Below are positions 1 through 64,000 of a stretch of DNA of 64,000 nt, piece by piece. Both the position numbers and the translations under genes were made by a program. This DNA is from Mustelus asterias (taxonomy: Eukaryota). Numbering within the stretch: position 1 is the stretch's first letter; every line of letters starts with the position of its first letter. The DNA lies in the NCBI RefSeq assembly GCF_964213995.1, contig NC_135819.1, forward strand, positions 66,712,001 through 66,776,000, written 5' to 3'. The notes below the pieces were generated by a model, which did not search any database, had not been told where the DNA came from, and worked only from the letters and a program-made list of their open reading frames with translations.

Positions 1-100
1 TGGGGTGCCCCCTGGGCACTGCTAGACTGGCAGTGCCAGCCTGGGCCCCATGGCACTATCCAATGGGCAAAGTGACAATGCCAAAGGGTCATCTGGACTC

Positions 101-438
101 AGAAATCATAGAAACCCTACAGTGCAGAAGGAGGCCATTCGTCCCATCGAGTCTGCACCGACCACAATCCCACCCAGGCCCTACCCCCACATATTTTACC
201 CGCTAATCCCTCTAACCTACACATCTCAGGACTCTAAGGGGAAATTTTTAGCATGGCCAATCAACCTAACCCGCACATCTTTGGACTGTGGGAGGAAACC
301 GGAGCACCCGGAGGAAACCCACGCAGACACGAGGAGAATGTGCAAACTCCACACAGACAGTGACCCAAGCCAGGAATCGAACCCAGGTCCCTGGAGCTGT
401 GAAGCAGCAGTGCTAACCACTGTGCTACCGTGCCGCCC
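101..438 (-). mobile_element. HE1-type V-SINE, full length, with CR1-derived 3' tail
   Basis: Minus strand has a tRNA-like head (box A gtagcacagtggtt, box B ggttcgattcc), the V-domain gggtttcctccgggtgctccggtttcctccca and a gtttctatgatttct tail. Confidence 0.93.
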
Positions 439-444
439 CTGTAA

Positions 445-548
445 CATCAGTTCTTTTCTCTCCTTACGGATGCTGCCAGACCTGCTGAGATTTTCCAGCG
501 TTTTCTCTTTTGGTTTCAGATTCCAGCATCTGCAGTAATTTGCTTTTA
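445..548 (+). mobile_element. Penelope-type terminal-repeat fragment (a different family from the one at 21370)
   Basis: gatgctgccagacctgctgagattttccagc...ttccagcatctgcagt; a related degraded copy is at ~1085-1157. Family assignment is from memory of shark repeats. Confidence 0.45.
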
Positions 549-1329
549 AACAGAGGGAGGGAGGTCAGTGGTCGGGCCTGGGCACCGGGGTGGAGGTGGA
601 GGCTGGTCCGGACACATCCAGGGGGTCAGCAATCAGGCTGCAGGGGGGCTGTACGGCCGGCGATGCAGGGGTCACGGGGCTGGCCAGTGGTTGGGAGGCT
701 GACAGTGAGGGGCTACTGAGCATGCGCCGATCTTGGCGTTGACAGATCAGTGCATGTGCAGTGGCCCGCTCAGCGCTATGCTGCCGGCTTCTCCAGCGGG
801 AATAGGCCCCGCCCACTGGTTTGTGGACTGATTCACGCTAGTGCATTCCGCAATGCACAGAGCGAGGGAGATTCATTTTGAATCTCCCGCTGAAAAGAAT
901 AGCGTGATTTACTCCAGTTTTTACGCAAATTCGACACTTAGAATTTTTTTGGGGGGGGGAGAATGGTCCCCGAGACTTTAGATAGAAATCAACCTTTAAA
1001 AGTCCATCAGTCACCAAACTCCAACTTAAGCACACTAATGCAGCCGAAAGCAACACTTAAGCGCAGACTTCTATTTAGAGATAAACAGATTTAATGTTTC
1101 AGGTCATTTGAGATGCTGCTTGACCTGCTGAGCATTTCAACATTATTTTTATTTCAGCTAGCATGAGGATTGCAAAGGGAAGTTGTGTGGTCCGCAGCTT
1201 AGTGGAAATGAGCTAAAGAAGCAGGGGGTGAATCTTGTGAACATTTGGGGGAGGAAAGGGTCAAAAGAGGTGCAACAGGGCACAAAGGATCAAAGATAGT
1301 TCAAAAATTATAATTTGCAATCACAGCTG

Positions 1330-2130
1330 TCTCAGTTCATTTAGTTTGGGAATGGCCTGTATATGGCAAGCTAACATTAACTAGCTCCTTAGTCTATTGG
1401 TATAACCACTATGTTCTCAGTAGTTTCAATGCATGTTCTGCAATGGGGTCCCAAAGTTGCACACATTACTATAACTATGGTTTAATGATCAACTTGTACA
1501 AAGTTATTACCTCTTTGCTCTTTTGACTATTGGCCTATTGAATTATTTATCGGTGCCAATTGCTCAACTCTTCACACTCTTTGTACATCTCAGATTGTAT
1601 ATTCCAAACCTTATTTAATTTATTTTGTACTTCATGCATTCATTTCCCTTTCCATACCTTCCCGACTTTTTTTTTTACTGCAGCCCTCTTTAACGTTTGA
1701 CAAGTCAGAAAATTCCAACACAGCGATCCCTAGCTGTGGTTATATCAGTCTGAGGAAGAATCATAAACCCTCCTACTTTATTTCCTCTCTCCCAATCGAC
1801 TGCTTATCCATTCTGCTGTATTTCCTCTCATACCTGCCTATTGTAAGAAGTCGTCTGAAAATCTCTTTACAAACGCTGCATTCCCTTATCTGTATAAGCC
1901 ACATGTTCATAAAGCTCTCTTAAATTTGTCCAATCAAGGCTGTCATCAAGTACCCTAGACATTCTGAAATGCTAACTAATTTAGTCTCAAATCATGGATT
2001 CTAAGGTATGCTAATTCCTTTGGATTGAAAGATTCTAGTCAGAATCTCTGCGATTTCCTCCATAATTCTTTTTCACCAACTTCACATTCATGCCATCTTA
2101 ATCCAATTATTTATCCACAGTTCTTTTAAA
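1330..2130 (-). mobile_element. Very old degenerate CR1 ORF2 remnant
   Basis: Minus-strand patches read EEIAEILTRIFQS, GMRGNTAEWISS and CVQLWDPHCR-like CR1 motifs with many stops. Confidence 0.5.
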
Positions 2131-2608
2131 TTTTTCAGAACTAAATCATTTTCTCGTTATCTTCAACACTTTGAACTCATGCTTTTCAATGCATGTTTTC
2201 AATGGAAATAACACCTTGCAAGTGGGAAATGGGCTGAAGCACTCTAATGCAGCCAAAAGCAACACCTGAGTGGCGACATCTATTTAGAGAGAAATAAATT
2301 CATTGTTGCCCAATCAGTGCCACCAAAAAGTCAAAATTTACTCCCATTGTATCCTAAAAAAATAAGGATGGGAGTAATATTTTTTGAGGAAGGCAATAAT
2401 GGAAATGTATATTGAATCAACATTTTGAAGTTTTGATACTCAACCTTTGGATATCACTGTGTATTTATCTAAAACTCAACGTTTGTACATGAGTTTATAG
2501 CAAACAAAGAGCAAAATATACATGGTCTGTGCAAAAAACAACTTTTTCTCCTTTGAGTTTTTATAGATGTAGTAACTATAACAGTTTTGGTCACAGGTTT
2601 AATTTTAC

Positions 2609-2752
2609 CCATTTCTGTTGAGTGAAGACGATTAAACAGCCGTTCCTTAACCGTTATTGGTAGTGATAGAACCCCGACATTATGATTCCAGCACATTAGG
2701 ATCTTAAAGGGTTTTGTTAGGCAGAACAGCATTCCATTGCTGCCGTTTTTTC
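2609..2752 (-). CDS. Internal coding exon (144 nt, phase 1/1) of an unidentified host gene: GKNGSNGMLFCLTKPFKILMCWNHNVGVLSLPITVKERLFNRLHSTEM
   Basis: Acceptor ttttgtataatgtag|G and donor ATGG|gtaaaa. Only one of three frames is open across the exon, and it matches the phase of the upstream exon over a 120-nt intron. Confidence 0.55.
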
Positions 2753-2872
2753 CTACATTATACAAAATAAATCATGAGTAAACAACATACTCAAAAAAAC
2801 ACTTTCAGTACATCATTCAACACTTAAATCAAAAAGGTTACCATAGTAAGACTGTAGAATATAATACAGTAC

Positions 2873-2906
2873 CTGAGGAAAGTTTTCTTCCAATGAAGCG
2901 CATCAT
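2873..2906 (-). CDS. First coding segment MMRFIGRKLSS(G) within exon 2873-2971
   Basis: Acceptor cttcattag|G at 2971 and donor TCAG|gtactg at 2873. The ATG has A at -3 and an in-frame TAA upstream. Confidence 0.55.
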
Positions 2907-3364
2907 ATTGTGGTTACTATTAGAACAGTTGCCGCTAATGAATCTTTATGTATCCAAAAGTACATCATATCCTAATGAAGTAACAAGTGAAGCCAAGAAT
3001 AATGTAACTCCGAAAATATCCCAAATGTGATCAAAATATCTATTAATAATGATTAGATTTACAGATGCTCTAACTCTACACTAGCTACAAGGATCCCTTG
3101 TCCTTGGCAGACCCAACACAATGTTACACAATTTAAATGTATAAATGAATAACTTCAAATGTGTAACCTATGTAGAAGCTTCTTCGTCACATTTTAAACG
3201 GAATTGCTAAAGCAGAAAAATATGACAAAAGCAACTGGACAGCTTCCAGAATAGACAGCGAAGAGAATTTTTTGCATCTCATTCTATGTTCTGCCTGCTG
3301 TTGTTCCTGGTCCCCCTTAAATTCTCTGCATTAATCCAAAATTAGTCTCTGGCTTATTGTCCAA

Positions 3365-3610
3365 GTTCGATTCCTGGCTTGGGTCATTGTCTGTGCGGAG
3401 TCTGCAAGTTCTCCCTATGTCTACATGGGTTTCCTCCAGGTACTCCAGTTTCCTCCCATAGTCCGAAAGATGTGTTGGTTAGGTGCATTGGCCATGTTAA
3501 ATTCTCCCTCAGTGTACCTGAACAGGTGCTGGGGTGTGGCAACTAGGGGAATTTCACAGTAACTTCATTGCAGTGTTAATGGAAGCCTACTTGTGACACT
3601 AATAAATAAA
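3365..3610 (+). mobile_element. V-SINE, alternative-tail subfamily, 5' truncated
   Basis: Box B gttcgattcc, V-domain, tail cagtaacttcattgcagtgttaat...cctacttgtgacactaataaataaa. Confidence 0.88.
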
Positions 3611-4774
3611 TACACCAAACAAATAAAGTATACTAGGGCTTAACTAAGCTCATGCAGTGTCAAAGATTGGTAAACTGTATATTTCAATTTTTATGTTGCT
3701 CCTAGTTTGGCCCAGCAATTAGCACAATGCCTATGCTTCAAGTGCTCAACCACAGTGGAATCAATGACACAGTATTCAAATTGCCAAATTATTTATAATT
3801 GTTATTTATTAACTCTTTCAATTCTCTGTCAGATTCCAGTTCCATAGCCATGTCTTTCCCCAAACTCTTTCATTCTCAAAGACACTTGCCTGTAAAATCA
3901 CAAGCCTCTAAACCATCTATTGAATCAGTTTCCTTTTTCTTGTTTGAACATTTCTGTCTATTACAATCAAGATACAATCTAGGTTTAGGACTGTCCCATA
4001 TTTAGTGCATCTTTCCTGGTTCCTTCTTCCTCCTCATACAATCATCATATTTTTTCCCCTGATCCTCACCTTCCATCCCAACAGCTTCCTTTCATGACAT
4101 CAATATTTGCCATTTCCACCATCTGAAACATGATCAAATACATCTTTCCCCTTTCCACCAGGATTATTCCTTAAATCTTGGGTCACTGCCACCATCCGTA
4201 TTTACAGCTGCACCAGTTCTGACATCTTCTCATGCAAAACTAGAAAATACGTCACAACCCCTGCTCCCGCACCATTCTCCAGCATTTCAAACACATCTTT
4301 CATTTGCCACAGTAATTGGGTGTCCCTTCCCTTCTCAAACCATTGTACTGCATTTGCTGTCCTACTCCTATCTCCTGACCTTGTTGATAATGGCCTTGTT
4401 CCAACAAAGTCCAATTTTCTTTATTCATTCATGGGACATGGGTGTTGCCTGCATTTATTGCCGATCCCAATGCAGTTTAAGAAATAAAGCACAAGTTTGC
4501 ATACATACACTCCTTTTCATAGCTATGCAACAACCTATAAGCACTTTATAATCTACTAAATACTTCTAAGCGCATTTGCTTTTGTACAAGATCTCATCTT
4601 GCTCCTAAACAGCCTGTAAATCTGTGTTAACTTTGGTAACATTAGACTTTAACCATTCCCACATACAAATCTGTGTTCATTAAAAACAGGTGCAACAGAT
4701 TTAAGCTAGCATGGAGCAGGGCCACGGCCCTCGTCAGCTCTTTGTTAATCACAATTCCCTTGGCTTTCCCCAGA

Positions 4775-4960
4775 GACCTGCTTGCTTCCGTGCCCATTGG
4801 GCACCGCAGGGACTGGGTGCATTATTGACCCCTTTAATCACATTTTAATTTGATGTTTTAAGTTTCCTTTACGCTTTGTCTTGCGTTTTGGGCGGTTCTC
4901 CTCCTTTTGGGAGCTGCCCCTTTTAAGTTGTCCCTGAGTTAATTTGATTTTGTTTATTTA
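4775..4960 (+). mobile_element. 3' end of a Tx1-like LINE
   Basis: WAPQGL.CIIDP.NHILI* resembles a Tx1 ORF2 C-terminus, followed by a T-rich 3' UTR with the stem-loop gggcggttctc...gggagctgccc. Confidence 0.45.
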
Positions 4961-4962
4961 GT

Positions 4963-5500
4963 CATAGATAGTCATAGAGGTTTACAGCATGGAAACAGGC
5001 CCTTCGGCCCAACTTGTCCATGCCAGCCCTTTTTTTAAAAAATCACTAAACTAGTCCCAATTGCCCGCCTTTGACCCATATCCCTCTATACCCATCTTAC
5101 CCACGTAACTGTCTAAATGCTTTTTAAAAGACAAAATTGTACCCGTCTCAACTACTACCTCTGGCAGCTTGTTCCAGACACTCACCACCCTCTGTGTGAA
5201 AAAATTGCCCCTCTGGACCCTTTTGTATCTCTCCCCTTAAACTTATGCCCTCTAGTTTTAGACTCCCCTACCTTTGGGAAAATATGTTGACTATCTAGCT
5301 GACCAATCCCCCCCCCCATTATTTTATAGACCTCTATAAGATCACCCCTCAGCCTCCTACGCTCCAGAGAAAAAAATTCCCAGTCTATTCAGACTCTCCT
5401 TATAACTCAAACCATCAAGTCCCGGTAGCATCCGAGTAAATCTTTCCTGCACTCTTTCTAGCTTAATAATGTCCTTTCTACGATAGGGTGGCCAGAACAG
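4963..5500 (-). mobile_element. CR1 LINE 3' fragment
   Basis: CR1 3' UTR hairpin (ggcccttcggccc), (ctatgact)n-type tail and FFTQRVV coding remnant. Confidence 0.85.
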
Positions 5501-5811
5501 TGCTCCTTCCTAAAGGTGGCATTAAGTGAATAATTAACAACTTATTTTATTCAACCAACCGGGAACTTTAATTAAACCAGTAACAATTTTAATTAAAGGA
5601 TGGTTCGACTGAAATGCTGTTCAAATAAAGATAAGGATCATTTAGTACCAAAACAGTAATAACAGAATCTTAGTCACTCTCAAAAAAACTAGATACAACC
5701 AGGTCTGGTGGCTTGGAAAAGATTTGGAGGTTCTTCTGTAGCTGTCTGTAAGCGCTGTCCGATTGGGTACTTTTCGCTGGTTGAATGGTGAGTTCTCTTA
5801 AGACATATCTG

Positions 5812-6789
5812 TTTTGGGGCCACTGCTGTTTGTAATATTTATTAATGATCTGGATGAGGGTATAGTTGGGTGGATTAGCAAATTTGCTGATGACACCAAA
5901 GTCGGTGGTGTGGTAGACAGTGAGGAAGGGTGTCGTAGTTTGCAGGAAGACTTAGACAGGTTGCAAAGTTGGGCCGAGAGGTGGCGGATGGAGTTTAATG
6001 CGGAGAAGTGTGAGGTAATTCACTTTGGTAGGAATAACAGATGTGTTGAGTATAGGGCTAACGGGAGGACTTTGAATAGTGTGGAGGAGCAGAGGGATCT
6101 AGGTGTATGTGTGCATAGATCCCTGAAAGTTGGGAATCAAGTAGATAAGGTTGTTAAGAAGGCATATGGTGTCTTGGCGTTTATTGGTAGGGGGATTGAA
6201 TTTAGGAGTCGTAGCGTTATGTTGCAACTGTACACAACTCTGGTGCGGCCGCACTTGGAGTACTGTGTGCAGTTCTGGTCCCCACATTACAGGAAGGATG
6301 TGGAGGCTTTGGAGAGGGTGCAGAGGAGGTTTACCAGGATGTTGCCTGGTATGGAGGGGAGATCCTATGAGGAGAGGCTGAGGGATTTGGGATTGTTTTC
6401 GCTGGAAAGGCGGCGGCTAAGAGGGGATCTTATTGAAACATATAAGATGATTAGAGGTTTAGATAGGGTGGATAGTGATAGCCTTTTTCCTCTGATGGAG
6501 AAATCCAGCACGAGGGGGCATGGCTTTAAATTGAGGGGGGGTAGTTATAGAACCGATGTCAGGGGTAGGTTCTTTACCCAGAGGGTGGTGAGGGATTGGA
6601 ATGCCCTGCCAGCATCAGTAGTAAATGCGCCTAGTTTGGGGGCGTTTAAGAGATCCGTAGATAGGTTCATGGACGAAAAGAAATTGGTTTAGGTTGGAGG
6701 GTCACAGTTTTTTTTTTTAACTGGTCGGTGCAACATCGTGGGCCGAAGGGCCTGTTCTGCGCTGTAATGTTCTATGTTCTATGTTCTAT
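5812..6789 (+). mobile_element. Young 5'-truncated CR1 LINE (RT C-terminal half, ORF 5814-6692)
   Basis: KFADDTK RT motif, LVRPHLEYCVQFWSP and FFTQRVV, (gttctat)n tail, flanking atatctg on both sides. Confidence 0.95.
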
Positions 6790-7217
6790 ATCTGAAGCTG
6801 GCAGAGTTAAGAACTAACTGGTGATCTAACTGCCTTTAACTGCTTCAGCTGATCTGACCCTGGCTCTGGCTCAAGTGATATTTGACTCTTAAATCTTAAT
6901 CTTTTGCCTTCTTAAAATCTAACTAACTGCAGGTAATTGAAGGGGAGATATTAAGTTTCTTTCAGGCCTAAGGGAAGTAAAAACAAAACAAGCCCTCCTA
7001 ATGCTGTCACTCATAGGGGACAGCTAATTAAGTAAACTGGTTAAATCTGGTTCCTGAAGCAGGACAAGCCTAAGTTATATAAGCAAGGTCTAAAGTACAA
7101 ACAGCACAGAATGCAAGTTGGAGAGTGTGGGAGCAATTTATTGCTGTGCCTGGTGTCCCTTGCTACCTCCACAGGTCCAGTGGGGGCAGGAGTTGACCAG
7201 GCATTACAGTTCAGAAT

Positions 7218-10200
7218 ATAAGAACATAAGAACATAAGAAATAGGAGCAGGAGTAGGCCATCTAGCCCCTCGAGCCTGCCCCGCCATTCAATAAGATCAT
7301 GGCTGATCTGACGTGGATCAGTACCACTTACCCGCCTGATCCCCATAACCCTTAATTCCCTTACCGATCAGGAATCCATCCATCCGCATTTTAAACATAT
7401 TCAGCGAGGTAGCCTCCACCACCTCAGTGGGCAGAGAATTCCAGAGATTCACCACCCTCTGGGAGAAGAAGTTCCTCCTCAACTCTGTCTTAAACCGACC
7501 CCCCTTTATTTTGAGGCTGTGTCCTCTAGTTTTAACTTCCTTACTAAGTGGAAAGAATCTCTCCGCCTCCACCCTATCCAGCCCCCGCATTATCTTATAA
7601 GTCTCCATAAGATCCCCCCTCATCCTTCTAAACTCCAACGAGTACAAACCCAATCTCTTCAGCCTCTCCTCATAATCCAAACCCCTCATCTCCGGTATCA
7701 ACCTGGTGAACCTTCTCTGCACTCCCTCCAATGCCAATATATCCTTCCTCATATAAGGGGACCAATACTGCACACAGTATTCCAGCTGCGGCCTCACCAA
7801 TGCCCTGTACAGGTGCATCAAGACATCCCTGCTTTTATATTCTATCCCCCTCGCAATATAGGCCAACATCCCATTTGCCTTCTTGATCACCTGTTGTACC
7901 TGCAGACTGGGCTTTTGCGTCTCATGCACAAGGACCCCCAGGTCCCTTTGCACGGTAGCATGTTTTAATTTGTTTCCATTGAGATAGTAATCCCATTTGT
8001 TATTATTTCCTCCAAAGTGTATAACCTCGCATTTATCAACGTTATACTCCATTTGCCATATCCTCGCCCACTCACTCAGCCTGTCCAAATCTCTCTGCAG
8101 ATCTTCTCCGTCCTCCACACGATTCACTTTTCCACTCATCTTTGTGTCGTCTGCAAACTTCGTTACCCTACACTCCGTCCCCTCCTCCAGATCATCTATA
8201 TAAATGGTAAATAGTTGCGGCCCGAGTACCGATCCCTGCGGCACGCCACTAGTTACCTTCCTCCAACCGGAAAAACACCCATTTATTCCGACTCTTTGCT
8301 TCCTGTCGGATAGCCAGTCCCCAATCCACTTTAACACACTACCCCCAACTCCGTGTGCCCTAATCTTCTTCAGCAGCCTTTTATGGGGCACCTTATCAAA
8401 CGCCTTTTGGAAATCCAAAAACACCGCATCCACCGGTTCTCCTCCATCAACCGCCCTAGTCACATCTTCATAAAAATCCAACATGTTCGTCAAGCACGAC
8501 TTTCCCCTCATGAATACATGCTGCGTCTGATTGATCGAACCATTTCTATCCAGATGCCCTGCTATCTCCTCTTTAATAATGGATTCCAGCATTTTCCCTA
8601 CTACAGACGTTAAGCTGACCGGCCTATAGTTACCCGCCTTTTGTCTCCTTCCTTTTTTAAACAGCGGCGTAACATTAGCCATTTTCCAATCAACTGGCAC
8701 TACCTCAGAATGCAACGAGTTTTGATAAATAATCACTAACGCATCCACTATTACCTCTGACATTTCTTTCAATACCCTGGGATGCATTCCATCCGGACCC
8801 GGGGACCTTCAGTCCCATTAGCCTACCCAGCACTGCCTCTCTGGTAACATTAATTGTATTAAGTATTTCTCCTGCTGCCAACCCTCTATCGTTAATATTT
8901 GGCAAACTATTTGTGTCCTCCACCGTGAAGACCGACACAAAAAACTTATTTAAAGACTCAGCCATATCCTCATTTCCCACTATTAACTCCCCCCTCTCGT
9001 CCTCCAAGGGTCCAACATTCACTCTAGCCACTCTATTCCTTTTTATATATTTATAAAAACTTTTACTATCATTTTTTATATTAATTGCTAGCCTAGCTTC
9101 ATAGTCTATCCTTCCTTTCTTTATCGCTTTCTTAGTCTCTCTTTGTTGTTTCTTAAATTTTTCCCAATCACTTGTTTCTCCACTATTTTTGGCCACTCTG
9201 TACGCAGCTGTTTTTATTTTAATACTCTCCTTTATTTCCTTCGTTATCCACGGCTGGTTCTCCCTTTTCTTACAATCCTTGTTTTTTGCTGGAATATATT
9301 TTTGCTGAGAACTGAAAAGGATCTCCTTAAAAATCCTCCACTGTTCCTCAGCTATCCTACCTGCCAGCCTGCTCTCCCAGTCTACCTTAGCCAATTCATC
9401 CCTCATCCTATCATATTTCCCTCTGTTCAAACAGAGGACACTGGTTTGGGACCAAACTTTCTCCTCTTCCATCTGAATCAGAAATTCGACCATATTGTGG
9501 TCACTAGACCCAAGAGGGTCCTTCACAATAAGATCCTTAATTCTACCTACCTCGTTACACAATACCAGATCCAAAATAGCTCGTTCCCTCGTCGGTTCCG
9601 TAACATGCTGTTCAAGGAAACTATCCCGACAGCATTCTAAGAACTCTTCCTCCATTCCACCCTTACCGACTTGAGTCTGCCAGTCAATGTGCATGTTGAA
9701 GTCCCCCATGATTATTGCCGTTCCGTTTTTACATGCATCCCTTATCTGCTTGTTTATAGCCCTCCCTACCTCAACATTATTATTTGGGGGCCTATATAAC
9801 ACACCTACTAGTGTCTTTCTCCCTCTACTATTCCTCATCTCTACCCATAATGATTCCACGTTTTGTTCCTCAGAGCCTATGTCATCCCTCAGTACTACCC
9901 TGATATTATCTCTTATTAATAGCGCGACCCCACCACCTTTTCCTTCCTGTCTATTCTTCCTAAACGCCTGATACCCCTGGATATTCATCTCCCAGTCCTG
10001 GTCACCTTTCAGCCACGTTTCTGTACTGGCCACTAGATCGTACTCACTTGTGCTGATTTGCACCATCAACTCATTTACCTTGTTCCGAATGCTTCGTGCA
10101 TTCAGGCAAAGTGTCCTTATTCCAGCTTTTATCTGGACCCGCTTTGATGAGTCGCGAACACCCTCTCCCTCTACTCCCTTATCTAAATTACCGCCTTCAT

Positions 10201-10276
10201 TCACTTGCACCCTCTCCTCTACCATTAATTTTGTAATTCCCCTTACCCCTGCATCCTCCCCCCCATCAATTAGTTC
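7218..10276 (-). mobile_element. Young CR1 LINE with near-complete ORF2 (APE endonuclease + RT), one frameshift at ~8805, truncated at the ORF1/ORF2 junction
   Basis: ORF 8705-10339 has CLNARS, TETW, GDFN and SDH; ORF 7318-8787 has GVPQGSVLGP and KFADD; (ttcttatg)n tail. Confidence 0.96.
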
Positions 10277-10443
10277 CTTGATGATGGATGACCAACAGAT
10301 GCAGCTGATTGGTGAGTAAGTCCTGGTAGGTATTTCCAAACCATATTAAATTGTATGTCATTATTTAAGCAAGGGTAGGAAATTATTTGATTTATTTCTT
10401 TTTTTAAGTCTTATAAAGTTTTTAAACTTAAAAGGGTTTAGTC

Positions 10444-10580
10444 ATGGCAGGAGAGCTTGAAGCTATGGTTTGCTCTTCTTGCTCCATATGGGAGGCCTGC
10501 CACGTTTCCAGTGCTTGGGGCTAGCATTATGCAGGAAGTGTGTCCAGCTGCAGCTCCTGGAAGCTTGAGTTTCAGAATGC
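10444..10580 (+). mobile_element. CR1 ORF1 N-terminal zinc-finger remnant; 5500-5810, 6790-7215 and 10283-10443 may be its 5' UTR split by younger CR1s
   Basis: MAGELEAMVCSSCSIWE...CRKCVQLQLLEA parallels the CxxC...CxxC region of ORF1 at ~36700-36830. Confidence 0.6.
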
Positions 10581-10649
10581 AGTCTTTCCTGAGCAGAAAC
10601 CCTGAAGTTAAGTTATGAAGCCTGATACCTGGTGACCTCAAAAAATTCA

Positions 10650-11690
10650 ATCAAATTTGTTAGTCGTGATCTCCCGCTGGTGAAGCATTGCTGACTATCC
10701 CTGATCAAGCCTTGCCTCTTTCAGTGGAGATAGATGCTCTCCCACAGACGTTCCTCCAATAGTTTCCTTACCAATGACGTGAGACTTACTGGTCTGTATT
10801 TCCCTGGTTTATCTCTACAACCCTTCTTAAATAGCACAACCACGTTAGCTGTTCTCTAGTCATCTGGCACCTCCCCCGTGGCCAGAGGAATTAAAAATTT
10901 AGGTCAGAGCCCCTGCAATCTACTCCCTTGCCTCCCACAGTAGCAGAGGGCACAATTCATCTGGACCTGGAGATTTATTCACTTTTAAGCCTTCCAACAC
11001 CTCCAATACCTTGTCCTTCCTGATATCAATTTATTCAAGAACGTCAGTCTCTCTCTTCCCGTATTCCATACTCATAGAAATCATAGAAACCCTACAGTGT
11101 AGAAGGAGGCCATTCGGCCCATCGAGTCTGCACCGACCACTTTTCTATTCCTTGTGTGAAGATGGATGTGAAGTACTCATTCAACACTACCAATGTCGTC
11201 TGGCTCCACCCATAGATTGCCCCCTTTGGTCCCTACTCTTTCCCCGGTTATCTTCTTCACATTGATACACATATAATATCTTGGGATTTTCTCTACTTTT
11301 ACCAACCAGAGCTTTCTCATATCCATTTTCTTTTTGAAAGGTATTATTGAATTTGCACCATTATCCTTTCAGGCAGTGGGATCCAGAATACAACCCATTG
11401 GATTAAAAAGAAGTTTCTTCATGCCACCACCGGTTCTTTTGCCAATTACCTTAAATCTGTACCTTTTTCTGAAAACGGTTTATCCTTATTTACATATCAA
11501 AACCATTATGATTGAACACCTCTATCAAACTTCTGTTAACCTTCTCTGTTCTAAGGAGAACAACCCAGTTTCTCTAGTCTCTTCACGTAACTTCAGTCTC
11601 TCATGCACAGTACCATTCTGGTAAATCTCCTCTGCACCCTGTGTAAGGTATTGACATTCTAAAATGTGGTGTCCAGTATTGAACACAAGT
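10650..11690 (-). mobile_element. Degenerate CR1 ORF2 and 3' fragments, with an HE1 tail inserted at ~11073-11140
   Basis: YRPVSLTS-like and GLFSLEQRRL remnants; catagaaatcatagaaaccctacagtg matches the tail at 101-165. Confidence 0.7.
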
Positions 11691-12064
11691 GCCGCAAGAG
11701 GAAGAATAGAGCAGCTGAATACATGGCTGGAGAGATGTTGTAGGAAGGAGAGGGGGATTTGGATTTGAGGCATTGGGGCCAATTTTGTGGAAGATGGGAC
11801 CTGGACAAGTTACACCCAGCAGGACCTGACCAATATTCTCCTAGCAATTTTTACAAGTGCTGTTTGGGAGGATTTAAGCTAGAGTGGCAGGGAGATGGGA
11901 ACCCAAGCAGGTAGACAAAAGAAAGGGAAACAAGTTAGAAATAAAAGAGGAGACAAAGGCTAGGGCAATAGTATAAAAATGTTAAAAAGACAAATCTAAA
12001 GAGAATATCTGAATGAATGCAGCATTCACAATAAGGTAGATCAGTGGTGGGCAGCCTAGAACCT

Positions 12065-12316
12065 TAGAAGCTCTATCATGCAGAAGAGGCCTTTCAGTCC
12101 ATTGGATGTCCACAAACTCTGAGCATTCCATCCAGGCCCTCCCCTCTGCCCTATTCCCATAACTCCATACATTTACGATGGCCAATCCACTTAACTGTGG
12201 AAGGAAACTCACACAAACATGGGGAGAACGTGCAAATTGCGCACACACACCCAAGATTGGAATCGAACCTGGGTCCCTGGCGTTGTGAGGCAGCAGTGCT
12301 AACCACTGTGCCACCC
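12065..12316 (-). mobile_element. HE1-type V-SINE, internally deleted
   Basis: Head gggtggcacagtggttagcactgctgcc, box B and degraded CR1-type tail. Confidence 0.8.
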
Positions 12317-12472
12317 TGCAGCCTGTCAGGGCTCAATGTGGTCCAATGAGTTGTCCACTACTTTCCAGGTCCAAGATCATTGCCTCTGGTTGACGTCAAC
12401 ATGCAGGTGATGGCAGATGTGCTACTGAGGTCTTAAGGAAGAAGCAGAACAGAAACATGTCTACCTACACTA

Positions 12473-12542
12473 TAATGTGGAGATGCCGGCATTGGACTGG
12501 GATGGGCATAGTAAGAAGTCTCTCAACACCAGGTTAAAGTCC
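12473..12542 (-). mobile_element. Penelope pseudo-LTR tail fragment
   Basis: tgtggagatgccggcattggactggg...aacaccaggttaaagtcc is the reverse complement of the terminus at 21515-21584. Confidence 0.8.
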
Positions 12543-12704
12543 TCTCTTTGTTTTCTCAAGTTCCACCCTGCACTTATCTAGACATCACTAATGCCTCTCC
12601 TGATTTGCTTCCCTTGTACCTGCTAAAAGCTTTTCTTTTCCTTCTCATCGTATCCTGAGTATCTCTGGTCATCCATGGGTGTCTAGGCTTGTTATTCCTA
12701 CCTA

Positions 12705-13825
12705 TCAGTAAGTTGACTTAACAACAGCCAACACAAACAGTTTACACATGTGCATGCAGTAAAACAAACAAGTAATTATGATTTCAAAACATATATACTA
12801 ATATTTTGAAAGTAATGTTCACTTTAGCCAAGCAGGGTTAGCGAAATGTCAATAGTTTAAAGCCAAAGGTCTGGGAACTGGTTAGTCAGCAGTAGTCTTA
12901 TCGGGAGGATTCCTATAAGGGAATATATGTTGCAACAATAATGAATAGATGCATTCACTGCCCAGACACAAGGATAGATATGCCCCTGAATGCAGGAATC
13001 TGTACCCTTTTCTGAAAACATTTCTATTCAACTTGGCAGACAGCCAGAGGGAACGTCCACTTTGACCTTGCGGTAGCGTTTGCTGTTACTAGGTTACAAA
13101 AAACAGTACAGCACAGGAACAGGCCCTTCAACCCATCAAGCCTGTACCAATCATGTTGTCCTATCTAGACCAACCGCCTGTATCCCTCTCTATTCCGCCG
13201 TTCATGTGTCTGTCCAGATGAGTCTTAAATGTCATGAATGTATCAACCAACTCACTTGGCAGTGCATTCCAGGCCCCCACCACCTTCTTTAAAAAAACAA
13301 GTTCCCCCACACATCTCTACTGAACATTTTCACCCCCTTACCTTGAACTTGTGCCCCCTTGTGATTGTCATTTCTGCCCAACTGTTCACCTTATCTATGC
13401 CCCTCAATGTTATAAACTTCTATCAGTTCACCCTTCCGCCTCCGTCTTCCCCAGGAGAACAAATCCAGTTTATTTAATCTTTCCTCATAGCTAATACCCT
13501 CCATACCAGGCAGCTTCCTGGGTAAACCTTTTCTGTACTCCCTCCAAAGTTATGGGGAAATAGTCAGAGCTAAGCAGGGAATAAGTTGGACGAATAAAGT
13601 ATCACCATGCTATTAAGTATCATATGGTTGGCTGAGGTACTTCAGATATTTCTTATTGTATAACTGTTAAATGAAATTGATTTTAAGCTAATGAAAGGTG
13701 GAATTATTGATTAGAAAAACTATAATTGATCTGTATTTGACTATGTACTTCAGATTTTTTTTGGAGAGATTCTGTCGCTCTATCCCCAGAGCTACTTAAT
13801 CCTTTGAGAGGCTCCGGTCACTAAT
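12705..13825 (+). mobile_element. Truncated LTR related to 29326-30181, interrupted by a minus-strand CR1 3' fragment (~13095-13548)
   Basis: Shares blocks catgtg.atgcagt.aaa...aaacaagt.attatgattt.aaaa and ttgattttaagctaat.aaaggtgg...ttattgat.agaaaa.ctataattgatctg with the 29.3-kb copy. Confidence 0.65.
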
Positions 13826-13921
13826 ATTTAAATCAGTCACACGCCTATTTTTCACCTCTTGTTCACATTCCTGCCCCGCCACACTAGTTGACCCGTGCAG
13901 AGGGACAGAAAAATCCCACCT

Positions 13922-16900
13922 GAAATCAGTGCAATATTAAGAGTGGATGTTTGCTCAGAAAATCTATATAGAATCAGTCTAGGTGGAGTTAAGAGGCCAC
14001 AAGGAATGGAAAACATTAGTGGGAGTTGTCAATGCTCCTCCAAACAGTGGCGGAAAGGTAAGGGGGTGGCATTAAACAGGAAATTTGAGATGCATGCTAC
14101 AGTGATCATGGGTAACTTTAATCTACATATAGATTGAACAAATCCAATTAGCAACAATACTGTGGCAGATGAATTCCAGGAATGTGTACAATTTTTTTTG
14201 ACCAGCATGTTAAGAAACATACTATTCTATTATGGCTTTTAACAATGAGAAAGGGTTAATTAATCTTGTTGTGCGGGGTTCTTCAAGGAATAGTGACCAT
14301 AACATGACAGAATTCTTCATCAGGAAGGAAAGTGAAGAAGTCCGATCTGAAACTAGTGTCCTAGATTTAAACAAAGGAGATTACAGAGGTATGAAGTGAG
14401 TGTTGGCGAAGATAAATTGAGAAACTTTGTTAACATGCAATGGCTGTGGATAAACAATGGCTAATATTTAAGGAATGAATGTATGCATTGTAAGTTATAC
14501 ATTCCTTTCCGACACAAACAAAAAAGCAGCTTCCCATGGATTACAAAAGAAATTAAGGATAGTATAAGATCCAAAGAGGAGTTATATAAAGTTGTTAGAA
14601 AAATAGCAAATCCACAGATTGGGAGTAGTTCTGTATTCAGCAAAGGAGGAGAAAGATTGAGGGGGGGTGGAGGGTGGGGGCAAGCAGAGCTTGAGAGTAA
14701 TCTTGATAGCAAGGTAAAAGCTTCTATTAAGTATATAAAAATTAGTGAAGACTCTTAGTCTGAAACTGGAGAATTTATAATCGAGAACAAGGAAATGTCA
14801 GAGCAATTAAACAATTCCTGTCAGGATTAAAGGCAAAGTAAATAGGAATAAGGAACCTTGGTTCTCGAGTGAGATTGTAACACTAATTAAGAGGAAGAGA
14901 GAGTTGTACGAAATGTACAGGCAGCAAGGAACAGATCAGATGCTCGAGGAGTATAAAAAGTGCAAGAAGCGATTTAAGAAGGAAATCAGGAGGGCCAAAA
15001 GACGACATGAGATTGCTTTGGCAGACAGAGTGAAGGAAAATCCAAAGAGCTTCTTTAGGTATGTTAGGAGCAAGAGGATAGTGAGGGATAAAATTGGTCC
15101 TCTTGAAGACCAGAGTGGTAGACTGTGTATGGAACCAAAAGAGATTAGGGAGATACTAAATCGTTTATTTGCATCAGTATTTACTGAGGAAATGGGCATG
15201 GAGTCTACGGAAATAGGGCAAACAGGTAGAGAGGTCATGGAACCTTTACAGATTAAAGGGGAGGAGGTGCTTGCTGTCTTGAGGCAAATCAGAGTGGATA
15301 AATCCCCAGGACCGGACAGGGTATTCCCACGGACCTTGAGGGAAGCTAGTGTTGAACTTGCAGGGGCCCTGGCAGACATATTTAAAATGTCAGTATTCAC
15401 GGGGGAGGTGCCGGATGATTGGAGGGTGGCTCATGTTGTTGCGTTGTTTTAAAAAAGGTTCCAAAAGAAATCCGGGAAATTATAGGCCAGTAGGTTTGAC
15501 GTCGGTGGTGAGCAAGTTATTGGAAGGTGTGATAAGAGATAGGATCGACAAATATTTGGATAGCCTGGGACTTATTAGGGAGAATTAACATGGCTTTGTT
15601 AGTGGTAGGTCATGTTTGACCAATCTATTAGAGTTTTTCGAGGAAGTTACCAGGAAAGTGGATGAAGGGAAGGCAGTAGATGTTGTCTACCTGGATTTCA
15701 GCAAGGCCTTTGACAAGGTCCCTCATGGGAGGTTAGTTAGGAAGGTTCAGTCGCTAGGTATACATGGGGAGGTAGTAAATTGGATTAGACACTGGCTCAA
15801 TGGAAGAAGCCAGAGAGTGGTTGTGGAGGATTGCTTCTCTGAGTGGAGGCCTGTGACTAGTGGTGTGCCACAGGGATGGGTGTTGGGTCCGTTGTTGTTC
15901 ATCATCCAGATCATTGATATAGATGGCAATGTGGTAAATTGGATCAGCAAATTTGCTGATGATACAAAGATTGGAGGTGTAGTGGACAGTGAGGAAGGTT
16001 GTCAAAGCTTGCAGAGGGATTTGGACCAGCTAGAAAAATGGGCTCAAAATGGCAAATGGAATTTAACGCAGACAAGTGTGAGATATTGCACTTTGGAAGG
16101 ACAAACCAAAGAAGAACGTACAGGGTAAATGGTAGGACTCTGAAGAGTGCAGTTGAACAGAGGGATCTGGGAATACAGGTACAGAATTCCCTAAAAGTGA
16201 CGTCACAGGTGGATAGGGTTGTAAACAGTGCCTTTGGTACATTGGCCTTTATAAATCGGAGTATCGAGTATAAAAGTTGGTGTTATGGTAAGGTTATATA
16301 AGGCATTGGCGAGGCCGAATTTAGAGTATTGTGTACAGTTTTTCACCTAGTTACAGGAAGGATGTAAATAAGGTTGAAAGAGTGCAGAGAAGGTTCACAA
16401 GGATGTTGCCGGGATTTGAGAAGATGAGTTACAGAGAGAGATTGAATAGGTTGGGACTTTATTCCCTGGAGCGTAGAAGAATGAGGGGAGATTTGATAGA
16501 GGTGTACAAGATTTTGATGGGTATAGATAGAGTCAATGCAAGCAGGCTTTTTCCACTGAGGCTAGGGGAGAAAAAAACCAGAGGGCATGGGTTAAGGGTG
16601 AAAGGAGAAAAGTTTAAAGGGAATATTAGGGGAGGCTTCTTCACGCAGAGAGTGGTGGGAGTGTGGAATGAGCTACCGGATAAAGTGGTAAACATTTTAA
16701 GAAAAACTTGGACGGGTTCATGGATGAGAGGGGTGTGGAGGGATATGGTCCAAGTGCAGGTCAGTGGGACTAGGCAAAAAATGGTTCGGCACAGACAAGA
16801 AAGGCCAAAAGGCCTGTTTCTGAGCCATAATTTTCTATGGTTCTAATTACTTTAGTTCTGTCTTCACGGAGGGAGACAACTTCCCAGAAAGGCTAAAGAA

Positions 16901-18215
16901 TCCTGGGTCTAGTGAGGAGGAGAAATTGAAGCAAATTAGCATAACTAAAAAAAGTCCTGGAGGAATTAATGGGACTGAAAGCCAATAAATCTCTAGGGCC
17001 TAATAACATCCCAGGGTAGAGGTGACCATGGAAATAGTGGATGTATTGGCTGTCCTCTTCCAGAATTCTGCACATTTTGGAGCGGTGTTTGTAGATTGGA
17101 CGGTAACAATTGTAACCCCACTATTTAAAAAAGGAGAAAATGGGAATTATAGACCACTTAGTCTATCAGTTGGAGGGAAAATGCTGGAGTAAATCATGTC
17201 TGACAAACCAACCAGGGTGTTTAGCAGAATAGGTGGTACAGGTGAATCAGTGGATGTGGTGTATTTCAATTTTCAGGAAGGGTGGGCTCCAGCAATTCAC
17301 AACATACATCAATGATTTGGATGAAGGAACCAAAAGTAATATTTCCAAGTTTGCTGATGGCACGAAATTTGGTGGGAATGTGTGTGGTGAGGAGAATGTT
17401 AAGAAGCTTCAAGGCGATTTAGACAAGTTGAATGATTTATTATGGTCACATGCATTAGTATACAGTGAAAAGTATTTCTTGCACGCTGTACTGACAAAGC
17501 ATACTGTTCATTGGGAAGGAAATGAGTGTGCAGAATGTAGTATTACAGTCATCGTATAATGTAAAATTACCCACTTAGAGAAACAGAATGGCAAAGTATT
17601 ATCTAAATGGTGATAGATTGGGAAATGTTGATGTACAAAAGGATCTGGGTGTCCTCGTACAACAATCATTGAATGCAAGCAAGCAGACAGGTACAGCAAA
17701 AGTTTATAGGTAAATGGTATGCTAACCTTCATTGCAAGAGGATGTACGTACAGGAGTAAGAATGTCTTGGTACAGCTGTGCAGTGCCTTGCTGAGACTAA
17801 ATCTGGGGTATTGTGTGCCGTTTTGGTCTCTTGTGTTAAGAAATGATATACTTGCCAAAGAAGGAGTATTAGCAAAAGTTCACCAGACTGATAACTGGGA
17901 TTGCAGGATTGTCATATAGAGAGATCAAGTTGAATGGGCCTCACTTCGCTGGAATTAAGAATGGTCACAGTTTCAAGATACAGAGTGGACTATTGAGGAC
18001 TGAGATTAAGGGAGGGTGGTGATCCTGTGGAATTCTCTACCACTAAAGTCTGTGAAGGCCAAGTCAATGAATATATTTAAGGAATAAATTTCTAGACTCT
18101 AAAGGTGTCAAAGGGTATAGGGACAGCACAGGAATATGGGATCAAGGATCAGCCATGATACTAAATGGCAGAGCAGGGAAAGAGTCAAAGCCTAGCTCCT
18201 ATTTTCTATGTTTCA
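13922..18215 (+). mobile_element. Old, deleted CR1 ORF2 hosting a younger CR1
   Basis: MGNFNLHID and SDHN endonuclease remnants upstream; FADGTK and YCVPFWS RT remnants and a tttctatgttt tail downstream. Confidence 0.8.
14817..16844 (+). mobile_element. Nested 5'-truncated CR1 with frameshifted RT
   Basis: ORFs at 14904-16846 encode DKSPGPD, LDFSKAFDKV, KFADDTK and FFTQRVV; aatt duplicated at 14813-14816 and 16845-16848. Confidence 0.92.
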
Positions 18216-18499
18216 AACAGGTCTGACCAATATTATAAAGGCATAGATAGCTGCCTTACACTTGTCCTCTATTCTTCTATAAAGCCAAACAACCTTCTGA
18301 ATTTGATTTGTGTACATACACTCCCAGGTCTGTTTCTACACCACCTTTAAAATCACACTATAATTTTTTTGTGTCTCCATTTTTCCTATCCAAATATTTC
18401 AATTCATAGTTCTCTGTGCTAATTTTTTTTCTACCATGAGTCTGTCCATTTCATCTGTCTTCCTGAATTCTGCCCCACCCCCTCATAGTATTAACCCTT

Positions 18500-18830
18500 C
18501 CCCAAGTAAGTTGGTCTCTCAGTTTGATTGAGTTCATAGCACTGCGACTGAGTTAAAATCACATTCCTAGAATTACACCATAGAGTTGTGCCAAGGAACT
18601 ACTTATAAATACCAAACATTGTCTGAGGCGTTAAACTGAAGTCTCACCTACCTGTCCTAGTGGTTGAGGTGGGTTCAATGGTATTATATTAGGAAGAACA
18701 GTGAGTACTCCCAGAGCCTTGGGCAACATTCTTCCCTTAGACAATACCACCAAAAACACATTAACATGTTATTTACCTAATTGTGATTTGTGACCACAAT
18801 GTAAATACAACATTTGTCTGAACAATTAGT
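18500..18830 (+). mobile_element. Ancient Deu-domain SINE (SacSINE/AmnSINE-like) remnant
   Basis: gaggcgttaaactgaag...ggaagaacagtgagtactccc...gggcaacattcttccc resembles the Deu core as I recall it. Other remnants are at ~20680-20770, 38590-38700, 49670-50000 and 56395-56545. Confidence 0.5.
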
Positions 18831-19785
18831 AAAATTAAAATTCAGTTTTTACAAAAGGAGAGCACACTGGACAGGGGATAAGTCCTGAATTGACGGCAGG
18901 CAAGATGAGAAATAATAAATGAGAGTAGAATATTTGGCATGTCAGTGAAGCTGGAAGACTCTTTGCTAGCACTTGATGTGAAACACCCAAAGAACATGAG
19001 AGAGAGGGAGAATTTAAATGGCACAGGTCCTAAACATTATATTTCGGGCATACTGAGGTATACCAGAGAAATGGAGAGTGGCCAATCTAGACTCACCTTC
19101 AAGAGGAGAGATAGTGTTAATCCTGCTGTGGTAAATATCCAGATTTTAAAAAAACAGAAGCTGCAGAAAGGAAGACTATGCTTGATGAGCCTGATCAAGC
19201 AAGATATGGATGATGTGATGTACAACATATGAACTTTAAGGAAATTTTTGACAAATAACTTGTTAAAAAGGAGGAAACAGATTAGGAGTCGTGAGCAGTT
19301 TCCCAGTGGGAAGTGAGACGCAGTGTATGAGGCTTCTTCATTTCAATGTACATACTGATTTAGATTAAACTAGAGTTGCTATAAACAGACAGAAATATGC
19401 AGAGAATTGACAGGAAAAAAACCACACAATTAGTCTCTAAAAATACACTGACAGCAAAAGAAATAACTGAAATAAGGGAAGGGAATGATGAACCAGCTGT
19501 TGGGAAGTTAGGAATGTTGGTGCTGCCCTGGAATTATGAGGTTCTTTGAATATGGTGCTGCTGTAAGTACGTATATATGGAAATTTGCAGCGGAATGTGC
19601 TCCAGCTGATGGCAGATAACAGTTGCTCCATAAAGCCTGATAAGTGGTGGAAACAGAATTAATAGTAGTTTTCAAAATGGAATTGGATAATGCTTGGCGG
19701 TAAAAAGTGCAAGGACGTGTAGAAAGAGCTGGGGCATGGAACTATATTGAATTTCTCTTCAAAAGATATGAAGATGAACTAATTG

Positions 19786-20052
19786 GCAGCATGGTGGTGC
19801 AGTGATTAGCACTGCTGCCCTCTTTTTAGGTCAAACCAAATATCACTAGAGACTCAGGTTTGATTCCCGGCTTGGGTCACTGTCTGCGCGGAGTCTGCAT
19901 GGGTTTCCTCCCACAATCCAAAAGGCATACTGGTTAGGAACAATGGCCATACTAAATTTTCCCACTGTGTATCTGAACAGCTGCTGGAATGTGGTGACTG
20001 GGGGATTTTCACAGTAACTTCACTGCAGTGTTAATGTAAGCCTACTTGTGAT
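19786..20052 (+). mobile_element. V-SINE, alternative-tail subfamily
   Basis: tRNA head, partly deleted V-domain, same tail as 3365-3610. Confidence 0.85.
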
Positions 20053-20259
20053 ATGAGAGGGCACCTACTTTGAATTCTCCACTGCTTCTTCTACAGCACT
20101 CAATTTTCAGCAATGACAATAATGAAAAAGCACAAAGTCATTGACCGCAAGATAAGCGTGTGCTCGCCAAAAAGCTTGCTTCTGCGTCTTGTTGGGATTG
20201 CTGCCCAGCACCAGGAAACAGGCAAAAAAACTAAAGTTTTAAAGTGCTTATTAGTGCTT

Positions 20260-20293
20260 TTCTCGGCCTTTTGGCTAAGATCAAATGTAGTAT
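20260..20293 (+). pseudogene. U2 snRNA 5' fragment (nt 6-39); a second shorter fragment (nt 7-24) is at 20372-20389
   Basis: ttctcggccttttggctaagatcaaatgtagtat has one mismatch to vertebrate U2 and includes GTAGTA. The Sm site and 3' stem-loops are absent. Confidence 0.85.
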
Positions 20294-20864
20294 GCGGATG
20301 CTGCACTTGGTTGAGGTCATTAGGTTACATTTAAGCTTCATTTTCATATGAAGCAATTTTTAAAAGCGGCATCTCGGCCTTTTGGCTAACATGCAATTGA
20401 GTTCAAGCCTTGGAGGAGGAAGACCTGCGCCTACTCCAATCAGCTTGGGTCACGTAGATCAGGCCCAAGACAGGGGTTGCAGGTCTTGTCAGCTTGGATC
20501 GGGAATGTCTCAACTTGTTGAGGCTGTGAATTGGACTTGATTTGATTTGAATTGGAAAAGTATTTTTAAAAAATGGCCTAAACCTGCAGTCCTAAAGGAA
20601 ATTTTAAAAACTGCCTGGGAATTGATCAATCCATACGATCTGCTGTTTGAGGCTCTGCACAAACTGTTGACTGCCTAATTACAGCAGTGACCGCACTTGT
20701 AAAATGACTGCACTGGCTGGAAATGTGGGGCTCTTTCTGCTGTGAAAGTTGCTGATCGAGATGCAAGTTATTTATTTCTGGTCGCTGCGGGTTTTGTTTT
20801 TAAACCAAACAGGCTGCAGGTCACAGCCCAGTGCTGGACTCTGTACTGAGGAGAAATTCCTTAC

Positions 20865-21170
20865 CTGTCAACAGGACACCAGGAAATGGCCGGACAACCT
20901 CATTCAAAAAAACAAGTTGACGAACTTTGTACACGCACGCACTAAGTCAGATTCGGAAGACAATAAATGAAAAATAACTTCGACCCTGCGTTCAAACAGC
21001 CGTGACCGATGTGGAGGCTGGACAGCCCATGCGCAGTGCAGCTTCACGGCGGTCCCAGCGGTGCGCATGCGCGGTTGGCCGGAGGTTTGAATAGGGGTCA
21101 GCCAACTGGAGACTGGCGAGATTGAAACCGGCGCAAATGGTCCACGCTCCGCTTGAACTTCCGCTCACCT
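20865..21170 (-). promoter_or_regulatory. CpG-rich promoter and probable non-coding exon 1 of the minus-strand gene
   Basis: Local CpG enrichment, NRF1 palindrome tgcgcatgcgc (21062-21072), ETS site acttccg (21157-21163) and a consensus minus-strand donor CAG|gtaagg at 20865. Confidence 0.6.
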
Positions 21171-21369
21171 TTCATCATTTAATTATCAAACCTTTCTCAC
21201 CGCTGCCTTTGTCCGAAGTCCCATTAAGTGTGTTCCGTGCTACCCGTGGCTGCAAGCTCGAGCTTCTCACCACCCTGAACAAAGGTTTCTCTTGATTTTT
21301 TTTTTCTTTTTCGATGTATTAACAATGATCTATACATAAATAACATTCTCTCTGTCACTCTAGCCCAGT

Positions 21370-21584
21370 AACAGTTTTAACAACACCAGGTTAAAGTCCA
21401 ACAGGTTTATTTGGTAGCAAATGCCATTAGCTTTCGGAGCGCTGCTCCTTTGTCGAAGGATGAAGGAGCAGCGCTCCGAAAGCTAATGGCATTTGCTACC
21501 AAATAAACCTGTTGGACTTTAACCTGGTGTTGTGACACTTCTTACTGTGTTTACCCCAGTCCAACGCCGGCATCTCCACATCAT
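21370..21584 (+). mobile_element. Short palindromic non-autonomous Penelope insert
   Basis: Near-perfect inverted arms of ~70 bp around 21455, a 3' extension ending ctccacatcat, and direct repeat ctctagcccagt at 21358-21369 and 21585-21596. Confidence 0.88.
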
Positions 21585-21599
21585 CTCTAGCCCAGTGGC

Positions 21600-21830
21600 A
21601 ACCGTGTGCACTATCAACAAGATGCACTGCAGTGACTCGCCGAGGTTCCTTCGACAGCACCTTCCAAACCTGTAACTTCTACCATCAAAGACCACCACCT
21701 GCATATTCCACTCCAAGCCATACACCACCCTGACTTGGAACTAAATCCTTCACTGTTCCTAGATCAAAATCCTGGAACTCCCTGACAGCATTGTCAGTGT
21801 ACCAACTCCCCCGGAATGCAGTAATTCAGG
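21600..21830 (+). mobile_element. 3' fragment of a second CR1/L2-superfamily LINE
   Basis: aagatgcactgcag...tcaaaatcctggaactccct (SKSWNSL); probably the same family as 50440-50990. Confidence 0.5.
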
Positions 21831-22671
21831 AACAAAATGCCCCCTAGTTCTGGATTCACCTTTTTAAAGTAGGAAATATCTTCTCTATATCAAATGCTTC
21901 TCTAATATTAAAGACCTCCCATCAGGTCGCCTCAGTTGCCTCTAGATGGGAAAAAGTGAAATGATGCACTTCATTGTGATCACAAAGAAATTTTAAATAA
22001 GAAAACCGCAGACTCATGACTACACCTGGCTCTACCTACATGTCTCTGCCTAAGAGGACTCCATCCTCGAGTGTGATTACCCACCCACACAGAGTCCCAA
22101 TTGGTCCCTTAAGCCAGAATAGCCTTACTCACCTTAGCCTTTAAAGGGACAATCACCACACAAAGCTTGTTCAATCTTTCCTGATGTACATAACCTCTCA
22201 GTTCTGGAACCACCTTTAAACATTTGTTGTTGCCATCACCTGCTCTATCATTTAATAAGATAATGGCAAATCCTCAACCTCATTCCACTTTCCTGCCCAA
22301 TCCAAATGCCTGAATCCCATAGAAACTTATCTATCAATCTCAGCCTCGAATAGATGCAATAATTGAGCATCCACAGCCTTCTGGGTTAGAGAATTTCAAA
22401 GAATTCACAATTGAGGGGAAGAAAAATCTCTCGGTCGCATTAGTTAATCCCTTATCCTCAGATTAGGTCTAAACTCGCCAGTCAAGAAAACTCCCCTCTC
22501 AGCATTAACCCTGTCCAGCTCCCTCAGAAATTTAATTGTTTCAATGCGATCATTTCTCGTTCTTCTTGACTCCAGAGAATATAGACCCATTCAATTCAGT
22601 CCTCATTGGATAACCCTCTCATTCCAGGAATCAATTCAATGAATCTATATTGCATTCCTTCCAAGGTAAGG

Positions 22672-24491
22672 GGGTACTTGCTAGAGTGGTTGGGGAGCTT
22701 TTAAACCAATATGGCAGGGGGATGGGAACCTTTGCAAGGATTCAGGGCAGGGGAAATTAAGAACAAGAAGAAAAGACAGAAAGGAGAATAAGGAAAGTGA
22801 TAGGCAGAGAAATCAAGGGCCAGCGTCAGATAACGACAGAGTAAAAAATAGTAGGAACTGGAAACGAAATGTTAAAAGTGCCCACCTTAAGGTTTTGTAC
22901 CTGAATGCTCGGAGCATTTGAAACAAATTGGATGAATTAGTTGCACAGATAAATGTAAAGGGGTATGATATAGTTGGCATTACGGAGACGTGGCTCCAAG
23001 GTGAGCAAGGATGGGAACTAAAAATTGAGGGCTATTCAGTGTTTAGGTTACTACTGATTGGAGGGTAGCTAATGTAAGCCCGCTATTCAAAGAGGGAGAT
23101 AGAGAGAAAACAGTGAACTATAGTCGGTACTGGGAAGTTGCTAGAGTCCATTATCAATGATTACATAACTCAGCATTTGGAAGGCAGTGGTATAATCAAA
23201 CAAAGTCAGCATAGATTTACTATGGGGAAACCATGCTTGACAAATTATTGGAACTTTTGGAGGATGGAACTAGTAGAGTTGACAGGAGAACCAGTGGATG
23301 TAGTTTATTTGGGCTTTCGACAAGGTCTCACATAGACTACTATATAAAGTTAAAGCACATGGGATTGCAGGTAATGTCTTGAGATGGATAGAAAGCTGGT
23401 TAGCAGATAGGAAGCAAAGATTTGGCATAAATGGGTTTTTTTTTGATTGGTAGTCAGTGACTAACGGGGTTCTGCAGGAATGTGCGTTGGGACCCAAACA
23501 GTTCACATTATATATTAATGATTTGGAAGAGGGAACTAAATGTATTATCTCCAAATTTGCAAATGATACAAAGATGGGTGGGATGGTGAGCTATGAGGAG
23601 GATGCAGAGATGCTTCAGCATGATTTGGACCAGCTGAGTTTGTGGATATGTTGGCATATGCATGGCAGATGCAGTACAATGTGGATAAATGTGAGGTTAT
23701 CCACTTTGGTAGCAATAATAGGACGACAGATTATTACTTCAATTATTGTAAATTGAGAGGTGGATACTCAGTGAGACCTTGGTGGCCTCATGCATCAGTC
23801 GCTGAAAGTAAGTGCACAGGTACAACAGGCAGTAAGAAAAGCAAATGGTATGTTGGCCTTCATAGTGAAAGGATTTGAGTATAGGAATAGGGAAGTTTTG
23901 CTGCAATCGTATAAGGCATTGGTGAGGACACACCTGGACTACTGTATGCAGTTTTGGTGTCCTTATCTGAGGAAGGATGTCCTTGCTATAGAGGAAGTAC
24001 AGCAAAGGTTTGTCAGGCTGATTCCTGGGATGGCAGGTTTGTCATATGAGGAGAGACTGAGTCGGTTAGGATTATATTCACTGGAGTTTAGAAGAGTAAG
24101 AGGGGAATCTCATAGAAACCTACAAAATTTTAACAGGGTTAAACAGGGTAGATTCAGAAAGAATGTTCCCAATGATGGGGGAGTCCATAACTGGGGGTCA
24201 TAGTTTGAGGATAAGGGGTAAACCTTTTAGAACTGAGGCGAGGAGAAACTTCTTCACCCAGAGAGGGTGGTGAATGTGTGGAATTCACTGTCACAGAAAG
24301 TAGTTGAGGCCAAAACATTGTATGATTTCAAGAAGAAATTAGATATTGCTTTTGGGGCTAAAGGGATATGGGGCAAAGGGGGGATCAGGATATTGAATTT
24401 GATGATCAGCCATGATCAAAACATATGGTGGAGCAGGCCTGAAGGGCTAAATGGCCTATTCCTGCTTCTAGTTTTTATATTTCTATGTTTC
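22672..24491 (+). mobile_element. Internally deleted CR1 (ORF1/ORF2 junction, start of endonuclease, RT, 3' tail)
   Basis: YLNARS and TETW, then a jump to RT (KFANDTK, LDYCMQFWCP); tttctatgttt tail. Confidence 0.88.
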
Positions 24492-24699
24492 TGTCCTTAC
24501 TAGATGCAGAAACAAAAACTGTACACAGTACTCCAGATGTAGTTTCACCAACGCCATGTATAACTGTAGAAAGTCTTTCTTACTCTCTCAAATAACATAT
24601 GTGATTATGGCAAAATTAAATTAATTCCTCTGCCTCCTTTTTGACCTGTCTGCGGTCTTTGGCACAGATGATCACAGTATCTTCGTTCAATACCTCTCC

Positions 24700-25600
24700 T
24701 CCATCATCCAGTGAGATGGGACTGTACTCACCTGGTTTTGTTGTTATCCATCTGTTGTAGTCAGACTAACATTTTCAATGGCTTCTCTTCCACTCTCACA
24801 CTTTTCCTTTTGTACCCTGGGCCCCCTCCTATTTCTGAACCATATGCTGCCCTTCAACAGCATTATCCAAAAACACTGCTGGTTTTCACACGTACACTGA
24901 TGATATCTGGCTCTACCTAAATAATAAGACTGCTCTTTCGACATCCAGCACTGGATGGGCAGAAAAGCGTGCTGGTTAGGTGCATTGGCCATGCTAAATT
25001 CTCCCTCAGTGTACCCGAACAAGTGCAGGAGTGTGGCGACTAGGGGATTTTCACAGTAACTTCATTGCAATGTGAGCCTACTTCTGACACTAATAAATAA
25101 ACTTTTATCACCTGACTCCACCCCTGTTTCAGCTCACCTGGTGAAACTCTCACACCTATGTTGCTCTAGACTTGCCTGTTACAATGGAATCCTGGCTGGT
25201 CTTCCATATTTTTACTCTCCATAAACATGGGTTCTCCAGAACTCTGCTGCCCATGTCTTAACTTACACCACATTCCATTCACCTATTGATTCTGGTTAGC
25301 ACCACCCTGACGTTGAAATTCTCCTCCCTATTTTCCACTTCATGGCCTCGCTCCTCCCTATCTCTAATCTTGTGTACCCCATACAGCCCTCCAAGATGCA
25401 CACACTCCTTTAATTCTGGCCACTTGATCATCCTCAATTTTAATCATTCAAGAATTGGTGGCTGTGCCTTCAACTGTCCAGCCCCTAAGCTCTGGAAATC
25501 TCCCCTACACCTCTGCATCTTTTTACCTTGCTTTCACCTGTTTTATGACATTGCTTAAAGCCTGCCTCTTTGACCAAGTTTTTGTTCATCTGGCCAAATA
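24700..25600 (+). mobile_element. Degenerate L2-like LINE remnant with a V-SINE 3' half inserted at ~24965-25101
   Basis: SRL..YNGILAGLP-like and APKLWKS motifs typical of the L2 RT C-terminus; the V-SINE tail is the same type as 3365-3610. Confidence 0.55.
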
Positions 25601-25883
25601 CCTCGTTAATCTGGCTAAATATCTCCTTACGTGGTTCAGTGGTGCTGTTCCTGCATGCTAACTTCGTGTTTCTTGTACACGGGAGGACTGATGTAGTTGG
25701 AGATGAAATAAGATCCAAATCCTTCTTCTGAATGTTGAACATCTTTTGAAGAGCGAAGAATTATTAACTTTTCTATTCTTCATATCAGGTTAAATAACCT
25801 AAACCTTACTGTTGAGCATCAATCCTGGCATCCGTCTTTTTCATTGCATTTATTTAATGACAATTGTGTTCCATGAACAAGTA

Positions 25884-26789
25884 GGCCGGGATTCTCCCAA
25901 AGAAATTCAAAGGCCCCAATTTGCATGAAGGTGGGAGTAACTTCCACCGATTTATTTTTTTTAGCATGATTTTTAATTTGTGATACACAGAGTGTTGGAG
26001 ATTCAGAGTGCTCTAGCAGGATTCCCTCTGAAAATCGGGAAGTGGGGCCTATTCCCACTGGAGAGGCTGGCAGCATTACCCTGAGCGAGTCACAGCGCAT
26101 GTACCAATCTGTCAGAGTGGAGATCAGTGCATGCGCAGTGGCCCCACATCCCCATCCACCCGCTCGCTGGCCAGCCCCACAACCTCCATCGCTGCCCCTC
26201 TGACTCCCCCACCCCATGATCGCTGGCCTCCCAAACCTCTCCGATCCAGCCCCGATGGCTGTCCTCCCTCGTTCTGCCTGCAATCTCAGTGCAGAGTAGC
26301 AGCAGGTCCCCCCACTCCGATTGGCACCCAAATAGGCCCTGCCCCCAATGCCTGGTGAGCAGTGCCAAGGTACCCTTGGGCATTGCCAGTTTGTCCCTTG
26401 GGCAGTGCCAGGGAATAAGGAACTTATTGAGGACCCCCCCCCCCCCCCCTTGGGGGGGGGGGGGGGGGGGGGGCCTCAATGATCTCTCTTCACTCCAGTG
26501 GGGTTGACTGCCTGTTCCCCATTTAGTGGGGAACAGTTGTGAACCATCCCTGGCAGGGGGAAATGCTAGTGGGCCTGTAGACTTCAGTCCCGGGCCTGCT
26601 AATGTTAATTTCAATATTGAGATCAGCTCCACACCTATTGCCGGCACGGAGCTGATTACTCTCAAAATCTTGGAGCCGGAGACATGCGGAGGCCGTGGTG
26701 CCAGCGGGAAGCCTGTGAAACAGCCTCCGCTGATGTCTCCCGGCCCATTGCACTGCTAGAGCAGAGCAGTGAGTTGAGAGAATCACCCC
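25884..26789 (+). mobile_element. Harbinger-type MITE (~900 bp)
   Basis: Imperfect TIRs ggccgggattctc / gagaatcacccc, no coding capacity, second copy at 1-971. Confidence 0.65.
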
Positions 26790-27224
26790 GTAACCTTTCA
26801 AAAAATATTGCCGACACCTTCCATCACTTTTTGATAGAGTATAGCGATTGAGTGGTAATTGGCCACAATGAACTCAGAGAGGACGTGAGTGAAGATGGGA
26901 CAGAAACTAGAGAAAAATGCCAACTCAGAGCTAGGGCATTGGGGAACCTTTGGCCTGATGAGCTAGCGAAAGCGATGGAGCTGGCAGAATTGGCTGGTCT
27001 CCATCTTTGTGACAAAGATTGCCATGGGGGTGCCTCACACTTGTAGTTGGAGATGACTGGGCTGAGGAGTTTGAGGTAGAGAAAAGAAGCAAGGTGTTAA
27101 CTGTGCAGTCCAGGATGATCCTGGAATAATGAGGTTAATATAAGGGTCTGGTGCATATCGGGTTATTGTGGGACTGAGTACAGTACCACCCACATAGTAA
27201 TGTAAGAAAACACTAAAGTCGTCA

Positions 27225-28010
27225 ATGAACCAAACTGTTCAAAGATCTGAACAACAAATTTATGAGGGGTCAGAGGTACAAAAAGAGACGAGAGCTGAAG
27301 AAAATTGTTGGACATTTGGAAGAAAACTTGGAAAAACATTTAAGAACCTACAATGGCAACAAAAAGTAGAAGCTCTCACCAAAAAAGAGCATGAAGGACA
27401 TCAAAAACAATTAGAAGCACATTTACAGAATGCAAGCTTGAATAGTGGCACAGAGAAATTGCAATCTGCCAAGAAAATACTGATTAGTGTAGAGAATCAA
27501 TTTTCATATACAAAAGATGCGCTTGATAAGGAAAAGTAATAACATTGGAATCTCGCTCACGTGAAGTATAATACTTGAAGGAAGACTTAAAGGATGAACT
27601 TGCTGACACAACTTCAGCAAAAAATAGATCTTCAGTTAAAACCTGATGAACCCCAAGCATCAGAAGTCTCTCGTAAGCATTGTGAAAAATGCTGGGAACA
27701 AAAGAAGGAATTGTTGATGAATCAGAACAGCTGCTTGCAGGCTGAATTAACCAAAACTGATGAAATTCTTGAACTTCAGTACAGTCTAAATAACATGAAA
27801 GCTGAGCCGTTCAGTATGAAAGAGCAAACTTTAAAAGCAGAGAAAGTGAATTCTATCGAACAGCTTGAAGATCTAACGAATTATTTGAAAGAGTCTAAGG
27901 CGTAGCCATTGCCAAAGAAGAAAAGAACTAAATGCTCAGGAGACATTGTCAAGCTTCTAAGAATTCTGCAGATATCCCTGAAGCAGAAACAACTCTTGCT
28001 AGGCTTCATG
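27225..28010 (+). pseudogene. Disrupted coiled-coil protein-coding remnant
   Basis: Two same-frame E/K/Q/L-rich ORFs (27225-27539, 27594-27905) separated by stops, purine-rich, with no TE motifs. Confidence 0.45.
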
Positions 28011-28642
28011 AGCTCAAATAGAAGGTATCAAAACTGTGAAATCAGTGGGAATTAAGGTTTCATTGTTGAAATGTGAACTTCCATATGATTCAGATGTGAT
28101 CCAGATAGAGTGTGATTCCATATCCACATGATGAAAGGGGAAGAAAGCACTATGGGGCTGATTTTTACCAGGGAATGGCGCAAGGCTGATTTTAATATTC
28201 ATGGATTTATTTACACTATTGTCCGGGCTCATTTGATTTTCCAAAATCCAAATATATGTAATAATATCGGACAGAGTGGAGCCAGTTGGGGGGGCGCGGG
28301 TAGGGATCGGGAGGTCGGCAATCGGGGTTGGTTGGGGAGTGGGGGGGTGGAATCAACGATCGGAAGACTGGCGGTCGGAGGGGGAGATGATCAGTAGACA
28401 GGCGAGGTCTGTGGGTGGGGCGGAGGGGGAGGGCAGCCATTCTCATTGGGAGAAGGCCATGTCCATTAAGGGAGGGAAGTAAAACAGTTTGTCTGTTTTC
28501 ATGGGAGAAGATATGGAAAATCACGCAGAAGTACTAGGCGACCAAGGGACTTGCAAAACTGAAGAACTAAAAGAAATTGTATTAGGAAGGAGGTAGTACT
28601 TAAAGGATTGAAGGTTGATAAATCCCCCGTACTCCGATGGGA

Positions 28643-28948
28643 AGGCAGTGGCGTAGTAACATTGTCACCGGACTAATAATCCAGAGACTGGGGGTAATGC
28701 AATGGGGACTCGGGTTTGAATCCTATTGTGGCAGATGGTGAATTTTGAATCCAATAAATTCTGGATTTAACATCATTGTCATAGAAACCCATTTGGTTCA
28801 CTAATGCCCTTAGGGAAGGAACTCTGTCACCTTTGCCTGGTCTGTGTCTTAAATGGTCCAGCAAGCTACTCACTAAGTTCAAGGACCATTAGAAGTGAGC
28901 AATTAATGCTGACCCAGCCAGTGACACTCGCATCCAATGAATAAAAAA
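28643..28948 (+). mobile_element. tRNA-derived SINE of a third family
   Basis: Box A tggcgtagtaac, box B gggtttgaatcc, tail ...catccaatgaataaaaaa. Confidence 0.7.
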
Positions 28949-29325
28949 GGTGAGCTTCATCCTGAGAGGTAGCTCGAAAGTAGTGAATGCATTGGTGGTT
29001 ATCTTTCAAAATTCTATTCACTCTGGAATGGTTCCTCCTGGACTGGAAAGTAGCAAATATAACCCCACTATTTTAAAGAGGGAGGAAGAGGGTGAATGGA
29101 GAACTACAGCCATGTTAGCTTGATGTAAGTGGTAGGGAAAATATTAGAATTTATGATAAAGGATCTGATAACTGGACATTTAGAGTAAAATTGATCAGAG
29201 TCAACATGGATTTACAAAAGGGAAATCATATTTGACAAACCTGCTGGAGTTTTTACTTATAGCTTTGATAATGGAGAACCAGTGAATATGATGTAGCTGG
29301 ATTTTCAGAAGGCTTTTGATAAGGT

Positions 29326-30181
29326 CCATAAGTGGGAATCCTAATAGGTTAATAAGATTTTTAAATGATTAGATATTAAGGCACTGACAGAACTACCAGC
29401 ATTAAGTTAAATTACTTTTAAAACAAGTTTATATGCTAACAAGAGAATGGTTTACATACATGTGAATGCAGTGAAAAATTTAAACAAGTGATTATGATTT
29501 TAAAATACATATATGCTGCAAAGCATCATGATAAAAAGGCATTAGGGTAAGTCATATTCCAAGAGAATATTTAGATCTTGGGGACATGCAAGATTTATCA
29601 GTAAAGTTTCAGATGGAGAGAATACCTCGGACACTTAATCACATTTCATGAATAGAGTTTATTCACTACCCAGGTAAGATGCTTAGACATGGAGTCATGT
29701 GTTAATCTGGTTTGGCAATGACTCTAAGGGAACCTATGAGAACATTCATTTGAACTTTGGGTTGGCGTCTGAGGTTACCAGGCAACACAGGAAGTGTGGT
29801 CAGCCAAGACGGGAGTTAGTTTCCGAATTTTATGGACTAATAAAATGCCACTATGCCAGACAGTAAGATGCAGTTGGTTAAGAGGACATAACAGATATTG
29901 TTGATTTGTGTATATTGAAGATGATTGATTTTAAGCTAATAAAAGGTGGGAGTTATTGATCAGAAAACCTATAATTGATCTGTTTTGAATTGTAAATGCC
30001 AGAACTCATTGAAGAGGTCTGGCTGCTCTATCTCAAGAGTGGCCTCGACCTTTTAATGATTTTCTCCTGGCAGCTGCTGGTTAAATAAAGTTACGTCTTT
30101 AATACAGAGATTCTGGCTCTGTGAATCTTCTATTGTCTGAAGTTTAGGCAGTACTGGTCACCTCAGGTACCCCACTTAACA
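29326..30181 (+). mobile_element. Solo LTR (~856 bp) with 4-bp TSD aggt
   Basis: Terminal inverted motif taagtggg...cccacttaaca, AATAAA at ~30084, aggt at 29322-29325 and 30182-30185; interrupts the CR1 FDKV motif. Confidence 0.75.
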
Positions 30182-30633
30182 AGGTTGCAACACGGAGTTT
30201 AGTTCATAAAATTAGAGCGCATGGGATTGGGAGAAATGTACTAAAAGATATTGAGAATTGATTAACAGACAAAAAGTAGAGAGTATTACTAAACGGATCA
30301 TTTTCAGAGAGACCGACTATTATTAGTAGGATACTACAAGGATCAGTCTGAGTCCACAGCTGTTCACAATCTGCATAACTAATGTGGGGGCTAATTGCAA
30401 GATTTCCAAAGTTGCTGATGATACTAAACTAGATGGGATTGTAAGGAGGATGCAAGAAGCTGTCAAGAGGACTTGGACAGGCTAAGTGAATGGACTGGAA
30501 CATGGTAGGTAGAATATAATGTGAAGTTATTTACTTGGTAGAAAAAACAGAAACACAGAATATTTCTTAAATGGTAGGTGTTTGGGAAGTGTGAATGTCC
30601 AAAAGGTCACTAAAAGTTATCATGCAGGTGTAT

Positions 30634-31163
30634 TGTGGAAGGTAAAATGCTCAGATGTTTTTTAAAAATGCCTTCTCTAACAGCTAGTGAGAATGTTATT
30701 AGCTACAGACCTTCAAGGGAGCCTGTCTGCTTTAGACTAATCTTCTTTTGCCCAGCCCTCAAAACATTCTGCTTTTTGACCTTCACCAGAGGGTGAACAA
30801 GACCAGATTTTTTTCCACAACAAATACTGAAGGCAAGATATGGGGATATGCTATGCAAATGAAGGATTAGCAGAAATCAATTTTTCATCGAATGAGAGGG
30901 TGAAAAGCCAGGATTTAATTGGCAAATATGTCTGTCAATGAAGAATGTGAACAAAACGCTTGTTCCTGATTTGCTGCAATTGACTATAACTGAGTTGTTT
31001 CTCTAACATCAGAACTACTCCAGCCATTTCGATGGAGGGCGGGGAGTTCTCCTTGTGCGCAAGTAATTAAAGACCTTGCATTGGATGCATGGTGTCCAGT
31101 GCTGTTTGTATTAAGAGTCGACTAAGTGTGCATAAGGTTGCTGGTACCCAAGGATCTCTGACA
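30634..31163 (+). mobile_element. 5' LTR of an endogenous retrovirus
   Basis: TG...CA ends, ATTAAA at ~31066, followed closely by a PBS. The left boundary is inferred from where CR1 homology stops. Confidence 0.7.
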
Positions 31164-31168
31164 GTTTT

Positions 31169-31186
31169 TGGAGGTTCCACTGAGAT
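31169..31186 (+). promoter_or_regulatory. Retroviral primer-binding site for tRNA-Gln
   Basis: tggaggttccactgagat matches TGGAGGTTCCACCGAGAT (complement of the vertebrate tRNA-Gln 3' end) at 17/18; the mismatch is a CpG transition. Confidence 0.85.
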
Positions 31187-31403
31187 TGCAAATCCCTGGA
31201 GTGTCTATGGGAAGGTAGCGTGGTGCCTTGCTGACAAAAGGCTCAAAGACCGCGGCTGCCTGGTTTTGGGCATTGAGCCATCTTGACTGGGGGAACGCAC
31301 ACGCTGTCCTGTGTAAACATTACCAGAGTAAGCACACGGGTTCAAATCCCCTGAGGGTGCAGCATAAGGGTTGGGTGTTGGACCCCCTGTATAGGCACAT
31401 TTT

Positions 31404-32004
31404 GTGGTGTGGAGATGCCAGCGTTGGACTGGGGTGAACACAGTAAGAAGTCTCACAACACCAGGTTAAGGTCCAACAGGTTTATTTGGTAGCAAATACC
31501 ATAAGCTTTCGGAGCACTGCTAAAGCACTCTAAAGCAGCACAGTCACAGGCATTCAGCCTTGGATCCTCAGGTAAGCATTCTCCAAGGCAGCCTTCACGA
31601 CACACGACAGCGCAGAGTCGCTGAGCAGAAACTGATAGCCAAGTTCCACACACACGAGGACGGCCTAAACTGGGATGTTGGATTTGTGTCACACTATCAG
31701 TAACCCCCACAGCTTGCCTCCTGGGCTTGCAGAATCTCACTGGCTGTTCTGTCTGGAGACAATACACATCTCTTTAACCTGTGTTTAATGCTCCCTCCAC
31801 CACATTGTCTGTACCTTTAAGACCTGGCTGGCTTTAGGGATTCGCATTCTAATCAATATTCTGCAACTTGATTTTGTGTCTGTGCCCTGTTTGAGAGCAC
31901 ATTTCCACTCCATCTGACGAAGGAGCAGTGCTCCGAAAGCTTATGGTATTTGCTACCAAATAAACCTGTTGGACTTTAACCTGGTGTTGTGAGACTTCTT
32001 ACTG
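31404..32004 (+). mobile_element. Penelope element: inverted pLTR, GIY-YIG C-terminal remnant and a pLTR with hammerhead ribozyme
   Basis: VSILQGSLHDTRQRRVAEQKLIAKFHTHEDGLNWDVGFVSHYQ* at 31572-31703, CTGACGA...GAAA at 31914-31938, TSD taggcacatttt at 31392-31403 and 32005-32016. Confidence 0.9.
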
Positions 32005-32111
32005 TAGGCACATTTTTCCAGGGTTCGAGTCCCCGGAAAACCACGGTCCCGATTTGATTGATTACCTAATTCCAAATTGATTCAGATTTTTTTCTGTTAT
32101 ACCCTTTTCTG

Positions 32112-32492
32112 ACAGGTTTATTTGGCAGCATTAGCTTTCGGAGTCTCAGGCTCCTTCCTCAGGTGAGTGAGGACTTGTGTTCACAAACAGGGCATATAAA
32201 GACACAAACTCAATTTACAAGATAATGGTTGGAATGCGAGTCTTTACAGGTAATCAATGTCTTTAAGACTTGATTATCTTTTAAAGACTCGCATTCCAAC
32301 CATTATCTTGGAATTTAATTTGTGTCTTTATATGCCCTGTTTGTGAACACAAGTCCTCACTCACCAGAGGAAGGAGCATGAGACTCCGAAAGCTAGTGCT
32401 GCCAAATAAACCTGTTGGACTTTAACCTGGTGTTGTGAGACTTCTTACTGTGCCTTTTACCCCAGTCCAACGCCGGCATCTTCACATCATGG
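32112..32492 (+). mobile_element. Palindromic Penelope pLTR insert
   Basis: Inverted arms of ~150 bp, hammerhead motifs on both strands, TSD atacccttttctg at 32099-32111 and 32493-32505. Confidence 0.9.
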
Positions 32493-32888
32493 ATACCCTT
32501 TTCTGCCACATGATGGCGCTCTGGACCAGATGATTTCACTCTGCTAGAATTGAGTTTTAATCCTTTGTTAGCCTGTTTTTTTTTGTGTCGGTCTTTGTCT
32601 ATGTGTAACCATGTCTTGCGCCGGTTGGCAGGATAGAACAGATCCCCTCTTTGATCATGGAGAATTCATTAGGGAAAGCACATGAGCCTCCTCCTAAGAG
32701 AACGTCCTTGGTTTTTTAAAGGCCGTATTTTAATAGTTCCGACTCCTAACGTTCATTTGGCATAGGATTTATAGCACGGTACAGGAACCTGATAAGGATG
32801 TATTATAGAACAAAGAACAAACAAAGAACAGTACAGCACAGGAAACAGGCCCTTCGGCCCTCCAAGCCTGTGCCGCTCCTTGGTCCAA

Positions 32889-35805
32889 CTAGACCAATCG
32901 TTTGTATCCCTCCATTCCCAGGCTGCTCATGTGACTATCCAGGTAAGTCTTAAACGATGTCAGCGTGCCTGCCTCCACCACCCTACTTGGCAGCGCATTC
33001 CAGGCCCCCACCACCCTCTGTGTAAAAAACGTCCCTCTGATGTCTGAGTTATACTTCGCCCCTCTCAGCTTGAGCCCGTGACCCCTCGTGATCGTCACCT
33101 CCGACCTGGGAAAAAGCTTCCCACTGTTCACCCTATCTATACCCTTCATAATCTTGTATACCTCTATTAGATCTCCCCTCATTCTCCGTCTTTCCAAGGA
33201 GAACAACCCCAGTCTACCCAATCTCTCCTCATAGCTAAGACCCTCCATACCAGGCAACATCCTGGTAAACCTTCTCTGCACTCTCTCCAATGCCTCCACG
33301 TCCTTCTGGTAGTGCGGCGACCAGAACTGGACGCAAATGCGGCCTAACCAGCGTTCTATACAGCTGCATCATCAGACTCCAGCTTTTATACTCTATACCC
33401 CGTCCTATAAAGGCAAGCATACCATATGCCTTCTTCACCACCTTCTCCACCTGTGTTGCCACCTTCAAGGATTTGTGGACTTGCACACCTAGGTCCCTCT
33501 GTGTTTCTATACTCCTGATGACTCTGCCATTTATTGCATAACTCCTCCCTACATTATTTCTTCCAAAATGCATCACTTCGCATTTATCCGGATTAAATTC
33601 CATCTGCCACCTCTCCGCCCAATTTTCCAGCCTATCTATATCCTGCTGTATTGCCCGACAATGCTCTTCGCTATCCGCAATTCCAGCCATCTTTGTGTCA
33701 TCCGCAAACTTGCTGATTACACCAGTTACACCTTCTTCCAAATCATTTATATATATCACAAATAGCAGAGGTCCCAGTACAGAGCCCTGCGGAACACCAC
33801 TGGTCACAGACCTCCAGCCAGAAAAAGACCCTTCGACCACTACCCTCTGTCTCCTATGGCCAAGCCAGTTCTCCACCCATCGAGCCACTTCTCCTTGTAT
33901 CCCATGAGCCTTAACCTTCTTAACCAACCTGCCATGTGGGACTTTGTCAAATGCCTTACTGAAATCCATATAGACGACATCCACGGCCCTTCCTTCATCA
34001 ACCGTTTTTGTCACTTCCTCAAAAAACTCCACCAAATTTGTAAGGCACGACCTCCCTCTTACAAAACCATGCTGTCTGTCACTAATGAGATTGTTCCGTT
34101 CTAAATGCACATACATCCTGTCTCTAAGAATCCTCTCCAACAACTTCCCTACCACGGACGTCAAGCTCACCGGCCTATAATTTCCTGGGTTATCCCTGCT
34201 ACCCTTCTTAAACAACGGGACCACATTCGCTATCCTCCAATCCTCAGGGACCTCACCTGTGGCCAAAGAAGCGACAAAGATTTCCGTCAGAGGCCCAGCA
34301 ATTTCCTCTCTCGTCTCCCTGAGCAGTCGAGGATAGATGCCATCAGGCCCTGGGGCTTTGTCAGTTTTAATGTTCCCTAAAAAACCTAACACTTCCTCTC
34401 TTGTAATGGAGATTTTCTCTAACGGGTCAACACCTCCCTCCGAGACACTCCCGGTTAACACGCCCCTCTCCTTCGTGAATACCGATGCAAAGTATTCATT
34501 TAGGATCTCCCCTATTCCCTTGGGTTCTAAGCATAATTCCCCTCCTTTGTCCCTGAGAGGTCCGATTTTCTCCCTGACAACTCTTTTGTTCCTAACGTAT
34601 GAATAGAATGCCTTAGGATTCTCCTTAATCCTGCCTGCCAAGAACATCTCGTGCCCTCTTTTTGCCCTTCTAACTCCCCGTTTGAGATCTTTCCTACTCT
34701 CTCTGTATTCCTCCAGAGCTCCATCTGTTTTCAGTTGCCTGGACTTAACGTATGCCTCCCTTTTCATTTTAATCAGATCCTCAATTTCCCTGGTTATCCA
34801 CGGCTCTCGAATCCTACCTTTCCTATCTTTCCTTTTTACAGGCACATGCCTATCCTGCAGCCTTATCAATAGTTCCTTAAAAGACTCCCACATGCCAGAT
34901 GCGGACTTACCCTCGAACATCCTCTCCCAATCAACATCCACCAATTCCTGCCTAATCCGGCTATAGTCAGCCTTCCCCCAATTTAGAACCCTGCCCGTAG
35001 GACAGCACTCATCCTTGTCCATTACTATCCTAAAGTTAACAGAGTTGTGGTCACTATTTGCCACATGTTCCCCTACCGAAACTTTGACGACCTGACCGGG
35101 CTCATTTCCCAGAACTAGGTCCAGTATAGCCCCCTCTCTAGTCGGGCTATCTACATACTGTTCCAAGGAACCTTCCAGTACGCATTTTACAAATTCCTCC
35201 CCGTCCGGTCCCCCAGCTCTAAGCACTTTCCAGTCTGTGCCAGGGAAATTAAAGTCCCCCACTACAACAACCCTATTTTTTCTGCACCTATCCAGAATCT
35301 CCTGACATATCCTTTCCTCCACTTCCCGTGGGCTGTTGGGTGGTCTGTAGTACACCCCCAGCATAGTGACTGCACCCTTCCTGTTTCTGAGTTCCACCCA
35401 CAGCGACTCAGTACATGACCCCTCTAAGTTGTCTACCCTCTGCACTGCGGTAATATGCTCCTTAACTAATATCGCTACTCCCCCACCTTTTTTAGCCCCT
35501 CCTCTGTCTCGCCTAAAACACTGATACCCCGGAATATTCAGCTGCCAGTCCTGTCCTTCTTTTAACCAAGTTTCCGTCACCGCAACCACATCCAAATTCC
35601 GCACAAGCATTAAGGCCCTAAGTTCGTCTGTTTTACCCGTTACACTCCTCGCATTGAAGTAGATGCACTCCAGACCTCCAGGCCCAGTCAGATCCTCCTC
35701 CTCCAGAGTGCTCCTCTTCTTAGCTAGCCTTGCCCTGGCCCCCAGCTCGACCCCAGCCTCAGTATTTACTGACCTCCTGTTTTGTTCCCCACCCCCCTGC
35801 CACAC
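32889..35805 (-). CDS. CR1 ORF2 (APE endonuclease + reverse transcriptase), frameshifted near 33335
   Basis: YFNARS, VTETW, GDFNFP, SDHN, GVPQGSVLGP and KFADDTK; the C-terminus continues in ORF 32889-33299. Confidence 0.93.
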
Positions 35806-36833
35806 TAGTTTAAATCCTGCCGAAACACTCGAGCAAAACTCCCAGCCAGGATATTTGCTCCCTTCCAGTTAAGGTGTAACCCATCCTTTCTGTACAGTTG
35901 CCATCCTGACTTGAAGATTTCCCAGTTATCTATGAATTTAAAACCCTCCCTCTTGCACCAGTCCTTTAGCCACGCGTTCAACTGTAGAATCTCCCTGTTC
36001 CGAGCCTCACTTGCACTAGGCACCGGGAGCAGTCCAGAGATTGCTACACTGGAGGTCTTACTTTTTAGCCTAGCACCCAACTCCCTGAATTTCTCTCGTA
36101 TGACCCCCCTGCTCTTCCTACCTACATCATTTCCCCCAATGTGTACAATCACATCCGTTTGACTACCTTCCTTTTTAAATATGCTTCCTACCCTCTCGGA
36201 GACATTCAGTACCCCGGCACCAGGGAGGCAGACTACCATCCTGGATTCTCGTTCAGTCCCACAGAAGCGCCTGTCCGTGCCTCTAACTATTGCGTCCCCC
36301 ACAACTATCGCTCTCCTAAACCCCTTCTTTCCCTTCCGGACCCCTGAGCCTGTCTCCGTGGAGGCGATCTGGTCCTCGTGGCTTACCCCTGGAGGGTCAT
36401 CCCCCTCCACAGAATCCAAAACAATATACCTATTGTGGAGGGGGACAACCACAGGGGATCCCTCCACAGACTGCTCACTCCCTTCCCTTCTCCCATCTGT
36501 TGCCCATCCCTTTCTCTTATGGGAGACTGCCACTGGGGTGCTTTCTGGCACATCACCCTTCTGACTATTACCCCTCCTAACCGTGACCCACGTGTCTTCC
36601 TTCCGAGACCCTGGTGTCACTACCTGACTATAACTTTTATCTATGACTCTCTCATTTTCCCTAACTAAACTGAGTTCATCGAGCCTCAGCTCCAGCTCCC
36701 TTACACGATCCTTCAGGAGATGCAGTTCCACACATCTGGCACAGATATGGACTTCCGGGAGGCAAGTTGTCTCCAGGAACTCCCACATCCCACACCGAAT
36801 GCAGTATACTGGCCTCCCACTCATACCAGCCAT
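35805..36833 (-). CDS. CR1 ORF1: zinc finger, coiled coil and SGNH esterase-like domain
   Basis: CIRC...CARC, heptad LKDRVRELELRLDEL, blocks GDAIVR / CLPGA / HIGGND / DGLHLN; probable start MAGMSG. Confidence 0.92.
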   Translation of the reverse strand: MAGMSGRPVYCIRCGMWEFLETTCLPEVHICARCVELHLLKDRVRELELRLDELSLVRENERVIDKSYSQVVTPGSRKEDTWVTVRRGNSQKGDVPESTPVAVSHKRKGWATDGRREGSEQSVEGSPVVVPLHNRYIVLDSVEGDDPPGVSHEDQIASTETGSGVRKGKKGFRRAIVVGDAIVRGTDRRFCGTERESRMVVCLPGAGVLNVSERVGSIFKKEGSQTDVIVHIGGNDVGRKSRGVIREKFRELGARLKSKTSSVAISGLLPVPSASEARNREILQLNAWLKDWCKREGFKFIDNWEIFKSGWQLYRKDGLHLNWKGANILAGSFARVFRQDLN

Positions 36834-37336
36834 GTCCTTTTTAGTTTTGGGGATAAAACAAAAAGGGGGTGTAACCAAAGAAAAACAAACAAACAACCTT
36901 CCTCGCCGAAGCCCTGTGAGCCAAAGCCCTTTTAGCTCTCACTCTGTCCCCTGCTCACTCCACTGCCCGCTAACGACGCTGCCCGCTCAAAGGTGCGGCC
37001 TACTTTTAAACCCTCCAAAATCTTCCCAGGCTGCTGCTGGGCCTATTTCCTGTTTAGAAAAAAAACCTCCGTTTTTTTTCACTAATTTAACTGAAAAATA
37101 ATTAAATAAATTAGTGCACAAACAAGCTCCCTTACCCTCAGCCTGCTCCTGTGGAACAATGAGGCTGAAACCTCCAAGTTAAGCACTTTTAAACCCTCCA
37201 AAATCTTCCCAGGCTGCTGCTGGGCCTATTTCCTGTTTAGAAAAAAAACCTCCGTTTTTTTTCACTAATTTAACTGAAAAATAATTAAATAAATTAGTGC
37301 ACAAACAAGCTCCCTGACCCTCAGCCTGCTCATTAT

Positions 37337-37780
37337 GTCGAGAAGTTTCGCTCTGTGTTCATGAATTTGGGTATATCTCAAAACGCTGGAATGTCAGCGC
37401 TTGTAAATATTCTTGTACCGGGGTTGCATCCTGATCTGAAGAAAATGTTTGCAATGACTTGTGTTGCGTGGGAGGGAAGACAGGACCTACCCAAGCTTGT
37501 TAGAGCCCTCCAGCACTGCGAACACCAGCTCCAATACCAGAAGCCAAAATCGAGGAGTAAAGTTACAGACAATGTATTTATACGCCGGCCAGTTGGGGCA
37601 GAGGTGGAGGATGTGGGCTGGGAATAAGGCAATTTCAGCAGCGACTCGAGTGCATGTTTCACCTGTGGTCTCCAGGGACACTGGTCCTGGGACTGTATCC
37701 AGAGACTTTCGGCCGTGCCACCCCAGCCTTCCCCACCGCCTGCACCCCCAACAACTCCCTATACCATGTAGCGGCATTTA
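37337..37780 (+). pseudogene. gag: ERV gag remnant (capsid C-terminus and nucleocapsid); the 5' part is at ~32657-32806
   Basis: MHR-like VQEPDKDV..YVEKFRSVF split by the CR1; zinc knuckle CFTCGLQGHWSWDC at 37655-37696. Confidence 0.75.
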
Positions 37781-40169
37781 ATTTAGCCATAAATGTCAAT
37801 ATATGTGACTGCTGCTTAAAATATTGTAGAACTTGTATAATTTGCTATGTAATGTTATTCCTGTGATAGCATTTTTTTGTTTTCTTTTGTTTGTTTTGAT
37901 TTTCTTGACCTTGTGAAGCTTCAGTTTTGTTGTGGTGTTGTCAGTATCCATATTGTTTTAGATTGTAATTTCTGTTTGCCATTTGCCAGCAAAGTCTGTT
38001 TTTATTTTCGCAACAGTAACTCTGTAGGGTTTATGAAATTGTAATTTAATACAGCTGGTAATTTACTTTGATTACTTTAATTCTTGCATTTGATGTATCT
38101 TTTTTCGTGTGTGAACAAATGTTTATAACTGCTGTTACAGAAAAGACCATGTTTTAACGATTACAGTAAAAAAAATCTGCAGTCATTTGGGGGAGGGGGT
38201 TTGTGATATGATTCATCGATTGCAACTTTCACTTGCCTAGCATTTTGAGGGTTGTATTTAAAATCGGATCAACTGCTTCCAATGTAATCCTTAACACTGG
38301 TGCTAACCCTGCTGGGACACCACTATGCTCACTGTTCTCTTTGGTATAGAATTTAATATTTTTAAGACATACATATTCGGCAATGGAACTGGTGATAAGA
38401 TTTAAATTCAATCCCGTCCTTATTGTAAATATTTAGAGGGAGAAAACCTTCTCCTGTGATAATTGTAAACTATCACTTCTTACTGATTTATATGAATGTT
38501 AAACTCATTTACTGCTACAGTTTGGCATTGCTGTGATCATGTAAGGTATGAATCTTTCAGGAGGAATCTTAAAGTTATGCTTTTACCTATAAAAGCAAAG
38601 GAGTTCCTGCATCACAACAGGAGAAGCACTTCATTAGCTATAAAGTAGTTTGAGGCATCCTGAAGCTATAAGAGATATAATATAAGTTCGTTCTTTTCAC
38701 TCAATGTCCAAATCCGATGACACACGGCTAGTTGAAAACACAGCCAGGATAGGCAATAAGAGGGTGAGGCAAACAATCTTATCCAGTAATTTATTCATTT
38801 GTTGGGGGGGGGGGAGTGCTCAGTAAATTGGCTATTCAGATCCCCATAGGAATCATAACTGTATTCTAATCTTAAACATCAAACATAAATACAAAAATAA
38901 ATAATCCGAGTAATAAATTAGTTTTCAAAGTATAAAATCAATTAAATGAAAGACACCAAAATTGAGAAAATGCTTTGCATGAAATAAATATCTGGTGTAC
39001 ATAAATACAATGAAATAACATGAGGAACTATATAAATGTGATAACATGATACGTACAAATATTTTGGACAGTCATTTTTTTTTTCTTTGTTTCAATCCCT
39101 ATTGAAAGATTGGGAGCAATTTGACTTTTGCCATTTGCCTAAAATGAGCGATTTTGGATTTGCTGCTCATTTTCCATCCCCCTCAAAGTCAGGAGAGAGG
39201 TGTAACTGGTGGTGAACTGTGATCACCCACTTTACACTATTGCCATAAATTAATTTCATTGAATCTTGGGATTTATTCAGGTACTTTGCCACAGTCTTGT
39301 TGCTATTGAAATTATAGATAATGCCAAATTGTGTCACATAGCAAGTAGATTGAGTTATATCTTTTTTAAGTGTTAAAATAAGCTACTGCCATTAGCATAC
39401 TAAGGGTTAACCCTAATAGACAATCTTCTTGAGATCATCCAGGATCCACAACAAAAGCTGCATGATGTTCATTGGAACTAACTTCTATTGCCATAATGCT
39501 TATTAGGTTTTGTCAAAGTTCAGAGTGGCTTCCTACTGCTACACAGATTCTATCAAATACAGATATAGGTAAATGCGTGGATTCCCAACTATGCTGGAAT
39601 CAGCCTCTTGGACCTCACTCTCCCCTTGGCCCCTGACAATGTCCTCTGGAACTCTTTATTTTTCCTGCAAAATGGGAATTGCTTGAAAGAGGGAGTGGCC
39701 GGGAGCCAGCGCTGAATTGAACAACTCAAAACATAGTCTGGATCGAACTAACTAAACGTCAATCTGTGTCTACAATATAACTGAATACTTATATTATTAA
39801 AAGTTGAGTACATGCAATCTACAGCAGCATCAACAACTTGCTTCGGTGGCCATGAGAAAGCTTCTGTTCACCTTATGAGCAAGCTTGTTTACCTTACATT
39901 GTACTTTCAGAGAATGCAGCTAAATTTCTAGGCTGGACCCAGAATTCCAAGCTGAGGTGGCCAAATTAGTTTAAGTTAGCTTAAAGCATAGCATAATTAG
40001 TTACATTAGGCAGAAATACCTTAAAATGAAGCTTTTTAACTGGGCAAACCATACAGAGGATCCCACAATCCCTCCTTGATTGAGAGCCTGCTGTAGCTTC
40101 TGCACCTGTATTAGTGCTACTAGACTACGATAAGTCCTTTTAACCTAACGAGTAAAATGGGTTCTCCCA

Positions 40170-41204
40170 GGCCACACCCATCCAATCCCACAAGGTGGGT
40201 TCCTACTATAGCACTCCTGCCCTGGCTTGCCCATATGTTTCATGCGTATACCCATGCGGGCAACGGAGGGATGATCAGGGTAGTGCAGCAGTCATGGTTT
40301 GCACCAAGATTTTCCACCATGGCAGGAAAGATTGCTGCTCGATGCCTACTCTGCCATCGCCATAACCCTGGAAAGACACCGCCAGCGGCTGCAGCAGAAG
40401 GCCCACAACCATGGGGTCCTTTTCTGCAACTATAAATGGACTTGATACAAATGCCCAAAAGTATGGGGTATAGCTGTGTACTTGTTATTGAATGTTTATT
40501 TTCGCGATGGGTAGAAGCATACCCAACTAGAAAAAATGACGCTGTTTCTGTAGCTAAGTTGCTGTTATGTGAATACGTTCCTCGATTTAGGATTCCCAAG
40601 ACACTAGTGACAATGACCCTCATTTTACAGGGAAACTGATACAGGAATTATTGAAAGCATTACAATGCAGACACCACCTTTCCTGCCCCTACCATCCCCA
40701 GTCTACGGGTGCAATTGAGAGGCAAAACAGGATACTAAAGAATAAGCTGGCCAAATTGTGTAAGGAAACAGGCTTGAAATGGCCTGAAGCCCTACCCCTG
40801 GCCCTCATGGTCATGCGCTCCCTTCTTTGGCACCTTATAAGATTATAATGGGATGTCCCATGCGCTTACCTATCTTCCCACCCCTCACTATTAAACAGAT
40901 GAATATCCACTCCATGGATGAAGGAATGATGGACTATTACATACCTCTAACTCACTCACTTAAAAGATTTCATTCCCAGGTCGTGAAAGCTCAGAAGCAA
41001 GTCACCACTGAGGGCTGCCATTTCTACCAACCAGGAGACTTAGTCTTCATTAAGACCTTCCAAAGAAAGCATTGCCTGGAACCTCGATGGGAGGGACCTT
41101 ACTGCATCCTGCTGACAACTCACACAGCCGTGAAGGTGGAAAGGAAACCTTTGTGGATACACATGATCCATGTCAAGCAGGCATCCTCAGAAGAAGAAAC
41201 TTAA
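40170..41204 (+). pseudogene. pol: ERV integrase remnant, class I (gamma/epsilon-like)
   Basis: H-H-CLLC zinc finger, MDLIQMP, FSRWVEAYP, SDN, YHPQSTGAIERQN and GPY/F module WEGPY.ILLTTHTAVKV. Confidence 0.92.
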
Positions 41205-41222
41205 ACAAGGACTTGATACTGT

Positions 41223-42292
41223 TTGAAATGTGAATTTTGGTTGTCATTGATTGTACTGCCCTTTGCAGAGGTGTGGATTAGCAATTCCACGATTCGAAGA
41301 ATGCAAGCTGTCGCTTCACAGGGCAACCAGACCCAATGTTGGATCTGTACTCCCCTCCCTGCCACCCCCGCCTCATCAGAAATGCATTTTTTGCTCTCCC
41401 TTCAAGCCTTGAGTGGTCTGAGGAAGCCACAGTGATCCTCATCCTGAAGACAACAGCCTACCCCAGTGGCCATTAAGGCACGGGCATGGCTGTGTGTTAG
41501 GAGGAATTATACCCATGGGTTCATTCAGGTGGGTGATCTTCCATTGGGTTCCTGTACTTACCTTGCTGAATATGGCTACTGGGAAGCTTGGTTTTGCTTC
41601 CACAATCTGTCTGGTTCCATGAATCCTTTTTGGGATTGCACGACTAACAACCCCTTGTGCATCGCCCACTTCCGAGGCCGAACTCCGCTATACCAAGGGT
41701 GAGTGTGATTGCCAGCGGTCACACAACCTCAGCCTCCATGGTCTCGTTACCGTCTGACCTTCTGATGGCACCTATCCGAAGGGATTAGGATCTTGTAACC
41801 ATGGGGATTGGTCTGGGTGTGCAGACCAAGTAGCCCTAAGGGCTTTACGTCTCAGTCAGACTTGAAATATCTGTTGGTATGCCCAGGAGAAATCTCCCCA
41901 TACCCAGTATTGGCTTCCTTTTTTGCCAAAACACCACATTCTGGTACCTGACCCTGGTTCACAATGGTTCATTCCTCGTCGATTGGGCCGGCACCTGCAC
42001 CATAGGTCACATGATCCCTGAGGCCTTTGGGGTCAAGCACCTGTTAATCCACTTCCTTCACAACCATCTAGGGTTTGTGAAGCGTCAAGAACGGTCAGTT
42101 CCAAACCTGCTTGTCACCCGTAACACCGGCTTTCACCAGTTTGCCCGGGCCCTCCTCCAGGTCTTGGGGTCTCAGAATTAGAAAAGGCTATTATTAATAT
42201 TTCTGCTATCATGGAAATAATTGAAAACAGCACCATGGACGCCATTCAGGGCCTACAGTCGGGAATTCAGTCCCTTTCTAAGGTGGTGCTAC
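41223..42292 (+). pseudogene. env: ERV gamma-type env remnant, truncated
   Basis: Signal-like N-terminus, CWIC (41337-41348), WAGTCTIG, VKR cleavage-like site (~42085), TM heptad LEKAIINISAIMEIIENSTMDAIQGLQ...SLSKVVL. Confidence 0.85.
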
Positions 42293-42900
42293 TGTGGCCA
42301 AATGGGCCACCTAAAATGGCGATTTATAAAGCACTCTGGGACAATTGGGCAAGAACTAAAACAGCAGGCGACAGCCGAAAAGACCGAGATAAACAGGCTG
42401 CAACTCAGATGACTGAATACACAGGATATGAGCCATTTCCAGGACAAAAGGGACTTTCTGATCAAACTGGGTTGTTTACTAGACATAGGGGCGCCATAAC
42501 CCCTTATCTGGGAGGGAGGTGTGTGTCCTATGTGCCCCCAGCACCTACAGACATGGCCATTGGGGACACACCCAGAGATTGGTGTGGCAGCACCCGATTG
42601 GACTTTATCGATCAGGGTGATCAAGTCCTGATCGATTGATTGGCAATGGCCAAAAAGGGCGCGAAACCCAACGGGTTATAAAGGATGCTGCGCAACCAAG
42701 AATCTCTCTCTCTCTAACAACGGTGACCATTGCCAGCAACGACCAGCACGAGGAAAGCCACCACACCCAAGAAGGAAGGAAGACCGGAGCCAGAGTGTCA
42801 GACCAGACCAAAGGACCAGACTACGCAGAGGACTACAGAGACTAGTGCACAGATAAAGGCCAATATCTGCCTGGGTACTTGCCAGTCATGCAAAGTTAAG
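42293..42900 (+). mobile_element. Probable partial LTR of another element that truncates env
   Basis: Abrupt TGTGG start, TATA-like ggttataaagg followed by a (ct)n run; the right end is not resolved. Confidence 0.4.
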
Positions 42901-43022
42901 TCAAGGTCTAGTATTGGACTTGAACTTTATTGTGTACAGTTTTGGTTCTCCTATCTGAAGAGGGATCTAATTGCAAAAGAGGGACTGCAATGGATGTTCA
43001 ACAGAATCCCTGGGACGGTGGG

Positions 43023-43890
43023 TGAAGGAGGGTAATATAAAATTTATAGTATAAAAGCCCCTTGTTTTAAACGGACTATAAGTAGACTAGGTTAAGGTAA
43101 AGATTACAAGGTGCCTTATATGTAAAATAAAGATTCATCATGTGCCTAATACTATACTATATGCAAAGCTATTATTTGTATAATCACAATTGAACCAAGT
43201 ATTATGAAATTAAACTGTATTCTTCTCTCCTTGTAAACTTTGGCCAGTGGGGATCTAACTGCTCAGCATGATGGGAAACAGACAGTAGTAGACTGACCAA
43301 ATTCTTTTGAGGCAAAGGAATATAGAGTGAGCAGTTCTCCTTGTCAGCTTGAGTCGGGCAGCTGTAAGTTAATCAGGACTTTGGAATGTATTGGAGTGCA
43401 TTAGCTCATGGTTAACGAGGTTGGTACAGTTTCTCACAATGAGAAACTGATAATGAGACTGGACATAGGCAAGGGAATAGACTCCCCTTACCAATTAAAA
43501 TTTGCAGGTGATAACAATATCCTTGAATCTACCGGATTTACGTAGTTAGGTTTCCTAGTAACGAGGGAAGAACTTTCAGTGCCATGGACTAATGAGCTCT
43601 TAATCCTACTGACAGGTAGAGCATGTAATATTGTAATTGAACCCTCCAGTTTGGGTGACAAGCTGGGCGGGAAATCGAAGCGTTCAGAAGAGTATATCAA
43701 TCTCACACTTGTACTGTTACGTCAGAAAGGGTAGCCAGTGCTTGCCGACTATCTTTTCTCCTGATTCTGCATTAGCAATAAACTTCTTTTCACTCTTTAA
43801 ATATATGGTGTCTTTCATGGTCTCTGTATTGGTTGACTTCAGCTGAGTACAAGAACCCCAAGTGGAACACCCCAGAAAATTCCTCTTACA
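43023..43890 (+). mobile_element. Solo LTR (868 bp) with 5-bp TSD
   Basis: TGAAG...TTACA ends, AATAAA at ~43778, TSD gtggg/gtgtg; removing it restores CR1 PGTVGLFYEERL. Confidence 0.8.
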
Positions 43891-44187
43891 GTGTGATTGT
43901 TTTACGAGGAGAGATTGAGGCAACTGCGTCTTTATTCCCTGGAGTTATGAAAAATAAAGACTGACCTCATTGAAATTTACAAAATTCTTCCAGGGTAGAT
44001 GAAAATGAGATGTTTCTCCCTGGCTGGTGAGCCTAAAATCAGGGGACATAATCTCCAGATAAGGAATAGGCCATATAAGGCTGAGATGAGGAGGAATTTC
44101 TTCACTTGGAGGGTGGTGAATCTTTGGCATTCTCTACCTGAGAGGGCTGTGGAAGCTCAATCATGAGCCATATTCAAAATAGAAATT

Positions 44188-44445
44188 GTAAGAAGTCTCA
44201 CAACACCAGGTTAAAGTCCAACAGGTTCATTTGGCAGCACTAGCTTTCGGAGCCTCAAGCTCCTTCTTCAGGTGAGTGAGGACTTGTGTTCACAAACAGG
44301 GCACATAAAGACACAAACTCAATTTACAAAATAATGGTTGGAATGCGAGTCTTTACAGGTAATCAAGTCTTAAAGGTACAGACAACGTGAGTTGTCACAC
44401 ACCTGTTAAGCACAGGTTAAAGAGATGTCTCCAGCCAGGACAGTC
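44188..44445 (-). mobile_element. Penelope pLTR fragment with hammerhead motif
   Basis: Minus strand reads cctgaagaaggagcttgaggctccgaaagctagtg; it abuts the truncated copia integrase. Confidence 0.85.
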
Positions 44446-47400
44446 CCTCTCTCTACCACTAGCATGAGATTTCAATGATGTAGTGGCGATGGATCTAAAG
44501 ATATAGGACAAGGATAAAAGCATCTATCTATTGCACTTTGTGGACATGGCCACCTGGTTTAGCTTATCCACGGTGAGTTACGGCAAAGATAAAAAGACCA
44601 TTAGAGATAAAATTATGACCCACTGGATTGGAACAGGATTGGGAGCACCGCCTAAATTTTTGACAGACAATGGGGGCAAATTCGCAAATTGTAAGTTTCA
44701 AGATATGTGCGAAAACTTAAGTATTGTAATGATGCACACTGCAGCAGAGAACCCATTCAGCATTGGCCTCTGTGAAAGGAATCACAGTTATAGATGACAT
44801 GTTCCAGAGTGGAAAGGGCCGGGAAAGTGATAGGAACAAACGGCAAGGTAGTTATATTACAACACAGTAACCAGACAGTGCGAGTTCACTCTTCGAGAGT
44901 AGTGGGAATTGGTTATGAATTTAGAGCATCTGAGCAAGATGCAGAAGGGCAGGAGGCACCTTGTACCTCACATGCACATACCCTGAGTTATTATGAGGAT
45001 CAGTCAACAATAGCTGAGAGGGAATCTGATGATCAACAAAGAACAAGTGAAGCAGGGGATGAAGCTGCTACTTCAGAGGTTCAGCTACCCAAAGTAGGCA
45101 TAGTGGTATCATAAATACCCGAAGGGTCAAGCGAGTGGAGGGATGCCACTATAATCGGGAAAGCAGGAAAGACCGCAGGAAAGTACAAACACTTGCTCAA
45201 CATACAAGAGCGAGGGCAAGAAGCCAAAGCTATAGATTGGGAAAATGAGGTGGACAGATGGAAACAAAAAAAGCGAGACCTAAGTCCTGAGGATGAGACA
45301 GTAAGCATTCGTGAACCCAGGAAAAAGTCGCGAATCTGTGACCAAAGGCGTGTCAACAGAGAACAGCGGTCTGAGAGTAGCATCCCTGACAGAAACAGAC
45401 ATGGCAGTAGAGACCGGAGCTTAACGAGGAAGGCTAGGAATCAAACCAATGATAGGAATAGGAGCAGAAGCCCCCATGATAAGGAAGTATTGATAGCTGC
45501 AAACAAAATGGAGCTTGCGGAAGTAAGAGAGGCCAAACAAAGAGAGCTGAACAGTTGAAAAGAGTTTGGGGTGTACACCGAGGTACCAGATGAAGGGCAG
45601 CCTGCTTTGTTCCATAGGCGGGTTTGCACAGAGAAAGTTTTGCAAGATGGAACATATAAAACTAAAGCCAGATTAGTAGCCCGTGGGTGAGGAACATTTG
45701 GATGGGAGAGACATTAGGGTTGATTCATCCACAGCAGGGAAAGTGACACTGAATTTTTTTTCGCTGTTCTAGCTTCTAATAATTGGATGTGTAAATCAAT
45801 AGATATCAAAGCAGCATTTCTGCAGGGTGAAACATTTCAGAGAAAAGTTTTTTTGAGGCCACCCAAAGAAGCAGGTAATACACAGGGAAATTTGTGGAAA
45901 TTGAACAAATGTATACATGGGTTAAGTGATGCATCATGGCTTTAGTATTTCTCTGTACGATCTGTATTGCTGAAGACTGCCCAGTTGAAAGCAAATCCAG
46001 CAATGTTTTACTGGAAGGCTAAAGGAAAATTAGCAGGAATTTTTGTGATGCAGGTGTGAAGAAGGGAAAGAGTTAATGTTTTTTTTGTACTCAATGTATT
46101 TTGTGCCTAAAAGGTTGAACTTTGTATCTGGAATGTATCATAAACATAACCCTTCCTTATGGCTAGTTTCCCCTTTGTTTATATTGCTCCTGGTAGTAGT
46201 ATAAGCCATTTGTTCATGTCTTTCATCTTTAACTTTTAGTAGCACAAGCCATTTGTTCTTGGTTTCATCTTTAAATTTTAGTAGTATAAGCCATTTGTTC
46301 ATGGTTCCCTAGCTTGTTTATATCATTCTGATAAAACAGACAGTTAAATGTAGATGTAGGGTTGTAAGTCTTACTTTTTCCGTAGGCTTGTGTATGATTT
46401 AAACAAAGGAAGCAGCTATCAAATGGTAGAGTGCGAGAATGGCCGTCTGAAGGAGGACTCCCACTGGGACAGCTGCAATCGTACACAGTCACTTCAAAGG
46501 AAAAGCTGTGGGAAGAGCAGGGGACCAGAGGTGGCACCTTGACCAGGAGAATTGTGCTTTATGACCCAAGGATACCAGATAGTCTCTAACCATGATCCAG
46601 AGACTATCAGAAGCTGTTAAAGGAACTATAACTTATGATCAAGGACTGTTAACTGGACTTTGCTTCATGACTTGTATTGGGAACCCTGATGTATAAAGGC
46701 CCACGCTTCTTGTGTTCAGGGAGAACTTTAGCTTCCGCTTTCAAGGGGTCAGGTTCTCCCTCAAGCTTGTGAGAATAAAGCCTACGCTATTTTGACTCAT
46801 ACCAGCCTCATGAGGTATATTTACCGACTTCAATGTGGATGATTTCCTTTGGAGTGGCCCAGAAGAATTTGAAAAAAGGATAATTGAGAAGCTGAAAACA
46901 GAATTTAAAGTAGGGAGTCAAGCAGCTGGTGCTTTTCGATAACTTGGTCTTGATATCTGACAAAGTACATCTGGTGTAACGATGAGTCAAAAGGGAGATC
47001 TAAAGAGTATAGATCCCATTCCCATCACCAGAGAGAGGTCAATGGAAAAAGAGGAACGGGCCAACGATAAAGAAACAGAATTGTTGAGGAGTATGAAAGG
47101 ACAGCTTAATTGGCTATGCACACAGACAAGACTGGATGGGAGCGATAATGTCCTAGAGCTCAGTAATATGTTGAAGCGCGCCACAGTCAGAGAAATCTTG
47201 CAGGCTAATAAGACATTTGAAAAGTTAAAATTAGGGGAATGTGTGATTAAATTCCCAGCACTAGGAGAACCAGAAGATATGAAATTGGTTGTGTTTAGTG
47301 ATGCCTCGCATTCCAATCCACTAGATGGACATTCAAGCGGTGCTGGATTCATAATATTCCTGGTAGGTAAGGAAGGAAAATGTTGCCCCTTGGCCTGGGA

Positions 47401-48113
47401 AGCAAAGAAAATAAGAAGGGTAGTCAAAATCACATTGGCAGCTGAAACCCAAGCGTTGGTGGAGGTGTTAAATATGGGAATATATTTGTCTGACACATTA
47501 ATAGAATTTTTTTAATGGGCACATCGGGTAAGAAAGTACCAATAGAGTGTTATGTGGACAATCGGACTTTATGGGACAATGTTCACTCAACAAAAAGTGT
47601 AACAGAAAAGCGATTAAGAATTCATTGGCTGGTGTTAAACAAATGCTGGAAAACAAAGAAGTTTCCAAACTTAACTGGGTTGCTGCAAATCTACAGCTGT
47701 CTGACTGATTTACAAAAAGGGGTGCAGGTACTGGAAAGTTATTAAGAATACTGGAGGATGGTTGTCTTAAATTATTTTGAAAAAAAAATTAAAATAAAGG
47801 GAATCTGTTGGAATGTAACTGGTGACAACTTTGTATTAGATGTAATGTGACCAATGGTAACAAGCTGTAAGAGTCAGCTGACCCAGTAAAGCATGGAACC
47901 AATTACAGAATGACGTGATGGTCAGCTGACCAGCTGATTCAATATAAATAAGAACCTGTTGGGAATTTTGGCGAACTTGGATTGGCCGAGGGTGAGGCCT
48001 CATGTTTGGAGTAATGAAGTTTCTTTATTAAACCCTTTCTTTGATTTATAAGTTGGAGTAAGTTTTGTTCTATTTTTATTATCTGCATTTGAAGAGTTCC
48101 TTCCGAGGAAACA
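44446..48113 (+). mobile_element. Ty1/copia LTR retrotransposon relic (IN-RT-RNase H, 3' LTR ~47806-48113), possibly GalEa-like
   Basis: Integrase (VAMD / TDNGG / CERNH) precedes RT (KARLVARG, DIKAAFLQG, HVDD) and RNase H (FSDAS...LAAET); a polypurine tract precedes TGTT...AACA. Confidence 0.88.
46057..46832 (+). mobile_element. Solo LTR (776 bp) with 5-bp TSD inside the copia RT
   Basis: TGAAG...CTTCA inverted ends, TATA at ~46692, AATAAA at ~46774, ~43-bp tandem repeats at 46194-46304, TSD aggtg/atgtg. Confidence 0.88.
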
Positions 48114-48864
48114 GAATGGTCCAGGGCTCTCCAACTCCCGGATAAGTGACTGGTATTAGGGGATTCATTAGACAAGCATTTCTGTGGCGGTATATGACTC
48201 CAGGATGGTAGGTTGCCTCCCTGGTGGCAGCATCAAAGTTGCCACAGGGCAGCTGCAGGACATTTTTCTGAGGCAGGGTGAACAGTCTAAGGTCCTGATG
48301 TACATCAGTACAACTTGAGGAAAGGAAAGGACATGAAGATGGCTCTTGAACAATATCAATGGTTTGGTTGAGTGGGAGAGAAGTGGAAAATGGAATTAAA
48401 TGCAGAGAAGTATGAGGTATTGCACATGAAATGAGCAAACAAAGCTAGGGAATACACGATAAATGGCAGGATACTGAGAGGGTAGAGGAAGTGAGATACC
48501 TTGGAGTGCACATCCACAGGTCCCTGAAGGTGGCAGGAAAGCTGAATAAGGTGATAAAGAAAGTATGTGGAACGCTTTTCCTTATAGGACAAGGTATTGA
48601 GTACAAAAGCAGGGATGTAATATGTACCGAGGGGGCTGGAGTAGGACTTGGACAGGGAATGCTCCACATACCCCATGAAGAGAGAGGGACCCCCCCAACC
48701 ACCCAACACCCCACCCAGGCCAACTGCCACATTCCTCAGGTTGTCCTCTGACAATCTCTACCTTTTTTTCACCATTCACACATTCTGACCTCTTAAAGCT
48801 TTCCTGTGCATTTATTTTTTCCATTATCAGTCAGAAATGGAGCAGGTGGAGGATACCGTGTTGT

Positions 48865-49050
48865 GCATGGGTTTCCTCCGGGTGCTCCGGTTTCTTCCCA
48901 TAGTCTGAAAGACGTGCTGGTTAGGTGCTTTGGCCATGCTAAGTTTCTCCCTCCGTGTACCCAAACAGACACTGGAGTGTGGCAACTAGGGGATTTTCGC
49001 AGTAACTTCATTGCAGTGTTAATGTAAGCCTACTTGTGACATGAATAAAC
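48865..49050 (+). mobile_element. V-SINE alternative-tail 3' part; degraded CR1 and Penelope RT scraps lie at 48150-48750
   Basis: V-domain and tail as in 3365-3610; LFMGYVEHSL on the minus strand resembles Penelope RT. Confidence 0.8.
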
Positions 49051-50058
49051 ACACTTAAACTTAAATTATGTGATGTATTTATCAGGATATGATGACCTTA
49101 TTAAACCTATCTTGTTTTGGTAACGTTCCACTCGAGGTCAGTTCACACATTACTATGAACGGGTGGCTGGAAAAGTGAGTGAGTGCCCTTCCTGCCATTG
49201 ATGCTGTGGTCACCTACATGTACACATATATATTATATTTGATCTGAACCAAATTCATTAAGACATTGTCAACCTCCAGTGAAAGGATTTCCTGTATTAC
49301 AACATCTGTTATATGTCAACTGTTGTAGACCAAGTGACAAAAACATTTCTTGATGTATTTTCTATTTAAATGCAAGTCCGTTTAGCAATATCTGAACAGT
49401 TCCATGAGATAATTGTGAAATCATGTTCCCTCTGCTTACTTAAATACAAAGATGTTTGTGAGGTCTCCTTTTTTTTAAAAAACGAACATTAAAGATACGA
49501 GGAATGGGGGAAGACAATTTGGCCTACAGAGCTTCTCTCATTACAGCCGACCACAACTTTATCTTCTCACCAATTCCTTAATCACGTTCTCCAAAATCAT
49601 ATCTCATGATCTCACTGAAGCTATTTTCTTCAATTACTTCTTAAAGAAGAAAAAAGAATATGTATGCATATTTTGCAATTTCAGGATGTCCCAAAGTGAT
49701 TCGTAGCCAATTAAGTATCTTTGAATTGTAACTGAATTATGACAAATTTTCAATTAGTGTTTTAAAATGTTAGCCAATGGTTTAATGTTTGCCTGGGTAC
49801 CAGTCGAACTCCATTGCATTGTGCCATGGGATCTTTATCATCTGTGACCCACATGATTGGCTCTTTGGGACTTCACTTTAACATCACCGAGAAATAGCAC
49901 CGCCCTTCCTCATTACTCCACTGGATTATGTGCTCAAATCTCTGAAGCAGTCCTTCAACCCATGACCCTGTGACTCTCGTAGCAGACCACTACCAATGAA
50001 GAAAGGCTATTACCAGATCATATTCAATAACTTAAGGTAAAAATTAATCAACATCAGT

Positions 50059-50322
50059 GGTGGTGGCACAGTGGTTAACACTGCTGCCTCACAGCGCCAG
50101 GGACTCGGGTTCAATTCCCAGCTTGGGTCATCGTCTGTGTGGAGTTTGAATGTTCTCCCCATGTCTGCATGGGTTTCCTCCAGTTTCCTCCCATATTCTG
50201 AAAGACGTGCTGGTTAGGTGCATTGACCCGAACAGGCGCCAGAGTGTGGTAACTAAGGGAATTTCACAGTAACTTCATTGCAGTATTAATGTAAGCCTTA
50301 TTTGTGAATAATAAGTAAACTT
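50059..50322 (+). mobile_element. V-SINE, alternative tail, near full length
   Basis: Boxes A and B, V-domain, tail. Confidence 0.88.
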
Positions 50323-50439
50323 TAACTTTTTGGACAACCTGCAGCCCGTTATTTTACTAATTAGTCCTTTCGGATCCCAAATCACCCTTTTAAATCCTGC
50401 ATGCTGCCACACTGTCTTCTATTTAACAAAGTAATGATC

Positions 50440-50990
50440 TTCCTTAGAACTGGTTGGTGCGTATATTACTTGCCACTTATCAGCCCAATCCTGGATATTG
50501 TCCAGATCTTGCTGCATTTGGATGTGGACTGCTACCTGAGGAGTTGTGGATGGTGCTGAACACTGTGCAATCATCAGTGAACATCCCCAATTCTGACCTA
50601 TGATAGAAGAAAGGTCATTGAAGGAGCTGAAGATGGTTGGTCTTGGACACTACCCTGAAAAACAATTCTTGCATTGAACTGAAATGATTGACCTCCAACA
50701 CGTATAACCATCTTCCTTTGTGTCAGGTATGACTCCAACTGGTGGAGAGTTTACCCCTGATCCCCATTGATACCAGGTTTGCTGGGGCGCCTTGATGCCA
50801 TATTGGTCAAATGTTGTCTTGATGTCAAGGGTAGTCACTTGCCTCATCTCTGGAGTTTTACCCTTTTGTCGACATTTGAACAAAGGCTGTAATGAGGTCA
50901 GAAGCTGAGTAGCCCTGGTGGCATTCAAACTGAGTATTAGTGCACAGTTTATTGCCAAGCAAGTGCCATTGGATAGCACTGTTGGTGACT
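50440..50990 (-). mobile_element. CR1/L2-superfamily LINE RT fragment
   Basis: LDIKTTFD and QGSV..PTIFS RT motifs with frameshifts. Confidence 0.65.
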
Positions 50991-51573
50991 CCTATTATAG
51001 CACGAAGTAATATGACAAGAGCCTTAAATTACAAAGGTAATTTATTGAACAACTGTTATAACTATATGCAGACAAGCTCCGATACAGGTCTAGTCCCATC
51101 AACTCCCAGGCTCTCACTGCAGGTCCCATATGCCCAGACCCATGCCCTAACATCCAACAGGCTGAGGTTCGTGCGCCACCTGGTCCATTGTCGAGTAGTG
51201 CTTCGGGCTCCTGAAGATGATGTTCCGCTGCCTGGACTGTTCTAATGGAGTTTTCTAGCACAGCCCCCTGAGGGTCTCACACATCGTGATGGTCTGCTGT
51301 GCACTCCACAACCTGGCTCAACAGTGGAGAGACATCACAGAGGAGGAGAACTGGGTGGACGGCCCTGAGGAGAAGGAGACCCAGGAGGATGTGAAAGATG
51401 AGCCCACTCCGAGAGGCGGCTCAAAAGGTCCAGCAGCACAAGATGACAAGGAAGGCCCTCATCGTCACAAGGTTCTTTGACTAAGAGGTGTGATGTCCCA
51501 TAGCTCCATCCATCAAACCCCCAACCCACCCACACCCCCCCGCCCCATTCCACGCCCTGCCATGGATATCCTT

Positions 51574-52044
51574 AGTAAGAAGTTTAACAACACCAGGTTA
51601 AAGTCCAACAGGTTTATTTGGTAGCAAAAGCCACACAAGCTTTCGGAGCTCTAAGCCCCTTCTTCAGGTGAGTGGGAATTCTGTTCACAAACAGAGCTTA
51701 TAAAGACACAGACTCAATTTACATGAATAATGGTTGGAATGCGAATACACCTGAAGAAGGGGCTTAGAGCTCCGAAAGCTTGTGTGGCTTTTGCTACCAA
51801 ATAAACCTGTTGGACTTTAACCTGGTGTTAAGTATTTGCATTCCAACCATTATTCATGTAAATTGAGTCTGTGTCTTTATAAGCTCTGTTTGTGAACAGA
51901 ATTCCCACTCACCTGAAGAAGGGGCTTAGAGCTCCGAAAGCTTGTGTGGCTTTTGCTACCAAATAAACCTGTTGGACCTTAACCTGGTGTTGTTAAACTT
52001 CTTACTGTGTTTACCCCAGTCCAACGCCGGCATCTCCACATCAT
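51574..52044 (+). mobile_element. Rearranged Penelope pLTR insert with three hammerhead motifs
   Basis: One minus copy (~51638-51668) and two plus copies (51751, 51913); TSD ggatatcctt at 51564-51573 and 52045-52054. Confidence 0.9.
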
Positions 52045-54452
52045 GGATATCCTTGACAGCACATCAGAATGATGGGCCTGGGTTGGCCATGTTAGCGAGT
52101 CCAGGCAGGAAGGTGATGACAACTCACTATGTAGCACATTGATGATGCCCTGGTGCAACACAAGTCTGACTCCTACCTGTTCTCTGACTGCACACTGGCA
52201 CCTGGGTCCATTTCTGAGTGAGGGTTGGGGGCGCCACCGTGCAGCCCAATGCATCGGGGGTGGAGTTGAGAGGGGGAGGGTGCTGGTCCTAGGATCCGGT
52301 GGGTGCTGGGGATGCCATTCAAGGCTGTCACTGTGGGCCTACATGGTCCCCACTGCTGGGACTGATTGGGGGGCCAGTGGGGACTGAAGCAGAGCAGCTT
52401 AGACTGCTGAGTCCTCTGTCAACAGTGGGGGGCTAGTGACCTTGTGACCTTAACGCCGTTTTTGGATGAGCACTTGGAGTACCATGGCAGTCAGGGATCT
52501 GGCACAGGTACTAGGAACTGGAGCACCCAGCAGACCCAATAGGCCTAGAGCCTCTCTCGCACTCTCGCACTGAACATTCTGATCATATATGCGTACAGCC
52601 GGGGTACAGCGGATCACGGACAGATTAGCCACAGCTGTGGGTTGCAATAACATTTATTAGTGAAGTTGTAGATTGACAATTACCAAAACCCTAACTAGTG
52701 CATGCCCCCTTGATGACCCTACAACTTCTTAACCTTACATGGCCTACCGCTACATGAAGGTGCCCCCAGGGTGCACATCAGAGGTGGGAGGTGGTCAGCT
52801 GTGTTCCGCCCCTCTTGGCCTGCATCCCCTGGAGGGCCCGGCTGATTTTCGGGTGTCACGGATATAGCCGTGCCACCCTGATCAGCCGTCTTCCCGAGAC
52901 ATACACCGCTATCAGGAAGGGGGGGATTTGGAAGGGCTGGGGATGGGCAGGGTCTCCTGAATGGAAGAACCCAGTTGGGCTTTAGCATTTCCTCCTCCCT
53001 CGGGGCGCTTTATTGGTCCCTGGGACACTTCATGGGATGGCGGGCAGCTTCAGAGGTCCCGGCCTCAACTAGCTCTGCTCGTCTTAAAGGCCCAACTGCG
53101 TATGCACCGTGGTGTATGAGCCCTCAGCAATGGCCCTCTAAGACTACGCCATGTCTGGATCCCCTCATCAATAGACCTCTGAGTCAGGGACATACACTGG
53201 AGCCCCTCAACAGTAGCCCTGTGAGCCTAGGCCATGTTCTGGATACCCTCAGCAAGAGCCCTTTGGGACTCGTTCTCGGCCTGCAGCTATGGCCAGCTGT
53301 AACTGGGCCATTCTCTTGGAGCCCACAGCAATGATCTGCTGTGTCTCCAGCATGCTTCCAGCTACGCCTTAGACTCTGTCACTCATGACTACCGCTTCCT
53401 GCCCCAGGCTCTCCATTGCAGTCACCACCCTTGTAGTGTTGGCTTAGGTGTCATACAATGCTGGCACCATCTCCTACGACTGAAGGCTATGGGACTCCAC
53501 CAAACAGCTTTGTAATTGTTGAAAAGTTGCTGACAGCCCCTCCTGCAATCCCCGTCTCTGCTTCTGCATTTCAAGCAGCTGATCCCAGTAGCCCGGTACA
53601 TGGCTGGGGGCCAGCTGTCTCCTTGACTCTGGGAGACCTCTGCCTTCCCAAGTCCTTGGATGTTTCCGCCTCCACCTGATATACATCAACGGCTGTGTGA
53701 TGTTCACCAGAAAGTTTCCCAAAAAACTCACCACTAACATGTCCCACTGAATCTGCTCTGGTAGATGGTGCCTGTGTCGACTGGTAAGTGCTTTCCTCAG
53801 AGGTTTCTCCTGGGCTTTCCTCTGAGGTTTCTTTGGATCTTCCCTCCGAGGTATTGACTGAGGTCACAGTGGGGGCAGTGGCCATGGGGAGGGAAGGGGG
53901 CGATTCCTGATGGCCTGGTCTCATCAGGGTCCCCTCCTGCAAAAGAAGACACGTGGTTCAGTGCAAGGGAGGGACAGGTATCTGAGCAGATTGCAACTTA
54001 ATTGAAATAGGTCATAGGAATGAAAGCTTTGTGGCTCCTAACTTCTGTGGCGCACTCTGACCTGGCTGTCAGTCACAGCTCTATCCTCGGCCTCCTCTGA
54101 CAGGTCAGAGACACAGAGGAGATGCATAGCTTGGGGACCCCATCTCCAGTCTTCCCTGCTCCTCCCTGTTATGGGCCATTTTTTCCTGTGGGAACAAAAG
54201 TGGGGGTTGAAAGCCTGATGGCTGGAAGTCCACGGGGTATTGCAGGTGGGGGCAATCGGGTGGCATATTTTGGCATTGTGCCTTGGCAGACAGGGGTTGT
54301 GATTGGGGTTGTCAAAGGAGTTGAAGAAGGGTGCTAGGGGTCGGGTGCTAGAAGGCCGTGGGATGTCAGGGAGTGGATCGATGTGGACATTCCAGGCGTG
54401 ACACACAGGACTGGCAGGACAGAATGGACACTCACTCTTGCTTTAGCGTGTA

Positions 54453-54760
54453 GAATCATAGAATCATAGAATCCTACAGTGCAGAAGGAGGCCATTCGGC
54501 CCATCGAGTCTGCACCGACAACAATCCCACGCATTTACCCTAGCTAGTCCCCCTGACACTAAGGGGTAATTTAGCATAGCCAATCCAGCTAACCCACACC
54601 TCTTTGGACTGTGGGAGGAAACCGGAGCACCCGGAGGAAATCCACGCAAACACGGGGAGAATGTGCAAGCTCCGCACAGACAGAGACCCAAGCTGGGAAT
54701 CGAACCTGGGACCCTGGCGCTGTGAGGCTACAGTGCTAACCACTTTGCCACTATGCCACC
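54453..54760 (-). mobile_element. HE1-type V-SINE with CR1 tail
   Basis: Same structure as 101-438; (attctatg)n tail. Confidence 0.92.
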
Positions 54761-56124
54761 CAAACTAGGCCATTCATTTTTTTCAGCACTGCCTGCCAGT
54801 CTCCGTGTCAGTGCACGGGCACTGACAGCAGCTGCTATCACTAACCAGGCCGCATTGCCGGTCCAACCCCTGGGTCTTAATTAATCTAACATGCTACAAA
54901 TAGCAAGAAGAAAGGGTGCAAGTTAATCACCTATTATAATCGCTGCATCAGTCTGAAGGTTGTCCAATTTTGCCCCCGGTATTTTATCAATCTCTGGCAT
55001 GGAAATTTGAATGCATTGCTTTGATTCCTCACTAACATGTACACAATGTGCTCGAATCTACTCTGTGATAATCCATCAGTGACAGCACACTTTTATCCAA
55101 TGTTCTGTGCCCTTCTCTCAATGACTTGTAACAGTACAGTAGGACTCCAATGCTATGCTCTCAGCCTGACATTGACACTGACCTCTGAGACCGCACTGTA
55201 ACCGCTATATACTGTGCTTATCTCGTATTGATACAATAGAACCTCAATGCTAATCCATCACTCATTTAAGACAGTAATCTTAGTCCCAATGCTTTGTGCA
55301 TGTGCCTCCCTCACTAACCTGTGACATATTGTGTGCAACCACATATAACAATTATCAATGGGTTTCTTTGAAAAGAAACATAAATAAAAACATTGAAAGT
55401 GTTTCATCTCAATATATTACTGCCTTTTCCCTGTGATATTCTGCATAAAGCCACTTTTTTACTGCCTTAATGTAATTTTATGAACCAGTACATGACCTTT
55501 AGAAAGATGCACAACGATCAGACCATATGTATGAATACTAAGTGAATGTGCTGGTGTGACTTTCTGTTCTGGGACTGGGTTTAAAAATATTCGTCAATTT
55601 GAATGAAAATGCAAGCACATGTTAAAAAGTGATTAGCAGAAAGCAATAATGGACTGTTTACTTGGGCTGAATATTAATCCTGTTCAAAGGCAGAAAATTA
55701 TGAAAAATATACAGTTTTCTGCTAAGACTTTTTCAAAGAGTTCTCATGAAATTGTATTGCACAACAGCGTAAAAATGAAAAGTGGGTATTGAAATCAGGT
55801 TATGCATGTTGTTGGCTGAATGAATAGCAAGGTTTCAAAGTAGCAGCACAGCCGCAGAGATGGTGTAAAGATAAATGATTCAGTCAATGTTTCCATTAAC
55901 TACATCATATTTGAATAGAAGCTGAAAAAAACAAACCTTAATGTGAATAGAAATTGAACCTAAAGGAATAAATAATGTTAAAGGAATATTCAAATAGTAG
56001 ATATATGTTCAATGGAAGAATCAACAGTTGTGTGTGATCCTGACAGTTGTGCTGTTGAACTCCGCTGCTGGCTCTGCTCAATTTCCAACCAAATAAGCAA
56101 TTGAGCCCTCAATTTAAGTTCAAG

Positions 56125-56391
56125 TTCATTTTATTAGTAGGCTTACATTGCAGTGTTAATGAAATTACTGTGATCCCCTAGTTGCCACACTCTGGCACCT
56201 GTTCGGGTACACAGAGGAAATTTAGCATAGCCAATGCACCTAACCAGCATGTTTTTGGACTGTGGGAGAACCCAGAGGTCACCCACGCAGACACTGGGAG
56301 AACGTGCAAACTCCACACAGACAGTGATCCAAGCTGGGAATCGAACCTGGGTCCCTGGGAGCAGCGCTAACCACTATGCCACCATGCTGCC
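56125..56391 (-). mobile_element. V-SINE, alternative tail, degraded
   Basis: Head, V-domain and tail recognisable with deletions. Confidence 0.8.
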
Positions 56392-56874
56392 TCATAATTT
56401 AATGTCTCATCTGACATTAAATAGTCACTCCTTCAATACTGCACCGGAATGTTGGTTTTTTTTCTGTCCAAGCCCTGAACTGGGACTTAAACCCAGCATT
56501 TTGTGACTCAGGGGAAAATGACACCAATTGAGCCACCGTTGTCACAACTGACTACCGTTGATGGACAATAAAACTCAAGGTTGCATACTCTTTGCTACTT
56601 TACATAACAACCCTGACATTTTATACTCAGATTATGCCCCATGCAAACTTTATTTAATAGTTTCTCTTTGTGTAAAACTGAATGCATTACAATGGTGCCA
56701 ATATCTATTAAATTATGAGCCAATCCATAAGTTAATATCAGGCCCACGTGCCTCAGCCCAGTGAAAGAATTCCTGGCTCGGGTCACTGTCTTTGGAGTCT
56801 GCAAGTTCTCCCCGTGCCTTGTTTAATATTGCAATAGGATTTTTAAATTGTCAAAAACGGGAAGAAACTGATAT

Positions 56875-59800
56875 ATGATTTAGAAGCAGGAGTAGGTCAC
56901 TTGACCCCTTGAGTCTGCCCTGCCATTTAATAAGATCACAGCTGATCTGATTGTAATATTGAATCCACATTCCCACCTACCCCTGAGAGCCTTTTACCCC
57001 CTTGCTTATCAAGAATCCATTTAGCTCTGCCTTAAAAATATTCAAGGATTCTATTTCCACTGCCTTTAGAGGAAGAGTTCCAAATACTCATGATCCTCAG
57101 AGAAAAAATTCTCCTCATTTCTGTCTTAAATGGATGACCTCTTAGTTTTAAATAGTGACCCCTAGTTCTAGATTCTTCCACAAGTGGAAACGACTGCACA
57201 CATTCACCCTGTTAAGACCCTTGTATGTTTCAATCAAGTTGCTTCTTACTCTTCTAAACTCCAGTGGATACAAGCCTACCCTGTCTAACCTTTCCTCATA
57301 AGACAACCCACCCATTCCAGGTATTAGTCTGGTAAATCTTGTCTGACTATTTTCAATGCTTTACATTGTTCCTTAAATAAGGAGATAAATAGTATACACA
57401 GTACTCCAGATGTAGTCTCCCCAAAGCCCTATTTTACTGCTAACTCTCTACTTTGTATTAAATTCTTCTCACAATAAACAATGTCATTCTATTAGCTTTC
57501 CTATTTACTTGCTGTACCTGCACACTAACCTTTTGCAATTCATGTACTGGGACACCCAGATCCCTCTGCATCTCAGAGCTGTGCAATCTCTCACCATATA
57601 TATTAAATGCTCTTTCTTTATTCTTCCTGCCAAAATGGACAATTTCACATTTTCCCACATACTCCAGATCTTTGTCCTCTCATTTGACCAAAGTCTGATT
57701 TCAGTGAGGGTGATATTAGCAGATTTAATATTGCTTGGAATCTGCTTCTATGTTGCTTCTTTCATTGTGTTTTATTTAACAAGATCTTCTGCAATCTTCA
57801 CCAAGCCCATTTGCCTTGAATCAGTGAGTCTGAACCAGAAAGGATTGTCGACCAATAGAATGTTTCCTTGTGTTTCCTGATGCCACTGAATAAACAGCCA
57901 TGGGAAGGTAAAGTTGGCTGAATAAATGTTCCAGATGAGTTGCAATTCAGTACAGATTAATTACTTAGTTTTGGTGCAAATCTACCCAAAGAGCACTGAG
58001 CCGTTTACACAATTACACAAGGGTAATTACTCACCATTCTCTAAGCTAATCTGGGGGGGGGGGGGAAATATGAGAAGAAACTCAAAGTAATGGTATGCAA
58101 TAGAATCTGTGGGCAGGTGATAGAGCAGCTCTACACAATGTCCTATTTCATAAAGTCCTGGCTGACAAGATGGATATTATGATCCAGGTGGTGGATATGT
58201 GGCTTTCTGTGATATCTTTCCCCTAGGATAGTGGTGCATCAAACCTGGAATGAGCATGGCAAGGACTGAACTGAACTGTGGTGGAGTTTGACCACAGATC
58301 AAATTGCAATATGCCACACAATTCTCCCTGGTGTAATTGAACCAATTCATGCTGGTGGGACTGCTCAATCTCCTTGTGCATCATTCAATTGCCCCTCCTT
58401 TTTCCTACACCATGCCCCTTGAGCCTGCTCTATAATTTAATAAGATCATAGCTGATCATCCCCTCACCAAATATCTATCCACCTCTGCCTTAAAAATATT
58501 CAAAGACTCTGCTCCTATCACCTTTTCAGGAAGAGAGTTCCAAAGGTTCACAACCCTCTGAGTGAAAATAATTCACCTCATCAATGTTTCGGATGGGCAA
58601 CCTCTTATTTTTAACCAGTAACCCCCAGTTCTAGATCCTCCCACAAGAGGAAACATCCTCGCCACATCCACCCTGCCAAAAACCCCTCAGGATCTTGTGT
58701 TTCAATCAAGTCGCCTCTTACTTTTCTAAACTCCAGTGAATACAATCCTTGCCTGTTCTACCTTTCCTCATAAGACAATCTGTCTATTCCTGATATTGGT
58801 CTGGTAAACCACAGCACAAGACAGGGTCCAATGGAGGAGCACTGTTGTGGCCTTATGTTCCACCTGGATTAGGAGGATAACTAACGAACAGAAAAGCATA
58901 GTATTTAATTTTGTTTTCTCTTGCTAATTAATGAAAACTATGTAGGAATTTTCCAGGGCCCTTAACGAGTGCATGATGCGAATTCTGCAAGCAAGAACCA
59001 CGCCAAATGCAATAAACTGAGAAAGGAAGTGAAGAGGAAAATAATAGTCATAGAGAGCTGATGAACATAGAATGACAGTTGACATAAAAGGGAACTCAAA
59101 AATCTTCGACCAGTATATAAATAGCAAGTAGGTAGAAGGAGGTGGGTTGCTATTATTGGGAATAAAAGAATGATGTATGCGTAGAGGTGCAAGGCAAGGC
59201 TAGAATACTGATTGAGTATTTTAAATCAGCGTTTACTAAGGAAGAGATGTTGACCAAAATATCAGTAGAAGCAGAGATGGTGGAAGTAATGGATGGGTGA
59301 AAATTTGGAGACAGGATGTACTGGAAAGGCTGGCTATCCTTTGAGTGGATAAAGTCCAAATGGCTTGCATTCCAGATTGCTAAAGGAAGTAAGATAGGGG
59401 AAGGATTTGCCACATAATCTTCCAATCTTCCCCAGATATGGAGGATGTGCTGAAGGATTGGAGAGTGACAAATGTGACACCTTTATTCAATACAGAGTGT
59501 AAAAACATTTTTAGTAACTACAGACTTAACGACAGTGGTGGATAATGTTTTTGAAACCATCATCAGGAAATTAAATCAACATACACATGAAGAGGTTGGA
59601 GTTCATTAAGGATAGCCAGCACAGACTTGTAAATGGCAGATCATGCTTGACTCATCTAATTGATTTTTTGTTGAACTAAAACAGAGAAGGTTGATGAAGG
59701 AAACACTGGATGGGATTTTATGGCCTCGCTCATCCCAAAACTGTAAAATTCCGCCCGAGGTCAACAGATAATTCCATTGCTTGCCCCTCGCCCGCTCTGG

Positions 59801-60060
59801 TTCTGTGGCGGCTAAATCTGGCCGTATGTTCATATGGATTTTGAAAAAAACATTTGACAATGTACCACAAAAAGATTGGTTAGCAAAATGAAGACTTATG
59901 GAATAGGAGGATTTTTTTTAAAAATTGATTTTTGCCTTAAAACAATGAGTTATGATAAAAGGTTGTTTTTCAAATTGGAGTAAAGTAGACGAGGTTCCTT
60001 GCTAGGACCATTATTTTTATGAGATTTGATAGAGGTATACAAGATTATGATAGGTTTAAA
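56875..60060. mobile_element. Cluster of old CR1 fragments (56875-57670 minus, 58415-58810 minus, 58975-60060 plus) and a ~115-bp MITE at ~59710-59823
   Basis: KCEIVHFGRKN, QRDLGV and 3' UTR gatcacagctgatc motifs; the plus piece has EYFKSAFTKE and MDF.KTFDNVP. Confidence 0.7.
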
Positions 60061-60628
60061 TAAAGGGCTCCTGGCTAACCATGTGTGAACAGGGGCAAAC
60101 AAAAATTGAAATAAAGCCAATGGAAAGAAGTTGAGAAATACATTCAATATGCTGCTAAGAATATTCCAAGTGAATTATTTCAATTCTCCTCTATCAATAT
60201 TGTTGGCCATTGCTGCTATTTATTTGAATGGGTGGATGAATCAAGACAGTAATCTGGGTGCTATGTGGTGTACAAATTAATACTGTGACTGGATGCTCTT
60301 TTTATGGGTGGATGAATTGGCATTTTAATGGCTTAAATGCTGGAGAGATTGTATACATGAGAAAATGGACAATGTGTAATTCAAAACACAAATTGGTTGG
60401 CATAAAGCCCCAGATCCACAATATTAAGTGATTAAGTTTAACTATTTATATTTAAATTAAACAAGCTGCACAGAAAACTGTGGCTGCTATTATGCCATCT
60501 GCTCAAAAAACATGCTCAGCTCACTATACTAAAAGCACCTTTAGAAGACTCAAGTTCTGTGCTATAAGAATGATCAAAATCCTAGGCAGTGACAAATTGA
60601 TCTTGTATGTAACCTTAACATCAAGCAT

Positions 60629-60735
60629 CAGATCAAGCTCAGGATGGGGTGCAATGCCTTACCCTGTCAGCTTGGGTCTTGTTTGTCTCTCTTGTGGGGA
60701 TCATAAATTGAATTCAATTGGAATTTGAATTTGGT
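60629..60735 (+). repeat. Second, older copy of the body of the U2-headed repeat at 20440-20560
   Basis: Collinear blocks agatca.gc.ca.ga..gggg / tgtcagcttgg.tc / tgtctc..cttgt.g.gg / tttgaatt.gg. Confidence 0.6.
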
Positions 60736-61001
60736 TTTAGGACCAAGCAAGGAATGGATTTGGGTCTGCCTGGGCATTGTAACTAAGAATGGAGTAAAAA
60801 AAATAGAAATCTCACATAAGTAAGTCTTCTTACAATCATAGCTGCATATAAACCATTAGTGCACCTATTACACCCTGCCACCATGTGTCTTGTCCATGTG
60901 CTGTCACTCATTGCTCCATATCCTTTTGCACTTAAGGTTATCTCATGATGCAGTCAGTTTGGCTGATGAGTTCTGACTAGTAACTTTACCAAAGTAACAT
61001 C

Positions 61002-61047
61002 ATGATATTATTTTGCCTTTTCCTGCAGTTGCTGATAACCTTTGCAG
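61002..61047 (+). CDS. Leader (signal peptide) exon MILFCLFLQLLITFA of the IgSF receptor gene
   Basis: aacatcATG context, hydrophobic core, phase-1 donor GCAG|gtacgt compatible with the V exon; CATATAAA at ~60845. Confidence 0.8.
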
Positions 61048-61147
61048 GTACGTGACCTAAGGATGGTATTTTTAGTTTGAAAATCAAAATTGAAGTTAGA
61101 TGTTAAATAACCATAGAATGTGGCACCTGTATAGTGAATGATTAAAG

Positions 61148-61411
61148 TAAAAAGTAAAGTTTATTTATTAGTCACAAGTAAGGCTGACATTAACACTGCG
61201 AAGAAGTTACTGTGAAATTCCTCTAGTCCCCCCATTCCTGCACCTAACCAGCACTTCTTTCAGAATGTGGGAGGAAACCGGAGCACCTGGAGGGAACCCA
61301 CACAGACACGGGGAGAACGTAGACTCCGCATAGACAGTGACCCAAGCCTGGAATCGAACGCAGGTCCCTGGAGTTCTGAGGCAGCAGTGCTAATTACTGT
61401 GCCACCGCCGC
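61148..61411 (-). mobile_element. V-SINE, alternative tail, in intron 1 of the IgSF gene
   Basis: Head, V-domain and ...taataaataaacttt tail. Confidence 0.85.
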
Positions 61412-62372
61412 TAAATTACAAGTAATGATATGAATAAATTGTCTTTAGTTTAGTGAGGATATTTTACATGGATTTGAGTTCGACATGACTTATTCCTCCG
61501 TTGAGTTTTTGGAATCAGTTTTTTAAAACTAGGATAGGAGTATTTAATTTGATCTAAACCGGCGGTATCTAAATGTATTTCCATATACCACTTTACGTCA
61601 AGTTTTTAATTTAATTCCGTAGCATGCCAAAGCCTTTCACTGTATCTCTACTATAAATGCAACTAAAATCTGTAGAGAACTGATGTAAACTTTTCAAAAT
61701 AAGTATTGTACATGCCAGAAATTTGTTGTTTTATACAAAATAAAGTATTCGATTTACAGATGCTTAAATCTCTTGTTGCATGTGCCGTTCGTGAGCTAGC
61801 CGTCCATGTTCCTGAAGTTTGCTTCCATTAACTATCATTCCGTACTATGTATATCCTCATATAATACTCGCTGTTCGTACAGTGCGCTTTTAGTAAAATA
61901 CCATAATATTCTCAGTTATCAAGGTGGGTACAGATAATAATACTTTTCATTCTATGCTGCCTTGCATTATTATAACGCGTTACGGCTATGTTGTAAAAAC
62001 TGGTTATTTGACGCACAACGGCTATATTTTGAGCCCGCTGTTGGACTTATTTCGCACACAATCGGATAATTTGTGACCATCCCCGTTCCTTCAATACTGC
62101 TTAACACATAATATTAAATTCCTCTCTCTATGTTTAACACCTGGAAAAACATCTTTAAACTTATACGCCAATAAGGTTGAAAATACAAAATGTGTAGTAA
62201 CAGAGCACATTAATGTGAACGCATAAAATGTTTCATTTTGTATTTGAACAAAATGAAGTTAACGCTCCAATGAAAATAGGAGAGGCGTTTCACATATTCA
62301 CTTTCGTTGCTAATAATGAATGCACAGTGGGATTTTGACTCTCTGACATTACGTTGTATTACTCTTTTCAAG

Positions 62373-62732
62373 CTGGACAACGGATTGATCAATGTTTACA
62401 GCAGCCTAAAACGCTTTCTGTCACAAAAGGAGACTCGATCGTGTTAAATTGTTTCTACTCGGCACCTAGTCTACAAAGATTCGAAGCTTGGTGGGTTTTC
62501 CAAAATGACCACCGATGTCCTCTCAAGACCATCGCAAATTTATCGTCCAATGGACCCCAAGTGATTCATTCTCGATATTCTGCAATACACAACTCCAGTC
62601 AGAAAGCATTCACTTTAAGGATAACTGATGTTCAAATCAGTGACACTGGAGTCTATCGCTGTGAGATGTTTAAGACCTCGCCTCCACCAACTGGTAAAGT
62701 AATAGGAAAAGGAACGGCGCTGAAAGTAATTG
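62373..62732 (+). CDS. Ig V-set domain exon with germline-joined J motif; CD28/CTLA-4/NKp30-like receptor
   Basis: Acceptor ctcttttcaag|CT, donor ATTG|gtaact, 360 nt, phase 1/1. QQP, B-strand Cys (VLNC), C-strand Trp, FTLRI, DTGVYRC, SPPP loop, GKGTALKV. Confidence 0.93.
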
Positions 62733-63475
62733 GTAACTATATAACTTTATAAATTAGATTTCGTACTATATTATTTTGCACATTCCTACAAACTTCAGCT
62801 GAAATGAATTCTGTACACGTTTTTGTCAGTCACAGAGATGTGAGTGCTCAGGTTTGATAGTTAGTCCGTGGCGAATTGGCCCGAGCAAGACGTTAGGAGT
62901 GCTATAATTGACCTCAGTGCCCTTAGGCTTGGGAGGTTCCTACCCTTGATCTTTATCACGTTTTCCAGATGGACGTGCATATAAATGACATTGGTGGAAG
63001 ACAGAATCCGGGTCTCCATAGCAGAACAGCTTCATGATTTCCTAGGGTCGCACACGAGGAATATTCACAGGTGAGATGTTGGAGGGAACCTTTGGAGCAG
63101 TACCCCAGCAAACAGTCGGTTTACAGAGTGGTGAAAGGGAAAAAAATGGGTGGGAAAAGGGGGCAAGAAAGAAAGGAAAAGAAGTCATTGCGACAGTCAT
63201 ATCAAGGGTATAAACTAGAAAAGCACGACCAATATTTGAGATAACAATGCTGGCACACTGACAACCAGTATCAGCATCAAAGTATAATATATATATATAT
63301 ATATATTAAAATTCCCTTCACCCTACCCAAAAACTGGATTGTACCTTTGTCAATGTGCTAACTTTAACGGAGCTAATATAAATGAAGCTGTGAAGAAAAC
63401 ACAGATATCGCAAGCATACGTTTACCATTACTAACCAAAGTGCATAATTTGTCTCCCATGCTTAAAATATTGGAG

Positions 63476-63593
63476 CAGCAGCGCTCCGAAAGCTAGTGGC
63501 TTGTGCTACCAAATAAACCTGTTGGACTTTAACCTGGTGTTGTGAGACTTCTTACTGTGTTTACCCCAGTCCAACGCCGGCATCTCCACATCA
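63476..63593 (+). mobile_element. 5'-truncated Penelope pLTR in intron 2 of the IgSF gene
   Basis: gcgctccgaaagctagtgg...ctccacatca; TSD taaaatattggag at 63463-63475 and 63594-63606. Confidence 0.9.
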
Positions 63594-64000
63594 TAAAATA
63601 TTGGAGTCATTGGAGCAAAGGTTATTTGACTTCTTAAAGATTATTCTGCATTCAAATAGCATTCCTCAATTTGGGCTAATGAAATGTTTGGTTATTTTAA
63701 AAATCAATTGTAATAACACTGGTCTTGTTCCCGACTCTTGCTTTGATAAAGGCAGACATGAAGTACTTATTTACATGCAGTTGCTATTTTTTGATCATCC
63801 ACAAATTGACAATCCTCTGTTGGGTTTCACATCACTTTTAACAATTCTCTGTGTATTAATATAATTGTAAAATACTTCAGTCTCTTTTTTAATGAGTTTT
63901 GAAATTGTTTTCTCAGAATTCCTCTTAGCATCTTGTAAGTATCTACTTACAATAATTAAATTACTTGACATATTAGTTGACCCCAACAACTTTCTAGGCT

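Follow-up and report, generated by a model that had tools for sequence, protein, structure and literature searches.

CR1 elements in the window and their ORF1-ORF2 junctions

We examined a 64,000-nucleotide stretch of the Mustelus asterias genome (contig NC_135819.1; hereafter the window), which carries a young esterase-type CR1 LINE on its reverse (-) strand. ORF1 (35805..36833, - strand) encodes a protein of 342 aa with an N-terminal Cys motif, an SGNH esterase domain and a C-terminal end reading ...RQDLN*. It matches Lipase_GDSL_2 (E 3e-11) and the "ORF1-encoded protein" of PDB 4c1b (E 3.8e-25), and the catalytic GDS of the esterase is replaced by GDA in this CR1 family. ORF2 (32889..35814, - strand) encodes an APE endonuclease (EN) and a reverse transcriptase (RT), with a frame break near 33.3 kb in its C-terminal part, and the element ends in a GTTCTTT-type 3' microsatellite tail with no poly-A (32807..32829, - strand). 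The SGNH esterase ORF1, the APE and RT ORF2, the microsatellite tail and variable 5' truncation fit an esterase-type canonical CR1 LINE.

The codons at the ORF1 end read GAT TTA AAC TAG. As the initial annotation stated, this sets U_UUA_AAC, the coronavirus-type slippery heptamer, in exact X_XXY_YYZ register (35808..35814, - strand) and directly before the stop (TAG, 35805..35807, - strand; TAG, TAA or TGA in other families). The -1 frame, which starts FKLVWQGG..., is open from 35868 to 33235 with EN and RT inside, and is closed upstream by a TAA (35869..35871, - strand) 18 codons above the heptamer. An AUG-free linker of 51 codons (35662..35814, - strand) leads from the heptamer to the endonuclease motif YFNARS (35644..35661, - strand), and the first in-frame ATG of ORF2 (35610-35608) lies downstream of that motif, in agreement with the earlier claim that ORF2 has no AUG before it. 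A G-run, GGGGGG-T-GGGG, begins 10 nt 3' of the heptamer (35787..35797, - strand) and is a candidate linear stimulator. The G-rich tract had been placed 6 nt after the heptamer; G-rich sequence ("ggcagg...") does begin there, while the conserved run of at least four G begins at 10 nt.

Three further copies in the window bear on the junction. TTTAAAC in a second family (22700..22730, + strand) and TTTAAGC TAG in an old family (11873..11900, + strand) are both real, as annotated, and both junctions are decayed. In the former, which retains a G-run, the stop is now CAA; both families normally carry TTTAAACTAR, relatives of the latter being mostly TTTAAACTAG. A copy of a fourth family (7321..10285, - strand) begins inside the ORF2 linker and lacks the slippery site because 5' truncation removed it. 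The AACTAA near 10273, taken for a residual site, was misidentified: it sits within the ORF2 linker, 17 codons (51 nt) in, and fuller copies of this family (L072, L073, L076-L079) carry TTTAAACTAG upstream of it.

Conservation of the slippery heptamer

The heptamer per se is not enriched in the window (20 observed versus 14 +/- 4 expected); its significance lies in its position at ORF1 stops and not in its abundance. We compared 16 family representatives from the same genome; the DGLHL esterase motif had led to 12 of them, and a pattern containing the heptamer to the other 4. Representatives were chosen partly for intact frames, and the families are related, so counts across them are not independent events. 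The synonymous-site comparison proposed in the initial annotation gave a uniform result: Leu is always TTA and Asn always AAC (16/16 each), and the codon at -3, which encodes seven different residues, ends in T in 16/16. Nearby conserved Leu and Asn codons vary in spelling among the same representatives, TTA makes up 11/72 Leu codons in ORF2 of the window copy, and the ORF1 stop itself is TAG in 8, TAA in 7 and TGA in 1. Judged by this codon spelling, the heptamer is under nucleotide-level constraint.

A random sample of 140 x 10 kb contained 16 ORF1 ends, 15 of them reaching the junction; 13 of these had TTTAAAC followed by a stop and 2 were one base off. Genome-wide exact counts, which required N5-CAGGGGG behind the heptamer, gave 11,387 sites for TTTAAAC (control 1), 313 for the non-slippery VTTAAAC and 125 for CTN-AAY (control 22), so that no sizeable family with that downstream motif uses those non-slippery spellings. 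At the protein level, 54/102 ORF1 cluster representatives with short tails (25-39 aa) end in LN, and 48/102 have another C-terminus. Residues whose codons cannot end in U (E, Q, K, M or W) occupy -3 in 1/54 versus a background of 13% (p 0.005, with rows that are not independent).

ORF2 has no conserved start codon

The EN motif follows in the -1 frame after 37-122 codons in 17/20 representatives, with 14 different lengths, and is absent from that frame in 3/20. Within the linkers there are 3 stops in the -1 frame versus 56 and 84 in the other two frames. No Met occurs in 9/17 linkers, and in the remaining 8/17 it is scattered at positions 13-74; among young copies of the window family, 30/30 lack a linker Met. 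The -1 frame is closed 1-5 codons above the heptamer in 12/16 family representatives, and the codon over the stop varies (GTG, ATT, AAT, GAT, GAA, ATA, AAG, GCA, GTT, GGT). On these frame comparisons, an essential downstream ORF is open in the -1 frame without a conserved start of its own.

Junctions in distant relatives

Named ORF1 homologs come from sharks, rays, coelacanth, frogs and a turtle. In more distant relatives, with 33-36% identity in ORF1 and 29-33% in ORF2, TTTAAAC TAG is present at 6/9 loci that reach the junction, and the other 3 are one base off. Four distant loci have AUG-free open linkers to CLNARS, and the G-run 10 nt downstream is also kept in those relatives with heptamer and stop. 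A distant ORF1 clade, taken from a quick tree, ends in xGN, where x is Q in 15 of 20 rows, A in 2, and V, K and S in one each. Every one of these residues can be encoded by NNG, and at the level of protein sequence these ends would fit a second canonical site, G_GGA_AAC. The DNA of this clade was not found; 13 pattern matches had no esterase, EN or RT match.

Sixteen weaker loci (L274-L289) were rejected as relatives, as they have no junction and look like other esterases. Viral and prokaryotic collections, scanned for relatives of vertebrate type, yielded nothing of use, and a weak search of longer proteins for in-frame fused relatives scored none in 300 candidates. In two gene models, P0031 and P0045, the junction is read through as ...GFKL..., which may stem from annotation fixes or indel copies. 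Four contig sets that we presumed to be RNA, and that may be DNA, each include a contig that crosses the junction ungapped with no joint. We count neither observation as evidence.

Candidate stimulators

U_UUA_AAC normally needs a structured stimulator. We found no conserved hairpin downstream: RNAalifold, run on ungapped, heptamer-anchored rows, found no base pairs in any of four spans, and folding z averaged 0.03 across 20 sites (0.2-0.7 for the window copy), with tools that omit pseudoknots. Only individual families have a predicted hairpin (z -2.2 at 22707, -3.2 in L044). A general G-quadruplex was rejected, since the three-tier pattern occurs in only 3/20 and the two-tier pattern in 6/20; G4Hunter scores 1.84 in the window copy versus 0.84-1.0 in the distant group. 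When the window element was scanned for duplex partners of its G-run, without a control or conservation test, all partners were imperfect.

The G-run starts at 10 nt in 16/20 (including 4 that had been selected with a pattern in which the run occurs), at 8 nt in 3 and at 6 nt in 1, and its Gly codons are GGG in 37/51 versus 30/87 in ORF2. Given that hairpins are not conserved and quadruplexes not widespread, we consider the linear G-run, the stop or the two together the probable stimulator. This is the least certain part of our explanation. The signal had been called canonical; that description holds for the heptamer, its register and the open -1 ORF, and fails for a conserved hairpin or a general G-quadruplex.

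A proposed model of -1 frameshifting and its alternatives

We consider it quite likely, from the sequence comparisons above, that esterase-type CR1 LINEs make ORF2 by -1 programmed frameshifting, yielding an ORF1-ORF2 fusion. The invariant slippery spelling, the -1 continuity and the lack of a conserved start all favor the fusion predicted in the initial annotation. Most ribosomes would stop at UAR and release ORF1p. In a minority, tRNA-Leu and tRNA-Asn on UUA and AAC would slip to UUU and AAA, and these ribosomes would read ...DLN-LVWQG... into ORF2, for a product of about 1,300 aa laid out as ORF1, linker, endonuclease and RT. We take the junction peptide from a tandem slip to be QDLN-LVWQG, and the usual alternative to be QDLK-LVWQG rather than the proposed QDFK. 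The shift would set a ratio like that of gag to gag-pol and tie the RT to an ORF1 particle. The linear G-run would be the likeliest stimulator, perhaps acting through a bound protein by analogy with the C-rich motif in PRRSV, and slow decoding of the stop may help it.

The main rival is AUG-independent reinitiation, as in L1. More broadly, ribosomes could reinitiate near the ORF1 stop, coupled to it, at an AUG (UAAUG) or at any codon, and make a separate ORF2p, with the conserved bases serving termination or reinitiation. Reinitiation is the mode described for LINEs in PMC3708506, PMC3894237 and PMC5009743, and the stop stands at the very start of the open in-frame linker; an open linker lacking AUG is just as compatible with AUG-independent reinitiation. 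SART1, with its UAAUG coupling, and mammalian L1, whose ORF2 initiation is AUG-independent, resemble CR1 in having a bicistronic RNA and low ORF2 output linked to the ORF1 stop. Both produce ORF2p as a separate protein through reinitiation, whereas in CR1 overlapping UAAUG occurs at only 670/11,387 sites; these sites, and the UAGUG (not UAAUG) of the window copy, can be counted in favor of coupling, but UAAUG is missing at 94% of counted sites. A TURBS-like UGGGA was rejected, being found within 90 nt upstream in 7/20 at scattered, non-conserved positions. Reinitiation does not explain why exactly the seven X_XXY_YYZ bases stay fixed when the stop and the codon after it do not, and we regard it as unlikely.

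We give still less credence to the idea that the heptamer reflects a protein need (Leu-Asn at the esterase C-terminus, FKL..QG in ORF2) or an RNA signal unrelated to translation, with ORF2 made from a downstream AUG or a spliced or subgenomic RNA; this seems very improbable. LN is indeed conserved at the protein level, but the synonymous positions are fixed as well, and with tails of 25-39 aa LN tracks the stop and not the esterase fold. A CAG|G resembling a splice acceptor is present in many families, yet CAG is missing in 6/16 own-genome representatives. The Met in 8/17 linkers could offer a start, but 30/30 young copies have none, and the first in-frame AUG of the window family would cut off YFNARS. 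Two further readings were rejected: a U12-type micro-intron of 47 nt (ATATCCT to TTTAAAC) joining the frames is too short, has no branch point and lacks ATATCCT in several families, and transcriptional slippage in the G-run cannot join the frames because the run lies after the stop.

Discussion

The family in the window has the same esterase ORF1 and APE and RT ORF2 as the esterase-ORF1 vertebrate CR1 elements described previously (PMC13343379; the ZfL2-1 esterase, PMC3905857, PDB 4c1b), and shares their microsatellite tail, 5' truncation and high abundance; the window family differs in having GDA where the catalytic GDS would stand. According to PMC13343379, chondrichthyan L2s have no ORF1. 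The word "frameshift" is absent from PMC13343379 and PMC3905857, and the available portions of both give no translation mechanism for CR1 ORF2. We found no report of CR1 frameshifting in the literature, and an earlier mention is possible in the papers of 1997 on CR1 of chicken and turtle, in Kapitonov and Jurka 2003, in Alisch 2006 or in Repbase notes. The production of ORF2 from bicistronic LINE RNAs is called an open question in two reviews (PMC3894237, PMC3708506). For the Dictyostelium elements TRE5-A and TRE3-A, a figure legend in PMC5911963 states that ORF2 depends on a -1 frameshift; they are APE-type LINEs like CR1, of a different clade and with a different ORF1.

Coronavirus ORF1a/1b and retroviral gag-pol share with CR1 the X_XXY_YYZ heptamer, an enzyme ORF in the -1 frame and a predicted fixed ratio. 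Unlike those sites, CR1 conserves neither a hairpin nor a pseudoknot stem 5-9 nt downstream, and its stop immediately follows the heptamer. CR1 is also a non-LTR retrotransposon in which, unlike the viral systems, we saw no protease to free the enzyme. The PRRSV nsp2 frameshift is trans-activated by nsp1beta and PCBP through CCCANCUCC, located 11 nt downstream of where the shift occurs (PMC5009743), a short linear motif at a distance similar to that of the CR1 G-run (10 nt). That motif is C-rich and follows a different heptamer, whereas the CR1 run is G-rich and its binding protein is putative.

Taken together, these observations allow a wider reading, which we offer tentatively and think rather more doubtful than probable. 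The LINE clade that dominates in most vertebrates, together with distant relatives of invertebrate type, may long have relied on -1 frameshifting of the retroviral kind to produce a fusion of esterase, endonuclease and RT. An unstructured G-run would be recognized by a protein of the host or of the element, possibly by ORF1p itself in a feedback loop, and U_UUA_AAC would have been exchanged for G_GGA_AAC in distant clades. If so, CR1 would present a -1 frameshift that is cellular, under protein control and repeated more than ten thousand times per genome.

CR1-group elements make up 22-34% of shark and ray genomes (PMC13343379). If -1 frameshifting is true of them, ORF2 annotation across the clade would become that of a fusion rather than a free protein, and a membrane-binding esterase would be carried on the RT. 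It would also offer a mechanism for setting the ORF1:ORF2 ratio and provide a natural frameshift site, with a signal of about 30 nt, whose stimulator is something other than folded RNA.

The ORF1/ORF2 junction of the window copy

The window holds, on its minus strand, a CR1 element whose ORF1 (342 aa, ATG at 36833) is an SGNH esterase protein by Pfam and by a match to PDB 4c1b (E 3.8e-25); its nearest named homologues come from sharks and rays. The initial annotation had placed a slippery heptamer in exact register at the end of this ORF, and the window sequence reads as claimed: ...CAG GAT TTA AAC TAG TGT GGC AGG GGG GTG GGG..., with TTTAAAC at 35814-35808 and the TAG stop at 35807-35805. Coronaviruses use the heptamer U_UUA_AAC. 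From 35868 to 33235 (minus strand) the -1 frame has no stop and codes for the endonuclease and RT. ORF2 indeed has no AUG ahead of the endonuclease motif, as proposed: YFNARS lies 51 codons from the heptamer and the first -1-frame ATG 68 codons in. The junction is identical among the best 30 matching copies fetched, and none of these (0/30) has a Met in the linker, the -1-frame stretch between heptamer and endonuclease motif. Taken alone, TTTAAAC shows no enrichment across the window (20 observed vs 14 +/- 4 expected).

The 5' UTR of the element is a tandem array with units of ~150 nt (36850-37330, minus strand). GDA(I) replaces the catalytic GDS of other families (~36310-36295, minus strand) in 22 of the 23 young-family copies with the motif read (L001-L030; unread in 7). 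The family is a recently spreading CR1 whose esterase is probably inactive.

Junctions also proposed at 22700 and 11873 proved to be decayed sites of older families, other copies of which mostly carry TTTAAACTAR. The "residual AACTAA" proposed near 10273 is a misidentification: in six more complete copies of its family, TTTAAACTAG lies 17 codons upstream of that point, and the truncation of the window copy falls within the linker. The in-frame AUG raised as a caveat for this family is real, a Met at linker codon 35.

Selection on the heptamer spelling

To sample junctions, we searched 140 evenly spaced 10-kb stretches with DGLHL, a motif of the esterase, as the anchor in place of the heptamer. 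Of 16 ORF1 ends, 15 extend to the junction and 13 of these have TTTAAAC plus a stop; the other two are one with a T deleted and one with TCTAAAC. Across all 124 fetched loci, mostly selected by similarity to junction-containing queries, 101 match; the remaining 23 belong to old families and differ by a single base, or lie beyond the 60-nt window.

We then compared 16 family representatives, one copy per family (12 DGLHL-anchored, 4 from a heptamer-containing pattern), selected partly for intact frames. Ungapped, they share on average 59% identity in the 45 nt preceding the heptamer and 34% between +30 and +90. The synonymous-site conservation suggested as a check is complete: the residue at codon -3 may be G, D, V, A, N, S or T, yet the last base of this codon is T in 16/16, and Leu is TTA and Asn AAC in 16/16. 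Neighbouring conserved Leu codons are mixed (CTG, CTT, TTG, TTA, CTA), and the stop is TAG in 8, TAA in 7 and TGA in 1. Genome-wide (3.68 Gb), exact counts requiring TRR-N5-CAGGGGG after the spelling gave 11,387 for TTTAAAC, 313 for VTTAAAC and 125 for CTN-AAY (control 22); the two non-slippery spellings are at decay level. Because families are related, these tallies are not independent events. The junction pattern is real and far beyond chance.

A synonymous T 18 nt upstream of the heptamer is also invariant (16/16 representatives). It usually opens a -1-frame TAG/TAA five codons above the heptamer, and the Phe preceding it is TTT in 11/11. Its role may be that of a further conserved signal or of protection against premature slips.

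Depth of conservation

A C-terminal LN occurs in ORF1 homologues named from sharks, rays, coelacanth, frogs and a turtle. Among 150 cluster representatives, 106 have a DGLHL-type motif, 102 of those with a short tail, and 54 of the 102 end in LN. Tails vary from 25 to 39 aa; therefore LN tracks the stop, not the fold. Residues whose codons cannot end in U make up 13% of the tail and occupy -3 in 1/54 LN proteins (p 0.005, with non-independent rows). Metagenome contigs supplied DNA for a distant group (ORF1 33-36%, ORF2 29-33% identity to the window). Nine of its 13 loci extend to the junction, with TTTAAAC TAG in 6 and a one-base difference in 3. In four (L261, L262, L264, L270), the junction is followed by N5-CAGGGGGGAT, with 37-42 AUG-free codons up to CLNARS.

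In a quick tree, a further clade ends xGN (x = Q 15, A 2, V 1, K 1, S 1; 20 rows). Every x residue can be coded as NNG, mirroring the LN group. As a lead, this clade, known here from proteins alone, would have the canonical site G_GGA_AAC. Its neighbours end SKN, xEN, GFF/RFF or GFL, and these endings could reflect further slippery heptamers. The observations on the clade and its neighbours come from proteins P0133, P0134, P0137, P0150, P0163, P0177, P0185, P0201, P0215 and P0236-P0254. Other ORF1 clades among the cluster representatives have neither an LN nor an xGN end.

Database entries for three CR1 ORF1 proteins (P0019, P0076, P0064) give Pseudomonas aeruginosa, a gammaproteobacterial MAG and a parasite of frogs as their sources; host DNA contamination of those assemblies is the probable cause. 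Ray gene models named RPS24, hydroxyacid oxidase 2 and TMEM204 isoforms (P0027, P0045, P0065, P0066) include CR1 ORF1 sequence, as either exonisation or annotation artefacts.

Candidate stimulator and precedents

RNAalifold found no shared base pairs at the junctions, and single folds gave a mean z of 0.03. Three-tier quadruplex patterns occur in 3/20 representatives and two-tier patterns in 6/20; the G4Hunter score is 1.84 in the window copy, above the ORF2 maximum of 1.6, and 0.84-1.0 in the distant group. A conserved run of at least 4 G starts 10 nt after the heptamer in 16/20, 8 nt in 3/20 and 6 nt in 1/20, and Gly is GGG in 37/51 codons in the run vs 30/87 in ORF2. In some copies (L164, L172, L256 and others), the run has grown to >20 G, shifting their linker frame. 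In the portion of PMC5009743 covered (first 300,000 characters, "CR1" 0 times), a C-rich motif 11 nt 3' of the PRRSV shift site acts via bound proteins, and natural quadruplex stimulators are stated as not known. The CR1 G-run distance, mostly 10 nt, resembles that of the PRRSV motif. Because there is no shared fold, quadruplex patterns are in a minority and the G-run is conserved at a PRRSV-like distance, we infer that the stimulator would be the G-run with a protein bound to it, the stop next to the heptamer, or the two together.

A full-text literature search, including parts of PMC11835228, PMC4255032, PMC5006619, PMC3708506, PMC3905857 and PMC3894237, found no report of CR1 frameshifting; "frameshift" and "slippery" each occur 0 times in the portion covered of a 2026 CR1 survey (PMC13343379). 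The 1997 chicken/turtle CR1 papers and Repbase notes may mention overlap. TRE5-A and TRE3-A "require a -1 frameshift", according to an excerpt of PMC5911963. Frameshifting of this class is already known; no publication was found that describes it across CR1 with a stimulator that seems unstructured.

Entry into ORF2

The -1 frame reaches the endonuclease motif in 17/20 representatives, through linkers of 37-122 codons with 14 different lengths. These 17 linkers contain 3 stops in the -1 frame vs 56 and 84 in the other frames; Met is absent from 9 and present in 8, where it falls between positions 13 and 74. Upstream, a stop closes the -1 frame within 1-5 codons of the heptamer in 12/16 own-genome representatives. 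Given open linkers, scattered or no Met and a -1 frame closed just upstream, ORF2 is therefore entered at or just past the junction. Such entry is compatible with frameshifting and is equally expected if reinitiation coupled to the ORF1 stop supplies ORF2, a rival that is still live but that we regard as unlikely. It is the invariance of the heptamer that favours frameshifting, since there is free variation in the codon over the stop and UAAUG is present at 670/11,387 sites. On the sequence evidence, the junction is most likely a -1 programmed frameshift. In at least one family within the genome-wide exact-site set, the UAAUG stop-start and the heptamer are combined, and such a family could use both frameshifting and reinitiation.

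Follow-up and report, generated by a model that had tools for sequence, protein, structure and literature searches.

The window (the whole stretch of DNA that was analysed, 64,000 nucleotides) ends inside a gene whose leader and V exons lie within it and whose remaining exons follow farther along the same contig, C19. The features of this gene are given below, with plain positions counted within the window and prefixed ones along the contig.

61002..61047, plus strand: exon 1, leader peptide, with ATG and a GT donor in phase 1, aligning with catshark leaders
61150..61407, no strand assigned: SINE-like high-copy repeat in intron 1, with a contig pile-up in the thousands
62373..62732, plus strand: exon 2, coding for a V domain of germline VJ type that has the canonical Cys-Trp-Cys and a GxG G strand
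62681..62689, plus strand: PPP of the F-G (CDR3-like) loop, the predicted ligand-binding loop, conserved and at the centre of the modelled interface
62733..63070, plus strand: alternative extension of exon 2, with a cryptic GT donor at 63071 and a stop 7 codons past the V domain
62733..64000, plus strand: start of intron 2; the gene extends beyond the window on C19
C19:66781484-66781795: C1 exon, from mapping of catshark and sawshark homologues
C19:66788082-66788171: TM exon, encoding no charged residue, from homologue mapping
C19:66794710-66794783: tail exon, from homologue mapping
C19:66796089-66796211: last tail exon, ending in the stop codon, from homologue mapping

The resulting layout, leader-VJ-C1-TM-tail, has an intact open frame of 334 aa and GT-AG boundaries at all five introns. 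The downstream exons were located by mapping longer homologous proteins of catsharks and one sawshark, which contain a C1-set domain in addition to the V-set, onto 200 kb of DNA beyond the window. The V exon matches the Pfam V-set (E 1.9e-17) and its AF2 model is a confident V fold (pLDDT 91.6), while the product of the C1 exon is a C1-set domain (E 2.8e-8); a full-length fold computed from a 3-row alignment (pLDDT 33.8) was set aside, and an NCBIfam search returned no match. The TM exon is 18 bases (6 aa) shorter than the catshark TM exons, with a mean hydropathy of 2.16 vs 2.4-2.8, and the tail exons encode two ITIM-consensus motifs, IYYAEL and IVYSTV, with their tyrosines 20 residues apart. 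The V domain is single-copy, the next best of 91 genome matches being 34% identical. This best paralogue match (34%) is a germline VJ exon at C13:61.43 Mb, bordering a cluster of light-chain genes joined in the germline, with no C1 within 8 kb.

Splice support comes from contig runs that are not on record as RNA (X1, X3 and X7) and carries no tissue information. X7 represents another organism; X3 shows no differences from this genome and, because it is possibly the source of this assembly, its evidence is not independent. The bounds of exon 2 (62373..62732) are matched exactly by one X7 contig. Contigs of X3 and X7 stop at the bounds of the C1 exon, with V-exon letters before it and TM-exon letters behind it, and the C1-TM splice is well bridged in both; at the V-C1 joint the short side measures 30 letters in X7 and 12 in X3, below the 31-letter rule. 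X6 has no contig over the C1 exon. The short form of the TM exon also occurs in X3, and X7 differs at the exon start, being catshark-like. Loose ends of contigs from X1 and X7 (other organisms) join the cryptic donor at 63071 to the C1 exon, and the product of this donor would be either a V-only protein or a decay target.

The earlier note, made from the window alone, had proposed a leader and a single V exon containing its own J-type G strand, with no RSS after it. The exon model (ATG, GT donor in phase 1, Pfam V-set) bears this out, and no RSS was found at 62300-63600 on either strand in a scan that tolerated 2+3 mismatches and recovered the RSS at one of two TCR-type control loci. The F-G loop CEMFKTSPPPTGKVIGKGT and the sequons NLS and NSS of the V exon are present as described, and the loop deserves the name CD28/CTLA-4-like to the extent that it matches the CTLA4/CD28X motif YxCx6PPPx4/5GxG; the flanking tyrosines of MYPPPY are absent. 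The proposed extra cysteine pair fared less well: both cysteines exist, but they are neither a conserved pair nor a family feature, as the DQC cysteine is private to this genome (1 of the 21 aligned rows) and the HRC cysteine occurs in 3 of 21. The AF2 model puts one of them where the domain starts and the other within the C-C' loop; by general Ig-V geometry we take these places to be opposite ends. Of the downstream features that the note had suggested looking for, ITIMs are there (two), YxxM and a charged TM residue are not, and the C1 exon came in addition. The C1-set domain is a further Ig domain following the V, which the note itself had named beforehand as speaking against its reading, and it puts the gene outside the CD28/CTLA-4 family as PMC11599192 defines it (IgV-TM-tail).

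No other recognisable host gene was seen among the long ORFs upstream of the receptor gene in the window; the intervals 8708-10345, 40788-42636 and 45084-47512 hold a LINE endonuclease ORF, a C-terminal fragment of a retroviral integrase and other retroelement pieces. Elsewhere on the contig, C19:66518548-66523974 (minus strand) contains two long ORFs, of 812 aa (TSP1 and LDLa) and 305 aa (coiled-coil-like), which seem to us to resemble SE-cephalotoxin-like fish proteins, and the exon at C19:66696939-66697250 is presumably acyl-CoA thioesterase/BAAT-like, with no Pfam match.

Orthologues of the receptor were recovered by profile search from sharks, rays, gar, axolotl, newt, frogs and turtles; among the 13 of 150 listed matches that were looked up, none came from a bird, mammal or teleost or bore the name PRARP. 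The group is marked by PPP together with a derived C1 domain (extra Cys pair, no C-strand Trp). Of 21 orthologue rows, 20 retain PPP and the remaining one, from a ray, reads PAP; the loss of the C-strand Trp along with the extra Cys characterizes 20/20 orthologue rows vs 0/12 other C1 domains. A C1 tree of 48 rows puts the 17 orthologue rows on a side of their own (99/97). Two ITIM/ITSM motifs are present in all eight shark and ray tails examined, as well as in gar and axolotl; the tail ends in an ITSM in two frog orthologues, the turtle model shows a single tail motif, and none is seen in the newt model. Several database proteins (P0012, P0015, P0017, P0018, P0021) contain tandem Ig units that match the receptor profile several times, P0012 (axolotl) having two V-C1 units of the receptor's family.

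The next gene along the contig encodes a B7-type membrane NLR:

C19:66824055-66851623, same strand as the receptor gene: neighbouring gene with signal peptide, B7 IgV, TM, NACHT and LRR, in eight mapped exons

It begins 27.8 kb past the receptor stop codon and is intact, with an IgV domain, a hydrophobic stretch that has basic residues after it, a NACHT domain with Walker A, and LRRs, from which a type I membrane protein is predicted. Its IgV is closest to CD276 and VTCN1, with no resolved sister in the B7-V tree. The same B7-IgV-TM-NACHT fusion is found in all seven shark proteins among 8 matches, and a genome-wide NACHT search detected no close copy (next match 33%). The linkage is not peculiar to this assembly: in Scyliorhinus torazame and in Heptranchias the receptor and the NLR have consecutive-looking, adjacent accession numbers, and the two genes are on contigs of equal size in 5 species. 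Beyond the NLR gene come a tetraspanin (Pfam just under the cut-off), which we take to be TSPAN33, and then SMO, a TSPAN33/SMO region that presumably corresponds to human 7q32. The synteny comparison proposed in the earlier note thus yielded neighbours (NLR, tetraspanin, SMO) and no match to any of the CD28-family marker lists compared from PMC11599192, where the markers of the CD28 cassette are given in a figure alone and the comparison covers the other lists.

When the IgV of the neighbouring NLR was used as a genome query, 39 B7/butyrophilin-like V matches were obtained, one of which, on C17, is separated by 33 kb from a VJ-C1 gene that bears PPP. The loci concerned, together with one on C14, are these:

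C17:70.70-70.97 Mb: a row made up of BBX, then three VJ-C1 genes with PPP, then a B7 gene of V-C-V-TM layout
C17:53.31 and 53.41 Mb: two nearly identical VJ-C1 genes in inverted orientation, neither with PPP
C14:90.27 Mb: V of CD28/CTLA4 type with an HPPPY loop and an EYVNM tail exon

For the C17:70.70-70.97 Mb row there are relatives in elephant shark and eel, and two of its three PPP-bearing genes carry EIPPP. The V-C-V-TM gene has the layout of HHLA2, and BBX is the neighbour of HHLA2 in human; because IFT57 sits on C2, the HHLA2 label of the C17 gene is drawn from the V-C-V-TM architecture and BBX alone. Both PPP-bearing VJ-C1 loci found adjoin a B7 gene, making the C17 cluster a candidate second receptor-ligand cluster. 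According to PMC11599192, CD28H, which carries EIPPP in sharks, is the receptor of HHLA2. The inverted pair at C17:53.31/53.41 Mb is a candidate for the PRARP pair, and no B7 match is listed near this PPP-less locus at C17:53 Mb; a mannosidase search placed one or other mannosidase paralogue at C17:53.6 Mb. V exons at C1:20.5, C1:171.1, C26:9.8, C10:118.9 and C14:90.27 Mb have EIPPP, EIPGP, SLPPP or HPPPY loops, with a broken copy of such an exon at C1:20.52 Mb, and judging from their sequences these exons on contigs C1, C26, C10 and C14 likely belong to CD28H-like, CD28X and CD28/CTLA4 genes. The C14 gene, with its HPPPY and EYVNM, fits the chondrichthyan CD28/CTLA4 cassette as described in PMC11599192.

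The structure prediction suggested in the earlier note was made for the receptor V domain with the B7-like IgV of the neighbouring NLR. The complex scored 0.70 vs 0.41 for the best of 3 controls, with contact agreement of at least 91% among runs and a partner pLDDT of at least 81; the pass mark is reached by 51/78 solved complexes vs 2/108 mismatched pairs (71/105 vs 2/126 in eukaryotes). The modelled contacts centre on receptor residues 101-107 (TSPPPTG), the prolines packing on residues 54-78 and 117-126 of the NLR IgV, a face that we believe to be the one used by CTLA-4 on B7-1. Because CTLA-4:B7 complexes have already been solved, the pass is to be read as likeness and not as binding; it may reflect the model's memory of the solved pairs, and as a modelled result it does not discriminate among close B7 members. 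Conservation of the interface is about the domain average on both the ligand side (0.86 vs 0.84, p 0.38) and the receptor side (0.73 vs 0.72, p 0.47).

Overall, the gene encodes a VJ-C1-TM receptor that is non-rearranging and single-copy and has a pair of ITIMs, and we lean slightly towards reading it as an ancient inhibitory checkpoint, with its PPP predicted to dock on a B7-family IgV, the likeliest being that of the neighbouring NLR. Of the note's "costimulatory or checkpoint", the costimulatory half is not supported, given the two ITIMs and the missing YxxM, and a checkpoint with a CD28-type loop predicted to bind B7 is supported because of the motif match, the conservation of PPP, the grouping of the V domain (see below) and the B7-type neighbouring gene. 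That the ligand is some B7-family member is, going by the model, reasonably probable; its being the neighbouring NLR itself would be a tentative assignment at somewhat less than an even chance. Mechanistically, the PPP loop would dock in a CTLA-4-like manner on the B7-family IgV, and ligand binding would, to judge from known ITIM receptors, lead to phosphorylation of both ITIM tyrosines. The phosphorylated ITIMs could then recruit the tandem-SH2 phosphatases SHP-1/SHP-2, as in PD-1, and thereby dampen the receptor-bearing cell. PD-1's SH2 partners are conserved in sharks, according to PMC12151841.

In this gene, whose conservation extends from sharks to turtles, the VJ-C1 body of antigen receptors meets a predicted PPP/B7 recognition as in CD28/CTLA-4, so that a single germline gene combines two architectures central to the control of T cells. 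The receptor is also a candidate extracellular partner for an unusual membrane-spanning NLR. A bolder version, which we regard as rather doubtful, is an ancient jawed-vertebrate receptor-ligand cassette, with a CD28-type V domain on a VJ-C1 body binding the B7 tip of the membrane NLR. If true, cell contact would signal both ways, with an ITIM brake in one cell and an NLR switch in the other and, taken with the C17 locus, CD28-family receptors would have arisen from VJ-C1 genes beside B7 ligands via loss of C1.

The alternative closest to the inhibitory checkpoint reading keeps the inhibitory receptor and changes its partner to a different B7 (HHLA2-like, B7-H3/B7-H4-like or CD80/86), with the NLR linkage as a historical relic. 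The 39 B7-like V matches in the genome, the blindness of the model pass to close family members and the absence of special conservation at the interface are all compatible with it, but the adjacency is kept in distant shark orders and repeated at C17, and we consider this alternative unlikely.

A further decrease in plausibility applies to the view that the gene is what SIRP-alpha has become in sharks or its equivalent there, a receptor of V-C1-ITIM build for self-recognition, with CD47 or another non-B7 ligand. The domain classes and the ITIM tail are indeed alike, several orthologues bear SHPS-1-like names given automatically by NCBI, SIRP-alpha tops the Atlas search (0.96), and SIRP-gamma and SIRP-alpha are matched at E 1e-13 by the V-C1 profile against PDB. 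The V phylogeny points elsewhere. An alignment of 69 domains, after removal of 9 near-duplicate, partial or stray rows, gave a 60-row tree in which one side holds the orthologue group together with the VJ-C1 genes of C17 and five V domains of CD28 type, and the other SIRP plus Ig/TCR (100/98). The same split was obtained after the PPP loop and the G strand had been taken out (52 rows, 91/86), and in a 34-row subset it had 95/88 with the loop and 43/30 without. The phylogeny asked for in the earlier note tends to group the V domain with CD28-type V and not with SIRP, with little support in the 34-row set without the loop. These trees left out NCR3, UrIg, CD8, PD-1 and PRARP; rows that bore no name were labelled SIRP, Ig or TCR by us from their motifs, and the CD28-type labels derive from motifs and an absent downstream C1, not from synteny. 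No C1 was found within up to ~8 kb downstream at 5/5 CD28-type loci, and one is present at 4/4 VJ-C1 loci; identity of the receptor V to CD28-type V domains of the same genome is 23-33%. A V clade with SIRP was rejected by the AU test with and without the loop (p 0.025 and 0.013), and the C1 tree separates both as well. Moreover, the receptor has one C1 and two tyrosines, the SIRP rows of the V alignment lack PPP, and the tetraspanin and SMO neighbours are not known as neighbours of SIRP. A CD47 family search gave no match.

Less probable still, and by a wide step, is a direct relic of an antigen-receptor precursor near UrIg/TCR, with PPP acquired by convergence. The VJ-C1 arrangement in phase-1 exons would suit it, as would the first place of UrIg2 among PDB matches of the V-C1 profile (E 3.5e-20), the TCR V-alpha domains ranking first in fold searches, and an AU test that did not reject grouping with Ig/TCR once the loop was removed (p 0.053). 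On the other hand, the full V rejects that grouping (p 0.025), the C1 is strongly derived, and UrIg2 is tied with antibodies and SIRP when a single orthologue is the query, UrIg itself being outside the trees. The fold-search lead was part of a broad tie, with CTLA-4 tied at ranks 28 and 36. The VIA rows listed include no structure of CD28 or CTLA-4, an absence that excludes nothing. We read the fold-search and Atlas rankings as reflecting a general V or V-C1-ITIM likeness. Finally, a true CD28 or CTLA-4 orthologue, for which the match to YxCx6PPPx4/5GxG speaks, is hardly credible, being already contradicted by architecture and position: C1 is present, YxxM and a TM YxxxxT are missing, and a CD28/CTLA4-type V with HPPPY and an EYVNM tail exon sits on C14.

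Six accession stems of the orthogroup were absent from the papers searched and six from supplements of PMC11599192; in the same literature no VJ-C1 with a PPP loop, no link of the orthogroup to a B7-type NLR and nothing on TSPAN33-SMO synteny with shark IgSF was found, and the listed matches on B7 and NACHT included no vertebrate membrane NLR. PMC10751288 is the one relevant paper on VJC1/VJ-C1/PRARP1 among those searched. The receptor gene may already have been described under the PRARP/VJC1 name. Fu et al. are said to have described PRARP in 2019 as a gene pair outside mammals, encoding non-rearranging VJ-C1 proteins with ITIM/ITSM, and Ohta et al. reportedly described, in the same year, non-rearranging VJ-C1 genes of Xenopus as VJC1. 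The receptor resembles both in being a non-rearranging VJ-C1 with ITIMs, and differs from the PRARP pair in being encoded by a single gene, the paired VJ-C1 genes being instead on C17; we know of no PPP/B7 link for PRARP/VJC1.

Unlike NKp30/NCR3, which has a single V domain and a charged TM residue, the receptor has a C1 domain and no charged TM residue and, unlike a rearranging Ig/TCR V segment, its V has no adjoining RSS. With SIRP-alpha it shares a VJ-type V, a C1-set, an ITIM tail and likely SHP recruitment; SIRP-alpha has two C1 domains, whereas the receptor has one, with two tyrosines, a PPP loop, a separate clade and other neighbours. UrIg, according to PMC12227049, is a secreted protein with VJ and three C1 domains, its gene being linked to MHC or antigen-receptor loci; like UrIg/UrIg2, the receptor is a non-rearranging shark VJ followed by C1, but with one C1, a TM segment and a signalling tail. 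The CD28 family is defined as IgV-TM-tail with a single extracellular V, and its members CD28HL3 and PD-1 also carry ITIM/ITSM tails (PMC11599192). Because a C1 exon follows its V, the receptor is outside this family as published, from which the lack of YxxM and of a TM dimer motif and a tetraspanin-SMO synteny that matches none of the marker lists compared also set it apart, while in its germline VJ, its canonically placed PPP and GxG and its predicted B7-type ligand it is like CTLA-4, CD28X, CD28H/TMIGD2 and CD28HL3.
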